Below, in pieces: positions 1-64,000 of a stretch of DNA of 64,000 nt (positions within the stretch are counted from its first letter, which is position 1; every line of letters starts with the position of its first letter). The stretch spans positions 186,001 to 250,000 of the forward strand of contig BCKZ01000004.1 of the NCBI GenBank assembly GCA_001600815.1, written 5' to 3'. The position numbers and the translations under genes are program-made. Under the pieces are notes generated by a model that worked only from the letters and a program-made list of their open reading frames with translations, searched no databases and had not been told where the DNA came from. The DNA comes from Alloascoidea hylecoeti. Its lineage: Eukaryota.

Positions 1-38
1 TCTAAACGATATAATTTAAATATTCTACTCATTCCATA

Positions 39-1978
39 ATGAGAGATTTCGAGGAGGATTTCGACCAGTTTAAAAAAGAGGTTACAAAACAATCACAGCA
101 ATATCATGGTAATGATAGGATTTACCTAATTAATTTAGAAAAAATGTTCGGCGATTTAGATAACCCTTCAAATTTAAAATCCTTTCAAGAATTCTTCTTG
201 GGGTTCTTTGGTGCTGAGCAAGACGTCCTTCATATGAAGCAGTTCATGATGAATATTCCGATAACTGGTCTATTCCAGTATCCACAGCTTAATAGACCAA
301 CAATGTTAAAGAAAAAAAAGAGCAGAGTTGCATCGATTTCCAATGCGGAAACAACCACTAAAAGCTCTAATGCAACCAGTAGTAAACTCAATCGAATGGT
401 TGATTATTTCTCGAAAATTCAATTAGTATATGGTTCAACTCTTGACATGAGTGCATAGAGAGTCTATATTGAGACAGCACTTAGTAAACTCCCTCAGAAT
501 AAGCTTAGAATCTTTATAGATCAACTAATGTTTCAAGGTGTTGTTAGGCTCGATTTGAACGAAGGTGTAGTTTCAACGTATCTCACAGCCAAACTATTCA
601 ACCCTGGTATCCATCTGTTTAATTTATTAGCTGGCAAAGATCTTCTGCTTGCTAATCAAAAGCCAGCTTATTTTTACAAAGAAGAAGGTCCAGAATTAAA
701 CTTGAGGACGGTCTCAGATTACGTGATAGTAAATAACAACAATAATTTGGTGTCCATAGAAGTTAAGCGTCCAATGTTGTTGGGGATGCTTTATAGTATT
801 AAACCTTTCAAACCCGCTGAAAAGTTTGGTAAAAAGGCAGCAGAAACGATATATCAGTGCTTAAACTTAAAAACAACATTTTCAATTATAACTGACTACT
901 ATATCATCTTCTTTATAGAGATTGCAGAAGCCGAAAAACAAAATCTTAAGAAGCACGATGGGAAAAAAGGTTCTTATAACAAAATTCAAATAAACTATCA
1001 TGTAATGCAATATAAAGACCCCAACGTTTTATTATTTTATACCATGTTTTTAAAAAAATCCATGCAACGGTATGAAGGAAACCAAATAGCTTCAACTAAA
1101 GTTCAAAAGAATCTTGAATCAATAGGTGCCAATCTTCGGAAACCTGATGGTGAAATAATTGAGGAGGAGAAAACTACTCGAGAAAATTTAAAAAAATGCT
1201 TTGAAAGCACAGAAATTATTAAATCTAAATCAATTGGGTTATGTGAAATGGATCTTATGATAACCACTAATAGAACATGGAAAAAACACATTATACAGTT
1301 CAAACCAGGAAAATATAATTCCAGCGTATTTCTCTTTGAAAGAAAAATGTTTTCTTAAAACTCATTGATGAGGGAAAATATGAAAAATTCCAAAATCTTC
1401 CTGAAAAGGATCTTATTATTAAGATCTTAGACCCCGTTCAAGTTCCTCGGTATAATTATCGATTAAGTGCAATGGGAGAAAAATGTTGCAGTTATTTCGA
1501 ATCCGAAATTAGGTGCTATGACAGAATAACCAGGGAGAAAAAGAAAAGAAGCTTTAAAAGAATTGCACCGGATCTTTACGGTTATGGATTCTGCAGTGGT
1601 GTAGATAAAAATATTTTAACTTCTGGGTTGTTTATGATTTTGGAATTTATAGACGGAAACAATCTAAAATTTAATGACTATGTTATAGCCGAGGAGAATT
1701 TAAACTATCTTCATTCACTGCAGATTGCTCATTGCGATATAAAACCGACTAATATGAAAAAAACAAATAAGGGAGAAATCTTTTTTTTTGATTTCGGTTT
1801 TAGTAGTACAACCAGAAGACCCTACAATAAATCAAAAACCAAAACTAATCTCCTAACTGCTCAAAATATCAGACAAGACAAGGATCTGGAAAAACTACAA
1901 TATTATAAAGATATACAAGGACAGAAAGAAAAAGAAGCAAATCGAAATAAAAAAAGGAAGATCACAAAGAAAAAATAA
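39..1978 (+). pseudogene. Disrupted gene: PD-(D/E)xK-like domain fused to a C-terminal protein kinase domain
   Basis: ORFs 39..458 and 528..1358 share a frame, separated by one TAG (456-458) with open sequence after it. A 1-nt shift in the T-run near 1350 joins the frame of 1472..1978, restoring LIIKILDP (kinase subdomain II-like). The kinase part has HCDIKPTN and DFG. The middle part has SDYVIV...IEVKRP and IITDY. Confidence 0.7.
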
Positions 1979-2110
1979 AAATAAAAATAAAAATAAATTA
2001 TTACCGGTCTTGATATCTTTGTCTATTTATTTATCCAGTTTTCTGTTATTTAACATCTATCCTTTTTAACCGCATATATAAGTTATAAAGTTTCTATACA
2101 CTCGTTATAT

Positions 2111-2965
2111 TTAATGATTTATGTCTCCCTGTTCTTGTAAAAACGTAGCATCATCAAAATCATCATCATTCATAATAACATCCTTCTGTATATGTTTACG
2201 CCCACCTCCCTTTCTAACAGGAAGTTGAAAAACTTTACGGCTGTTCTGAATATCTTTATCTTTTATATCTTTAAAACTATCCATTGGTTCATCTTCTTCT
2301 GTATCGATGCCTTCATCTGAATCATCGTAAGGTCTTTTTATTCTAGAATCATCCTCTGAAATATCTTCTAAATCTAATGGATGAAGTGTAGAGATACCAT
2401 GATTAGACCTAAACATTTTAGAATTTGAGATTGGAATAGATGAACCAAAATATGAATTGAACGATGAACCATATGCATCGTGTGTTAATCCCGGCAGCGT
2501 CGACGAATCAGTGGGTAACAAAATTCTTTCATCGAATGAATTTATTCTAGTATTAACATCATCATCGTCTTTATTCATCCGTTTTGGACCTGGAATTTTA
2601 AAATCGACAGTTGCTTCCTGCAATGACCTTAAATATCTTTGTTGTTTATTAACTCCATTAAGTGAATTCATCTCATGTGCTCTAATATAATCATTTCTAT
2701 ATGAATAATCATTATAATAGTCAGTTTTAATATCTTTATTGATATTTTTATCATGATTCATGTTAGTTTCATTGAGAAAACTACTATAACTATCGTCAAT
2801 ATTATCCTTATCGGCCTGTGTTTTATAACCATCAGAAACGCTTTTCCGGATCCTCATTCCTAAAGTTGATAATTCATCAACATTTTCAGGATTATCATTG
2901 TACTTATATCGACTTGAATCTGATTTTGTAAAAACACTTTTATGCTTTTTGGATCGGTTTAACAT
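2111..2965 (-). CDS. DIF1: Ribonucleotide reductase inhibitor, Dif1/Spd1/Sml1 family
   Basis: Hug-domain motif LSTLGMRIRKSVSDGYKT; acidic C-terminal DDFDDATFL; otherwise low complexity. Confidence 0.75.
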   Translation of the reverse strand: MLNRSKKHKSVFTKSDSSRYKYNDNPENVDELSTLGMRIRKSVSDGYKTQADKDNIDDSYSSFLNETNMNHDKNINKDIKTDYYNDYSYRNDYIRAHEMNSLNGVNKQQRYLRSLQEATVDFKIPGPKRMNKDDDDVNTRINSFDERILLPTDSSTLPGLTHDAYGSSFNSYFGSSIPISNSKMFRSNHGISTLHPLDLEDISEDDSRIKRPYDDSDEGIDTEEDEPMDSFKDIKDKDIQNSRKVFQLPVRKGGGRKHIQKDVIMNDDDFDDATFLQEQGDINH

Positions 2966-3259
2966 TTTTAGATATATTATAATATTTCGATTCTTTTGAC
3001 CGTTGAAAGATATACGTCATTACGTAATATAAAGCACGTGCCGATAGATCAGATACATAATCGATCAATAGATTAGTTATTTTATATGACACGGAGACAC
3101 AAAAGGAAACAATATATATATATATTAGCAATATTAATTGTAATATAAACAAATCAAAGCAAATAAACAAACAAGCCAAAAAAAAAAAAGATTACGATGA
3201 TGTTATCAAAATATAATAATAGGTTTGTAAAAAAAATATACATAACAATTTTACCCAAT

Positions 3260-6055
3260 TTATAATTGATTGGATTCATTTTCTTTCCATTTTAATAAGT
3301 AAGATAATTCTTGTTTTGAACAGCCCATACTTAAAAATGAATGATTTAATAATTCATCAGTATTTGCTCTTTTTTGAACTTCAACATATAAACAAATTTT
3401 TAAAAAATCTTTAATTTGTGGTGATAATAATTCAGGATTTTTTAATTTTGGGGTACCATTTGTTGCAATTAAATATAAAGCTTTTAAAGGTTCTTCATTT
3501 AAATATGGTGGTTCACTTTCAATCATTTCAATTGTCATTATACCTAAAGACCATATATCAACTTTTGAATCATAAGTTTTTTGTTTAACAATTTCTGGAG
3601 CCATCCAATATGGTGTACCAACCATTGTTGCTCTTTTTTTTTTTGAATCTGATAATTTTGCACAAAAACCAAAATCTGTTATTTTAACATTACCTTTTGC
3701 ATCTAATAAAACATTATCAGATTTAATATCTCTATGAATAATATTTTTAAGATGTAAGAAATTCAAACCTTTTGCTGTTTCAAATATAATTTTTGAGATT
3801 TGATTTTCTTTTAATTGTAAATTATTTTCAATTATATCTGTTAATGCACCACCTTCCATAAATTCCATAACAACCCATAATTCACCAGAAGATTTTAAAT
3901 AAGAATCTAAAAAATTAACAATATTTGGATGTTGACTTTCTTTCATAACTAAAATTTCATTTACAATTAATTCTTTTCTTGGTTGAGATTTTAATAACAT
4001 TTGTTTAATTGCAACTTTTTGTCCATGTCTTTTAATTGATCTTGCAACATAAACTGATCCACTTGCTCCTTGACCAATTTTATCAATTTTTTGATATAAT
4101 GGGGTTGGATCTTCAGATGATACAACTGATTTTAATTTATTAATTATTTGCGCTTCTGTCATACTCGATAATCGTTTATCAACTAGTTTTTTCTGACTAG
4201 TAGGATTTTTAATAGTACCATGAGTATTATTAGTAGGATGAGTGTTATTATTTTGATTATTATGATTATTATGATTATTGTGATTATTATGATTATTATG
4301 ATTATTATGATTATTTGGTATTTTATTTGGTGCTTGTGGACGAGGAGCTTGTCTTACTGGTTGCAATTTATTATCATTAACATTTTTATGTGATGGGTTA
4401 GTTTGTGATGATGATGAAAGTTTAGCATAACTGGCAGCAACAGCAGCAGCACTTATAGGTTGAGAAAAGTTTTGTTTTTGTTGTTGCTGATGTTGATATT
4501 GTTTTTGTTTTTGTTTTTGTTGTTGATAATATTGTTGTTTTTGTTGTAATATTTGGTAATGATTATAACGAGAAGCAGTTGTGGCTGGTGCCGACTGGGG
4601 TGTTTGAGGGCCAGAATGATTATTATTAATATTCATAGATCTTAATTGCTGCTCTTGAGAATGTTTCACATTTAGTTTAGTATTAATTTTAGGTAGGGAT
4701 GGAGGAGGAGGAGCGGCTCTTATTGGAGTATAATCCATGACTGATTTATTCGGGATCGTGGTTTGAAACATCCCAGGAACATTTTTATTGTTATTAGGAG
4801 GTATGGTATTATTAGGTATGACAGTTCGCTTTTCCAATCGTAATGGAGCAGTTGGAGCATCATCATCATCAAAATTATAAGATGTTGCATCGGATTTTGG
4901 AGATTTATCAGAACTTGAACCAGAAACTGAATAGCTTGAATTTGATTTTGATTGTGGAGAATTATGTTGTATTAATTGTGGTCTTGAAATGGCGGTGATT
5001 TTTGGAGTGGTTGTGTTTGATACACGTCTCACTGACGTAAAGCCTTGCATATGAGGATGTTGGATTTCCTTATCACTAACATATGAGGATAACGAAGGTG
5101 ATGAGGTTGTAGCTGCTATTGATGGTCGTTGTCGATCACGTAAATCTATTAATTTATTGTTATTGTTATTGTTATTGTTATTGTTATTGTTATTGTTATT
5201 GTTATTGTTGAGGTTATGATCATTTGCTTTGATATGAGACTGTTTCGAACATGCGACATTATTATATCTTTTTGGTTTTGAAACCTCATTTGAAAATTCT
5301 GATGGAGTAGGAGCAGTCATAGATCTTGTAATTTGATTTCTATGTGTAAGATCATTATCATCATTGATGTTTTCATTATCTTTCCCATTTTCTTTCATTA
5401 GACGTCTAAGTTCAGTTGCAAGATTTGGATCAGGGGAATTAATATCAGAATAAAATTCCAAAACATCAATAACAACCTGTGGATTTCTTTGAAAATCGTC
5501 AGTTGTAATAGCACTGTGTGATAACATTTTAGCCCAAGTATCAGGCAAGCCAGTAAAACTACCAGAATTTGAATCAAACCCAACATGGGCAACATGAGTA
5601 AAATTCATTGGTCCTGATACAGCAGACCCTGCAGCCATTCCAGTAGTACCAGTAGATTTTGACCAAATAACATTAATCCAGTTAGAAATTTCTTGATCAT
5701 TTTTACAACTAACAAAAGTAGATTTTTGAGACCCAGTTCTAATGATTTCAAAACAATAAGTTTTAGTTTGAACTCTTGAAACATTACTTATAGTTGATAA
5801 AGGGATTTGGTATGGATCATCATCTAATTTTGAGGATTTATAAAAAGAAAGAGAAGAATCATTTAGGACCAAATATTTTTTAGACCAGATCAAAGAAAAG
5901 AAACTTTCATCTCTGACCTGAGCCCAACCTTCATGTCTGTTTTTGGGGTAGTGAAGGGGCTGGGTAGTTGGTTTGGGACCTGGAGGTTTAGGCGCAGGCC
6001 CCGGATTTGAAAAGGCTTGGCTTGTAAAAGCAGTGGCCGCCGCGGACAAAGACAT
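3260..6055 (-). CDS. CLA4: PAK-family Ser/Thr kinase (PH + CRIB + kinase)
   Basis: N-terminal PH domain, CRIB motif VSGPMNFTHVAHVGFD, kinase motifs GQGASG, HRDIKSDN, DFGFCA, TMVGTPYWMAPE. The PH domain favours Cla4 over Ste20. Confidence 0.93.
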   Translation of the reverse strand: MSLSAAATAFTSQAFSNPGPAPKPPGPKPTTQPLHYPKNRHEGWAQVRDESFFSLIWSKKYLVLNDSSLSFYKSSKLDDDPYQIPLSTISNVSRVQTKTYCFEIIRTGSQKSTFVSCKNDQEISNWINVIWSKSTGTTGMAAGSAVSGPMNFTHVAHVGFDSNSGSFTGLPDTWAKMLSHSAITTDDFQRNPQVVIDVLEFYSDINSPDPNLATELRRLMKENGKDNENINDDNDLTHRNQITRSMTAPTPSEFSNEVSKPKRYNNVACSKQSHIKANDHNLNNNNNNNNNNNNNNNNNNKLIDLRDRQRPSIAATTSSPSLSSYVSDKEIQHPHMQGFTSVRRVSNTTTPKITAISRPQLIQHNSPQSKSNSSYSVSGSSSDKSPKSDATSYNFDDDDAPTAPLRLEKRTVIPNNTIPPNNNKNVPGMFQTTIPNKSVMDYTPIRAAPPPPSLPKINTKLNVKHSQEQQLRSMNINNNHSGPQTPQSAPATTASRYNHYQILQQKQQYYQQQKQKQKQYQHQQQQKQNFSQPISAAAVAASYAKLSSSSQTNPSHKNVNDNKLQPVRQAPRPQAPNKIPNNHNNHNNHNNHNNHNNHNNQNNNTHPTNNTHGTIKNPTSQKKLVDKRLSSMTEAQIINKLKSVVSSEDPTPLYQKIDKIGQGASGSVYVARSIKRHGQKVAIKQMLLKSQPRKELIVNEILVMKESQHPNIVNFLDSYLKSSGELWVVMEFMEGGALTDIIENNLQLKENQISKIIFETAKGLNFLHLKNIIHRDIKSDNVLLDAKGNVKITDFGFCAKLSDSKKKRATMVGTPYWMAPEIVKQKTYDSKVDIWSLGIMTIEMIESEPPYLNEEPLKALYLIATNGTPKLKNPELLSPQIKDFLKICLYVEVQKRANTDELLNHSFLSMGCSKQELSYLLKWKENESNQL
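5156..5209. repeat. (AATAAC)n microsatellite encoding poly-Asn in CLA4
   Basis: Direct reading of ttattg repeats. A 9-nt (NNH)n repeat also occurs at about 4255-4315. Confidence 0.9.
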
Positions 6056-6343
6056 TATTCTTTATTTGGAGTTAAGAAAAAGAAGGTAAAAATATAATAT
6101 AAAATATATAAAATATGAAATATAAAATATTGAAAAAATATTCGACAAAAAAATAGAAAAAATAGAAAAAATAGCGGATTTCTGACCGAGGAGTTGTGGT
6201 AAACAAAGAAGGAGGGAGAGCGGCCATTTTTGGTTTTCTTAGTTCCGCATCTTCTCGGTTTTGGGTTGGAATGGACGCGTCTTTGTGCTTCAAAGTGCTT
6301 AATCCGGTAAATAACATGCATCCCACCTTAATCCGGTCTCCAA

Positions 6344-7170
6344 TCAACAAAAATAGAAATTTTTTGCATCCAAATCTTTTAACTTCATAATAGCTTCAAC
6401 TTTCGAAATTATATCTTTTGTTTTAATCTTGGTTTCTTCATTTTGATTTCCATTTTCTTCATACAACTCACTCATTTTCATCATTTCCAATAATTCTTCA
6501 GGGACTTTACTAAATAAAGTATGATGTTCAATTAAAATATAAATCACTTCAATACTTAAAAATTGAAATTCTCCATCGTTATTATTACTTGTAGTTTTTG
6601 CATATAAAACACTTGGTGCAATAACTGTAGCTAAATTATGACAATCCATTTTTGATCCTGAATCTCCTTCCATTGCTGCAAATGATCCAACCCAATTAAA
6701 AAAGTTTAACAATACTTCAATTAAATCTCTATTAATTGATGGTAATAAACAATAAATTAATTGCATAAATTTTAATTTTTCATTAAAATTTATAATTTTT
6801 TGTGATTCAATCCATAAATCATATAAATTATAAGTAAATAATGGTTCTGGTAAATTTCTTAACCATTGTTTTAATAAAGCACTTAATTGTATAACATTAA
6901 TATTTTCAAGTTTTTTAAAATCTGATGTTATATCTGGATTTATATCAATTAATTCTCTAAGCTCTTTTAATTTTTTTAAATTTCCATTTTTACGGAAAAC
7001 TCCTTCAATTGACATATCCATTGATCTTAATGTTGATATTAAATCATCTATAAATGTTGGGATTTTTAAAGTATTTGGCCCATCACCAAAACTTGATTCT
7101 GTACCATATTTTAAAATTAATGTTTCTAATGGAACACCAAATACTCCATTTTGATTATCATTTTCATTAC

Positions 7171-7234
<64 letters not shown>

Positions 7235-10200
7235 TTCGTTTTCATTATTGTTTAAATTTGATGAATTAATTGATAATTGATCAAAATCTGAATTTATAAT
7301 TAAATTATTATTTAAATTATTTGTTGTTTTTGAAATTGATTTACCAACTTTATGCCAAAAATTTAATGTTCTACGAATTGGTATAAATTGTAATAATTGA
7401 TCAATTGTAAATTGTTTTTCTAATGGATAATAATTTTTAATAAAAATTATTGAAATATGACGTAATAAAAAATGCTCTTCAACATTTAATTCTGAATAAA
7501 ATTTAAAGATTGATAATTGTTGTAATTCTTTTGATAATTCTAAAGATTTTCGATTTCTTTCATATCCATATTCATAAATTTTATCATCTTCTAAATTATT
7601 TGAAATATCATCTTTTGATAAATTTGTAAATTTTTTATTAATTACTTTAACATTTTGTTTTTTTAAAATTGAAGAATTTTGTAAATTTTGAAATTTATAT
7701 GAATTTGACATTTGTTCTCTTGCTTGTTGTCTTGCAACAATTATATTAATATCATCTAATGTTAATAAATTTCCATCATTTTTAAATAATTCTTTTTCTT
7801 TATTTTTATTTTTATTTAATTGATTAATTATTCGATCAAGTCTTGAATTTGTTGTATTATTATTATTATTATTATTATTATTAGTATCAGCATTAACATT
7901 AGTATTAGTATTAGTATTAGTATTAGCGCTTGATGTTTTTGATGATGTAGATGATGATGGTGGTTTACGTTTATATTTATTTGAATTATATCTATTTGGT
8001 AATGGTTTTTTCAATTGTTGTTGTTGTTGATGATGTTGTTGTTGTTGTTGATTATTATTTTCATTTTTATATTCAATATAAGATTTTGGAGTATTAATAT
8101 TTAATGATATATTAATTATTTTAGATGGTGAATTTTTAACTAATTTTAATTTTAGTTTTCCTAATTTTTTAACATCTGATAAAGTTTTTAAATAATTAAC
8201 ATAATTATTATTATTATTTGAAGTTAAATTTGAAATTTCATTATTTGTTTTCATTATTGATGAAGATGTTGATGTAATTGGTAACTTATTTGTAATTTTT
8301 TCATAATTTAATGTTGATTCTAATATACCTAATTTTAATAAATAAATTAATTGTGATAGATAAGTAACACCTTCAAAACCAGATTTATAAATATTTTTTT
8401 GTGATTTTAATTGTTCAATTGCTCTTTTTTGATTATTATTTAAATTTTGAATTAAATTATTATTTTGATTATTTTGATTATTTTGATTTTGATTATTTTG
8501 ATTTAAATTTGAATCTAAAATATCATTAATTTGTTTATCTATATTTAAATTTATTTCATTTAAACAATCATTACAAAAAAATTTCCAATTTTTTGAATTT
8601 AAACAAGTTGAACCAATTTCATTTTTTAAATTTTTAAAACATTTTGAACAATTAAAACAATTTGAATGAATTCTAATATCTAAAATTTTTGGTTTATTAA
8701 TAGTTGCTATTGATGAAGTTGAATTACTTCTATTTCTATTATAATTATTATTACGTTGATGAACATAATTATAAATAAATCTTATACATGATTCATTAAT
8801 TGATTTTTTACAAATAAAACATGAATTTTCTGAAGTTGATGGAATTGAAATTAAATTATTAATTTCATTAATTTGATTTTTTAAATATGATTTATCAATT
8901 AATGTAATTGATTTTAAATTATTAATTGATAATGATGATGAACATGGTGGAGATAAAGGTGGAATTTTTTCATGTAATATAACTTGTTGTAAGAATAAAT
9001 TTAAAGCAATAGTTGAAATATCTTGTTTATTACATTCTAAAGCATTTGAAAGACCATATCTAATCATCAATTTTAAATAATGGGCTAAACTTGTTGCAAT
9101 ATTTAAAAGTTCTTGATTATTATTATCATCATTTGATAAACATTTTAATTTTAAAATTGTTAAAAAAGTCATTATTTTCATCATTAAATATTCAGGTTCT
9201 TTACCAATTAAATGAAATTTAGTATTTTTATTATAAAAATCATTATCATCATCAATATCAATACTATTTCTTTTTAATTTTGATGAATTTGAAGTTGAAG
9301 TTGAAGTTGGAGGTTTTTTAGTTTTAAATAAATTTGTAATACCTAAAGAATCAATTCCTTTAAATAAACATTCAATTGTAAGTATAAATTTAGTAGTTAT
9401 TTTTAAAGAATTTAAAATTAAATTATTTGAAGAAAATTGTAACATATAAGAAATACAAGTAGCGACAGAAAATTCAAAAGATGATAAAGTTAACCATATT
9501 ATTGATATTGTTTTATCCATTCTTGTTTCTAAATTTAATAAATCATTTGGATTTAAAGATTTTAATATATCATTTGAAGTTGATGATGAAGATGAAGAAG
9601 AAGGTGGTAAATTTTTAATACCTAAACAATTAAAATCAATAATAATTCTCCAAAATTTAAAAATCATATGACATTCAGGATGCCAATATAAATTTTTACC
9701 ATTTTTAAAATCTTCAATAAATTGATTAATTATGAAACAATTACAGCCATTACATTTTTTTGAAAAATTGATTGAAAAATGATAACGACAATAAATTTGA
9801 TTATTAAATTCATAAAAATTTTCATTTTCTTCAAATTTTGTGTTACACCGACAACAAGTTAGATGATCTAAATGATATTTATGATTTAAAGCGTTGATAT
9901 ACGGTTCTCGGATTGATTTATTACATGAAAAACATATTAAATCCTGCCGTTTGAAATAATCGTATTCACATAACGGGACCAATTGAGTGTCGTCTAGTTG
10001 TAAAGGGAAGAATTTAGTCGAGCATAATTCTCCACAGTCAAAACAGGTGAAACATTCGATGTGAAAAGATGAACCAACTGCTTTGATAAACTGCGCATTG
10101 ATGGTTTTGTTGCATTTCGCACAGAATTTGATTTTCTTCACCTTTTTCCTGGAGGAGGGGGAGCCTGAGGGGGAGCCTGAGGGGGAGCCTGAGGGGGAGC

Positions 10201-10634
10201 CTGAGGGGGAACATGAGCGCAAGGAGCCTGCGGGGGAACCCAAGCCCAAGGAGCCATGTGAGTTGGAGGGGGAAATCGGCAGTTGTAGGGTGGGTGTCTG
10301 GGTGTCTAGGATAAGGTTAATAGTGTTATTGGCGGGCCTAAAAGGGCTACTTACGTCTGGGAGGGGCGGGCAGCGTCACGGGGCGGGGACGGGCGCCCGG
10401 AGTGTGTGTCTGAGGGGTGGCGGCCGGCGGGCGGGGGCGAGGGCCGGCCGAAGAGGGGAGAGACAGGGATTTGGAGCGATGTGTATCCGTTTTGGGACGC
10501 AGAGAGGGGGGAGGGCGGCGGTGCGGCTTCCGGTTCGGGACGGCCGCAGGGGGGTGCGTGCGGACGTCCATTTGGCTGTGCTGCTCCTGAGGATCGCGTT
10601 GAGGATCGCGTTGAGGGTCCATTTGAGGGTCCAT
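6344..10634 (-). CDS. LRG1: LIM-domain RhoGAP; predicted exons complement(10355..10634, 6344..10305)
   Basis: Tandem LIM zinc fingers and a C-terminal RhoGAP (EGVFRKNG, KMDCHNLATVIAP). The long ORF has no ATG at its start. A 49-nt intron 10306..10354 (GTAAGT...TATTAAC...TAG, phase 1) joins it in frame to an upstream exon starting MDPQ at 10634. Confidence 0.88.
7173..7233. repeat. (AAT)n trinucleotide repeat encoding poly-Asn in LRG1
   Basis: Uninterrupted tta run read directly. Confidence 0.9.
10155..10210. repeat. 12-bp tandem repeat GAGGGGGAGCCT x4 plus a partial copy (SPSG repeats in LRG1)
   Basis: Read directly; lies in the GC-rich island at about 10150-10760. Confidence 0.9.
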
Positions 10635-10757
10635 TTGGCTTCTTCTGGTGCTTTTTGCAGGAAAACAAGTGGAATGGGCAGTTTTAGGAGGCTTCGGGGG
10701 TGTCTGGGTGTTCTGGCCCAAACCTCCAACTTTGTCCGTGGAGCATCACCAACTGCG

Positions 10758-13700
10758 ATGAACATCCCTATTTTGGACTTCTCGGACGCGTTCAATTCCT
10801 GCAATTCCAACAGCATTTCTCTGCCGTCTCCCGGTGATGCCCTCAGTGTCTCAAAACATTCCGTCGTCTGGTACAAAAATGGAATTCCAACCAGAACCTT
10901 CTCTTACCCCGATCGTGTCGTAATATCCGCAGCTCTCAGTTCGTTCCAGTCAAACGGTGTAACTTTGGGCATTTTCTTCCAAGACGGTGCTAATTTGTTC
11001 AACGGCAATGGAAGTTCTTATCCGGTATCATTCCCTTTTCAGGTTAAAAATGTTTTCGCGTTCCAAAATGGTTTTATTATTGAAAGATCTTCTCCTTCAA
11101 ATTCAATTCCTCAATTCTTCACGTTAGTTGATCCTATTTTAGATATTGGCTTGATTTCTTCTTCTTCAACTTCTTCTTTATCAGTAAATGAAGAAATGTT
11201 ATCTTTCAATTCAATTCCAAATTCTTCAATTTGTGTTACTTTTAATCCAATCGATTTGAAAGTTACTTTATATCATTCTCGTCTTTTATCTCCACTGCAA
11301 TCTCAATCTCAATCTCAATCTCAATCTCAATCTCAATCTCAAAGAGAATCCAATCAAAAACGTCGTTCAAGTGCTGGTCGTTCAACTTCAAAACGTTTAA
11401 CTTCACAAAGATATACTGGTGTATTTGAAGATCCAACTTCTCCAGATTCAACCTCATCATCAAATTCAAAAGAAAAAAGAAGATCAACTTCATTAATGGA
11501 TAGAATGATATCATTAGAATCAAATGATATTTCAAATCAATTACAATTACAATTAAATTCTCAATTAAATTTACAAAGTGATAATATTTTTGAATTTCAA
11601 CCAAATTTTTTAAGAAAAGATATAATATTAAATAAAATTGATTCAATTAAATTAAAAAATTTATCTTTTAATGATCAATCAATTAAATTAAAATCTTTTA
11701 ATTTAATTTTTAATGATCAAGAAGCAATTGTTTTATTAAATTACAAATCCAAAGAAATTATGATTTTATTATTTAAAATTTCAATTTCTTCAATAACAAC
11801 TTCAAATAACAATAATTCTATACCAATATTTCAAGATTCTTTTATAATATCTGGAATTGATGTTGTACCTATAAAACAAGATTCTAATTCAAATAATGTT
11901 TCATTATTATGTGTTTTAAAAGATAATAACGATGATGGAGGATGTAAAATGGTATTAATTAATCCTTTTTTAAATATTGTTACTCCTGATATTGATTTAT
12001 CTAATTTTTTACATATCAATGATAATGAATATGAAAATTTAAAAATTGAAAGATTATTAGATTCATCTGGCACACAAATTTTATTACAATTAAATAATCC
12101 TAATCATAGTCATAATAATAATGGAAGTGAAAATGAAAATGAAAATGATAATAAAAAATTATATTTACTAAAATTTATATTAAATCCAACAAATAAACAA
12201 GTTTTAAAATTAATTCGAGTTTTAAAGTATCAATTATCAACTTATTCAATTGAATTATTTAAATTACAATTTTCTTATTCATTATTAATTAATGATTTTA
12301 AAAATGATTGGGATTCATTTATAATTTCATTATTATTAATTTTATTACCATTAGATTTTGATTATAAATTTTTTATTAATTCATCAAATTTATATGATGA
12401 TAAATTTTCCAAAAATGAAGTTTTAAAAAATTTAAAAAATGTTTATTTATTAAAATCAATTTTCCCAAATGAACAGTATTTAAAAAAAAAAAATTCTGAT
12501 GAATTTACTTTACAAGATACAATTATTATATTATCATTACATTTAATTCGTGAAGATTTAAAATTAGATATAACATCAACAAATATTTATAAAAAATTAG
12601 GAAATTTTATATCACAATTTATTATATGGATGGGATGGAATTCAAAATGGATTGATTATTATGGAATTGATTTAACAAATAATGAAAATGATAATGAAAA
12701 TGATATTTATTTTGATTTAGAAACTAGAATGGTTAGAGCTGAATCAATTGAAGAACCACCAAATTTACAAGAATCAATTTATAATTTATTAAAACAACAT
12801 AATCCAAATGAAAATTATTCATCAAAAAAGAAACAAATTAAAAATAAAAATAAATCAAAAAATAATAATAAAATTAATCATAAATTTGAATTTAAAAAAA
12901 TTTCATTTATAACATTATCAACAATTTTACAAAATTCAACAATTGATAAATTATTAACTCCAAAAACTGATTTTTTAATACATTTATTTAATTTATTAAA
13001 TTTAGATTCAACAACAACAACAACATCATCATCATCATCATCATCATCATCTACAACTAAAGAAATTGATGGGAAATCTTCTTTATCAAATTTAATTCCA
13101 ATTAATAAAATAATTAAATTATTAAATCAATATGATTTAAATATAATTGATTTTGATTTATTACCAATTGGTTTATCAATAATAATCAAAGAAATTTTAA
13201 AATATTGTCAAGAAAATATAAATTTATTAAATAATAATAATAAAAATTTAAAAATAAATAATGGTAATGGTAATGATAATGATAATGAAAATGAAAATGA
13301 AAATGAAAAAATTTTAAAATTAATTGATAGAAAAGATTTATTAAATTCATATTCTTCATCAACAGAAACAAATTATTCATCATTAAATTCAACAACAACA
13401 ATAAATATAAATCGTGAATCAAAAGATGTTAAATCAATTTTAAATTCTTTAAATTTATCAACATTAGATTCAAATTTAAATTTTGCAGCATGGGATCAAT
13501 CATCATCAACAATTCGTACAAATTTAACAAAAATGATTTTTAATAAAGATAAAAGATTTTATGAAGTTACATCATTATTAAAAACTTCATCAATTCATCA
13601 TTGTTATATATCAAATTATAATATTGATGATGATAATGATGGTTATAATTCAATGTTACAACATAAAATTTTAGCAAATTTAACAATTAATAGAACTTTA

Positions 13701-16218
13701 GCAATTCCAATTGGTCGTGGTGCATTAAATTTATCATCAAAATTTCCATTAATTACTGAAAAATTCCCAATCCCCAAAATGAATTTAAATGTTTTAATTA
13801 AACCAACAAATAAAATAATTTCTCCTTTTAATGATAATGGTAATAAAAAAATTAATGATAATGAAATTATTTGGTCATTATTTCATAATGGTGTTGCATC
13901 AGGTTTAAGTATTTCAAAAAATTCAAAAGATATTAATGGTAGTTGGATTGTTTTTAATAAACCATTAACAAATTATTTATCATTTCAACATTCTGGTTTT
14001 TTATTAGGATTAGGATTAAATGGTTTATTAATTAATATCGAAGATTTTATATTATTTAATTATTTAAGATCAAAATTTACAACAACAACTGTTGCTTTAT
14101 TAATTGGTTTAGGTTCATCAAATTTAAAATCTTGTAATTCAAAATTAACAAAAATTTTTAGTGTTCATATTTTAGCATTACTACCAATTGATTCAAATGA
14201 TATTAATATAAATTTAGAAGTTCAACAAGCTGGTATAATTGGTCTTGGTTTATTATATTTAGAAACTCAAAATAGACAATTTTCAGTTATAATGTTTAAA
14301 GAATTATTTTCAACAAGAAAAAAATTAAATGAATTAGATTATTTTGATAATTTAAATAATAATGATAATGATAATAATAATCAAAATAATAATGATACAA
14401 ATAATTCTAGAAGCAATAATATTAATATTGATAATGAAACAAGAGCTTCACATTCTTCAAGAGGTGAAAGTTATTATTTATCATGTGGTATATCACTTGG
14501 TTTAATAAATTTAGCACAAGGTGATATTATAAGTCTTAGTGATTTTACAATTGTTGAAGATTTATTATTAATTGCAACAAGATCAAAAGATATTGAATCA
14601 TTAAATGGTTTAATTAAATCTATTCCTGGTTCAATAATTGCTTTGGGTTTTATTTATTTAAAAACAAATAATAAAAGAATTGCAAATCAATTAAATTTAC
14701 CAAATAGTAGAGAATTGATATCATATATTAGACCTGATTTATTATTATTAAGAATTTTATGTTATAATTTAATAATGTTTAATGAAATTAATAATGATAA
14801 AAAATTTATTGAATCACAAATACCAAATTTTTTAAAATTAAATAATAATAATAATATTGAAAATATTGAAAATTTGAATTCAAATCAAATTGCTTTATTT
14901 GAAATTATTGGTGGTTCTTGTTTTTCAATGGCAATTAAATATGCTTCATCAATTGATAATGTTGCAAGAGATACATTAATTTATTATTTTGATGAACTTG
15001 TTAGAATTATAACACCAAAATTTGATAATGATTTAAATCATGAAGAAAGATTAACATTAACAACAGCAATTTCAGTACTTCATTCAATTGCTTTATCATT
15101 AGGTATTGTAAAAGCAGGATTTGGAGACTTAGAAGTTTTTAAAAGATTAAGAATTTTATATGGTATGATTAATAAATTTTTTAATTATGGTCATTATTTA
15201 GCAACAAATATGTCAATGGGTTTATTATTTTTATCTGGTGGACAATATGCAATTTCAAATTCAAATTTATCAATTGCAAGTCTTGTTATTTCATGTTATC
15301 CAATTTTTCCAAATTCTGTTAATGATAATGATTCACATTTACAAGCATTAAGACATTTTTGGGCATTAGGCGTTGAAAATAGATGTATTAATATACAAGA
15401 AATAAAAAATTCTATGAAATCATCAAATTGTATATCAATACCAATTGAAATTGAATTTAATGAAAATCAAAACCAAATTAAAAATAATAAAAAAAATAAA
15501 AATAAAAATAAAGATGATAAAAAAATGATATTACAATCACCTTGTTTATTACCATCATTAAATTTAATTTCAAAAATTAGAACAAATGATAAAAATTATT
15601 TTAAAATTGAATTAGATTTAAATAAAAAAATTGATAATGATAAAATTTTAAATTTTAAAAAATCAATGACATTATTTATTTATTCAAAAAATGATTATAA
15701 AGGTTTAAAATATTCATTTGAAAAATTATTAGATAATATAAATATTAATTCATTAAAAGAAATTTCAGAAGAAAAAAATGAACGTGAAAATGAAAATGAA
15801 AAAATTCTTAATAATAATGGTTTTGATGATAATATTGATAATTTATTAAATTCAATATCAATTTTAAATGAACTTAAAGACTTAGAAAAATCATATGAAT
15901 TAAATGTGAATGTTCTTGGTAAGTGTTTCGTACAGCTTTTTATTTTATTAAAGTTTAAGACAAAATTCTAATCTTCTTTTTTTTTTTTTTTATAATATAG
16001 ATTCTCAGGGACAAGATAATTTAACCTCAACAATATTAGATACAGAATTATCATTAAAAAACCAAGCATTATATCCAACAACAATCGAACAACTATGGGA
16101 TTTAAAAATGTTATTTACATTTGCAGATAAAATGCTTAAAGATAAAACATTTACTTTATCAGTTTCATTTATTATACATATTAAATCATTATTGGAAGAA
16201 GCAATCAAGAATATTTAA
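10758..16218 (+). CDS. APC1: Anaphase-promoting complex subunit 1; predicted exons 10758..15918, 16001..16218
   Basis: PC-repeat region motifs FHNGVASGL, HSGFLLGLGLNG, IRPDLLLLR, HLQALRHFWAL. First plausible ATG is 10758 (MNIPILDF). An 82-nt intron 15919..16000 (GTAAGT...TTCTAAT...poly-T...TAG) gives an open last exon containing LWDLKMLF. Confidence 0.92.
11298..11342 (+). repeat. (CAATCT)n hexanucleotide repeat encoding (QS)n in APC1
   Basis: Read directly. Confidence 0.9.
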
Positions 16219-16415
16219 GTTTACAATCTAAACAAACTATTATTGTTCTCCACTTTTCATGTATTTAGATTTCTGATTTCTTGTTGTTTTAAAGTTTATA
16301 GCCGATACACCAATTTACAGATATAGCAATTTACTTTTAATATTCAGATTTTATTTGATTATATTTATATGTAACATATGAATAAAATGAAATAATACAA
16401 TTCATAATTTATAAT

Positions 16416-16799
16416 TTATAACTTTGATTTAGCAGCCTTTTCAGCAGCTTTTAAAACACCTTCAACGGCAGATGCTTTCATAACATTCCCTTTAACTTTT
16501 AATTTACCTCCCATAAATAATCTTTGAGCATTTGCTTTACCTTCAACCAAATTTTTAAAATTTTCATCAGTAATAATCAACGTGATATCTGCCTTTTCAG
16601 ATGGTAATCCTTTTCCAACAGTGCCAGATTTTTTTAAATCCAAATACCAATTTTCAGTCTTACTACCAGAAGATAATTGAAAAACAATAATGGCATTTGC
16701 TGATTTGATTGATTGATTTCGGACCTTATCATCTTTAAAAGCAATTTGAATAAGATCGAAGACTTGGGAGGATTTAAAACCGTCAACAGAAAGAGTCAT
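16416..16799 (-). CDS. Peroxisomal SCP2 sterol/lipid carrier protein (POX18/PXP-18-like)
   Basis: SCP2 motifs WYLDLKKSG and AQRLFMGGKLKVKGNVM; C-terminal PTS1 -SKL. Confidence 0.9.
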   Translation of the reverse strand: MTLSVDGFKSSQVFDLIQIAFKDDKVRNQSIKSANAIIVFQLSSGSKTENWYLDLKKSGTVGKGLPSEKADITLIITDENFKNLVEGKANAQRLFMGGKLKVKGNVMKASAVEGVLKAAEKAAKSKL

Positions 16800-16994
16800 T
16801 TTTGATTGATTATTTATAAATTGGATATGAGTATAAAAAGTGTAGATGACACAATAAAACAGGAATTTAATGGGACTTTATATATTTTGTAAAGGAACAT
16901 GTGAAAAACAACTATGCGGAGTATAACATCCGTACACACCCCATTTTTCCATTTACATAATTAAACATTTTTTAGTCGTACCTAATTCTTTTTT

Positions 16995-19241
16995 CTATAG
17001 AGCGCGTGTCTCACGCTTCAGCCATTGGTGGGCGTAAGACTGGTTTTTTAGTTTTTTAGAGTATGTTTCCCAAATACGGAAATGATAACTGTTGATCCAC
17101 TGCCGTTCTTTGGGGGTTATCATACTTAAATCTATCAATTTGCGGCAATATGGCACAAGTGTCAAAGTCTCAAAACGTAATTCATCTCCAATTGTAGCAT
17201 CTTCTTGACCTTTCTTTCTTTTTTTATTCACTTTTGGTATCACTGCCACCAAATTCTCAATTCTTATTCCAAATTTGCCTGGTAAATAGTATCCAGGCTC
17301 AACTGAAAGAATATTTCCTGGTTGTAATGGAATTCCTCCTGCTGATGGCCTACTTGTTATACCCATTGGTCCTTCGTGAACACTTAAAAATGATCCAACT
17401 CCGTGTCCAGTTCCGTGTTGATAATCCTTACCATCATTTAGTAAATACTCTCTTGCTAATGGATCTAACATCATACCGGTTGTTCCGCGCGGAAAAGACG
17501 CATGAGATAAGGCTAAATGGCCTTTTAATACCAAGGTATATGCTTTCTTTTCTTCATTCGTTGGTTCCCCAAAATGAAACGTTCTTGTAACGTCTGTAGT
17601 GCCGCATTTATATTGTCCTCCGGAATCATTCAAATAAATATCATCCACATTAATTATTGAACAATTTTCTTTTGTTGGTGCATAATGAATAATAGCTGCA
17701 TTTGGTCCAGTTGACGAAATGGTTTCGAAGGAATCACCAACATACTTTGCTTCAAAATCTTTACTTCTAAATTCATGTAATTTTTTTGATGCTGTTAATT
17801 CATCAATGATTTCACCTGCTATGATATGTTCTTCTAACCATGAATAGAAATGAATTAATGCATATCCATCACGTAAATGAGCTTTTCTTGATCCATTTAA
17901 TTCAACGTTATTTTTAATTGATTTGGAAATTTCAATTGGTGAATTATCAATTAATATATTGCATTTGATTTTTCCTAATGTTTTATTTTCTTCCAATGAT
18001 GTATTAATTGCCCATGATGATGATTTTGGTACAAGTATTGAAATATTTTTATTTTTTGATTTTTTTATGATTGTCGATAAATCTTTTAAATCATTCCAAA
18101 TTTCTTCATAATTTTTAATTTCAATATTATTTTTTTTAAGATAATTTTGACATAAATCAGTTGATACTTTTGATGGATTTATATATAATATAACCCTTGA
18201 ATTTGTTATTAAACAATAACTGAAAAAAACTGGATTATAATTAATATCATTTCCACGTAAATTTAAAAGCCATGCAATTTCATCTAATGATGATAAAACA
18301 ATTAAGTTTTCATTTTCTTTTTTAATATCATTATTATAATTATCAATTGATGTCTTATTCTTATTATTTATATTTATTAATTCTTCTCTTAAATTTTTTA
18401 GTTTATCTTTAAATGTTAAACCAGAATATTTAATATCATGTATTAAAACTTTATTATTTTCTCTAATTGGTTTATTTTCAAATTTAAACCAAATCAAATC
18501 AATTAAATTTTTTTCAATATTAATTAATTCAATTTTATAATTTTTATTTTCAATTTTTTTTAAATAATCATTAATTAATTTTTTAAAATTTAAAAATGAA
18601 CTAATTGAAATTAATTTACCATCAATTCCAATTTTACCAATTTTTTCATCATTAATATTACTTTTGATATCTATTAAAACTTGTTCAATTAACCAATTTT
18701 CCCATTTTGGATCTTCTGGGACTCCTTGTCTTAATAAACTCCAATTAAAATCTAATTCATTTTGTGCTTGTATGAAATATCTACCATCCGTACTTAATAC
18801 TGCTGCACCATCTTGTTCTTCATTAAAACCACCAAGATCTCGTGTTATTACTGCGACCCCTGAAGATCCTGAAAATCCAGATATAAAACATCTTCTTTGA
18901 TCAGCTAATGATGTATATTCCGATGCATGTTCATCTTCCGATGGAACAATATAAGCAGCTAAATCATAGTGCTTCATTACTTGTCTAAGTTCCTTTAACC
19001 TATTACTTGTATTTAAATCAGATGAATTGTCTGCTAAAATATCCTCAATATCTGGTGGTGATATATTTTTGTCTTGTGATTGTGTTAATGATGAATGTGC
19101 TATCCCACGTGCTTGTCTATTCAAAAGGCCAGGGGAGCAAGTACAATTAGCACAAGGACGAGATCTTATAAAATTCCTTCTTGTTTGTGATTCTACAGTA
19201 TATGTTAATGATGATATTTTATTTGTTATATTTGATGACAT
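16995..19241 (-). CDS. FRA1: Xaa-Pro aminopeptidase P family protein
   Basis: Motifs VPSEDEHASEY, TDGRYF, DSGGQY..GTTDVTRT, HGTGHGVG, EPGYY..FGIRIEN; N-terminal CANCTCSPGL typical of Fra1. Confidence 0.88.
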   Translation of the reverse strand: MSSNITNKISSLTYTVESQTRRNFIRSRPCANCTCSPGLLNRQARGIAHSSLTQSQDKNISPPDIEDILADNSSDLNTSNRLKELRQVMKHYDLAAYIVPSEDEHASEYTSLADQRRCFISGFSGSSGVAVITRDLGGFNEEQDGAAVLSTDGRYFIQAQNELDFNWSLLRQGVPEDPKWENWLIEQVLIDIKSNINDEKIGKIGIDGKLISISSFLNFKKLINDYLKKIENKNYKIELINIEKNLIDLIWFKFENKPIRENNKVLIHDIKYSGLTFKDKLKNLREELININNKNKTSIDNYNNDIKKENENLIVLSSLDEIAWLLNLRGNDINYNPVFFSYCLITNSRVILYINPSKVSTDLCQNYLKKNNIEIKNYEEIWNDLKDLSTIIKKSKNKNISILVPKSSSWAINTSLEENKTLGKIKCNILIDNSPIEISKSIKNNVELNGSRKAHLRDGYALIHFYSWLEEHIIAGEIIDELTASKKLHEFRSKDFEAKYVGDSFETISSTGPNAAIIHYAPTKENCSIINVDDIYLNDSGGQYKCGTTDVTRTFHFGEPTNEEKKAYTLVLKGHLALSHASFPRGTTGMMLDPLAREYLLNDGKDYQHGTGHGVGSFLSVHEGPMGITSRPSAGGIPLQPGNILSVEPGYYLPGKFGIRIENLVAVIPKVNKKRKKGQEDATIGDELRFETLTLVPYCRKLIDLSMITPKERQWINSYHFRIWETYSKKLKNQSYAHQWLKRETRAL

Positions 19242-19988
19242 TTTAAAATTATAATAATTTTTAAAGATAAATTTAGGTGCAAATGTATTGCACTTTAAAT
19301 TATATCGTTTAGAGAAACGATTTAATAATGATTTTGAGGACAGAATTTTGAAAATGTATTGTTATATAAAAAGAAGTTTGAATGTATTATTTCTCTACAT
19401 TGGATATTTATACTTTATGAATGTGATGTAATATACTCGCAGCACCGTATATTTCAGTATCAACGTTTTCAAATATTCATACTCTTTAGCATAATCAATA
19501 TTATCCCTCTATAATCTTCTGATTTTGCTCTTATTCTAAATATTAATTCTTGACCATGTTGGTCAATAAATAACTGTTCAATAATTTCTTGTCGATTATC
19601 TTCTTTTAACTTCAATAATTCTTATCTAAGAATATTTTTGAAAATTCTTCGGTTTCATCAATTGGGACATAATCCATTTATATTTCACTACAAAATGAAA
19701 AATATAATAGGCGGTATATTAAATAGCAATAATTATGATTTTAACGTTATAATTGGTGCTTTTTAGCCGTAATTTCCTAACGAAACTTTAGGGTTTCTAA
19801 TATCAATATAAATACTTGTTTTGTAAGATCATTATTACATACTTATATTGTTGATTTTCTTTTTGCGTCAACACCATATCTTCTTAGTATACTACAGCGG
19901 ATTTTGGTATAAGTTATACTCAGACTTATCAGCATCTACTCTTAATAAACCAACCGATTGTGATACGGAACTTAAGCATATAAACAGA

Positions 19989-20933
19989 ATGAATAATGTA
20001 CCGTTATATCACCCAAATAATGTAGTACTTATCCCTGACTTGCAACCACCTCAGGCGCTTCGAGACAGCTGGGTTAATGTCATTGGTATGCTTCAGAGAA
20101 GTTGTTACCCAAATGAAATGCCGGAACCTATACCTCAAATTCTTAATCATGACCTGATAGCGCTTAGACACTACAGATATATTGCACCGATTATAGCAGA
20201 TGTAGGTATTTATAATGCAATACTGGAGTTACAAGAAGCTTTCAGCAGACCACAAAATTATCTCCAATTTTCACAAATATTATATCCCCAAACAAGCCCA
20301 GATATTTACAAAGAAATAAAGACTCTGGATTTAATAAGAGAAAAGAAAAAGAGAACTGTAACTGATAACTTACAATTCGGATTACTCTTATGGTATTCAA
20401 CTGATGTCATTTATATTCTTTTTCATGAAGTAGAAGCTGCTCGCAAAAAATATGCATTTCGAATTCAATCAATGCTTGATGCTGATTCTTCTTCTAAACT
20501 TTGTATGGTCTTGAAACTGTTGTTGTGCATATCAGAAAATCCCGATTTGAAGATTGGTCTTTCGGAACTTTCTCTTATAGTGCTTTTGGCACCATTTATA
20601 TGTGTGATTTCCGAAGATGTATATCCAGACCCAGCTGGAAGGGAAATTATGTTTTTATGTTTAGAAATTATATGCTCCCTTTTAAAAGATATTGGAAGAA
20701 TACTAGCTGATAACACATCAATGAGGCTTGAAGCAACCTACAATCTTAAATACATCTGCAAAAGCTTAAAATTGTTGACTGATGAGGCCTCTGACACTCT
20801 TTTTCTAAGTGAAGAATTCAAAGACGGGTTGAACCGCTATCAGAATAAGGTGAAACCACATGCCCGGGTTCTCACAGATCACTGCAAAGCACTTGCAGCC
20901 GCACCGAGAAAATGGCCTACTACTAATTTATAG
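19989..20933 (+). CDS. Divergent Rcd1/Caf40 (CNOT9)-like armadillo protein
   Basis: LLLWYSTDVIYILFHEV, KLCMVLKLLLCISENPD, LIVLLAPFI and LCLEIICSLLK align by eye, in order, with Rcd1 blocks LLWHSFGTIAALLQEI, RVCNALALLQCVASHPE, IPLFLYPFL and LTSLGVIGALVK. First ATG is 19989. Confidence 0.65.
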   Translation: MNNVPLYHPNNVVLIPDLQPPQALRDSWVNVIGMLQRSCYPNEMPEPIPQILNHDLIALRHYRYIAPIIADVGIYNAILELQEAFSRPQNYLQFSQILYPQTSPDIYKEIKTLDLIREKKKRTVTDNLQFGLLLWYSTDVIYILFHEVEAARKKYAFRIQSMLDADSSSKLCMVLKLLLCISENPDLKIGLSELSLIVLLAPFICVISEDVYPDPAGREIMFLCLEIICSLLKDIGRILADNTSMRLEATYNLKYICKSLKLLTDEASDTLFLSEEFKDGLNRYQNKVKPHARVLTDHCKALAAAPRKWPTTNL

Positions 20934-22561
20934 CTGAAACTGTATCGTCTTTCTTTTTATATAAGTTCTTGAAATTAGAGCTATTTTTCCATTCATACTT
21001 GTCCATTAAAACTAATTTGCTATATGAAAAAAAATCAAAATGAAATCGTCCCCGCGGCTGTTCGAAAGGTTAACGGAGCGCCCAAAATTGTTACATCTCA
21101 ACCACGAATTGCAAATCTAGGAATAGATATGAATTATTAAAATAGTTTTATTAATTGTACTCAATTTTATAATTCTAATAATATATGTTCGATATTTGTT
21201 TTTGTAAATCTTCTACTACCATTTAATATTAGTAAGCGCACTAGATCTATTCTCCCGGCACGAATTTTCCTTTGTTTTCTCCCGAGAATTATATGTGATC
21301 AAGGCTATCCCTCTCCTAGAAATCTGAATTCCACCTCGAATAAATTTTAACGGATATGCGAGCATTTTGGTGGAAATATGAGCTAGTAAAGTTTCCTGCA
21401 TCTCATGAATCAGATCTCTCATATGTTTTCAATTTTTGCAACCACACTTCGAAAGTGTCTTTTAAAAATTTGTTGGATTTAAGTTGTTCACGTAAATTTT
21501 CATCTAAAATAAGTTTTTCCTCTATTTGTTTTGGTTAATTTTATCTTTTTTTTTGCATAACCAAACTTCTCCAAAATGTGATAAAATCATCTATCTCGGG
21601 ATTGAAAGGATGAATTTCAATTGTTCCAAATTCCGATCGAATACTTTTAGGGGTTGGAGATTCAGCGCTGGTATTCTGGTATATTGTAAAATCCTTATGC
21701 TGGTGGTTGATGTCACAAGCTTCTCGACATTGATTTTCACAATCTCTAAAGTGGACTGAAGCCGAAAACATCCAGATCTAGATCTAACAATTCGTTCACC
21801 TAACTAGTAAGCACATGAACTTGTTCTTTTGATCGTTCTAGTTCATTAGAGTCTATGTACATGTCATTTGAAATTGTAGTGATAATTTAGTAATTATTTT
21901 AAATATGGAACCTCTAGACTGTGTTTAAGGAACTGTTTCGACATTTGGTGTGTGATTCCTCCAGAATTTATAGATTTTCTCAAGTCTGAAAATACACTAC
22001 GATAATCGCCTTAATATGAATTATACACTAATCTTTTATAATAGAGGCAACATATGATATCAATATGACAGCTTCCAACTAACTGTGTCATGAAAACTGC
22101 GTTTTATATGGATCTACTCCTAGTGAGCTCAATACGCTAGAAAGCAAAGAAATCTTACACTACGAAAAAAAAAAATTAAATTAAATAAAGATTATTGGAA
22201 TATTGAGATTAAATAGATCTCAGTGATATTATTTTTAATGATATAAATTTGCTTCTGATTTTGCAATTCGTGGGTGCAACATAGCAATGTTGTGGCATCC
22301 CAGTATGCCAAATCTTTCAGGTTCTATTCCACATATAGTATAGCTGACATAGCGATATTTGTACATATTTATATTGTATACAAAGTAAATACGATGATTA
22401 TTAGCTCGATAGTTTTTGTTACTAGTATATTAATACATATAAATATTATATACACAAATAGAACTCAAAACATATATTTATACAGATATTCTTTGACTAA
22501 TCTTCTGAAACAATTATTTTATTGACAAATCATCAATTAAATACATTGAAATTAATATTGA

Positions 22562-24085
22562 TTATTGATAATGATGCAATATTGTCCTCCTTATAGCATT
22601 ATCAGTCCAGGCTTTTATAAACATCATTGTAACATTAACCCGAAGTATTTCTACTTGTGTTCTAAGACATGGAAATGCAGTATGAAATGCCCATAGTGTA
22701 CAGGACCAAATACTACTATAATGAAAAAAAAAATTGGCTATTAGATTCAAATAAATATTATGTTCTAAAAAGCACTTACACATTTCCACAAATTTCCAAT
22801 AAGCCTATAATTTGACGGGCATGCCGTACTTGATCATTAGTAGTTAAAGCACAATTTTCTTTAGTTAATCCAGGTTTTTTTTTATCCAATAAAATATGTG
22901 CAGTATGATAGCCCATAGTTGAGATATAACTTGTAATTCGGTCAAAAGTAAGCGAAAACCAAAAAAATCTAACTTCAGGACGATAACGGGTAAAAGTTGG
23001 TGGTGATATTGAATATGGTAACTTATCAGACCAATCATTTAATTTTTTAACTAATGATTTATATGTGTTACCATCTTTGTCCTCTTTATAATCCTCATAA
23101 GTTAAAACAGTTTGTTGATTGACGAAATTATTAACTAGTGCTAATAGATAGAAGACACGACAATAAAACCATGCTTTATAATATTTTCGAGGAGAAGTAG
23201 TATCTACTTCAGCTATCACACCCCATCTATTGATATGAAAATTATTAGTCAAAACGTTTCAAATTCAACTTTGGTATACTATACTTACTCGCTTGGATCC
23301 CACAGTGTTGGAGACTTGTGCAATATAGAATAAAATAAATCCGTAAAGACCACTAGCCAGAAACAACTCCTTGTTATTACAGAATCAAAAGGAGCACTAG
23401 GCTGACTACTATTGGCATCCACTTTATAAGTGTTCATAATTTCACGAAGAAGAGCTATAGAACTGGAACTGTGTTTGGTAGATTCCGTAAAAGTTTCGAA
23501 CTGACTTAAAAGAACAGAAACAATTAGACATTTATAAAGACATTTATCTTTAGATTCAAATTCTTTCTGTAACATTTTGAGAGTTCTGTAATAGTAGCGC
23601 ATTGGCAAATCGGCAGGATAGCGAAAGTCGATTTTGTGGGCATGTACTGCACCACAGCAGCATATCGCGGATAATAAGATACCTGATTTATCCATTATGG
23701 CCAATTTTGGGACGACTTCTTGAAAGAAACTTAAAGAGAAAGGGAAATCTAACCAATTGGCAAAAAATTCAGTATAAACATTCATGAGGTTCTCTTCAAG
23801 TGGATTCATTGTTTGAAGTTCACTGGTGGTCCCTGCAGATGTTTTGAACAATATTTCGGCAGACTCATCCAAAGCCTCCTCAAAACTATACTGCTGCACT
23901 ATATCTTCTGGGTCAGGTTTTGGCAAGGTTAGGTGATAATCAGCGAAAGCAGCCTTGACCTGGGCAACAGTTGGAAAGTTCAAGACGGGGTAGCCTACTG
24001 CAGCAGGTTCGCCTGGAGGGGGGGTGACTTGGTGGAATTCCTCGTATTTGGACTCAAAATACGCATACATATACTTAAACCCCAT
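22562..24085 (-). CDS. Fungal TF-associated (middle-homology-type) domain protein without Zn cluster, copy A; exons complement(23289..24085, 22780..23226, 22562..22715)
   Basis: Three ORF-track pieces are joined in frame by GTAAGT..TAG introns 23227..23288 and 22716..22779. Motifs FANWLDFPF..FFQEVVPKLA, LLSAICCCGAVH, SCFWLVVFTDL, YHTAHILL. Confidence 0.75.
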
Positions 24086-24617
24086 TTCAATTAATTAATA
24101 AATTAGGATCTGATTAGTTGAAAATATTAAACTGGGGGATTTTGATGGATCATTGGCGGTTTTTATAGTATGACTACTCAAAGTTATGCACGACATTCTA
24201 GTTATTTCCGTATTCAGTCAAATCTTTCTTTTTTCTTTATTACTCCCAAACAAACTGTTTTTCCTCGTAATTTTTATATCTATTGAGACTTCGTAAAATT
24301 TATAGCCAATAGCAATGGAGAAATTTTTTATTGTGTTAACAGATCAAAGATTACATTTTTATATATCACTAATAATTCACCATCTTCAACAACAATCGTA
24401 TGAAATAACAATAGCATTGAAATACTTAATGAATGGGACCTGATGAAATAATAAAAATTAAAGATTTAACTGTCAATATATTTTCATGAGATTCTTTGGC
24501 TCTTTTCTCAGTATTAATATAACCTTGTGCTTCCGTGCACACTGTGGTTAACAATAGTCGCAAGACATAGTCATGTTCAATTAATTCTTCATCTTTTAAA
24601 TATTCATCAATGGCGAG

Positions 24618-25013
24618 TGTTGGATATATATTACACTCTTAGAACAGTTCACTAAAGAGTCGATTGGCTTTTTGGCGCAACTGGGAGAACAGGCACTTTG
24701 AACTTTAACATGGTAGCGGCGCCGCCACGAGAGGCATCAGGTTCGAGTCCGCCGTAGGACGGTAGTTTACATCAGTCTAGTTGAGGCTTAGTAGGGTAAC
24801 GCATAAATGGCCCGAAAGTAAAATGTCCGAGTCAGTCTGCAAGAAGTCCGAAACCCGCAAGATCACGGGGGTGAGCAGATATGGCGATTAGTAAAGTGAC
24901 CTGCCTAAGGTTGGGGGGTGTGTTGGATATATATTACACTCTTAGAACAGTTCACTAAAGAGTCGATTGGCTTTTTGGCGCAACTGGGAGAACAGGCACT
25001 TTGAACTTTAACA
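24618..25013 (+). mobile_element. Complete non-autonomous miniature LTR retrotransposon (TRIM-like), 396 bp
   Basis: Two identical 93-bp LTRs (24618..24710, 24921..25013), each TGTT...AACA. TSD GCGAG at 24613-24617 and 25014-25018. PBS TGGTAGCGGCGC directly after the 5' LTR. G-rich PPT AAGGTTGGGGGGTG directly before the 3' LTR. 210-bp non-coding interior. Confidence 0.95.
24625..24750 (+). promoter_or_regulatory. Putative Pol III type-2 promoter within the TRIM (TATA, A box, B box)
   Basis: TATATAT at 24625-24631; TGGCGCAACTGG at 24673-24684 fits A-box TRGCNNARYNGG; GGTTCGAGTCC at 24740-24750 fits B-box GGTTCGANTCC; 55 nt lie between the boxes. Confidence 0.65.
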
Positions 25014-25815
25014 GCGAGATTTTCACTATTACCAGTATACACTTTGTCATCTGTAATATATTTGATCAGGCCCATTTATCTTAAAGTTGACCTAATTCCA
25101 AATTTCCAATTTTGTAAAGATGAAATATTATTTGTTAATCTATGCAATGTTTTACCTACATCCATATTGCTTGTTGTTGAAGTAGTGCCAGCGCCGCTAC
25201 CATGTTGATTTATCATTTCAGCTAGCTTTGCAATATCTTCTGAATTCATATCTTGAATAATATCTAAATTAATGTCTGAGGATCTTCACTACTAAATCTA
25301 CAATATGTAGAATCAATGAATAACAAACTTATATTTCCTCTTGTTTTTATCGTCTCTCCGCTTCTTACAAAAAGTGGGAATCCACCTATATATCTAATAA
25401 AATAATTCAACTCTATTAGAAAACATGAGATATATGTATATTGAGTAACCAATCAAATCAAGTAAACAATATAATAATAATCACTCATATCTTCTAATAC
25501 AAAAAATTATATATTTTAAAAAATAATTAAATCTTGTGTTTTAAATGAAGAAGATTTAGTAAAATGGTTAGTTGTGATTAAAAGATGTAAAAAAAATTAT
25601 GAACAAAATTTAAATTAACATCAAAAGAGGGAACAGTTCTAATACTGATACTATTGCTACTACGACATAAATACTTACTTTTAAGAGTAACAGATAGAAG
25701 AAAAAATTACAAAGAAATATTAACATAATAATAAGAAAAATATCATCTTAATGAAAGAATGGCTTTTAAAAAAACTATGTAGCGAACGAAAGAGAGAAAG
25801 TAAAAGAAATCAAAA

Positions 25816-27213
25816 TCAAATACGAGCGGGAGCGTTATTCGGCTCTGGTCGTATTCCAATATCACATTCTCTACTCATAACTTCAAATATAGAAAGAGCT
25901 TCAGACTTTTCTTTCCTAGATCTAAGACATGGAGCAGCAATACTGTATACCCATAGTGTGCAAGACCATACAGCACTAAATGACAAAAAAATTAGCTTAA
26001 ATCCAAATAAATATTGCAGAAAAAGAACTTACCGATCTTGACAAGATTTCAATATCCCCATAATTTCTCGAGCGTGTTTTAATTGTTCATCAGCGTTAGG
26101 CATAGATGTTAATTTAGGTTGTCTTCTAGCTAGTAAAATATGGGCGGCGTGGAAAGCAATCCACATTATATGTTGTTGTTTTTCACAACAGCATATAATA
26201 GGAAAAACCAAACCTTTAGTTATTTCTATAAAAATCACTGGTCTTAATGTTCCTGGTAAAGTAGCAGCCCATTCCTCTATCTTATCAAACAATTGAACAT
26301 GAGTAGCGTCATCTATTTTTAGTTCTTCTCTAGTGGGAACATTTCGTTGATTAACTAAATTATTAGCGAGTCCTAATAGATAAAAGATATGAAAATAAAA
26401 CCAAGGTGTATCTCTGTCAGGAATGATATTATCTACACCAGACTCTGGACCCCATCTATGAATGTTGAATAAGATTGTCAGTCAAAAAGTTTCAAGTTCA
26501 ACTTTAGTATGCTATACTTACTCTGTTGGACTCCACAGAGTTATAACGCTGTTCCTTAAAGAAACAAATAAGTCTGAAAAAACGAGAGGCCAGAAACAAT
26601 ACCTTGTTATCTGTGAATCAAACGGGTAGGCAGCATCCCTACTACTCGCATAAAATGAAGGAGTGTTTTTAATTTCATGAAGTAAAGATAATGAAGTAGG
26701 AAAATGTGAAGTATGTTCAATGATAGGGTCAAATATTATTGTTGATAAATTTAAAAGAACACTAACAATCAAGCATCTGTGCAGGCATCTATCTGGTTTC
26801 ACTAATTCCTCATTCAACATTGATGTAGTAGTGTTCAGAAAAGTTAATGCGAAATCTTGTGGATAACAAGAGGAGTCAGATCTGTGCAAATATACCGCGC
26901 CACAGGTTTTTATTGCGGATAATATGAGGCCTGTATTATCGTAAAGTGCTACACTGGGCAATACTTCCTTAAAAAAAAGTAGACAGAAGGGGATATCCAT
27001 CCATTTTGAAAAGTTATTAACATAAGCTTCAACGACTTTTACTGCCAGCGGTTCCGTGATCTCATGATCTATATGCATCTCTCTTGGAAGATGTTCTTTG
27101 GCAAAAAATTGCACACACTCAATCAAAGTTTCCTGACGACTTTCATCAGGTAGGTATAGTGCCGCGTAGCTTGGCTTTTTTGCCTGAGTTGATGATTGTG
27201 GTTCTATAGACAT
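25816..27213 (-). CDS. Zn-cluster-less fungal TF-domain protein, copy B; exons complement(26522..27213, 26033..26455, 25816..25975)
   Basis: Introns 26456..26521 and 25976..26032 (GTAAGT..TAG) sit at the same positions and phases as in copy A. The spliced frame is open. Shared motifs WMDIPF, YPFDSQITRYCFW, AFHAAHILL, VWSCTLW. Confidence 0.75.
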
Positions 27214-27529
27214 GGTGTATTAAAAGGTGGAGAAGAGGAGAATCCAAGGAATTGATATGATTGAATTGTATGTAAGTTACCCTGATTGCCTCTTTCCTGT
27301 TATACATTGCAATTGTTGATGTGATGGTGATGATGGACATCGATTTAATGGTATTATTATGCTATTACACAGATGCAGTGATATGTACGAATCTCGTATT
27401 ATTTCCACATGCAGCCGATTGTTACATATTTTTCATTTTCGTTCACTTTGTTACTCCCAAACATACTTTTGTCCCCATTATTTTTATACATACGCATATG
27501 CATATGTCCTGAGGGATAGCGATGAGGGT

Positions 27530-27640
27530 GATTCATCCTACCATTTCTTGGCTTACCTGCAAATTTTTCGTCAAGAGACTTTGATTGAACCCGTCAATTA
27601 CTTTTAAAGGAATCTCTTTCAAAAAAGTTACCGATCTACC
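27530..27640 (+). pseudogene. Decayed N-terminal fragment of the same TF-domain family (fourth copy)
   Basis: Translates YHFLAYLQIFRQETLIEPVNYF* versus copy B YAALYLPDESRQETLIECVQFF; nucleotide similarity to copies B and C is visible. Confidence 0.55.
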
Positions 27641-28188
27641 CTAAGATATGTATTATCATGGGCGAAATTAAGTGGAATACCCATGGTATTCTAGGATCAC
27701 AAAGCATTATAACGGTTAGATGACTTCAACTGCAACTCAAAGAATACATCTTTATATTATAACTAATTAGATAGATAGAAAAGATTATATGATATATTAA
27801 TTTAAAAAGAATTTCAAAAGAAGGTTTAGATTTCAGAATTTTTTTTTAATTTTAATACTTTTTAAAGACAAAGACAATTCATATATAAAAAAGACCTCAA
27901 AAAATATATAGAAAACATGTTTATATAAAAATATAGAATTAATAATAAAAAAAAAATGTTAACTCAAGTTTTAGAGACAATTACTCTGTTTTCATAAAGA
28001 TATTTATGATAACTTTTTAATTGAATAAGATATAAAGATATTGCAGTTGAAATATTGATAATTAATAATAATAATAAAAAGATAATTTCATAATATATTT
28101 GTTATAACTATAAGGTTTTGTTTGCCTAATATTCTCCATATCGTTTATCATCGATAATTATAGAACGTTTATTATTTCACTTTTATAT

Positions 28189-29374
28189 TTAAAGATTTCT
28201 ACCTTTTACAACATTAACCCATTGAGGACCAATACTAGTTGCAGCAGCGGTGGCACCTAAAGCTCCAACAGTGAAATCACTAATTAAACCTCTTTCGGTG
28301 GACCAATGAGCGGTTAAAGGTAAATAACAAAGATTAATAATTAAGTCTTTATACCAATTAGCAGGTAAATGCTTCATTGAAACAACTGATTTTGTCATAC
28401 CATTAATTTGATCATAAAAAGTTTGTTGTTTACCACCACCTAATTTGTTTAAAAAAGAAGAATCTGATTTTAAATTACGGAAAAATTCTTTTGATAAACG
28501 AACTAATTCTAAAACAACATAAAAAGCCCAAAATCTACTACTCCAATTCCATAATTTTGTTTCAGTTTTTTTAGACATTGAAATAATTTTATGATTACCC
28601 AAATATGCAAGATTTTCTAAAGGTTGAAAGACTAATAAAGCCATTAATTTGAGATTGTTTAAATATCTTTCAAATTTTGGTGGTGGTGGGATAGGATTTG
28701 TGATTGAGCCATAATTACCCGATTGACGGTCACGAATATTGGCAAAAAACCAATCAAATAAGGGCAACATTCCCCAAAGTCTATTGAAAATTCTAACATC
28801 ACTAATAAGAGCAGACATTTTAGCCATCTTATCGGCAGCAGGAAGCATTTTCTCAAGACCTTTTGCCTTATCTTGAATGACATCTAAAGGCTTTGAAGTG
28901 CTGGCGGACTTTACAGAAATATAACGTTCGTTAAAGAATACATCGTAAAGAACAAAGCGAAGTCTTTTGAAGTTATCGAAATCAAGACCAAAAACTGCTA
29001 AGAGAGGGGCAAAAGATGGAAGAGCCGGCCACTCAACATGAGGTAATAAGTTCTCAACACACTGAATTAATTCTCTATATGGAGTAAGATCAATACCCGA
29101 AACACGTTTGATAAGTTCAGATGAGGCTTGGAGTGAGTATCCTACCAAAGCAAGAGTATTATCCAAGGGAAGTGGAGAAGATAAGATTCTATAGAAAAGG
29201 AGGTTTGGTTTTGTCAGTTTTATAGTTAGTTTCACAATAGGGTTAAGGTTTCATTCATGCATACTCGTTGGCTCTTGCAGTTCTTCTTCCGTAGTGGGAC
29301 TCCAGAATACTGAGAACCGTGTTGACATGCGCGTAGGCTGGTTGCTGGTCTTTGCCTCCAAAAGGGATCTTCAT
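28189..29374 (-). CDS. PEX11-family peroxisomal membrane protein; exons complement(29265..29374, 28189..29188)
   Basis: Motifs ISDVRIFNRLWG, FQPLENLAYL, WNWSSRFWAFYV, NLCYLPLTAHWS. Intron 29189..29264 (GTATGC..ACTAAC..TAG, phase 2) links an in-frame ATG exon (MKIPFGGK). Confidence 0.8.
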
Positions 29375-29668
29375 TGTCTTTTTTTTTGTTACTTTTCGCT
29401 ACTTTCAGTAAGTTATTGTTTTTGAGCGCGAAGGTTTCACTTTGTTTGGTTTGTTCGTTGTCCGTAGTACACCCCTACACCCCTTAATCCAGCCTCGTTC
29501 TTTTTGCAGCGGACCAACTGTCCGGTGCTCTGTTGGACCATTTTACACTACCCGTACCTTTCCAGTAATACCTCTATCTTGGACCATCATTTAGTGTACA
29601 AGCACAGGTTACCCGCCTTGGTGTATTTTCCACCTTCAAACCTGCTTTGTGTCAAATTGGGACTTCAA

Positions 29669-32341
29669 ATGGGTGCTGCGGAATCGAAGTTGCTTTTTAA
29701 AAAGCACATCTTCAGGCTGGCTGGACCCGACTTGTCCCCAACATCACAGTACTGGGACCTGTTCTGGAAACAGCCTCTATCGGCAAATGACATATTTTCT
29801 GTGATAACCACTTCTGATATTAGAACTTTACGAGATTCAAATGTCACCAATTTCAAACTTCTCGTAGAGATATTGATAAGAAAGTTGATCTTTTCAAGAA
29901 ATGAAATTATGGAAGATAATAATAACTTGCCACAACATAGCCAAACAACTTTGAACTGTGTCAGATCATTAACACGAATTATTCCTTTCATTTTTGAAAG
30001 TTCAAGTTTAAGTGAATGGACTTTTGAACTTCTCTGGTCTTTAAATGACCAGAATGTTAACGAAACATTAGGTTCAAACTTGTTAAATGCAGTTATTGAT
30101 TTACTATTCATACAAGGCTTAACAATACCTTATTTAATTACAAACAACAAAAATAATAATTATCAAATTTGGGTTAAAGGAATTGGTTGTAATAATACAA
30201 ATTTCAAAGAAACAACTTTTTCAGATTTAGTAATATATGACTCAAATAAAATTGAAATTATTCGTTTGATATTAGCTCTGTCTTCAAATTGCTTATATTT
30301 ACCTGCAAAAGAAGTTTCAAAAATTGGTTCCCATTGTTTAACTTTCTTAACTACTCAAATTTCGAAAATTAAACTATTATCACTGATGTGTTCGTTATTA
30401 AATCAAACGCTTAGTTATGCAAATGTTATAAATGATTCGCCTAATGTTTTATATGAGTTGTTTGATGACAAACATATTCAATACCAACTGACAACCTATA
30501 GTTTACAGCTTCTTCTACTGTTAATAGTATACCCCATTCCTCCCAACTCAGAACTAAATTCAAATCTAAACTCAAACTCTAATTCACCATCAAGTAAAAA
30601 AATAAATTTAGTTCGTTTCTATTTATCAAAACTTCATTCAAATATTGATCTTGAATTTTTAACGAACTCACTTATAACAATTTTACTTGCACCAATTTCT
30701 TTAAAAGGTCCATCATTTTTAAATAATTCTAAGAAAAATCAATTATTAACTTGGATACCAGAATTTTTAATGCTTACATGGGAATTAATTCAATGTAATA
30801 AACGTTTTAAATCATATCTATTTAATAATGATTATATATCACAATTCACTATAATTTATTATTATTATATTGATGATTATAAAATGAACTCAAATAAAAT
30901 TGGGATTGTTCGAATTTGTTCTTATGCTCTATTAACTATCACTTCTGATATTCAAATGAGTAATATCAATAATAATAATTTTGCTACAAGGCTTATAACA
31001 ATAAATGATAATAAATTAATAATTCCAATAAAATTTTCAAGTTATCAAGAATCATCAACAATTGGATTATTTTTAATTGATCAAATTTCATTATTATTAA
31101 GTAAATGTCCACCACATTTAAAATCTTTATCCCCTACATTATTAGGAATAATTTATAATATTTCTCTTGTTTTGAAAAATTCTTCTTATGATATTAATGG
31201 AGGAATTCCTTATAATACTTCAACACAATTAATTTCTTTAGTTACACAACTTAGTGGTTCATCAATTTTATCAAATAAAAAAAATTTACCAATTATTACA
31301 ATATTATTAAATTCAATTGGTTTATTACTTGATGTTAATTCAATCAATAATAATTCTAATAATTATTTAAAAAATGAAAATTTAATATTTGTTATATTAA
31401 ATAATGATATGGTATTTCGAAAATTAAATGATACAATTATTGGGAAAAGAAATAATTCAGAACGTGATTATGAAGGAGAAATAGGTGGAAGCAGTAAATT
31501 TAAAATAATCGATGATTCAGATAATGATGGTGATGATGATATTGATCTTGATATTGATGATTTAATGAGGCCTGTTGATATTCTTGATGGTTCATCAAAA
31601 GGTAAAGCAAAAGTTTCAAGTTCAACAAATCTTAATATTAATCTCAAAAATAATAATAATCATATCTCATCAACTAAATTAAAAGATTTAGGATCATTAA
31701 AAATTATTATTCATTTATTAAATACAGTTCCAAATTATATATCATTTTTTCAACCAATTACAGAAATATCATCTACTTTAGAACAACCATCACAAATAAT
31801 TGAACAAATTTCAAAATTAAAACTTGAAACAATATTTAAAGATACTAATACATTAAATAAACTAAAGGGGTATTCATTAGATCAAGTTGAATCAGTGAAA
31901 TTTAAATGGAATTTGGATTCTTTAGGTTGGTACGAAAGTATTATTTGGAGCCGTATATTTGAAAATGAATTAGGAATAACAACACCAAATAATAGCAATA
32001 ACAACAACAACAACAACAATAATAATAATAATGTTGGTACATCCCATGTGAGATCTTCCTCGATTTCATCCAATTCTTCATCTTCTACAACTACAACATC
32101 ACCTTATGATTTCTTATCAAGTATTACTAATTCTGTTAAATCTGTATCGAACTTTAGATCATTAGCATCACGGCAACAACTTTTACTAGGATCTGGTATT
32201 TGGAATCAAACACTTATCAAACTATTTAAAGTACAAGAGGTAGAACATCAAGGCCCTTCGTTTTTTCAACCTAAAGGTGCTGTTGATGCCGTTGCTGATA
32301 CTGTTCTTAAGAAACTTGGTAGTTTCGGTTTTGGGAGATGA
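29669..32341 (+). CDS. ECM30: HID1/Ecm30 (dymeclin-like) protein
   Basis: MGAAESKLLFKKHIFRL start (myristoylation-type MG); DIRTLRD..NF; LNCVRSLTRIIPFIFE; C-terminal F.W...SLGWYESIIW and GIWNQT.IKLF. Confidence 0.85.
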   Translation: MGAAESKLLFKKHIFRLAGPDLSPTSQYWDLFWKQPLSANDIFSVITTSDIRTLRDSNVTNFKLLVEILIRKLIFSRNEIMEDNNNLPQHSQTTLNCVRSLTRIIPFIFESSSLSEWTFELLWSLNDQNVNETLGSNLLNAVIDLLFIQGLTIPYLITNNKNNNYQIWVKGIGCNNTNFKETTFSDLVIYDSNKIEIIRLILALSSNCLYLPAKEVSKIGSHCLTFLTTQISKIKLLSLMCSLLNQTLSYANVINDSPNVLYELFDDKHIQYQLTTYSLQLLLLLIVYPIPPNSELNSNLNSNSNSPSSKKINLVRFYLSKLHSNIDLEFLTNSLITILLAPISLKGPSFLNNSKKNQLLTWIPEFLMLTWELIQCNKRFKSYLFNNDYISQFTIIYYYYIDDYKMNSNKIGIVRICSYALLTITSDIQMSNINNNNFATRLITINDNKLIIPIKFSSYQESSTIGLFLIDQISLLLSKCPPHLKSLSPTLLGIIYNISLVLKNSSYDINGGIPYNTSTQLISLVTQLSGSSILSNKKNLPIITILLNSIGLLLDVNSINNNSNNYLKNENLIFVILNNDMVFRKLNDTIIGKRNNSERDYEGEIGGSSKFKIIDDSDNDGDDDIDLDIDDLMRPVDILDGSSKGKAKVSSSTNLNINLKNNNNHISSTKLKDLGSLKIIIHLLNTVPNYISFFQPITEISSTLEQPSQIIEQISKLKLETIFKDTNTLNKLKGYSLDQVESVKFKWNLDSLGWYESIIWSRIFENELGITTPNNSNNNNNNNNNNNNVGTSHVRSSSISSNSSSSTTTTSPYDFLSSITNSVKSVSNFRSLASRQQLLLGSGIWNQTLIKLFKVQEVEHQGPSFFQPKGAVDAVADTVLKKLGSFGFGR

Positions 32342-32548
32342 CATAAAAGTAAGATATTTCTAGTTATACCGTATATATTGCTTTTTTTTGCATAATTTGT
32401 TTGATGTTATTATATATTATTTTATATTTTTTTAAAATCTTAGAATATTCAACCATCTTTAATTTATCGTTAGTATGATTTCAAAAATCACAATTAATAT
32501 AATCACATATAAATTTATGTTTATCTTTTTTTTTGTCCTTTCGTTTCT

Positions 32549-33231
32549 TTACCGTCTACCTCTACCCTTTCTTTTATTACTAACCACTTCAAACCCATCA
32601 TCATCAACAATTGGTCCATTATCAGCCATTTCAACATCTTCATTTTCACCTTCATGGCCATTACTATGAGAATGATTGTGATTATGCTCGTGTTCATCCG
32701 TTTCTTCAGCATTACCTGCAGCTGCTATACTTCGTGCCATTTGCTCCTGACTTTGTTGAAAATTCTTATATAATGTATCAACAGTTGTGAAATTATCCTT
32801 TGAACATTCACGATAAATATCAATTATTCTAGTTGCAATCTGTAAGGCTGTTCCATCATCAACTTGTGAATTAAATTCATCTTCCATTACATCAAGTAAT
32901 CTAGTTTCTATCGTTTCAGCATCGATATAATTCTCCTCTTAAAATAAAGACATAAATGTTAGTTATTTAATGATTAAACATGTGTTATTAGAATATAAGA
33001 AAACCTACCAAATAAATCGATGACAGAGCCAACTAACCAATCCCTTTTATCGCTTGAATCACCACCACCCCATTGATTAGAAACCGCAGTACTTAATGTA
33101 TTCCAACTATAAATAATTAAGGAAGTACCCAATTCAAATCGCTTTTGTGATTTCAGTTCTTGGAGCGTTAAAGGAGTTTCTTGCTCAATAATATAATTAT
33201 CAAGATTAATTTCAGTATTCATCATCGACAT
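32549..33231 (-). CDS. TSR2: Pre-rRNA processing protein Tsr2; exons complement(33009..33231, 32549..32937)
   Basis: WGG domain (AVSNQWGGGDSSDKRDWL), MEDEF..VDD, C-terminal VDDDGFEVV. 71-nt intron 32938..33008 (GTAGGT..AACTAAC..AAG) restores the frame. Confidence 0.92.
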
Positions 33232-34118
33232 AAATTATTTTGCTATTATGATGATTAAAAACGGACGAAATTTGAAATTTGAAATTTGAAATTTTGAATC
33301 TTTTTTTATTTTTTTGATTTCAGAAATTTCAATTTCGTTACAACATTACATTTTATAGTCACGTGGTCTGAAAATGTCAAGGAAGTACATCGTACCCCTA
33401 TGAGGACATGATTATCAAAATGTCGCTGAATTAATTTGACTAACTTTTAGGAAAATGAGACAAATATAAACATCTCTTGTGCAAAACATGATCACAGCAC
33501 TAAAATCTCCTAATTTATATATTAATATTGAATGCGAGAATAAGTAGATAAATGGCCAAGGGAAATTTAAAAATCAAGACATCCTGTTCAAAAAAATTAT
33601 GAAAATTCTACATGTAAATAAAAATGAAAAAAAATATTTCTTAACAGATCATCAAGTGAAAAATCAGATACTACCTTCTTCAGGTGCTCTATTATGCCAG
33701 CTCTTCTCGTTGCTACGCTAATGGACTTTTTGGGCCTTGAAATTGATTTCTTTGATCATTTCCTTCTCTGTAATACAAGGAGCGATTCCAACCATTGCTG
33801 TAACTTTATCATATATATATTTTCAGATAAATCGCTGGTATATCTATCCCTCAGAATATATGCATATGTATATGCATGATATAATAAAGTAAACGAAAAT
33901 GAGAAAATATGTAATAATCGGCTGTATGTGGAAATTACCTGAACTTTGTGCATGTATCTGCATATCATAAAACACAAATATTAAACCCATCATCACCATC
34001 ACATCATCAATTGCAATGTGCAATGGGAAAAAAACAATCAGGGTAATTTATATACAATTCTATCATATAAATAGCTTAGATTTGGCTATTTTGCCTTTTT
34101 CCTCTCCACCTTCACACC

Positions 34119-35559
34119 ATGTTTCAAGGACCACAATCATATCACTCGATACTACACGTACCTGTCGAAAGTCGTGAGGAGATTTTGTTTGAATGTGTGC
34201 AACTATTTTTCGCAAACCCTCTTCCAGCAAACACAAACTTACCGGTCTATCATACCATAAAACTGTCTGAGGTAAAACTCATGGAGGCTTATGTTGATCA
34301 CTTTGCTGAATGGATCGATATCCCCTTTCCCTTCCTCTTTTTCAAAGAAGTATTACCCATTGCGTCGCTTTCCGATAAGACAGGCATCATAATATCAGCA
34401 ATAAATTCCTGTGGAGCGGCATATTTGCACAAGTCTGACCCCTCCCAATATTCTCACAATTTAGCATTGACTTTACTGAACGATACTATCAAAATGTTGA
34501 CTGATGAAATAGGGAGACCAGATAAAAGTTTACATAGATGCTTGATTGTTTCTGTGCTTTTAAATCTATCAGAAAATATTTTGGATCCGGATCCTACTAT
34601 TAAACATACAGTACACCTTTGCGGCTCTAAAGATATTCTTAATGAGATAAAAAAGACTCCTTCATTGTATACATATGCGAGTCCTACTGGTGCTGCCTAC
34701 CCATTCGATTCACAGATAACAAGGTACTGCTTCTGGTCTCTCGTTTTTTCGGATCTATTTTCTTCCTTAAAAAGCAGTTCTATAATGTGGTGGAATCCAA
34801 AAAAGTGAGTATAACATACTAAAGCTGAATTTGGAATCTTCTTACCAGCAATTTTTCCAATAGATGGGGTCCAGAATCAGGTATAGATACCATCACTCCT
34901 GTGAGAGATACAGCATGGTTTTATTGTCGAATCTTTTATCTATTATCACTTGTTAATAATTTAGTTAACCATCAAGATGTTCCCACTTTGGAAAACCATA
35001 GACAAAAAATAGATGATGTTACACATAATCAATTGATTGATGAGATACAAGAATGGGTTGATACCTTACCAGAAGAATTAAGACCAACAATGCTTCTAAG
35101 AACAACTGAATATGAGGGTTTTCCTATTATTAGTTGTCATGGGAAGCAGCAATATATAATGTGGATTGCTTTTCACGCTGCCCATATTTTACTAACTAAT
35201 AGAATGCTTGGGTTAACCGATTCCAATCCTATTTGCCAAATGTATACGTGTAGCTATGCTGCAAAATTAAATCACGCTCGCAAAATTATGGGTATATGGA
35301 GATCTTCTCAGGATCCGTAGGTTTTTTTTCTAATACAATTGACATTTATTTAAATTTAAGCTAATATTTTTTGTCATTTAGTGTTGTATGGTCTTGTACA
35401 CTATGGGCTTACGATATTGCTGCTCCATGTCTTAGATCCCAGAAAGAAAAGTCCGAAGCTAGTTCTATATTCGAAACTATGAATGAAAGAATTAGTATCG
35501 GAATACGACCAGGGCAGAAGATTTATAAATTTATAAATAAAACTCCTGTTGATATTTGA
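34119..35559 (+). CDS. Zn-cluster-less fungal TF-domain protein, copy C; exons 34119..34804, 34864..35316, 35382..35559
   Basis: Introns 34805..34863 (GTGAGT..TAG) and 35317..35381 (GTAGGT..GCTAAT..TAG) match the positions in copies A and B. Closest to copy B. Confidence 0.75.
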
Positions 35560-35764
35560 TTTTGATTTCTTTTGCTTTCTCTCTTTGGCTCGCTACATCG
35601 TGTTTTAAAAGCCATTGTCTAATTATGATGTTTTCTTATTATAATGTTAATTATTTTCTGTAAAATTTTCTTATATTTTTATCCCGGGATCCTAAAGTAA
35701 TTCTTTATGCCGTAATAACAGTACTATTATTATTAGAACTCTGCTTCCTTTGATTTTGATTTAA

Positions 35765-35950
35765 ATTTTATTCATCATATTTTTGTTTCGAATGATATAC
35801 TTTTAATCATAACTAACCATTTTAAATCTTCTTGCATTGAACCACAAAATCTAATCATTTTTAAAAATATATCAATTTTTGTACAAGTTAATGATAATGA
35901 ATCAATTTCAACTGCATCAATTAAATCTTTTATTGCTATTATCTTATCTG
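35765..35950 (-). pseudogene. Remnant of the C-terminal half of a PH domain (Opy1-like)
   Basis: Minus frame KIIAIKDLIDAVEIDSLS...IRFCGSMQEDLKWLVMIKS resembles PH beta5-beta7 plus the terminal helix. The homologous + strand piece at about 25520-25590 reads KSCVLNEEDLVKWLVVIKR. No intact upstream ORF. Confidence 0.5.
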
Positions 35951-37386
35951 TAATATTATTTTACATGTACCATTTGAAATATTTTATCATTAACATTTAT
36001 TTTATTGCTATTGTTATTTGATACGATTGTGAAGATATTTGTGTGTTCTTTGCAAAGATTTGTTTTTATTTTGTTCATTATCATCTTTTGGGTTTTGTTT
36101 TATGCTATTGTTATTTTTACTTTAATAGTAAGATTATTATCATCATTTTCAGTAATATCGTTATTTATGGGTAGAATACCCGTATAAATTAGTTGGGATA
36201 GATTTCTAAATTTTTTATCTAATACTGGTAAAGATAAACTACTATTATCAGAATTTGAAAGGGAAGAAGCTATATTTTTTTGATTGTTGAAACTTTTCTT
36301 TGTTTTGATGGATAATTAACTGGAATTGAGATTAAAGTATATTTAGATAGATTTCGATTCTGATTGATAAATATCTTCTCAAATTTGTCTTGTGTATTAT
36401 TAGTATTATAACTAGCCACTAAATACTCGACAAACCATTAAACTCTGCCTAAGATAGTGAATAATGTTTCTATTAGACTACGCAAAATGAAATTTTAAAT
36501 CTATGATAGTACTATGAATATTATGTGTACTATTAGTGGCTTATTAACGCCATGCTACCTTACGAGGCAAGGAGTTAATCGGATTACCAATGATAACCTG
36601 ATCCATGAGGTCCCAATTTTTGAAAAGACTTAATAAAGAGATCTTTATTCCTTTATACACCATGTAAAAGGCTCATAATCGCAATTTTAGACCTTTGATG
36701 AACTTATTTAAGGAGGCTCCTCCACACTCTCTAGGAATATGCATATCCACCATAATGTGCACGTGATACTAATTCTCAGTCGGAACAACATGTAGGCCCT
36801 ATTTGTATGATCCCGAAATCTAGAGACCTACTACATACTACATAGTTAAGATATAAGGATAAATAGTTTGACAAAGAAGTGCAAAAAATAAGTAGAAGAC
36901 TCAAGATTTACAATTACTATTTATCTACTTTCTGTCGGTTTTAATGTATAAATAAATTGATTTTGATGTTGTAGTCACATTTTCAGTGTTGATTATAGTT
37001 TTCATAATTATATTTATAAGCCTACAGCTTAAACTGAAAGGTTTCCTGATTTGACTCATAGTAAATTGCAATTAATGTTATCATCAGTAGGTACGTATAC
37101 CGATCGTTACTCTAAATCTTAATTGCAATACAATGTACTTAAAATCATTATGATCCACAACAAGTCTTATAGTATTGTCTCACTCGGTGTTCTTTCTGAT
37201 CACGTCAACTACCGTTATGGGTCGGTGATCTCACCAAATATCCAACAGCATAGACAAGCTTAAAAATCTACAGATCTAGGCAAATAAATAATCCAAGGAT
37301 CATCTCCAGACGAGCAAAGATGCAATTGAGTAAACAGGCCAAAAGAAAAATTTATAAAATATCAGTCAGTATATAAATTTTAAATT

Positions 37387-37935
37387 TCAATTTCTAGAAT
37401 TTTCAACTTCTTCTAAAAATTCTAATAAAAATTCCAATGCTTTTTTAGCAAAATTTTCCATATTTTCACCTCTATTATTACTTCCACTATCCCAAGTTTT
37501 ACTCATTTCTTTTTTTGAACTAACAATTCCAAAATAAACTTTTCCTGGATTTTGATTTAATAAATCACCACCAGTTGGTCCAGCAAAACCTGATTCACTT
37601 AATGTATAATCACTACCCATTTCAATTTTTAAATTTCTTGCTAATCTTAAAACAACTGATTCACTTGGTCCTGTATAATTTTCAATATCATTTTCATGCC
37701 AACCAGATAATTTTAAACGAGATTTTAATGAATAAACTAATGTACCACCATGATAATAATTAGATGCACCTGGGACAGAAATTAAATATGATGATATTAA
37801 TCCTCCACAAGCTGCTTCAGATGTTGAAATTGTTTCATTTCTTTTTGTTAAAATTGTTGCAATTTTGGTGACTATTGGTATTATATCTGAAGGTGGGAAT
37901 AACCGTGTCGGTATTGTTGTAGTAGGTTCACTCAT
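37387..37935 (-). CDS. CinA C-terminal domain protein (PncC/NMN deamidase-like fold)
   Basis: ISTSEAACGGLISSYLISVPGASNYY.GG.LVYS and SESGFAGPTGG match the CinA-C pattern. Confidence 0.8.
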   Translation of the reverse strand: MSEPTTTIPTRLFPPSDIIPIVTKIATILTKRNETISTSEAACGGLISSYLISVPGASNYYHGGTLVYSLKSRLKLSGWHENDIENYTGPSESVVLRLARNLKIEMGSDYTLSESGFAGPTGGDLLNQNPGKVYFGIVSSKKEMSKTWDSGSNNRGENMENFAKKALEFLLEFLEEVENSRN

Positions 37936-38172
37936 TATATAAACAGATGATAAATATTGTCAAAATTTGAAGATTTCAATTTAAAAGATGACAGAATCAT
38001 ACGCCATATAATGCTAAAAGGCAGGGTAACATTGATCCTGATTGATCAGATCAAAATTTAAGAAAAGTATTATATATAAGAATAGATATAAATTAATCAA
38101 TAAAGCCTTGTATATTATTTTATACTCTACCTATAAATCATCATCATTTGCAATATTTAGATATTTACTATT

Positions 38173-39963
<1,791 letters not shown>

Positions 39964-39989
39964 TTAGTGCGTAATAGACATTTATTAAG

Positions 39990-40747
39990 TTATTGTTTAG
40001 TCAGCGTTGCTTTCTCTTTTTCCATTCGTTGCAGCAGATCACGTGTCTTGCGTGTTTTGTCCAGAACGAGCTGCGTCGCATACTCGTACCGCTCCATCTC
40101 CTCGTTTTCCCGTTCTTGGCTGAAGCCGCCGTGTTGCTGGGGCAACAACGGCCTCCTCGTCAGAATCTCAAACATGATTTCCGTCGGCTCGTTGAAGACA
40201 ATTTCGTCGTAAATGATGCTCTTAACTTCGTTGCTGGTGGGAACTTGATCCGCTGCATATCCGTATGGGTGCAGTTTCAGATGGTGGTATAACGTTACGT
40301 TTTTTTCATTCGCGTCGCTGTGAAAGTATATTTTGATTGTGATTTCAAACTCCCCCCATCCTGTTTCGGTGACTTCGTATGGCGGTGCATCAACGGCTGT
40401 CAGTGTTTCGTTAGTTGGTTGCCACTAGTACATGACTATAATTGGAAAGCACTCACTTCGTGTTGAATTGGCATACGTATCATGTAATTTGAAAACAACC
40501 TTCTTGATGAAGTATGAAAGGTCTTCTCCTTGGGGTCCTCTGACAAATATAGTCCAAGAATGCGTATGGTCAACGGGTGTTGTTGGTGTTCGCTGTTTAT
40601 CCGTTAAAGGTGTTGCAACATTTCCATAAATAAACGGTCGATATAATGAAATGTTCTATTCTCTGAGTGTTAATATATGTGTACATAGTTGGATATGTTA
40701 TAACTTTTATTTACCTTTAATCGTTTTGAACTGGCTCCTGTCATCAT
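39990..40747 (-). CDS. YAF9: YEATS-domain protein (NuA4/SWR1 subunit); exons complement(40715..40747, 40457..40655, 39990..40396)
   Basis: Mostly absent from the ORF track. Manual translation gives RPFIYGN, HTHSWTIFVRGP, YFIKKVVFKLHDTY, PPYEVTETGWGEFEI, YHHLKLHPY. Introns 40656..40714 (GTAAAT..TAG) and 40397..40456 (GTGAGT..ACTAAC..CAG). Confidence 0.93.
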
Positions 40748-40879
40748 TGATATTAATACGCTTCGTGGTGCTTTTCTGTGGAGTGGAACAGAAAATATTA
40801 TTATGGTAAACACCCACACACCCGCCCATCTCCTAACATATTTTACATCTCTCTCTTTTCAATTTCACTATAAATAAAT

Positions 40880-42691
40880 ATGGATCGATATTCAGGAAAT
40901 TCAAGGAGGAATAATAATAATGGTAATAGTTTTAGAAATGGACGAGATCGGTTTAGATCTGATGATCATTCAAGGTCAGGGTCACGAAATCGTTTAGAAA
41001 GAGTTCAACGTCATTCAAGGTCTCGATCACCCAATAGAGATTACAATTATGAAAGAGATGAAAAAAGATATCGACATGATAGAGATAATTCTAATTCAAA
41101 TTCAAATTTTCAGCAACAGCGTTCATTTAATATTAAAAGAGAAAATAACAACAAAAAGATGATATTAAAAAATGAAAATGATGATAAACAAGTTCAAAAA
41201 TGGATATCTGAAGAATCAGATTTTGCATTACAACAGAAAAAAAATGGTTGTTTATCGCGTATAAATTATAATCGATCAACACTAATTGATAAATTTTCAA
41301 TAATAATACAAATTTTAAATTATAAAAATGATGAAAAAAAATTTATAAATTCTGAAATTAATGAATTATTTGAAAATATTATTGATAAATTTGAAATGAT
41401 AAAATTACCAAATTTTATTTATAATTTATCATCATTAGATGAAATTAATAATTTATTAATAAAAGAAATTCCTGATTTTTTAAATTTAGAAAAAAATCAA
41501 TTTAATTTAAATTATTGGAATTTTATAATTGATTTATTAAATCATCAAAAATTATTATTATTATCAAAACAACAAGAAAATGATGATATAAATTTAGAAA
41601 AAAAATTAGTTGAACCAGTAATTGATGATATTAATAATATTATAAATAATAAATCAATAAAAGATTTAGAAATTTTAAAAATTAAAGTTTTAAAAACATT
41701 AGATAATAATAATAAAACAATTGATAGAGATTTTTGGAATGAATTATATAAACAATTAATTTTAAAAATTTCTGAATTAAAAATCATTAAATATTATGAT
41801 GAAGCTTTAAAAATTCAAAAATATGAATTTTTGAAAAAACAATTAAAAATTGCATCAAAATCAAAAATTATACAAGATTTAAATGATTATAATAGCCAAA
41901 CAGTTGTATATAACGAAGATTTAGAAGTTCCAAAAATCAATTATATTAATCAAAAAGATGAACTTGGTATAAGAAATACTTTATCATTAAATAAATTTTC
42001 AGAATGGATAGGATCTGAAAGAGAAAAAATTCAAACTTTACAATTAATACCATTAAATGAAAATAAACAAATAAATAGTAATGAAATCCATCAACCAAAT
42101 ATTAATTCAATTTCAATAATAAATAATCCATCAACAACATCATCAACAATAAAAGAATTATATGATAATGAAGTATCTGAAATATTAGAAGAAAATGAAG
42201 AAATTTTTAATGAAGAAGCAAATATTAATTTAACAACAACTAATAATAATAAATTAAAATCATCAATTATGAAAAATAAAACAATAAAACCTCGTTATTT
42301 TAATAGAGTTCAATTAGGTTTTGAATGGAATCGTTATAATCAATTACATTATAATGCTGATAATCCACCACCAAAAATTGTTCAAGGTTATAGATTTAAT
42401 ATTTTTTATCCAGAATTAATAAATTCTGATAAATCACCAAATTATAAAATTATAAAAGAAAAACAAAATCAAAAACAAAATCAACAAGATAATAATGATA
42501 ATGAAAATGGGAATGAAAAAACTTGTATTATTAAATTTATTTCTCCTGAACCTTATGAAGATATTGCTTTTAGAATAGTTGATAGAGAATGGGATTATTC
42601 AGCAAAACGTTATTCAGGTTTTAAGAATAGATTTGAAAATGGAGTTTTACAATTACATTTTAGATTTAAAAAAATTTTTTATAGAAAATAA
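40880..42691 (+). CDS. Cactin (spliceosome-associated, Cay1-like)
   Basis: RS-rich N-terminus; WISEESDFALQQ mid domain; C-terminal KPRYFNRVQLGFEWNRYNQLHY, PPPKIVQGYRFNIFYP, PYEDIAFRIVDREW. Confidence 0.92.
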   Translation: MDRYSGNSRRNNNNGNSFRNGRDRFRSDDHSRSGSRNRLERVQRHSRSRSPNRDYNYERDEKRYRHDRDNSNSNSNFQQQRSFNIKRENNNKKMILKNENDDKQVQKWISEESDFALQQKKNGCLSRINYNRSTLIDKFSIIIQILNYKNDEKKFINSEINELFENIIDKFEMIKLPNFIYNLSSLDEINNLLIKEIPDFLNLEKNQFNLNYWNFIIDLLNHQKLLLLSKQQENDDINLEKKLVEPVIDDINNIINNKSIKDLEILKIKVLKTLDNNNKTIDRDFWNELYKQLILKISELKIIKYYDEALKIQKYEFLKKQLKIASKSKIIQDLNDYNSQTVVYNEDLEVPKINYINQKDELGIRNTLSLNKFSEWIGSEREKIQTLQLIPLNENKQINSNEIHQPNINSISIINNPSTTSSTIKELYDNEVSEILEENEEIFNEEANINLTTTNNNKLKSSIMKNKTIKPRYFNRVQLGFEWNRYNQLHYNADNPPPKIVQGYRFNIFYPELINSDKSPNYKIIKEKQNQKQNQQDNNDNENGNEKTCIIKFISPEPYEDIAFRIVDREWDYSAKRYSGFKNRFENGVLQLHFRFKKIFYRK

Positions 42692-42801
42692 AGAATTTGA
42701 TATATTGTGGATATTTCCAATACATTAATACCACTAGTTATATAAATAGCTCAATACAGTCTTATTTTTTCTTTAAAATTTTATATAGTTTTGTACTATA
42801 A

Positions 42802-44583
42802 TCACATTATAATTTGAGAAGTCGATAAACTCTTCTTACCCTTTTTCAATTTACCACTAGTATCTCTTTGTTCACCCTTATTATCAATAATAGTAACATT
42901 ACCTCTTTTAAGAACATCGTGAATTTCAGATTTCTTAGATTTTGGTTTATCATTATTAACATTATATTTCTTCTTCTCACTTCTTCGTATTCTTTTCTTA
43001 TCTTCTTTTGACATTTCATTTTTAGTCATAACAAGACCACTCTTAAATTTAACCTCGCCTTTTGTTTTATTTTTCTTATCTTTAATTGAATAAATTTCTT
43101 GTGGTGCTAATTGTGAATTATTTGATGATGCAAATGGTTGAGCATCTTCCATTGAAATAGTTGGAGCATTCGTAACAATATTAATTTCTGCTACTGGTGC
43201 TTTTGGTGTAAAATGCCATGAACTTAAACTATCTAATTTTTTAGTTAATGAATTAAATATTTGTTTAATTTCATCATGTGCTTTTTCTAATTCTAAATTT
43301 GATGTTGATGTTGAATTCATTGAATCATTTTTAAAATCATCTTCATATATTTCAGCTAATGATTTTGATGATTTTGTATCTTGTAATTGAGTTGTAAAAT
43401 CTTTTGATGGTTTAAAATTAATTAAATTTGGTAATCTTTTTTCTAATTCATCAAATTGATCATTTAAAATTCTTTTTTTAATAATTTCTTCAATTGTTTC
43501 TATTAATTCTGCAGTTATAACAGGTACAGGTTTTGAAGTACCTTCAAAATCTAATTGAACTTGTAATAATGAATTATGTGGTCTTTGTTTTGCTTGTGCT
43601 TCACCTTTTAATGTCCATTTTTTTTCACCAATATTTTCTAATTCTAATTCTCTGATTTGTTCACTAATTAACTTTTGTTGTTTTTCAAACTTTGATAATT
43701 TAGAATCTTCTCCTTCTTCTTCTTCTTCATCATCATCATCAAATTCTGCAAATATATCTTTTTTGGCATTATTAATACCTTCATCATAATCTTCTTCACC
43801 GAATTCTTCTTCTTCTTCTTCTTCTTCTTCTTCTTTATTATCAATTTCATCATGCTTTCTTTTTGATCCAACATTTCCTTTACTCTTTTTATTCGTATAA
43901 TTTTTAGTATCAAAAAAATCTTTATGATGTAAGTCCTCATCTGCAGAAATTTCTCCAAACATATCAACTTCTTCTTCATCATCGTCTTCTTCATCGAAAC
44001 CATTTCTTTCAGCTAGTAATGTTTGTCTATTGAATTCCTCTAATGAAAAGAAACCATCGTCTAAACCAAATTTATCATCTGATTTTTTTTCACTTGTGTG
44101 TTCATCAACTGATTCTTCTTCTTCATTAGCATCATCTTTTAGTTTAGACCCCTCTTCAGATTCTGAATTTTCTTCCATTTCCACATCTGATTCCTCTTCA
44201 TTTTCTTCTTTATCGTCTGAATCTTCTTCTTCGCTGTCTTCGTCATCTTCATTGTCATCATCACTACTCTCTTCATCGTCATCGCTCTGAATTTTACTTT
44301 CAACATCATTACGTTTAACACTTCTTTCCTTCTTGATCTTACTCTTTAATTTTGCAAGATTATTCAATAAAATTTCATTAGATGCTGAATCCAAAATAAT
44401 CTTAGCCTGTGCCCAAACTTGAGTAGCATCTAATCCATTAACATGTATTTCATCTAAAATTGAATAATCTGATGCAATAGGATCCAATAAATTTTTCGTA
44501 AAATTTAATATATCTTCTTGTTTTATCTTATCAAGGAAAATATCTTGAGGATTTAAGATTATACTCTCAATAACATTGCTCAT
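42802..44583 (-). CDS. MPP10: U3 snoRNP protein Mpp10
   Basis: GLDATQVWAQ, LDDGFFSLEE, WTLKGEAQAKQRPHNSLL, KSSKSLAEIYE, LDSLSSWHFTPK, LAPQEIY. Confidence 0.95.
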   Translation of the reverse strand: MSNVIESIILNPQDIFLDKIKQEDILNFTKNLLDPIASDYSILDEIHVNGLDATQVWAQAKIILDSASNEILLNNLAKLKSKIKKERSVKRNDVESKIQSDDDEESSDDDNEDDEDSEEEDSDDKEENEEESDVEMEENSESEEGSKLKDDANEEEESVDEHTSEKKSDDKFGLDDGFFSLEEFNRQTLLAERNGFDEEDDDEEEVDMFGEISADEDLHHKDFFDTKNYTNKKSKGNVGSKRKHDEIDNKEEEEEEEEEEFGEEDYDEGINNAKKDIFAEFDDDDEEEEEGEDSKLSKFEKQQKLISEQIRELELENIGEKKWTLKGEAQAKQRPHNSLLQVQLDFEGTSKPVPVITAELIETIEEIIKKRILNDQFDELEKRLPNLINFKPSKDFTTQLQDTKSSKSLAEIYEDDFKNDSMNSTSTSNLELEKAHDEIKQIFNSLTKKLDSLSSWHFTPKAPVAEINIVTNAPTISMEDAQPFASSNNSQLAPQEIYSIKDKKNKTKGEVKFKSGLVMTKNEMSKEDKKRIRRSEKKKYNVNNDKPKSKKSEIHDVLKRGNVTIIDNKGEQRDTSGKLKKGKKSLSTSQIIM

Positions 44584-45818
44584 CTTTCTTTTTTTCTATT
44601 TCCCCTTTATAAAAATATTAGTGAATTAATGAAAATTATATTTTTGAGTTGTTAGAAAAAGATTTTTTTTTCTTCGATATGAAGTGATTATGTCATGCTT
44701 ATGCAATTTTTATACTTATTTACGCTTAGTTTTGAACAAATTATATGTAATAATGTTCGACCATTTGTTACATGCGCTAAATATTAGTGGAACAAGAGGC
44801 CGAATTTTCACCCCAAAAGTGGTCGTAAATAAGTGGAAGCACTGTAGTATGGTCAGAAAATTACAAGTTCAACCTATAGATGGTTATAATTGGAGTAAAC
44901 TAAAAGAAGTCTTCTTTGATAACTCTAGGAAGTTGTTCGATTAATGTTGAGTTATAACTAACTGTCTCTTTATAAGTTCGTATGCTTGGTGATGGCCTTA
45001 TAATTATTAGTTAACATTCTGGATAGAAGCATATGAGTCCACGACAATTACAATATTAATACTGTAACCACTTAATCATATAATTGATATTTACATTATT
45101 TTATTAACAAAAACAACTAGGTATAGTAGTATACTAGCAAAAAATAACAAAATGCAACACCGATAAATGTCTTTGGAGAATAACATAACAGACAATGATA
45201 ACAACGATAATAATAATAAACTCAAATATAATAGAAACAGTAAGCATAGAAAAAAATTAAAAGTAACCTTTCAAAACTAAAATATAATTGCAATTGTTGT
45301 ATGAATATTTGTTAAAAAAGAGAAATTAATATATATTCTTGTGAATGTATCAATTGCAAGAAAATAACAATTGTAAAAAGCCTTGTGTTATTAAAATTAA
45401 TTTTTGTTTCCAACACAACAAATGGTATAAAATATGGATATCCACTCTTGTACAGTTGACAAGAGGTCCTGCGACTTTTTGGTGTAACTGGTTCATGGTC
45501 TTTAATATAAAATAAGATCACCTCCTTAAGCTTAACCTTCAAAACCAAATTAATTGCAATAAAAGAAAATAATATGGGTATAATAATAATAATATAAATA
45601 ATACCGTAATAAAGATAATAATGAAAATAACAATAAAAAATAAACACAAACATAAACATAATAATATTAGCAATAACAATAAGAATAAACGTTAACATAA
45701 CAATAATAAAAATAAGCAAATCAATAATAAAAATAAACATAATAACAATAGAAATAAACATAAACATAAAAACAATAGTCAAGAACGGAAACATTAATTG
45801 AGTCAAATCAAATCACAT

Positions 45819-48115
45819 TCACAGATTCCTATTATCGCGTTTTCCAGTAGCCGGAACCAAAGGTTTTGCTTCCAATAAATCATAATAAATTTCCAGTCTT
45901 TTCTTAGCTTTTCTCATCCAATTGGAATCAATTACCTTATTTGAAGGTCTTTGTTCAAATAGTAAAGGTCTTGATTCAATTCCATCTTGATCTGGAAGTG
46001 GGTTCACGAGTTCACTATAATAATTTGATGTCGTAGAGCCATCCTTTTTCAACATTTCAGATAATTGCGTTGAATGTCTATTAACAACTTTTTCTTTTCC
46101 AGTTTGACCCATTGGTCTTGCGATAACAGATGAAGAGCTAAATGAATCAGATACAGAAGGATCACCAACCAGACTTGTTAAAGTTGTAGGTGCACAATCA
46201 CTAACAGCTGTGCTTACTCCAGTTTCTTGGGACATTACACTAATAAAACTTGTTCTCGTCCTGACTTCACTTAGAAAAGGTGTTAAATTTCCTTCCGATA
46301 TCTGTGATTGGTATTTTTTTGATTGATCATCTTTCATTCTCTCTGGAAGTGAAGATACTCTTCTTGAGCTACCATTGTCATAGTTAATGGTGACAGATGG
46401 TAAACCAGCAGGAGATGAGTGCCTCTTCAAAGCCTTTAATGAAATTGATCTTCTAACATGTCTCATTGAACTCATTGTTGCTAGAAATTGGTTAAACTCC
46501 TTTTCTTTATCATTTGTATCTGATAAGTTTATTAAACTATAAGGATGATTTTTAAAAACATCTTTTTTATGACCATGAAAATTAACAAGAGTATTGCTAC
46601 TATTATTATTGCTATTGTCATCAATTGCAGATTCATATTCAACACATAAACTAATAATTTTTTTGATAAATTTATGTTTTGATATTTGAGTTTTTGCTTT
46701 AATATTTTTATTTAAAAATAATAAACTATAAGATATAACAAAAGCAATATTTGTTGTACCAAATAAATTTGATTCATTTTGTTTAGACCAACTATCAGAA
46801 AACGCTTTGACTACTCTTTTAAGATGAATTGAAAGTTCACCAAGAAATAAATTTCGGTTTAACATTTTAAGTGAATCAAATAGATCATAATTGCACCATG
46901 GAAATAAATCAACATAAATCGCACAAACAGCATATTTTTGCATCTCACTAAAAGAAAAAGTTAGATCAATATGATAAATTCTATGTTAAAATTATAACCT
47001 ACTCTCCTCCTAACCAAGTAACATAATCTTTAAAACGAATAGAAGTAATTGATGCATTAAAAAACTTCTCGGCGGCCAATTCTTGACTTTTTATATTATT
47101 TAACTTTGATAAATTTAATTCATTAATATCCATTATTCCTGGAGATGGTGGTAATTTGGTTTTTTCTCTTTTGTGATTTTCATTGTAGTTACCAAACATA
47201 GTAGCATCTAGATCTGTAATTTAAATCATCAGTTAGTTTTAAAATCAAAAAATTTGGAAATTATTAGAATTGAATATTCACTTCTAGCTTACCTAAATAA
47301 AGATCCTCCTTTCTCTTGTTTTTACTTGTACTACCATGGCCAGTCATTAAATTCTTATTTTTATTCTTATTTTTAGCAGTGGGAGTTAAACTTGAATTTT
47401 TGAATTTTTCTTCAAATTTACTCAACATATTTGCAAAACTATCAACACTTCTATTATTATCTTCCACAGCCCTTGATGATAATAATTTTTCAGATATTTG
47501 TATTGTTGTTGATCTTTGTGATAAGGAGAAATATTCTTGTTCTGACATTATTCTCCCTTTAGATTTTGAATCTAAATTTGATGTTGAATTTGATTTTACA
47601 ATTCCATTCGAATATGAATTTGAGTTCAAATTTAAGTATGTTTCTGAATTTGATCTTGAATCCAAGTTTTTATTTGGCTCCTCCTTGGTAGAGGAGTTAA
47701 CATTTGTATCATTTGTATCATAATGTTTAAGTATACCTTTATGTGGAATAGTTTTTACTGTCTCTTCATCATCAAAGTTAAAAGTAACTCTTCTTTCATG
47801 AGCTGTTGAAACGTTAACATTAATACTAACCGATCGTGAATTAGATCTAGAATTTAAATCTTTTGAATTTGATCGTGAATGGTTTTGTTGAAACTTCTTT
47901 TTTTCTTTGTTGTGTACTATTAAACTTAAGCTTGTGTGTTTTTCTTTATAATCATAACCATACTTCTCAGATTCTTCATTTTTTAAAGGATATATATTTA
48001 ATTTTATATTTGTTTTGTCTGATTTATGATTACTACCTCCTATTCGAAGACATAAAAGTTTCAAACCAAAATCTTTATAATTGGTATGGTGATGTTTCCT
48101 TGTAAACCAGCCCAT
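45819..48115 (-). CDS. Divergent Sec7-domain (Yel1/Arf-GEF-like) protein; exons complement(47293..48115, 47003..47213, 45819..46947)
   Basis: Introns 47214..47292 (GTAAGC..ACTAAC..CAG) and 46948..47002 (GTAGGT..TCTAAC..TAG) join three ORF-track pieces in frame. Sec7-like blocks YVTWLG, YVDLFPW...LFDSLKML, RVVKAFSDSWSKQN, FVISYSLLFLN. Confidence 0.7.
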
Positions 48116-48918
48116 TTATACTATATTATAATTACCTGAATTGTTTGTTTCAATTACAACCGATACCCTGAATTTTTAATGTTTCAATTATTGAAGTTAA
48201 TATTATGTTATATGTTATGGCATATAGTTTTAAGAAAATTACCCTTAAAATTATCAAGTCTTAATAATATAAACAAAAGAGTGTATGTAAATAAAGGAAA
48301 GAGAAATGACAGCATGTGGTTTGTTTAAATTAATAGCTAATAGCTAGCTAAGGGGCCGACGGGTATGGGGGGTATAAAATTTAACATCAATATAATAATT
48401 AGTATATTATAAACTTGTTTAAGAATGGTTACTTCTATTATATGTGGTATGAACGTCGTATTTTTCCATACTTGATAGGTTCAGGGTTTATATTAGGCTT
48501 AACCTAAATCATTAGTCTTAATCTTAGCTTATTGTAAATAAAGTTTCTTAAATAATCTTACCGTTCAATTAAAACAAATCATCGTGAATTGTTTGTTGAC
48601 TTTATATTTAGTCCTGAGTATGTTACTTTGGTACCCACTATATAAGGTGTGGTAACATTATAACAGGATTGCATTGCATATTCATGTAAAGATTTATTAT
48701 TCATATTGATTTTTCATAAATTTCATATCAGGTTAAATTAAATTTAATTATGTAGGTAAAGCATTAAAGAATGAAGATCTGGTTTACCTTTCAGTATCTC
48801 CATGAAAGCTAGAAAATTATATAAAATATTAGCAAAAGTAATATAACAAATAAGTCATCATAATAATAATAAACAGGGATACCGCCAATAATATCAATCA
48901 TAAGAATGGTAAAATCAT

Positions 48919-50337
48919 TTAAAAATTAGCAGCCAATTTAATTTGTTCCTCGTATTCTTGTAAGGCTCTCCATTCACTCCATCCAAATACCCATCCCATT
49001 AAGAAATCAGCAAACCCTGTTATACCAACAACAATACCAAGAAATGTTGTCACAAACCCAGTCCATGATTTACCACCATTAATATTACCACGGATCCAAA
49101 ACGATGAAATACTTAAACCAACTAAAAATATAACTGATAAGGAAAAATGAAGTAAACGAATTTTCCTTTGCCAAATTGAGGTTTTTTTATATTCTAAAAT
49201 TAAAGATAAGATATCTGATAATAACTTTGATTCATCAGTTTTAGCAAATATATCATTACCAATTAATGTTGCATCTGACGTATTATGTTTTAAAGAAACC
49301 GATGATGATCTATTTATCTCTTCATCATCTTCTTCGTTATGTTGCTGTTGATGTGATAAGATAGAATCATTAAAAGATAAAGGTAATGTTACATCATTTG
49401 GAGATATTGAATCACTTAATAAATCATCATTAGTATTATTAATTAAATTTGTATTATTAACATTTCTCAATTGTAAAACAGCTTCAACAGCAAAATGATC
49501 TGAATAACTTTCATTATTTGTATCCATTTTTTCCCAAAATGAAACTTTACAATCAACAACATGAACTTTTTTATAATCATATAAAATATAATCCAATCTT
49601 ATTGCCGAATTTATATTAATATGAGAACATTTTTCACGATAGGTATTCAAAGTATGATCACAAGTAGTTCCAACCAATTCAATCTGTTGTAATGGAGATA
49701 ATGATCCAATATCTCCATTAAATTCACCATGTCTATCAACCCAAGCATCATGTAAATCAATATATTTGGTTAATAAAGTATGAGATAAACTTCCTGGTTC
49801 ACTATTTAAATCACCAACAATTATAACTACATGGCCAGCTGAAGTCAACAATTTTGCTAAATTTGCGAAATCCCAGGCCTGACAAGTTCGATGACAAAGG
49901 TAATTGGCGTCGCCTTTACCATAAGGTGCGTGCATATGAGCATTCATTAAAGCGATCGTGTTGCCGGGAGATACTCTAATGATGGAGATTGAAACACTTT
50001 TTCCAACGTACCAGTCTCCACGATAAGGAGCTGAAGGTCTACCATTTAAAGGGAATCTGTATAAAAAGCAAGATTCGATTTTAAATCTCGATAAAACAGC
50101 TAAACCCGGACCAGTTATTATACCGGAAGAATAACGGCGTTGGAATGGGAAAATATGACTTAATAATGAAGATAAGTATTCCCAGTCGGAATCCACCCAA
50201 ACTTCTTGTAACGCGATTATATCATAATTTTGAGAAGTTGATAATAATCTATGAGCAATTTGTTGTAAACGAAGTTCTCTGTTTTTGGAAACGAATTTTA
50301 ATCCCCAAGTATTAAAGGTAAGAATACGGATTTGCAT
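48919..50337 (-). CDS. ISC1: Inositol phosphosphingolipid phospholipase C
   Basis: ILTFNTWGL, DIIALQEVW, FPLNGRP...GDWYVGKS, GDLNSEP, RLDYI, SDHF; two C-terminal TM helices. Confidence 0.93.
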   Translation of the reverse strand: MQIRILTFNTWGLKFVSKNRELRLQQIAHRLLSTSQNYDIIALQEVWVDSDWEYLSSLLSHIFPFQRRYSSGIITGPGLAVLSRFKIESCFLYRFPLNGRPSAPYRGDWYVGKSVSISIIRVSPGNTIALMNAHMHAPYGKGDANYLCHRTCQAWDFANLAKLLTSAGHVVIIVGDLNSEPGSLSHTLLTKYIDLHDAWVDRHGEFNGDIGSLSPLQQIELVGTTCDHTLNTYREKCSHININSAIRLDYILYDYKKVHVVDCKVSFWEKMDTNNESYSDHFAVEAVLQLRNVNNTNLINNTNDDLLSDSISPNDVTLPLSFNDSILSHQQQHNEEDDEEINRSSSVSLKHNTSDATLIGNDIFAKTDESKLLSDILSLILEYKKTSIWQRKIRLLHFSLSVIFLVGLSISSFWIRGNINGGKSWTGFVTTFLGIVVGITGFADFLMGWVFGWSEWRALQEYEEQIKLAANF

Positions 50338-50779
50338 GATAAACTAATATTAACTAAAAGGTTGAAAGTTGATGAGATGGGTATAAAATGGAGTAAAAGG
50401 TGAATAAAATGCAAAGAATAAATGAAAAAAATGATATAAATTTATATTTTGTGTTTGTGTTTATGTCCGCATTTATCCAACATCCTCGGTTGTCCTCGGT
50501 TCACGCCAGTAACTGCAAAAAATGATCATTTTCATAGCCATTTTCAACTGGACGGCCCCGGAATGTTTTTCGTTGAAGATAAACGGTCATTTTTAAAATA
50601 AAATGATATAATATGTTTATATAAAATATTTCTATTATTTTTAACGTCAGCGATATATTTCTCATGTTTTTTTGAAATCTATTACGACATGATATATTAG
50701 TATGATTTTAGTAATCACATAGTACCTAACCTCCTTGTGTGCCTTTTACATCTTCACCACAAATTGTAGACAGAAAGAC

Positions 50780-51895
50780 ATGCCATCCCTTAAAAGTATC
50801 ATTTACACTCTTTCTCTTCTGTCGCTGTCATTGGCTTCTCCTGGTGATAGGCTACCTGAATTCAAATCATGTGTTGATTACTGTCAGTTAAAAACCTGTC
50901 CAGAACAGATATTATTTGATTCACCTGTAGCAAGCACGAATTTACCAATCGATCTACAAATACAACTGAATAATCATTATTTTACTCCACAACCTTTACC
51001 ATTCTATCTAAGGCTATTCTCTTGGAATTGTGAATCCAACTGTGATTTTGAATGTCAATGGTTTATTACAAATGATAGGATATTGAAAAATGAAGAGATC
51101 TTCCAATTTCATGGTAAATGGCCATTCATAAGATTTTGGGGTATAAATGAACCTGCTTCTTGTATTTTTTCAATTGCTAATTTTTGGGCTCAGTATTGGG
51201 GGTTTAAACATATTTGGAATAAAATTGGGAAATATAAATTAAGATCCAAATCAAGATCAACATCAATCAATAATCTTAATGATGATATAAATGTTTGGAA
51301 ATATTATTTATTTGTTTCTTGTGTTGGTATGAATGCTTGGGTTTGGTCAACGATTTTCCATTGTCGTGATTACGTTTGGACAGAACGAATGGATTATTTC
51401 TCAGCTTGGGCGGCGGTTATGTCAGGTTTTTATATTTCGGTGATTAGATTATTTCGACTTGATAAAGCTGAAAACAAATTACCAAGATATATAATAACAA
51501 TTGGTTGTTTAATTGCATTCTTAGCTCATATTTATAGATTACAATTTATTGAATGGGGTTATGTTTATAATATGACTGTTAATTGTATAGTTGGTTTTTC
51601 ACAATATGCAGTTTGGATTGGTTTATCACTTTATACTTATTATAAATTAGAATATGACACTCCTGAAAGTAAAAGACCACAAAAATCAAATAATTGGTGT
51701 TTATTACCCTTGGCTGTTGTTGGAACAATGTTATTTTCAATGAGTTTTGAAATATTTGACTTCCCCCCAATTTGGTTTACATTTGATGCTCATGCTTTAT
51801 GGCATTTAGCAACTGTTTTCCCAACAATTTGGTGGTTCAAATGGATGGTTCATGATTATAAATATTTAACTACTATGAAATCAATTAAGGAATGA
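50780..51895 (+). CDS. PER1: GPI remodelling protein Per1/PGAP3
   Basis: Signal peptide then ASPGD; QFHGKWPF, NAWVWSTIFHCRD, TERMDYF, FDFPP, DAHALWH. First ATG is 50780. Confidence 0.94.
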   Translation: MPSLKSIIYTLSLLSLSLASPGDRLPEFKSCVDYCQLKTCPEQILFDSPVASTNLPIDLQIQLNNHYFTPQPLPFYLRLFSWNCESNCDFECQWFITNDRILKNEEIFQFHGKWPFIRFWGINEPASCIFSIANFWAQYWGFKHIWNKIGKYKLRSKSRSTSINNLNDDINVWKYYLFVSCVGMNAWVWSTIFHCRDYVWTERMDYFSAWAAVMSGFYISVIRLFRLDKAENKLPRYIITIGCLIAFLAHIYRLQFIEWGYVYNMTVNCIVGFSQYAVWIGLSLYTYYKLEYDTPESKRPQKSNNWCLLPLAVVGTMLFSMSFEIFDFPPIWFTFDAHALWHLATVFPTIWWFKWMVHDYKYLTTMKSIKE

Positions 51896-51949
51896 ATAGA
51901 ATAAAATTATATAACATATATACTGTAGGGATGTACAGTGAAGTATAGA

Positions 51950-53659
51950 TTACTTTCTTTCTTCATCAACAATATAATCAATGATAACATCATCTTTGGG
52001 CATTAAGCTTTCCATTATAAATTGAGGAGCAGTAGGTTGATCTAAAATCTCTAAATCTTCATCTTTGAAAATAAAAGGAAATACAAAAATGATGACTGAT
52101 GATAATAATAAAACCCCAGGAAATCCAACCGCACCTTTTGTACAAGTTATACCAAATTCAAGACCAAATATAATTAATTCAATCACAACAAATAAAATTA
52201 ATGATTTAAAGTTACATTTCATTAAAACGTCATTTTTATTGTTTAAAGATGATGTAAAAATAAAAATTAATTTATTTGTAATACCATTGTTAATTAATCC
52301 ACTTATACCCATTACCCAAAATAATCCTGTTAATATGGCTTGTGGAATTAATCCCAAAACCTTTAATAATGGCCCCGTCATTGTACCTAAAGTTAATAAT
52401 CCTTGAATTGTATTAGTTGCTCTTTGTTCAACTACATGATCAATAATATATTCATTGCCTTTTTCATGTTTATAAACACTCAAGGATTCTGTATGTAACG
52501 GCGCTTGTGGTATTAAACCATTTGGTGCTGGTATACCTAATATACCGGATATGCCAGTTGTTAAGCCTAATAATAAAAAATCCCAATGAAAAGAAGATGG
52601 TTTTTTTAAAGGATATTTTGAATCTTGACACATTAATGATGAAACATTATGATCAAAATAAAATAAAAAAGTTAATAAAAGGGCAAAAGGAATTGCTAAA
52701 AAAATATCGCCTACATTAATTTTCCAAAAATGTATAAACCAACCATGTGGTCTTATATTTAAATAATCAATTGGATCAGAATAAGAAGATATAGTTGGTA
52801 TAAAAGATTTGGTAATTGATAATTTTGATAAATTAATTGTTGAAATTGATTTATTAAAATGAATAAAACCTGTAAAAAATAAAACACAAATTGGTGTACC
52901 ATAATCATCAAAAAATTTTCTAATCTTTAAATTAAATAATTTTGATTTATTTCCAATTAAATAAAAACATATACCAAATATTAAAAATAATAAAGATATT
53001 GTTAATGATAAATAACCTCTTGTTTGATTTTGTAAAAAAATTAAATTATTCATTGATAATTCTTCTTCATTTTTAGAATTTGAAGTAAATTGTTTTGTTA
53101 TAATTTCAATACCTTTTTGAATATAAACAATATTTATAAAAAAACCAAATATATCACAAGAAAATCTAGTTATAAATCTCATTAAATTAACCCAATTGAA
53201 AATTGCAATAATAAAATGAAAAATCATACTCCATAAATAAACCCAACAAATAAATTCAAAATATTTTAATCCATCACGATCATTATCATCACCATTATTA
53301 TGGTGTTTTCTTTTTTTTAAAATTTCATAAATTGTATAGTTAAAAATCGATATTGGTCCAGTTACACCAACAATAACTAATGGTTGTCCACTAAATAAAC
53401 CAAAAACAATACCACCAATTGATGATGATAATAATATTTCATTTATACCATATAAATTATCAGTTTTATTAAATAAATCTTGTGAAAATGAAATGGCTGG
53501 TAATAAATTAATTAAAAAAATATAAATTGTTGATGGTATAATTCTATAAGTTATTGAATCAATGAGATCTGATTTATAATAAGGAATTAATCGTGTTTTT
53601 AAATCTTTATAAATACCATTAAATGGATGGCGAAATGGATTTGATGGTTCGAATGCCAT
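51950..53659 (-). CDS. BOR1: SLC4-family borate transporter
   Basis: NLLPAISF, FSGQPLVIVGVTGP, LFYFDHNVSSL, FHWDF, PNGLIPQAPLHT, VEQRATN. Confidence 0.93.
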   Translation of the reverse strand: MAFEPSNPFRHPFNGIYKDLKTRLIPYYKSDLIDSITYRIIPSTIYIFLINLLPAISFSQDLFNKTDNLYGINEILLSSSIGGIVFGLFSGQPLVIVGVTGPISIFNYTIYEILKKRKHHNNGDDNDRDGLKYFEFICWVYLWSMIFHFIIAIFNWVNLMRFITRFSCDIFGFFINIVYIQKGIEIITKQFTSNSKNEEELSMNNLIFLQNQTRGYLSLTISLLFLIFGICFYLIGNKSKLFNLKIRKFFDDYGTPICVLFFTGFIHFNKSISTINLSKLSITKSFIPTISSYSDPIDYLNIRPHGWFIHFWKINVGDIFLAIPFALLLTFLFYFDHNVSSLMCQDSKYPLKKPSSFHWDFLLLGLTTGISGILGIPAPNGLIPQAPLHTESLSVYKHEKGNEYIIDHVVEQRATNTIQGLLTLGTMTGPLLKVLGLIPQAILTGLFWVMGISGLINNGITNKLIFIFTSSLNNKNDVLMKCNFKSLILFVVIELIIFGLEFGITCTKGAVGFPGVLLLSSVIIFVFPFIFKDEDLEILDQPTAPQFIMESLMPKDDVIIDYIVDEERK

Positions 53660-54192
53660 AATTTAACATTCATACCATTGGAATGGAAAAAAATTAGTGT
53701 GAAGAAGATGTGGATGATAATGAATTCAGATATGTTTAATGGAACACGTGATATGATTGAAACACTATTTGATTGCTACACCAACATTTATTTACTGAGA
53801 TCACCAACAGTAACATAAATTATAATGATATGACATTAGAGATATAGCTAAACCATAATAATCTCATCTCATTTATCATGAAAGTGTGGTATACGTATTT
53901 TATTAGTTCTACTTTATATGAAATAAGCAATCAAATCTAAACCATAACCATAAAATCAAACACCTTTTTAAAGAAATCATTTTTTTTTTTTTATATTATT
54001 AATTTTCCTATTTTTCTATTTTATTCTTGTTCCATTTATATATTTGTAAATTTTTTCTTCTCTTTTTTTCTTCTCTTTTTTTCTTCTCTTCTTTTTCTTA
54101 TTACTCTTTACCCCAGATATTAATTATAATCATACTTTCCTTATCATTTTTATCTTATCAAGGATAGTGATAGCATAAAGATCTGACGTAAG

Positions 54193-56160
54193 ATGACGAG
54201 CTATAAGACTGAAACAGGGTTACATTTGACAACAATTTTATTCATTTATTTCCATATATTAGAATCATTAACATCAATAATCTTATCTTTCACTTTATCA
54301 ATTTTCAATAAATGTTTAAAATGGTTTAACTTTTTTATAAATTTATTGAATATAAATCATTTTATAAATTTAAAGAAATTATTAAATGTAAAAGATGATG
54401 ATACATTATTTGAAAATGAGATTTATAAATCAAATGATTTTATAAATACTTGTAAATTATTTCGTTATGAATCAAAAGAATATGAAGTTCAAACAAAAGA
54501 TGGTTATAAATTAATAATATTTAGAATTTATAACACAAAAGGTATAATAACGAAAAAATCTGATGATAATATCATAATTAATAAACCGGTTATTGTTCTA
54601 CAACATGGATTAGGATTATCAAGTGATTCTTGGATAACACAAATTAATGATTATAAAAATTTACCATTTTATCTTGTTGAATTAGGGTATGATGTTTGGA
54701 TATTAAATTCAAGAGGTAATAAATATTCGAATAATAATTATCAAACTTCTTCAACAATTTTTTGCATAGAAAGTTGGATAAATTCTTTTAAATTTTGGAA
54801 TTTTAAATTGATTAATATTTCAAAATATGATTTACCTGATTCAATTAATTTTATAATTAATAAAACAGAAGTTGAAAGAATTTCATTTATTGGATTTAAT
54901 CAAGGATTTTGGTTATTAATAATTGCATTAATATTGAATTTTAGGGATAATTTAAAAACAATTATAAAAAAGAGAAATGAAAGTGCTAATGAAAGTGATC
55001 ATGAAGATGATTTGTTCATTTTAAATGATAAAATCAATTGTATAATCGGTTTAAGTCCGTCATTTAAAAATGATAGATTCAATAATATAATTGATGAAAT
55101 ATTATCTTTCAGATTGAACATTATGTATCTTAAATTATTCGACTTTATGATGATAATTAATGATTTGATAATTTATTCAACATTTGGATTTTTTAAATTT
55201 TGGAAATCATTAAATTTTTGGAATTTAATTATTAATAAACCAATTTTTATAAAAATTTTAGATTTTTTATATTTTGAAGAAAAATCATCATTAAATGATA
55301 AAGATTTAAAACAAAAAATATTATCATATTCAAATTTATTATCAAATGACATTCACACAAGAAGTATAATTGATTGGAACAGAATTTTACATAATGGAAA
55401 AATAGATTGGGATATAAATGATGATAATGAAGATCTAGAAGGAAAAGAAGAAAATAAAAATCTAGAAAGTATTAAAAAATCTATAAATATCGCAACTGAC
55501 GATATTCCGATATTTGGAATTTATGGTGAAGAAGATGATACAATTGATTTAGACAGAATTAAAACAAATTTAACGAATATAAAGTTAATCCCAATTCCTA
55601 GATTTAAACATTTTGATTTATTAATTGGAGAGGAAATAAATAAGACGGTCATTCCTCAAATAGTTGATATTCTAGACGATTATAAAACTACAACAACAAT
55701 AACAAAAAGTGTCGGAGTTGAACTCAAAAGTGTTAATGAAGAAGGAGAGAAGGTTACGTGGTATGACGAACCCGATTCTTATTATAATAATACATCTTCA
55801 GCAAGTTCAATGTTTCAAAAGAGCACTGAAACGGGTCTGCCCATTCATACAACAGGCAAGGCGAATTTAAGACATGGTACAATCCCGGTGGATGGCAGTG
55901 AACAAGGACAAGAGAACCAAGCAAGTCCGAGCACCCCCAGGACGCCCAGAGGGGAGCCCAGAGGGGAGTCCAGGGCCATGGCCATTCAGCGGGAGGAGAC
56001 CCCACCCAGGACGCTAAGACAAAGCCCACACCTGAGTTTTGGGGGGTTTGCCGTTGGGGATTCGCAACGCTACAACAAAAGCGGACCAACTACGGAGGCG
56101 TCCAGTATTTATAGTCATCATCGGGCTTTCAGTTGGGAGGCAGATCACGCTGCTAATTAA
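54193..56160 (+). CDS. Steryl-ester hydrolase/lipase family protein (Tgl1/Yeh1-like), nucleophile motif altered
   Basis: VQTKDGYKL, VLQHGL..SSDSW, GYDVWILNSRGNKYS, KYDLPDSI.FI, HFDLL; GFNQG where the family has GFSQG. Confidence 0.82.
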   Translation: MTSYKTETGLHLTTILFIYFHILESLTSIILSFTLSIFNKCLKWFNFFINLLNINHFINLKKLLNVKDDDTLFENEIYKSNDFINTCKLFRYESKEYEVQTKDGYKLIIFRIYNTKGIITKKSDDNIIINKPVIVLQHGLGLSSDSWITQINDYKNLPFYLVELGYDVWILNSRGNKYSNNNYQTSSTIFCIESWINSFKFWNFKLINISKYDLPDSINFIINKTEVERISFIGFNQGFWLLIIALILNFRDNLKTIIKKRNESANESDHEDDLFILNDKINCIIGLSPSFKNDRFNNIIDEILSFRLNIMYLKLFDFMMIINDLIIYSTFGFFKFWKSLNFWNLIINKPIFIKILDFLYFEEKSSLNDKDLKQKILSYSNLLSNDIHTRSIIDWNRILHNGKIDWDINDDNEDLEGKEENKNLESIKKSINIATDDIPIFGIYGEEDDTIDLDRIKTNLTNIKLIPIPRFKHFDLLIGEEINKTVIPQIVDILDDYKTTTTITKSVGVELKSVNEEGEKVTWYDEPDSYYNNTSSASSMFQKSTETGLPIHTTGKANLRHGTIPVDGSEQGQENQASPSTPRTPRGEPRGESRAMAIQREETPPRTLRQSPHLSFGGFAVGDSQRYNKSGPTTEASSIYSHHRAFSWEADHAAN

Positions 56161-56558
56161 AATAGTGGAATCTCCGGGGTTTTCTAGAATTTTAATACTA
56201 TGAAATACTATGAAATACTATGAAATAGAGAAATATGGTACGAGTTTTGTCCATAATAGAAGCAGGTGTAAGGATGTCCGGGAAATAGTCGGATCCGACA
56301 GAGCGGAGATCCGGCAATTGGCATAAATTGGGCCTGTTGGCTGTGGCGCGGTCCGGAAACCAGGGGTCTTCGGGTGTCCAAATCACACCATGAAAACCTC
56401 CAAAAATATACAAAAACTACCAAAATCACCCCATATCTCGAAGACAGTATCATGCCATATCAATATAGAAAACACATATATATAAACATAGATCCGCTCT
56501 TAGTTTCCCTTTTACCTTTCCTTCTACCTCCTCCTTTGCTTGAATACTTGTAGTGATA

Positions 56559-59285
56559 ATGCCCTCCTGTACAAGAAGACAATCAGGCCCTGTCCCCATC
56601 GCCCCTTACAGTAAGCCTAGTAGTTCTACAATACACCACGATCATAATGTTATCCGCCCACACACCTACACACGAAAATCGAAAACGGTCAAGTCTTGTA
56701 CCTGTTGTCGTCAGCTAAAGATAAAATGCAACGCTTCCGTGGTTTTTCCGAGTCCATGCTCCAACTGCGCTAAAAAGGGCAAATCATGTGAAATTGATCC
56801 TCTGTTTAAACCTGTTCATAACACAACTACTGCTCATGTACAGTTACTACCCCGTCGGTCACATTCCCCAGTATCTACTGCAAATAACGTTAATAGTAAT
56901 AATAACACAAGCGCAGCAAAACATAAAGCGAGTCAATTGGAAGCTTTAAAAACAGAACTTGATACATTACGATCCGATATAAAACATTTATTACGTTCCG
57001 AATCAATATTAGCAAATGATGAAGCTGTTTTAAGGATATCTACAACCTTACCTTCTCCACCATCAAGCCGTACATCTTCTGTTGATGATGAATATGATTA
57101 TGCACATGAAGGTGATGTTTTTATCTTAAATTCTTTATCTTTATCAAAAGAAAAAGCTTTAAAGTTACTTGATACTTTTCTTAATGAATATTCAATTTAT
57201 TTGCCAGTTTCTTTTATAAATTTATCATCTTTACCAATAGATGAAATCTATAATAGATCTCCATTATTATTCTGGTCCATTTGTTTAACTTCTTGTTTAT
57301 CACCATCATCAATATTTCAAAATAATGATGGCGATGGAAGTGAAAATGAAAATGACCTTGAGATTTTATATTTGAAAATATCAAATAATATAATTAATCT
57401 AATACCAAAATTTTGTTTATTTGGTACTTCAAAATCAGAAATTTTAGATATTTATGCTTTATTAATTTTATCATCATGGCCATTACCACATTTGAACAAT
57501 GATAAATCTTATAGATTTGTTTCTTTATCAAAAACATTAGCAAATGAAATTGGTATTAATATTGGTTGTAATAGTCTTTTAGATGGTGATATTTTAGCTG
57601 AAAGAGATGTTGAATCATCATTTAATTCAATTTCAATTAAATCTAAAAATGATTTAACATCTTTAAATGTTCAATTATGGAATGGAATTTTCTTTTTAGA
57701 TCAATCATGGTGTGCAAATTTAGGTTACTCTTTAAATTCATTACCTGATTTTACAATTGAACAATTTATATCAACAAATATAAATGATAATTTAAAAGAA
57801 AACTCTTATGAATATAATAATATATTAAAATGGAAAAAAATTATGAAATTAATTGTATTTCAATCAAAATTAGTTCAAACTGTTTCATGTTCAACATCAA
57901 ATATAACAGGATTAATATCATCAAAGGAAAGAGTTTGTCAATTATTAATATTAAACTCTCAATTATCAACAATTTTTGATAATATGAGTATTAATATAAA
58001 TAGTATTGATAATATTAATGATTTATCAATTTTAATAACTTATCATTATATTAAATTAATTTTATGTTCTTATGGATTTTTAAATGATATTGAATATGAT
58101 GATCAATTACTTTTTGTACCAACTGCTTTTGAATCATCAATCAAGATTTGTGAATTACTTAAATCATTTATTGATTATAAAAATTTAAATTTAAATTTAA
58201 ATTCGAAATTTTATTTCCATCAGTTACCAATTTTTATAAGAAATCCTTTTTCATTTGCTTGTCTTACATTATTTAAATTACATTTATCATCAATGTTATC
58301 ATTTAAATCAATTAAAAAATCAAGAGATGTTATTATAAGTTCTTATAATTTATTAACAACTTCAAAAATATCATTAAAATTTGATGATATATCAAGAACT
58401 GTATCAATTTTAGAAAAATTAAATCTTGTTATATTAAATCATCCAGAAGTTATAATTGGTGATAGTGTTATATCTCATATGTCTGGTCATTCATCAGCTT
58501 CTTTAGTCTATGAATTAATTTGGTGTATACAACATTCAAATAAATTATCAAATGAATCAATTAAAAGTTTAAAAGATTCTAAAAAAATTTATAATTCTGA
58601 TAAAGATACTGGAATGACATTCAATTCATTTGATGAATTATTTAATTATAAGAATTTAAATGATAATGATAAATTAAGAATATTTTTAGGTAAACCATTT
58701 CAATTACCTTTTAAAAGACAATCAGATTTAGAATCACCACGTACACCATCAACACAATCAAAATCAAAATCTTTACCTCTGAATAAAATTGTAAAGCCAT
58801 CATCGAAGTATCAAAGGCATCAATCATTTTCAAACCATAATATAAAATCGGCTCAAGTATCACCAATTCTTCCAAAATCACATTCAGAATTTAGACCAAT
58901 ATTACCAAATCCAAAATCTAAAACTAATAAAAATAGTAATATCATTTCATTACCACACATTAATCAACTTTCAAATTATCAATTAGATTTTAAGAAAAAT
59001 GATGATGTTGCTGATCAATCTTCTTCTTTAACTGACTTATCAAAATATAATATCCATAAAGCAACCCCAAAAATTAATTCTTTGAATGTTCCTTTCTCTA
59101 AGAATATTAACAATTGCTTAAGCGCGATCCAATCCCCAACATATTTATCACCACAACAATCTCCAGATATAAGCAGAAGAAATACATCTATTTATAATAA
59201 TAATAATAATCATATGGAAGTTACAACTGGTTCTTTTGATGCTTTAATTCAAGGTGTTAATTGGGTTGAAAGAAACTCAATATAA
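56559..59285 (+). CDS. Zn2Cys6 transcription factor, Sef1-like
   Basis: SCTCCRQLKIKCNAS..FPSPCSNCAKKGKSCEIDPLFKP closely follows the Sef1 cluster; SPLLFWSICLTS and LLILSSWPLP in the middle-homology region. First ATG is 56559. Confidence 0.85.
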   Translation: MPSCTRRQSGPVPIAPYSKPSSSTIHHDHNVIRPHTYTRKSKTVKSCTCCRQLKIKCNASVVFPSPCSNCAKKGKSCEIDPLFKPVHNTTTAHVQLLPRRSHSPVSTANNVNSNNNTSAAKHKASQLEALKTELDTLRSDIKHLLRSESILANDEAVLRISTTLPSPPSSRTSSVDDEYDYAHEGDVFILNSLSLSKEKALKLLDTFLNEYSIYLPVSFINLSSLPIDEIYNRSPLLFWSICLTSCLSPSSIFQNNDGDGSENENDLEILYLKISNNIINLIPKFCLFGTSKSEILDIYALLILSSWPLPHLNNDKSYRFVSLSKTLANEIGINIGCNSLLDGDILAERDVESSFNSISIKSKNDLTSLNVQLWNGIFFLDQSWCANLGYSLNSLPDFTIEQFISTNINDNLKENSYEYNNILKWKKIMKLIVFQSKLVQTVSCSTSNITGLISSKERVCQLLILNSQLSTIFDNMSININSIDNINDLSILITYHYIKLILCSYGFLNDIEYDDQLLFVPTAFESSIKICELLKSFIDYKNLNLNLNSKFYFHQLPIFIRNPFSFACLTLFKLHLSSMLSFKSIKKSRDVIISSYNLLTTSKISLKFDDISRTVSILEKLNLVILNHPEVIIGDSVISHMSGHSSASLVYELIWCIQHSNKLSNESIKSLKDSKKIYNSDKDTGMTFNSFDELFNYKNLNDNDKLRIFLGKPFQLPFKRQSDLESPRTPSTQSKSKSLPLNKIVKPSSKYQRHQSFSNHNIKSAQVSPILPKSHSEFRPILPNPKSKTNKNSNIISLPHINQLSNYQLDFKKNDDVADQSSSLTDLSKYNIHKATPKINSLNVPFSKNINNCLSAIQSPTYLSPQQSPDISRRNTSIYNNNNNHMEVTTGSFDALIQGVNWVERNSI

Positions 59286-59436
59286 TATTCTTAAGTTACT
59301 TTTTTTTTACTCTTTTATCTATATTTTTATCTATTTTTCATTTTTTTTATTTTTTTATTTTAAAGATGTTGGGTTTACGTATGTTAATTATAATGTGATA
59401 ATGATGATACATTTATTTATTTATTTATTTATTTTT

Positions 59437-59468
59437 GTTTGTTTGTTTGTTTGTTTGTTTGTTTGTTT
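59437..59468. repeat. (GTTT)n microsatellite, preceded by (ATTT)n
   Basis: Read directly. Confidence 0.85.
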
Positions 59469-60012
59469 CTTTACATTTGATGAAATTGTCTACAGTATTA
59501 GTTAATGTGTCTTTTAATGGTGTTAGATGATAGATTATTAATAGTACATTAAATTAGCTTTGTAATTTATCATACCAATTCTACTTCGTTTCAGAGACTA
59601 ATATCGACCATTTCTTGAAAAAATAATCGGCCACCCACCAATTAAAGATAAATTTATACTACCAATGTTGGAATAGGAGCGTGCACACACACACTGTATC
59701 ACACATATTAGTGAGGAATCCATGGCAAATTGTCGAAACATGACCATTGTTGGACTTTGAGAGCGTTTATAAGGGAAGTTCCTACTTGTTCAGTTTTCAC
59801 TACAAAATTGAACATTTTGTCCCTCCGTACATCAGAATTTCACGCTCTGTTGATTACTTTGAAATAGTACTGAAACTTAAAAAGCTCATCATTCAAAGAT
59901 GGCCGATATTGAGCGAAATTAAGTGTTGTCGTCAGTATTGGCCCATAAATACAAAATCACTTTGGCGTCTACATGTATAAACATGAAATCTAGACAAATG
60001 ATCATGACATTT

Positions 60013-60103
60013 TGTTAAAGTTCAAAGTGCCTGTTCTCCCAGTTGCGCCAAAAAGCCAATCGACTCTTTAGTGAACTGTTCCAAGAGTGTAATATATCCA
60101 ACA
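60013..60103 (-). mobile_element. Solo LTR of the TRIM family
   Basis: Reverse complement of the 93-bp LTR with one substitution and loss of one TA unit (91 bp). Flanked by TSD CATTT (60008-60012, 60104-60108). Confidence 0.95.
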
Positions 60104-60434
60104 CATTTTGCCTATTTCCAAGATATAACATCACAATATAACGATTTTATAACTATATGCAGTTATTCAAGCGTAAAATTGATGTAAATAATGGCTGATC
60201 GATTTAGATCTGGAGACATATTATTGAATAAATAGATCAACATAAAATGGCACAATCATAAATAATAAGAAAAGCAAATACAATTACAGTCAGATGAAAA
60301 TGATGACTATAGGGAATACTAAAATAAACTGTAGAATTAACTGAAGATGAATTAAATACTCAGATCTATGCAATATTATTAAATACTTATTATGTATAAT
60401 TCATATATGAAGTTTATGCTATTTATCATTTTAA

Positions 60435-61019
60435 TCATATTACTTCAATAAAAATACCCAAAACAAATGAAGTAAAAGTAATTAAAGGAAGAATCAAATA
60501 TTTTGATTCCATGGGTCGTAAATTCGTAGCTAAAGATTCGCCAGTAGCAGATGATGTTTCAAGAGATGCTGTAAATGATACACTACCAGTATCAGATCCA
60601 CTATGTTTAGCCTTTGATGATGAAACTGCTACTTTAGAAGTTGTTACGGCTGTTGCTGTTGTTTTACCACTATTTAAACTGGACTCAATGGCTCGAGATT
60701 TTGTATATACAGAGTAAGCTGAGCTTGCTGAAGCGGCATATTTGGATTGGACACCGATTAAGTTTTGGACAGAATTAGATATGAAGGTTTGTTGGGAAAG
60801 GACAACACTGTCAGTGTATGTGATATATCCAGCAAGATTGTTAGCTGTGTAGCTTGTTGTTGCTAATGTTGTAGTCAATGCCGTTGCTGTTGCTAATGAA
60901 GTAGATGCTGCGACCGCAGCCGTTACCGCTATACTTTCTTCAGTATTTATAGGAGCTGCAACAGATTGGGAAATGATTGTAGCCAAAATCAAATTTAAAG
61001 TGAAGAGTAAGGAAAGCAT
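60435..61019 (-). CDS. Secreted Ser/Thr/Ala-rich cell-surface protein, probably GPI-anchored or C-terminally membrane-anchored
   Basis: Hydrophobic signal peptide, S/T-rich body, hydrophobic C-terminal tail. Confidence 0.75.
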   Translation of the reverse strand: MLSLLFTLNLILATIISQSVAAPINTEESIAVTAAVAASTSLATATALTTTLATTSYTANNLAGYITYTDSVVLSQQTFISNSVQNLIGVQSKYAASASSAYSVYTKSRAIESSLNSGKTTATAVTTSKVAVSSSKAKHSGSDTGSVSFTASLETSSATGESLATNLRPMESKYLILPLITFTSFVLGIFIEVI

Positions 61020-61626
61020 ATTGTAGTATTGTATTAGTTGAATGTGTAAACTTAAATGCTTATACTAATGAAATGATGATGATGATGATGATGGATTTAT
61101 GATACTAGACATTTCAGTTCTTTTATATTCATACTTGTCTATTGAATATTTGGTCTTTTGAATCTTAACAATGAAAAAAATGTTTGAAAAAATAGGTGGG
61201 CTTGTCTGCTGCTCTCAGGAAATTTGTTGCTATCAGCCTTCTTGTTTATTGAATTCTAAATCTGGAGGTTTTCTTAAAATATATGCAAGTATACAGAAAA
61301 AAGTTGGAGGAAGGTAAATATTATTTTAATAAATACACATAATACTTTCTCGGAGTGTATATTATATAGATATTGATTAATTTATAGCATAACTTATGTA
61401 CAACTAATCAGCTAGTATTTCATTGAACAACAGAGTTACCGAATAATAATAGCAATTTTCAATATACGAGTAATATGAATTATTTAATCGTAAATTACTT
61501 AAATACGACTATCATCCTATAATTTAAAATTATAACCTTATAGCATAGTAATTTTATAATGATTCTAGATTTATGTAAATACCATCTAGTATAATATTAT
61601 ACATATAAAATGGTACATTTATAAGG

Positions 61627-62493
61627 TTAAAAATTGTTCAAGATCCAATCAATAATGAATGATATACTAATAACGATAACAGCAAAAAGATAAAATACTA
61701 AAGAAGTCTGGGTTAAAAAGAAAATAGTGACAATAATTGAAGCAAAGATAAGTAATGCGGTAAAAACCAAAAACAATAATGTTATTGAGTCTTGTTGGAT
61801 GGTGACTGTTTGCGATCCATAGTAAATTGGAATTTTAGAATCGTTATAATTATTACCATTATTATTCGATATGAGTTCTAAAATCTTCTCAGGAAATCTT
61901 AATTGTTTCTCTAATAGCGATCTTATATGTTCTTGTTGTTCTTCATTCAATCTCAAATACAGGAAATTAGCTATATTTTTTAATAAATTTGCTTTGTTTT
62001 GAATGTTCTTTAACTGCAATTGGTTATACGTTTTTGATATCGCGTCACAAATTGGTATGTTGATTTTAACCGCCGGAAATTGTGCCTTCAAATATCTTAA
62101 AAACAGGTTATTGGCATCATAAGCGAATAAAATCTTGAATTTGAATTTGGTTGATTTATTTTTCTCGTCCCAATAAAAATATAGCTGAAAAGATATATGA
62201 TTATCGTTGTTAATATTTGAAATAGTAAGATTATTTATGTTGTCTATTATATCATATAATATCTTCATTTCATTATTCCTTGTGGAAAGGGATTTGTATA
62301 ATACTTCACAATCATAATTATTAACATTGCTATTTATCGTGTTAACGTTATTGACAAAATCATGATTAGTGTTGTTGGTTAAGCTTCTGGTTATTTCAAT
62401 TGGTGCTGCTTGTGTTTTATGATTAATAAGGGTAACGCTTAAATATATAGTTAATTGCAATTTGATTATATTTATGAAGTTTCTAAATCTCAT
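61627..62493 (-). CDS. Hypothetical membrane protein (signal-like N-terminus, two C-terminal TM helices)
   Basis: 288-codon ATG-initiated ORF in AT-rich DNA with clear hydropathy pattern; no family recognised. Confidence 0.6.
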   Translation of the reverse strand: MRFRNFINIIKLQLTIYLSVTLINHKTQAAPIEITRSLTNNTNHDFVNNVNTINSNVNNYDCEVLYKSLSTRNNEMKILYDIIDNINNLTISNINNDNHISFQLYFYWDEKNKSTKFKFKILFAYDANNLFLRYLKAQFPAVKINIPICDAISKTYNQLQLKNIQNKANLLKNIANFLYLRLNEEQQEHIRSLLEKQLRFPEKILELISNNNGNNYNDSKIPIYYGSQTVTIQQDSITLLFLVFTALLIFASIIVTIFFLTQTSLVFYLFAVIVISISFIIDWILNNF

Positions 62494-63024
62494 AATTAAT
62501 TATAAATAAGATATATATATCAGATAGAAATAGTTATTAATTTGAATGAATTAAATGATATAAAGTATTTAGGTCTAGAAAAAGAGTTTTCATATTTTGT
62601 ATAATATAACATAGATTATCTATAGGGTTGGATAGCGCTGAATTAAACCTCAAAATGTTTAAAGATCAAAATAAGCTTTCACAGTGAAATACCCACCATA
62701 TACACACCGTTTAGCATGTTTAGAAATATCTGGATCAGAATACATAGTATGCTCCTTGGTTTCCAACTTATGAAGCAATTGGAACAGAAATCTTAATCTG
62801 TTAGCTTGATCCGAAGTCCGATAAGTTTGACTAATGATTATTTATCCGTTTAAACAGAATCATATCGGAGTCTTACTATTCATTCCTACTATAAATACGT
62901 ATATTTTACTTTAAATTTTCTAATTTTAATAAGAAAAGTCACTTCATATTTATTATAGCAAAAAGTATTCAATTAAAGCTTGTCATAATATCATTTCAAC
63001 ATCAGCAGTCACTTAAACTTCGAC

Positions 63025-64000
63025 TTAAGGAATATAACCCATTTCCGATCCAACAATTTGTAGGGCCAATCTCTTTGAATAATATCTAGAAAGAGCTAGA
63101 TTTCCACCCATATACCAGAAATGTTCATGTCCAGATTGTCTCCAAATAACTTTTGTTTCACCTTCTTCATCGTATCCCCAAATGGGATTTAGTTTATCTG
63201 CAACTGTATCACCAAAGATCTTACGGGCTGTATCCTTCATGTTCCTATAACCGGTTGCTAAAACGACGATATCTAAATTATCAATAACTGAGCCATCTTT
63301 GAAAACAACTCCACTCTCTGTGAAATGATCAATTTCTTGGCCTCCTTTGACTTTAATATGCCCCTCAATAATTAATTTTGAGCATCCAACATCAATATAA
63401 TATCCACCTCCTCGTCTAAAATATTTACCAAATAAACCTGTGCCACCATAGCCGTAATCCAATTTAAATCCAGCTTTGGCTAAACCGTCAAGAGTTGCTT
63501 TATCTTTAACGGCAATTTGCCTAGTCTGTTGTTGGCCAATTAAGTTTGTTAAAGCTAATGGATTACCCATGTTTAGCATATCTGCAACATCAACAGGTGG
63601 TCCATCTTCTTCATAAACGCCCTTACAAATAACTCCAAGTCCGTCACCAGAAGATATAACACATGTATGAGATCTTTGAATCATCGTAACTTTTGCACCT
63701 TGTTCATAAAAGTCTTGACAAATGTCATGAGCCGAGTTACAAGATCCAACAACAATTGCATTTTTACCTTTCCAGTCAGCCCCTGTTGTATGTTGAGAAG
63801 AATGACAAATTTTCCCTTTAAAGATTTCTTGTCCTTTAAAAGTTGGTATATTTGGCTCACCTGAATGACCAGTTGCAAGAATAATATGATTTGGATGAAC
63901 AACTTTAATATCAGTAGGATCATTAACATTAGCAATTTCCACAGTCCAAGATTTTGTTTCAGGGTGATATACAGTACTTTTAACTGTTGTCTCATTCCAA
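63025..64000 (-). CDS. Flavin-containing monooxygenase (5' part beyond the window edge)
   Basis: ILATGHSG, FMO signature FKGKICHSSQH, NADPH motif VVGSCNSAHDI, VVLATGY. The frame is open to the window end. Confidence 0.92.
   Translation of the reverse strand, partial: WNETTVKSTVYHPETKSWTVEIANVNDPTDIKVVHPNHIILATGHSGEPNIPTFKGQEIFKGKICHSSQHTTGADWKGKNAIVVGSCNSAHDICQDFYEQGAKVTMIQRSHTCVISSGDGLGVICKGVYEEDGPPVDVADMLNMGNPLALTNLIGQQQTRQIAVKDKATLDGLAKAGFKLDYGYGGTGLFGKYFRRGGGYYIDVGCSKLIIEGHIKVKGGQEIDHFTESGVVFKDGSVIDNLDIVVLATGYRNMKDTARKIFGDTVADKLNPIWGYDEEGETKVIWRQSGHEHFWYMGGNLALSRYYSKRLALQIVGSEMGYIP

Follow-up and report, generated by a model that had tools for sequence, protein, structure and literature searches.

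TRIMs are described as LTR retroelements of less than 1000 bp with a PBS and a PPT at the two ends of the interior, those of fungi giving 5-bp duplications at the target (PMC10886601). The same source reports them from plants, insects, cestodes and bivalves and, under the name Helenus, from rust fungi and some agaric fungi; the hosts that it gives for Helenus are Pucciniales and a few Agaricomycetes, not yeasts, and the shortest group that it quotes, the SMARTs (small LTR retrotransposons), measures 292 bp (PMC10886601). A pair consisting of LTR-1_PTrit and Copia-9_PGr, with the same PBS region and unlike LTRs, is described by Kojima (PMC10886601). Among the yeasts, Candida albicans harbours non-coding LTR elements (Tca1, Tca9, Tca10 and Tca13) that are 'presumably' transactivated; Tca1 is given as 5614 bp and the Tca10 interior as about 2 kb, and the LTRs of this species range from 127 to 780 bp, with about 3-30 copies per family (PMC4139406). 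LARDs are reported from the centromeres of Scheffersomyces stipitis (PMC8546629).

LTR retrotransposition is best understood in budding yeasts, and gene-less miniature LTR parasites, TRIMs included, which are common in plants, are unreported there in the openly accessible papers covered by the literature search. The Ty1 element of Saccharomyces cerevisiae has LTR ends of the TGTTGG...AACA type, a PBS that starts with TGGTAGCG, a G-rich PPT and a 5-bp duplication. The element presented here was analysed within a stretch of DNA of 64,000 nucleotides (hereafter, the window) and is very probably one copy of a multi-copy TRIM-type family in a budding yeast, carrying cis signals alone. The initial annotation had recorded identical 93-bp LTRs, the target-site duplication GCGAG, a 210-bp non-coding interior, a PBS-like tract and a PPT, all of which were confirmed on the sequence. 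The features of the element are as follows.

24613..24617, plus strand: left target-site duplication, GCGAG (5 bp)
24618..24710, plus strand: 5' LTR, 93 bp, TGTTGG...TTAACA
LTR positions 7-14: TATA-like tract, ATATATAT
Near LTR positions 35-41: A-rich tract
LTR positions 52-56: T5 run, the only one in the LTR
24673-24684, in the 5' LTR: A-box-like motif, TGGCGCAACTGG
24711..24726, plus strand: PBS-like tract TGGTAGCGGCGCCGCC, GC-rich, with a TGG start, directly 3' of the 5' LTR
24711..24920, plus strand: non-coding interior, 210 bp
24740..24750, plus strand: match to the B-box
24907..24920, plus strand: PPT-like tract AAGGTTGGGGGGTG, directly 5' of the 3' LTR
24921..25013, plus strand: 3' LTR, identical to the 5' LTR
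25014..25018, plus strand: right target-site duplication, GCGAG

Pairwise comparison of the two LTRs (24618-24710 and 24921-25013) revealed identity at 93 of 93 positions. They start with TGTTGG and end with TTAACA, are of the TG..CA type and carry a 4-bp terminal inverted repeat (TGTT/AACA). The whole element measures 396 bp, and its longest stop-free stretch in the six frames extends over 39 codons, which indicates an element without coding capacity. The G+C content is 54% in the interior and 39% in the LTR, with 28% in the flanks and 28.7% in the whole window. The 12-mer TGGTAGCGGCGC of the PBS region was found twice in the window, where 0.01 matches are expected, and the PPT-like tract is purine-rich with a run of six G, but includes three T. 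A 93-bp LTR lies at or below the usual range of TRIM LTRs and is shorter than common LTR finders accept by default, so that such families may be missed in annotation. U3, R and U5 would all have to fit into these 93 bp; the highest summed depth of aligned contigs within the LTR is at 24658-24691 (LTR positions 41-74), which covers the T5 run and the core of the A-box-like motif, and a short R would fall in this part, the best conserved as judged by summed depth. The idea of a structured RNA in the GC-rich interior was rejected, since folding was no better than that of shuffled sequences (as good or better in 199 of 200 shuffles, z +1.94). Rfam gave no match at the gathering score and none at E<=10 over 24560-25070, and ARAGORN predicted no tRNA gene in the 64-kb window.

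The window is gene-dense and intron-poor, with fungal genes coding for a Zn2Cys6 factor, a PH-PBD kinase, Per1, Mpp10 and ATP sulfurylase. The best named relatives of the ATP sulfurylase are those of Komagataella (69% identity), Babjeviella (68%) and Candida boidinii (66%), followed by those of Brettanomyces, Ogataea and Pachysolen at 63-64%, and these identities point to a Saccharomycotina yeast with no close named relative in the database. The yeast host proposed earlier is hence borne out by the gene content and by the relatives of the ATP sulfurylase. A TSR2-like (WGG) gene (32552-33234, minus strand) and a YEATS-domain gene (39993-40655, minus strand) each lie in two adjacent open frames; short introns are suggested in both. 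Codon usage is very strongly biased: of the 1210 codons that fall in the six standard Leu boxes of 16 long ORFs, 899 are TTA and just 29 are CTG.

Copy estimates were obtained from the contigs of public sequencing runs (X1, X3, X5 and X6, the last of these a metagenome) aligned to 24318-25313; the figures are word-depths of contigs, which must be distinguished from copy numbers, and overlap between contig ends could raise the LTR sum by a factor of up to about two. Between 81 and 97% of the sampled words of the element are present in six run rows from three studies, comprising three wood-decay metagenomes, one of them perhaps the source of the window, and three runs of 'organism A'. In X3, an error-free contig of 217 nt (24684-24900; 27 nt of LTR end and 190 nt of interior) has a depth of 719.6 against 21.1 for an error-free contig of the flank, a ratio of about 34. 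The interior and flank depths are 142.7 and 7.9 in X5 (about 18-fold) and 184.6 and 8.84 in X6 (about 21-fold). A 333-nt contig of X1 (24682-25013) shows 0 differences from the LTR end across the complete interior and 3' LTR.

These ratios settle one half of a point raised in the initial annotation, according to which a 93-bp LTR that also flanks full-length gag-pol elements, together with an interior occurring only once, would mark a one-off deletion derivative: the interior is multi-copy in X3, X5 and X6 alike. Such a one-off derivative, a chance pair of unrelated solo LTRs 210 bp apart, or an artefact of assembly are extremely improbable explanations of the locus. They accord with the presence of only one interior-bearing copy within the window, but the interior is multi-copy and adjoins the LTRs without a break in contigs from several runs, which belong to three studies, one 5-bp duplication brackets the entire unit, and the PBS and PPT stand exactly at the inner edges of the LTRs.

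The LTR is far more abundant than the interior. Its summed depth reaches maxima of 31,957 in X3, 8,464 in X5 and 8,922 in X6, which as a rough figure is a thousand times the flank, and the ratio of LTR to interior depth is about 40 to 1; the majority of the LTRs must thus be solo or part of something else. Most of the contigs fit both LTRs (215 of 244 in X3, 180 of 223 in X5 and 140 of 178 in X6). At the LTR edges, 24710/24711 ('behind') and 24921 ('before'), loose ends continue into many differing sequences, with an agreement of 0.52-0.65 among the 22 rows listed, beside 113 further rows. On a rough estimate, LTR-equivalents in the genome number in the hundreds, up to about a thousand, and interiors a few dozen. 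For a yeast, the LTRs are unusually short and their count is unusually high. One further member lies within the window itself, flanked by its own 5-bp duplication AAATG.

60013-60103 (60008..60108 with the duplication), minus strand: solo LTR of the same family, 91 bp, differing by a single substitution and by a gap of 2 nt in the AT tract

Some variants were observed as well. An LTR form that lacks 2 nt of the AT tract at 24927, which is the form of the solo LTR at 60013-60103, is represented by 2-7 contigs per run, and a form of the interior with a 36-bp deletion (24857->24894) is present in three runs. One contig of X5 joins 24711 to 24921, i.e. an LTR end to an LTR start, with one side resting on 26 nt. 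A candidate for a diverged LTR at 45443-45491 (74.5% over 51 nt, LTR positions 17-67, E 0.05) shares the core CTTTTTGG.G.AACTGG with the LTR, and was set aside as probably a chance match since it sits in an open frame of 166 codons (45315-45812, minus strand). A search of JGI metagenomes with a 22-nt LTR core gave two loci, each with a match of only 25 nt, and these were also treated as chance.

The excess of LTRs bears on a further explanation, which is possible though unlikely, namely that the family arose by internal deletion from an autonomous element with the same 93-bp LTRs that survives in the genome, in which case this parent family would be the helper; many of the extra LTRs could, with similarly limited likelihood, belong to full-length copies or be their solo remnants. 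An LTR depth about 40-fold above that of the interior is in favour of this, but solo LTRs account for the excess equally well. The segment 24862-24895, in the last 60 nt or so of the interior, has depths of 1,625 (X3), 446 (X5) and 622 (X6), 1.5-3 times those of the central interior, which implies that the PPT-side end is common to other sequences; these may, however, be variants of the interior, for instance the form with the 36-bp deletion. Also in favour are loose ends at 24715, found in one contig of X3 and two of X5, where the LTR and TGGTA give way to another A-rich sequence of similar appearance. Against a surviving parent, no full-length element with 93-bp LTRs was seen among the sequences analysed, and 93 bp would be unusually short for the LTR of an autonomous yeast element when compared with the range quoted above for C. 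albicans (PMC4139406).

The site of insertion also has an unoccupied, diverged counterpart. In each of four runs, one contig joins 24609 directly to 25013, with the element absent and GCGAG present once, as predicted by a transposition that duplicated GCGAG. This contig has a single-copy depth (20.7 in X3) and carries 6-12 differences per side (about 91-94% identity), with a 2-nt difference just before GCGAG, at the junction. The contig represents either another copy of the flank that has diverged or an allele that has diverged strongly, and not an orthologous empty allele. The structure, the multi-copy interior and this empty, diverged second site together uphold the earlier description of the locus as a TRIM-like non-autonomous LTR retroelement.

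Recent mobilisation, also claimed in the initial annotation, is sustained in part. The LTRs are identical, and the error-free 217-nt contig at about 34 times the flank gives moderate support; 0 differences over 93 bp, on the other hand, bounds the divergence between the LTRs only to less than about 3.2% at 95%, so that the description 'young' draws less on the LTR pair than on the interior contigs, which are identical and of high depth. The occupied junction is also present in X5, a run of another study (contig 24986-25244, 0 differences), and the insertion is therefore not private to the source of the window. The contigs of X3 and X6 leave gaps at 25100-25201, which are uninformative. Recent activity or amplification of the family is thus moderately supported, whereas the particular insertion is shared with another study's run.

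A small cluster of paralogous, fungal transcription-factor-like genes is located at 22776-24085 (minus strand), 26029-27213 (minus strand) and 34119-35317 (plus strand); each appears as two ORFs, and one matches Fungal_trans_2. Upstream regions of these paralogues (25498-25900 and 35457-35883) are 73-75% similar in inverted orientation, and it is this paralogy that allowed about 1 kb of inserted DNA around the TRIM to be recognised. On comparison with the paralogous stretch 35575-36116, also 73-75% similar, homology breaks at 25498 and resumes at 24472, the insert amounting to 1025 bp here against 34 bp at the paralogous locus (35883-35918). The 1025 bp consist of the TRIM with its duplication (401 bp) and about 624 bp of other sequence that has no paralogous counterpart. 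This remainder is probably a truncated fragment of a second LTR retroelement family ('element 2'), with the same PBS and an unlike LTR, into which the TRIM is inserted.

25019..25497, minus strand: upstream part of the putative 'element 2' retroelement fragment
24473..24612, minus strand: downstream part of the 'element 2' fragment, continuing in the same reading frame

The putative LTR of 'element 2' ends with AACA at 25203 and is followed by TGGTAGCGGCGC at 25202-25191 on the minus strand. An ORF on the same strand starts at 25249, crosses this junction and covers 57 codons to a TAA. Once the TRIM is removed in silico, the frame stays open over a further 81 codons, and its stop lies just below 24429. 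Open stretches of 57 and 81 codons have chance probabilities of about 0.008 and 0.001, respectively, in DNA so rich in AT. The 16-mer AACATGGTAGCGGCGC at 25206-25191, 47 bases into the ORF and in the same orientation as the ORF in which it lies, is that of the LTR end and PBS of the TRIM and can be taken as the junction proper to 'element 2', and the likeness of the two elements in this region reaches 20 of 22 positions. The segment 25202-25269 has about five times the depth of the flank in X3, X5 and X6, and 24481-24609 together with 25013-25105 about twice. The first ORF of 'element 2' would begin inside its LTR, and its assignment as 'Gag' is suggested by its position and by the open frames. 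In Ty1, likewise, an ORF starts within the LTR and reads across the PBS.

Several searches were made with the 'element 2' ORF. Two pieces of it gave no Pfam family at E<=10, a word-indexed search for longer proteins scored 0 of 35 candidates, and a full HMMER scan of 1.84 billion representatives returned one match, the ORF itself. In the ESM Atlas, one piece had no usable match, and the other gave best scores of 0.83-0.78, one of them from a cluster with the retrotransposon domain Pol_BBD; such values amount to no more than a lead.

A probable route of propagation can be outlined for the TRIM. An RNA would begin inside the 5' LTR and end inside the 3' LTR, and an autonomous LTR retrotransposon resident in the genome would supply the Gag-Pol that packages and reverse transcribes it. 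A tRNA, expected to be that of initiator methionine, would presumably prime the minus strand at the TGG... site, and the G-rich tract would prime the plus strand. The integrase of the helper would then insert the copy and produce the 5-bp duplication, and later recombination between LTRs would leave solo LTRs. The initial annotation had named a Ty1/copia helper, which is plausible. Neither a 5-bp duplication nor a TGG... PBS distinguishes copia from gypsy in yeasts. No gag, protease, RT, RNase H or integrase domain was found in the 24 ORFs of at least 200 aa of the window or in 51 further stop-to-stop frames of at least 70 aa. The sole cis signal in common with a possible partner is the 16-nt identity of LTR end and PBS with the 'element 2' fragment, and the 'element 2' family is the sole candidate relative of the helper that can be pointed to.

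The route outlined above leaves room for a different mode of transcription. The element may, although this is doubtful, be the same TRIM transcribed by Pol III from a split promoter of the tRNA type, with the A-box in the LTR (U5) and the B-box in the interior. In this rather improbable scheme, only a 5' LTR with an interior behind it would be an active promoter, and the T5 run in the 3' LTR would act as the terminator, leaving a very short R of about 10-17 nt. The element would then be the equivalent in yeast of Cassandra and Helenus, the 'TRIMp3' elements, from which it would differ in a promoter that straddles the junction of LTR and PBS. For the Pol III B-box/tRNA T-arm consensus (GGTTCGAGTCC), the perfect match at 24740-24750 is the sole one on both strands of the 64 kb (0.05 expected). 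The A-box-like pattern TRGCNNARYTGG occurs five times in the window against 0.43 expected, and three of the five are LTR copies, the one in the 5' LTR lying 55 nt upstream of the B-box. The two occurrences outside the LTRs, at 4423-4434 (plus strand) and 56761-56772 (minus strand), are both within long ORFs. The motifs were, however, chosen post hoc, and neither ARAGORN nor Rfam (E<=10) finds a tRNA or other RNA.

The arrangement of the T runs can be read in two ways. The only runs of at least four T in the element are the T5 runs that precede the A-box-like motif in each LTR, and both the T5 run and the A-box-like core fall in the LTR segment of top depth, which is in favour of Pol III; yet a T5 located some 10 nt past the start would need to be ignored in the 5' LTR and used in the 3' LTR. 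As for the absence of TTTT between the two T5 runs, it has no significance at this composition, since 931 of 2000 dinucleotide shuffles are likewise free of TTTT. Avoidance of T runs as a sign of Pol III was accordingly discarded, as composition explains it. A TATA-like tract about 35-40 nt upstream of the expected Pol III start fits the scheme, but the TATA-like, A-rich and U-rich tracts also fit an ordinary Pol II start and 3'-end signals. A precedent exists in Cassandra, described as producing a terminal RNA duplication of 18 bp by means of a Pol III promoter in its LTR, and tRNA-like promoters are described in fungal TRIMs (PMC10886601). If transcription by Pol III were true, RNA would come from complete elements alone, with no activity at solo and 3' LTRs, and the T5 run of the 3' LTR would fix a minimal R. 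Should TFIIIC bind these copies, their dispersed A-box sites, about a thousand in number, and their dozens of B-box sites could also influence where Ty-like integrases insert in this yeast.

The locus very probably represents a true TRIM family of a budding yeast, apparently of recent amplification and of a kind already known from plants and some fungi. The copy estimates would mean an unusually large transposable element load for a small yeast genome, achieved by an unusually small element. If the host is culturable, the family would offer a tractable system for defining the minimal RNA signals of packaging, priming and integration in trans, and the same system would probe the lower size limit of the LTR and of the R region.

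Comparison with the described systems places the element among the TRIMs. It is non-coding and shorter than 1 kb, with TG..CA direct repeats, a PPT and a target-site duplication, and is present in several copies. The type of its LTR ends, the PBS-like tract next to the LTR, the G-rich PPT and the 5-bp duplication recall Ty1. Unlike Ty1, it has no coding sequence and its LTR is about a quarter of the length of that of Ty1; neither this copy nor the solo LTR lies near tRNA genes, of which there are none in the 64 kb. With the plant and animal TRIMs and the SMARTs it shares short LTRs, a short non-coding interior, a PPT at the inner LTR edge, a 5-bp duplication, many copies and solo LTRs, and its PBS-like tract and probable mobilisation in trans would correspond to the PBS and the mobilisation described for those groups (PMC10886601), but it differs from the plant and animal TRIMs in its budding-yeast host and bears no sequence relation to them. 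At 396 bp it is close to, and not below, the 292 bp quoted for SMARTs (PMC10886601). Helenus, as described, resembles it in having a fungal host, a 5-bp duplication and an excess of solo LTRs, and also in a PBS region common with a candidate autonomous element whose LTRs are unlike (PMC10886601). Helenus is, however, defined by a tRNA-like sequence in the LTR ('TRIMp3'), and ARAGORN and Rfam detect none in the yeast element, which has instead an A-box-like motif in the LTR and a B-box match in the interior. The LARD class, for which an interior on the kilobase scale is needed, does not apply to an interior of 210 bp. The non-coding elements of C. albicans and the LARDs of S. stipitis are similar in lacking gag and pol, and some of them are described as having identical LTRs, an intact PBS and PPT and a 5-bp duplication, with transactivation as the presumed means of movement (PMC4139406; PMC8546629). 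They are, however, kilobases long (PMC4139406; PMC8546629), whereas the yeast TRIM combines a length of 396 bp and LTRs of 93 bp with a far higher LTR count.

Follow-up and report, generated by a model that had tools for sequence, protein, structure and literature searches.

Which RNA polymerase copies a retrotransposon that is only 396 bp long and carries tRNA-gene-like promoter motifs? This question is raised by an element at positions 24618-25013 (+) of the 64-kb window (the whole stretch of DNA analysed, 64,000 nucleotides). Sequence reading and a repeat search over the 64-kb window showed that the element has an LTR-interior-LTR layout, and one solo LTR lies further along the same stretch. 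The following features define the element and its solitary relative:

24613-24617 (+): left target-site duplication, GCGAG, with the same letters repeated at 25014-25018
24618-24710 (+): 5' LTR, 93 bp, with TG...CA ends (TGTTGG...TTTAACA), identical to 24921-25013 in 93 of 93 letters
24711-24920 (+): interior, 210 bp, the segment between the two LTRs
24711-24722 (+): primer-binding site of the initiator-tRNA-Met type, adjoining the 5' LTR, with a TGGTAGCG core and up to 12-16 nt long
24907-24920 (+): G-rich polypurine-type tract, AAGGTTGGGGGGTG, abutting the 3' LTR
24921-25013 (+): 3' LTR, 93 bp, with the same letters as the 5' LTR and no B box 3' of it
25014-25018 (+): right target-site duplication, GCGAG, matching the left copy
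60013-60103 (-): solo LTR, 91 bp, with AAATG duplications at both flanks

The first-pass annotation had described a mini LTR element, and the identical LTRs, the 5-bp duplication, the primer site and the polypurine tract confirmed it. We take the TGGTAGCG at 24711 to be a primer site of the initiator-tRNA type, as in Ty1 and Ty3. No coding capacity was found in the 396-bp element (stops occur throughout the six frames, and the longest open stretch is 35 codons). The G+C content of the element is 47%, compared to 28.7% for the 64-kb window. The element combines terminal repeats, a GCGAG duplication with a corresponding empty site (see below), a primer site, a polypurine tract, a length below approximately 1 kb and the lack of coding sequence; it is a non-autonomous miniature LTR retrotransposon (TRIM) in an AT-rich yeast. 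It depends on an autonomous partner, not seen here, that acts in trans, primes on initiator tRNA and makes 5-bp duplications. The solo LTR at 60013-60103 differs from the element LTRs by a TA run that is 2 nt shorter and by one substitution.

The large open reading frames of the window have the sequence features of ordinary ascomycete-yeast genes. There are 21 ORFs of at least 250 aa, 14 of which were scanned against Pfam: 11 harboured cellular domains, three had no match, and none of the 14 harboured a retrotransposon protein domain. The element interrupts an ORF-like stretch (24086-25249, -), which reads as 57 codons, one stop and approximately 82 further codons when the element is removed in silico. 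This stretch lies upstream of a 266-codon ORF (23285-24085, -), which is paralogous to the neighbouring ORF 26518-27213 (-), with approximately 70% DNA likeness over 361 nt; neither of the two had a Pfam match at E 0.001.

Next to the anatomy of the single copy, the family was analysed using contigs from four public DNA runs (two from one organism and two from wood-decay metagenomes) aligned to positions 24300-25300. A contig joining 24609 to 25013, which corresponds to the empty site, was found in all four runs. The flanks of this empty-site copy differed from the locus in 7 of 113 and 12 of 93 letters (6-13%), and there was a 2-letter indel at the site. The empty-site contigs are a diverged allele or a paralogue of the locus, and the flank divergence points to strong heterozygosity, a hybrid genome or a paralogue. 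Contigs that matched the interior with zero differences had a depth of 142.7 in run X1, 719.6 in X2 and 184.6 in X5, compared to 7.9, 21.1 and 8.84 in the respective unique flanks (approximately 18, 34 and 21 depth-equivalents). The number of contigs aligned to the region was 229, 252 and 186 in X1, X2 and X5 respectively, mostly on the LTRs. Among them, 180, 215 and 140 fitted both LTR positions, indicating that most LTRs are solo or part of other elements. Depth over the LTR bins totals thousands, a figure that is not a copy number. The family is young, abundant and recently mobile.

Some contigs with loose ends at 24715 (X1 and X2) read through the LTR, then TGGT and then an A-rich sequence that differs from the interior of the element (30 letters visible); they may represent another element family or an autonomous partner with the same LTR. 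Approximately 170 bp to the right of the element, at 25187-25206 (-), there is an LTR-end plus primer-site junction that matches the one in the element (16 letters exact, 20 of 22 overall); it may be what remains of another short-LTR family that used this primer site, in the opposite orientation. Depth over 25184-25285 in X1 was 2.6-6.7 times that of the unique flank, indicating that the right flank is itself a low-copy repeat; there was no second copy of the 25184-25290 repeat in the 64-kb window.

The motifs on which the question of the polymerase turns are the following:

24625-24631 (+): TATATAT, 7 nt inside the LTR edge, at approximately -29 to -23 of a putative start near 24654
24654-24673 (+): proposed R, a terminal redundancy of at most 20 nt that would begin at the putative start and ends in T5
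24669-24673 (+): T5 run abutting the A box, where read-through would be needed if Pol III transcribes the element
24673-24684 (+), also 24976-24987: A-box motif TGGCGCAACTGG, 12 letters, in the form of tRNA positions 8-19 including position 17
24740-24750 (+): B-box motif GGTTCGAGTCC, 11 of 11 consensus letters, with flanks that lack T-stem complementarity
24972-24976 (+): T5 run within the 3' LTR, the putative Pol III stop

All of the motifs reported in the first-pass annotation (TATATAT at 24625, both T5 runs, the A box and the B box) were recovered where it had placed them. The distance from the start of the TATA element to the start of the A box is 48 nt, as had been reported, and the gap between the A and the B box is 55 nt. 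The description of the former as a consensus A box needed qualification. It holds for the form that covers tRNA positions 8-19 and includes position 17, but the 11-letter textbook string is not fitted. The pattern TRGCNNANNGG had six matches in the window (4.06 expected), and 24673-24684 was not among them because of one extra D-loop letter. When the LTR plus interior was shuffled 200,000 times with dinucleotides preserved, a flexible A-box pattern turned up in 27,877 cases (14%). The A box alone is weak evidence and is not significant.

The B box is rarer. Its consensus (GGTTCGANTCC) had one match in the 64-kb window on both strands (0.05 expected), and at least one match was present in 5 of 100 shuffles of the window. 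Of 200,000 shuffles of the LTR plus interior, 37 had the consensus in sense orientation. The claim that a B box follows only the 5' LTR was borne out, since this single B box of the window lies downstream of the 5' LTR and there is none after the 3' LTR or after the solo LTR. The solo LTR has kept T5 and the A box, and has no B box nearby. When the two motifs were considered together on the sense strand (A box first, 30-95 nt between them), 95 of 200,000 shuffles had the pair with a relaxed B box and two of 200,000 had it with the consensus form. The pair of A and B motifs is well beyond chance for one element; with approximately 250,000 windows scanned, a 1-in-100,000 coincidence somewhere is expected about once.

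A further argument had been drawn from the T-run-free span between the two T5 runs. Its factual part was correct (no run of T4 or longer in the 298-nt body), but the conclusion was not, as such runs were also missing in 11,432 of 20,000 shuffles of the body (57%), which contains 22% T. Among host windows of the same 298-nt length, 242 of 5,098 were free of T4 or longer runs. Base composition accounts for the missing runs, and the T-run-free body was dropped as evidence for Pol III.

The A box, T5 and the B box had no listed variant (a share of at least 5%, or a contig), and variation was near zero elsewhere too. The lack of variation in the boxes reflects a recent burst only, and with copies so alike, conservation carries no information. 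Variant letters at 24957 and 24960, in the 3' LTR equivalent of the proposed R, accounted for 4-7% of the depth. Diverged copies were represented by two kinds of contigs. Over 24678-24885, a 191-letter contig of a diverged interior copy (X2 and X5) showed 10-11 substitutions together with 17 gap letters; its listed changes are at 24723, 24725, 24733 and 24762, none of them inside 24740-24750, in a list that does not show the places of the gap letters, and the copy is not taken as proof that the B box is kept. A diverged LTR subfamily (contigs with loose ends at 24670 in X1, X2 and X5) was alignable from T5 and the A box onward and had five differences within the 30 letters preceding T5/A box.

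Based on these motifs, we give a probability of approximately 0.45 to the reading that the RNA of the element is made by RNA polymerase III via an internal promoter of the tRNA-gene type. TFIIIC bound at the A and B boxes would position TFIIIB on TATATAT, which lies 7 nt inside the LTR. Judging from the position of the A box, transcription would start near 24654. U3 would then span 24618-24653 (36 nt, TATA element included), and U5, carrying the A box, would span 24674-24710; after U5 would come the primer site and, 17-21 nt further on, the B box. The polymerase would leak through the first T5, approximately 16 nt after the start, and would stop in part at the matching T5 of the 3' LTR (24972-24976). 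The product (24654-24976) would be an uncapped RNA of 323 nt, and its two ends would share a repeat of no more than 20 nt for strand transfer. The first-pass annotation had predicted an RNA of approximately 320 nt with a terminal redundancy of approximately 20 nt, and the geometry agrees with it (323 nt and at most 20 nt, near the 18 bp of Cassandra). As the B box lies outside the LTR, firing would be confined to the 5' LTRs of complete elements, and solo and 3' LTRs would be silent. An internal promoter would also allow U3 to shrink to approximately 36 nt and in this way account for an LTR as unusually short as 93 bp.

Yeast tRNA genes have their start site approximately 18-20 nt upstream of the A box and a TATA-like element near -30. 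The 55-nt gap between the boxes and the TATA element 48 nt before the A box match this geometry. The awkward step of the Pol III reading is the first T5, which would abort part of the transcripts approximately 16 nt after the start. Passages of PMC9278858 report that S. cerevisiae Pol III in vitro shows no detectable release at T4, intermediate release at T5 and efficient release at T6. With intermediate release, one T5 could be both leaky and used, at a cost. A T4 at 25020 and further T-runs soon after would meet those polymerases that pass the second T5. An autonomous partner sharing both the LTR and the leader would make the Pol III reading hard to hold.

Passages of PMC9278858 on hairpin-assisted Pol III termination prompted us to consider whether a hairpin found only in the 3' LTR transcript might boost release at the second T5. 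This candidate was rejected: 24921-24976 folds at -5.4 kcal/mol, a stability matched by 163 of 200 shuffles. The proposed 323-nt RNA was not unusually stable either (z -1.13; 11 of 100 shuffles fold as well), and folding z values of its sub-regions ranged from -0.32 to +0.80.

Likeness to a tRNA was not detected beyond the boxes. ARAGORN found no tRNA genes in the 64-kb window. Rfam gave no matches for the whole window at the gathering threshold and none for 24550-25080 at E up to 10. Around the boxes, stem pairs counted by eye were 2 of 5 for the T-stem and 2 of 4 for the D-stem. The cloverleaf or tRNA-related body that characterises a tRNA gene or a tRNA-derived SINE is missing here. A perfect B box lacking a T-stem would fit a site read by TFIIIC at the DNA level, and would equally fit a coincidence. 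Searches for relatives outside the host gave chance matches only. The last 19 letters of the LTR, searched for exact matches in a metagenome collection of 241-million records, matched three loci, all in GC-rich bacterial coding DNA; exact hits of this length in so large a collection need checking. The LTR/primer-site junction had four matches in genome contigs, all of them chance bacterial matches, and none in viral contigs.

The default for LTR elements is Pol II, and an ordinary TRIM transcribed by Pol II is a realistic reading that we hold to be less probable. The boxes would then be a coincidence, or the non-functional remnant of a tRNA-derived sequence that was acquired long ago. TATATAT would serve the 5' LTR as a TATA box and the 3' LTR as a polyadenylation efficiency element, 3'-end signals would be provided by the A-rich stretch together with T5, and the same R would result. 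Indeed, TATATA, A-rich and T-rich letters are the usual promoter and 3'-end signals of yeast Pol II. The high frequency of the A box alone in shuffles, the lack of a tRNA-like fold and of any Rfam match at E up to 10, and the base composition that explains the T-run-free body are all in line with this reading. However, it leaves to chance an 11/11 B box on the sense strand (37 in 200,000 shuffles) and a correctly spaced pair (2-95 in 200,000, depending on the B-box pattern). Moreover, the 7 nt of LTR before the TATA element leave no room inside for upstream activating sites; under a Pol II promoter, activator sites would need to be located downstream or in flanking host DNA.

The B-box-like letters could have another role in an element transcribed by Pol II, namely to extend a multipartite primer site by a segment for pairing with the T-arm of the primer tRNA. 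T-arms are near-palindromic, so that the complement of a T-arm resembles a B box, and the motif begins 17-21 nt past the primer site. There is a precedent in Ty1, where, according to passages of PMC4974528 and PMC3592414, segments located 3' of the primer site show complementarity to both the T arm and the D arm of initiator tRNA; they help in packaging the primer and in initiation, with gaps of up to 28 nt between one segment and the next. We nevertheless consider this role improbable, as the motif is a perfect B-box consensus on the sense strand, and an exact complement of an initiator T-loop, which has A at positions 54 and 60, would read differently and need bulges to pair. Very improbable, and the least likely of the readings considered here, is a B box that recruits TFIIIC without promoting transcription (an 'extra TFIIIC' site), so as to mark full copies as landing pads for a Pol III-targeting integrase or to act as a chromatin boundary. 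In its favour stands only the isolated perfect B box, and Ty1/Ty3-type elements target Pol III-bound DNA. However, there are no tRNAs in the 64 kb, so neither of the two insertions in the window is near a tRNA gene and the family does not look Pol III-targeted; in addition, the aligned contigs contained no nested insertions.

Taking up again the reading in which Pol III copies the element, we propose, slightly more tentatively than Pol III transcription as such, that this may be the first budding-yeast LTR retrotransposon copied by Pol III, with its A box in U5, its B box in the leader and transcription limited to complete elements, so that hundreds of solo LTRs would stay silent. The first-pass annotation had regarded an LTR/SINE-like hybrid with a tRNA-type promoter as novel. 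This view is outdated, as passages of PMC10886601 describe tRNA-type hybrids of this kind (Helenus, 2024). Our literature search retrieved no Pol III LTR element from budding yeasts or other ascomycetes and no split promoter. The concept is known already; new would be a promoter split across U5, the primer site and the leader, together with the budding-yeast host.

If the Pol III reading is true, the element represents a third, independent route to the lifestyle of TRIMs with a Pol III promoter (TRIMp3), in a culturable yeast open to genetics. From a yeast example it could be learned how a Ty-like machine packages and reverse-transcribes a Pol III RNA that has neither cap nor poly(A) tail. A promoter divided in this way would keep 3' and solo LTRs from firing, which is a general problem of LTR elements, and would account for the shrinkage of the LTR to 93 bp. 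The family also matters for genome annotation, as genes in the host yeast are disrupted or flanked by hundreds of its short LTR copies.

Compared to known systems, the yeast element shares with Ty1/Ty3-type elements an initiator-tRNA primer site at or next to the LTR, a 5-bp duplication and TG...CA ends. Ty1/Ty3-type elements are 5-6 kb long, are transcribed by Pol II and have LTRs of a few hundred bp, whereas the yeast mini-element carries no gag or pol. Passages of PMC4974528 also describe multipartite primer sites downstream of the main one in Ty1. In its size class, non-coding nature, dependence on a partner and solo LTRs, the yeast element resembles the TRIM/SMART elements transcribed by Pol II ('TRIMp2'), from which it differs in that those elements do not have Pol III boxes. 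The smallest LTR element reported measures 292 bp (PMC3281118).

The closest comparison is with TRIMp3 elements. Passages of Kojima 2024 (PMC10886601) list three groups of TRIMs with a Pol III promoter: Cassandra (5S), Helenus (tRNA-type) and Ajax (5S). In the same passages, transcript evidence is given for Cassandra only, while Helenus and Ajax are unvalidated. At the motif level, the yeast element shows Pol III promoter elements in sense orientation and at a workable spacing; it would belong to this class if Pol III transcribes it. According to the same source, Helenus occurs in Pucciniales, a few Agaricomycetes, six animal phyla and Selaginella, and Ajax, of the 5S type, in nemerteans; the Helenus and Ajax TRIMs with Pol III boxes measure 311-1263 bp (PMC10886601). 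Table 1 of that work lists no ascomycete for Helenus, and the words 'Ascomycota' and 'Candida' are absent from its text; its supplements (family list, Table S1) could name taxa beyond Table 1.

The yeast element resembles Helenus, as portrayed in those passages, in being a non-coding mini LTR element with a primer site, a polypurine tract, A and B boxes in sense orientation and many solo LTRs. Its 5-bp duplications are like those of fungal Helenus families, and its 396 bp fall within 311-1263 bp. However, Helenus as described there carries the whole tRNA-like unit inside the LTR, often detected by tRNA finders, whereas the yeast element has only the A box in the LTR, its B box lies past the primer site and there is no detectable tRNA-likeness. 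The feature that defines Helenus, a tRNA-derived sequence with both boxes inside the LTR, was not found in it. Priming differs as well: the same passages have most fungal Helenus elements prime on the anticodon loop, while the yeast element primes on the 3' end of the tRNA. The feature common to Cassandra and Ajax, a 5S rRNA-derived sequence in the LTR, was not found either, there being no Rfam match of any family. Cassandra further differs in being a plant element of 565-860 bp with a 5S-derived promoter wholly inside the LTR. According to passages of PMC10886601, Cassandra is transcribed from a start in its 5' LTR to a stop in its 3' LTR, leaving an 18-bp terminal repeat. The yeast element would resemble Cassandra in these respects, with an internal Pol III promoter and a proposed terminal repeat of at most 20 nt, compared to the 18 bp given there.
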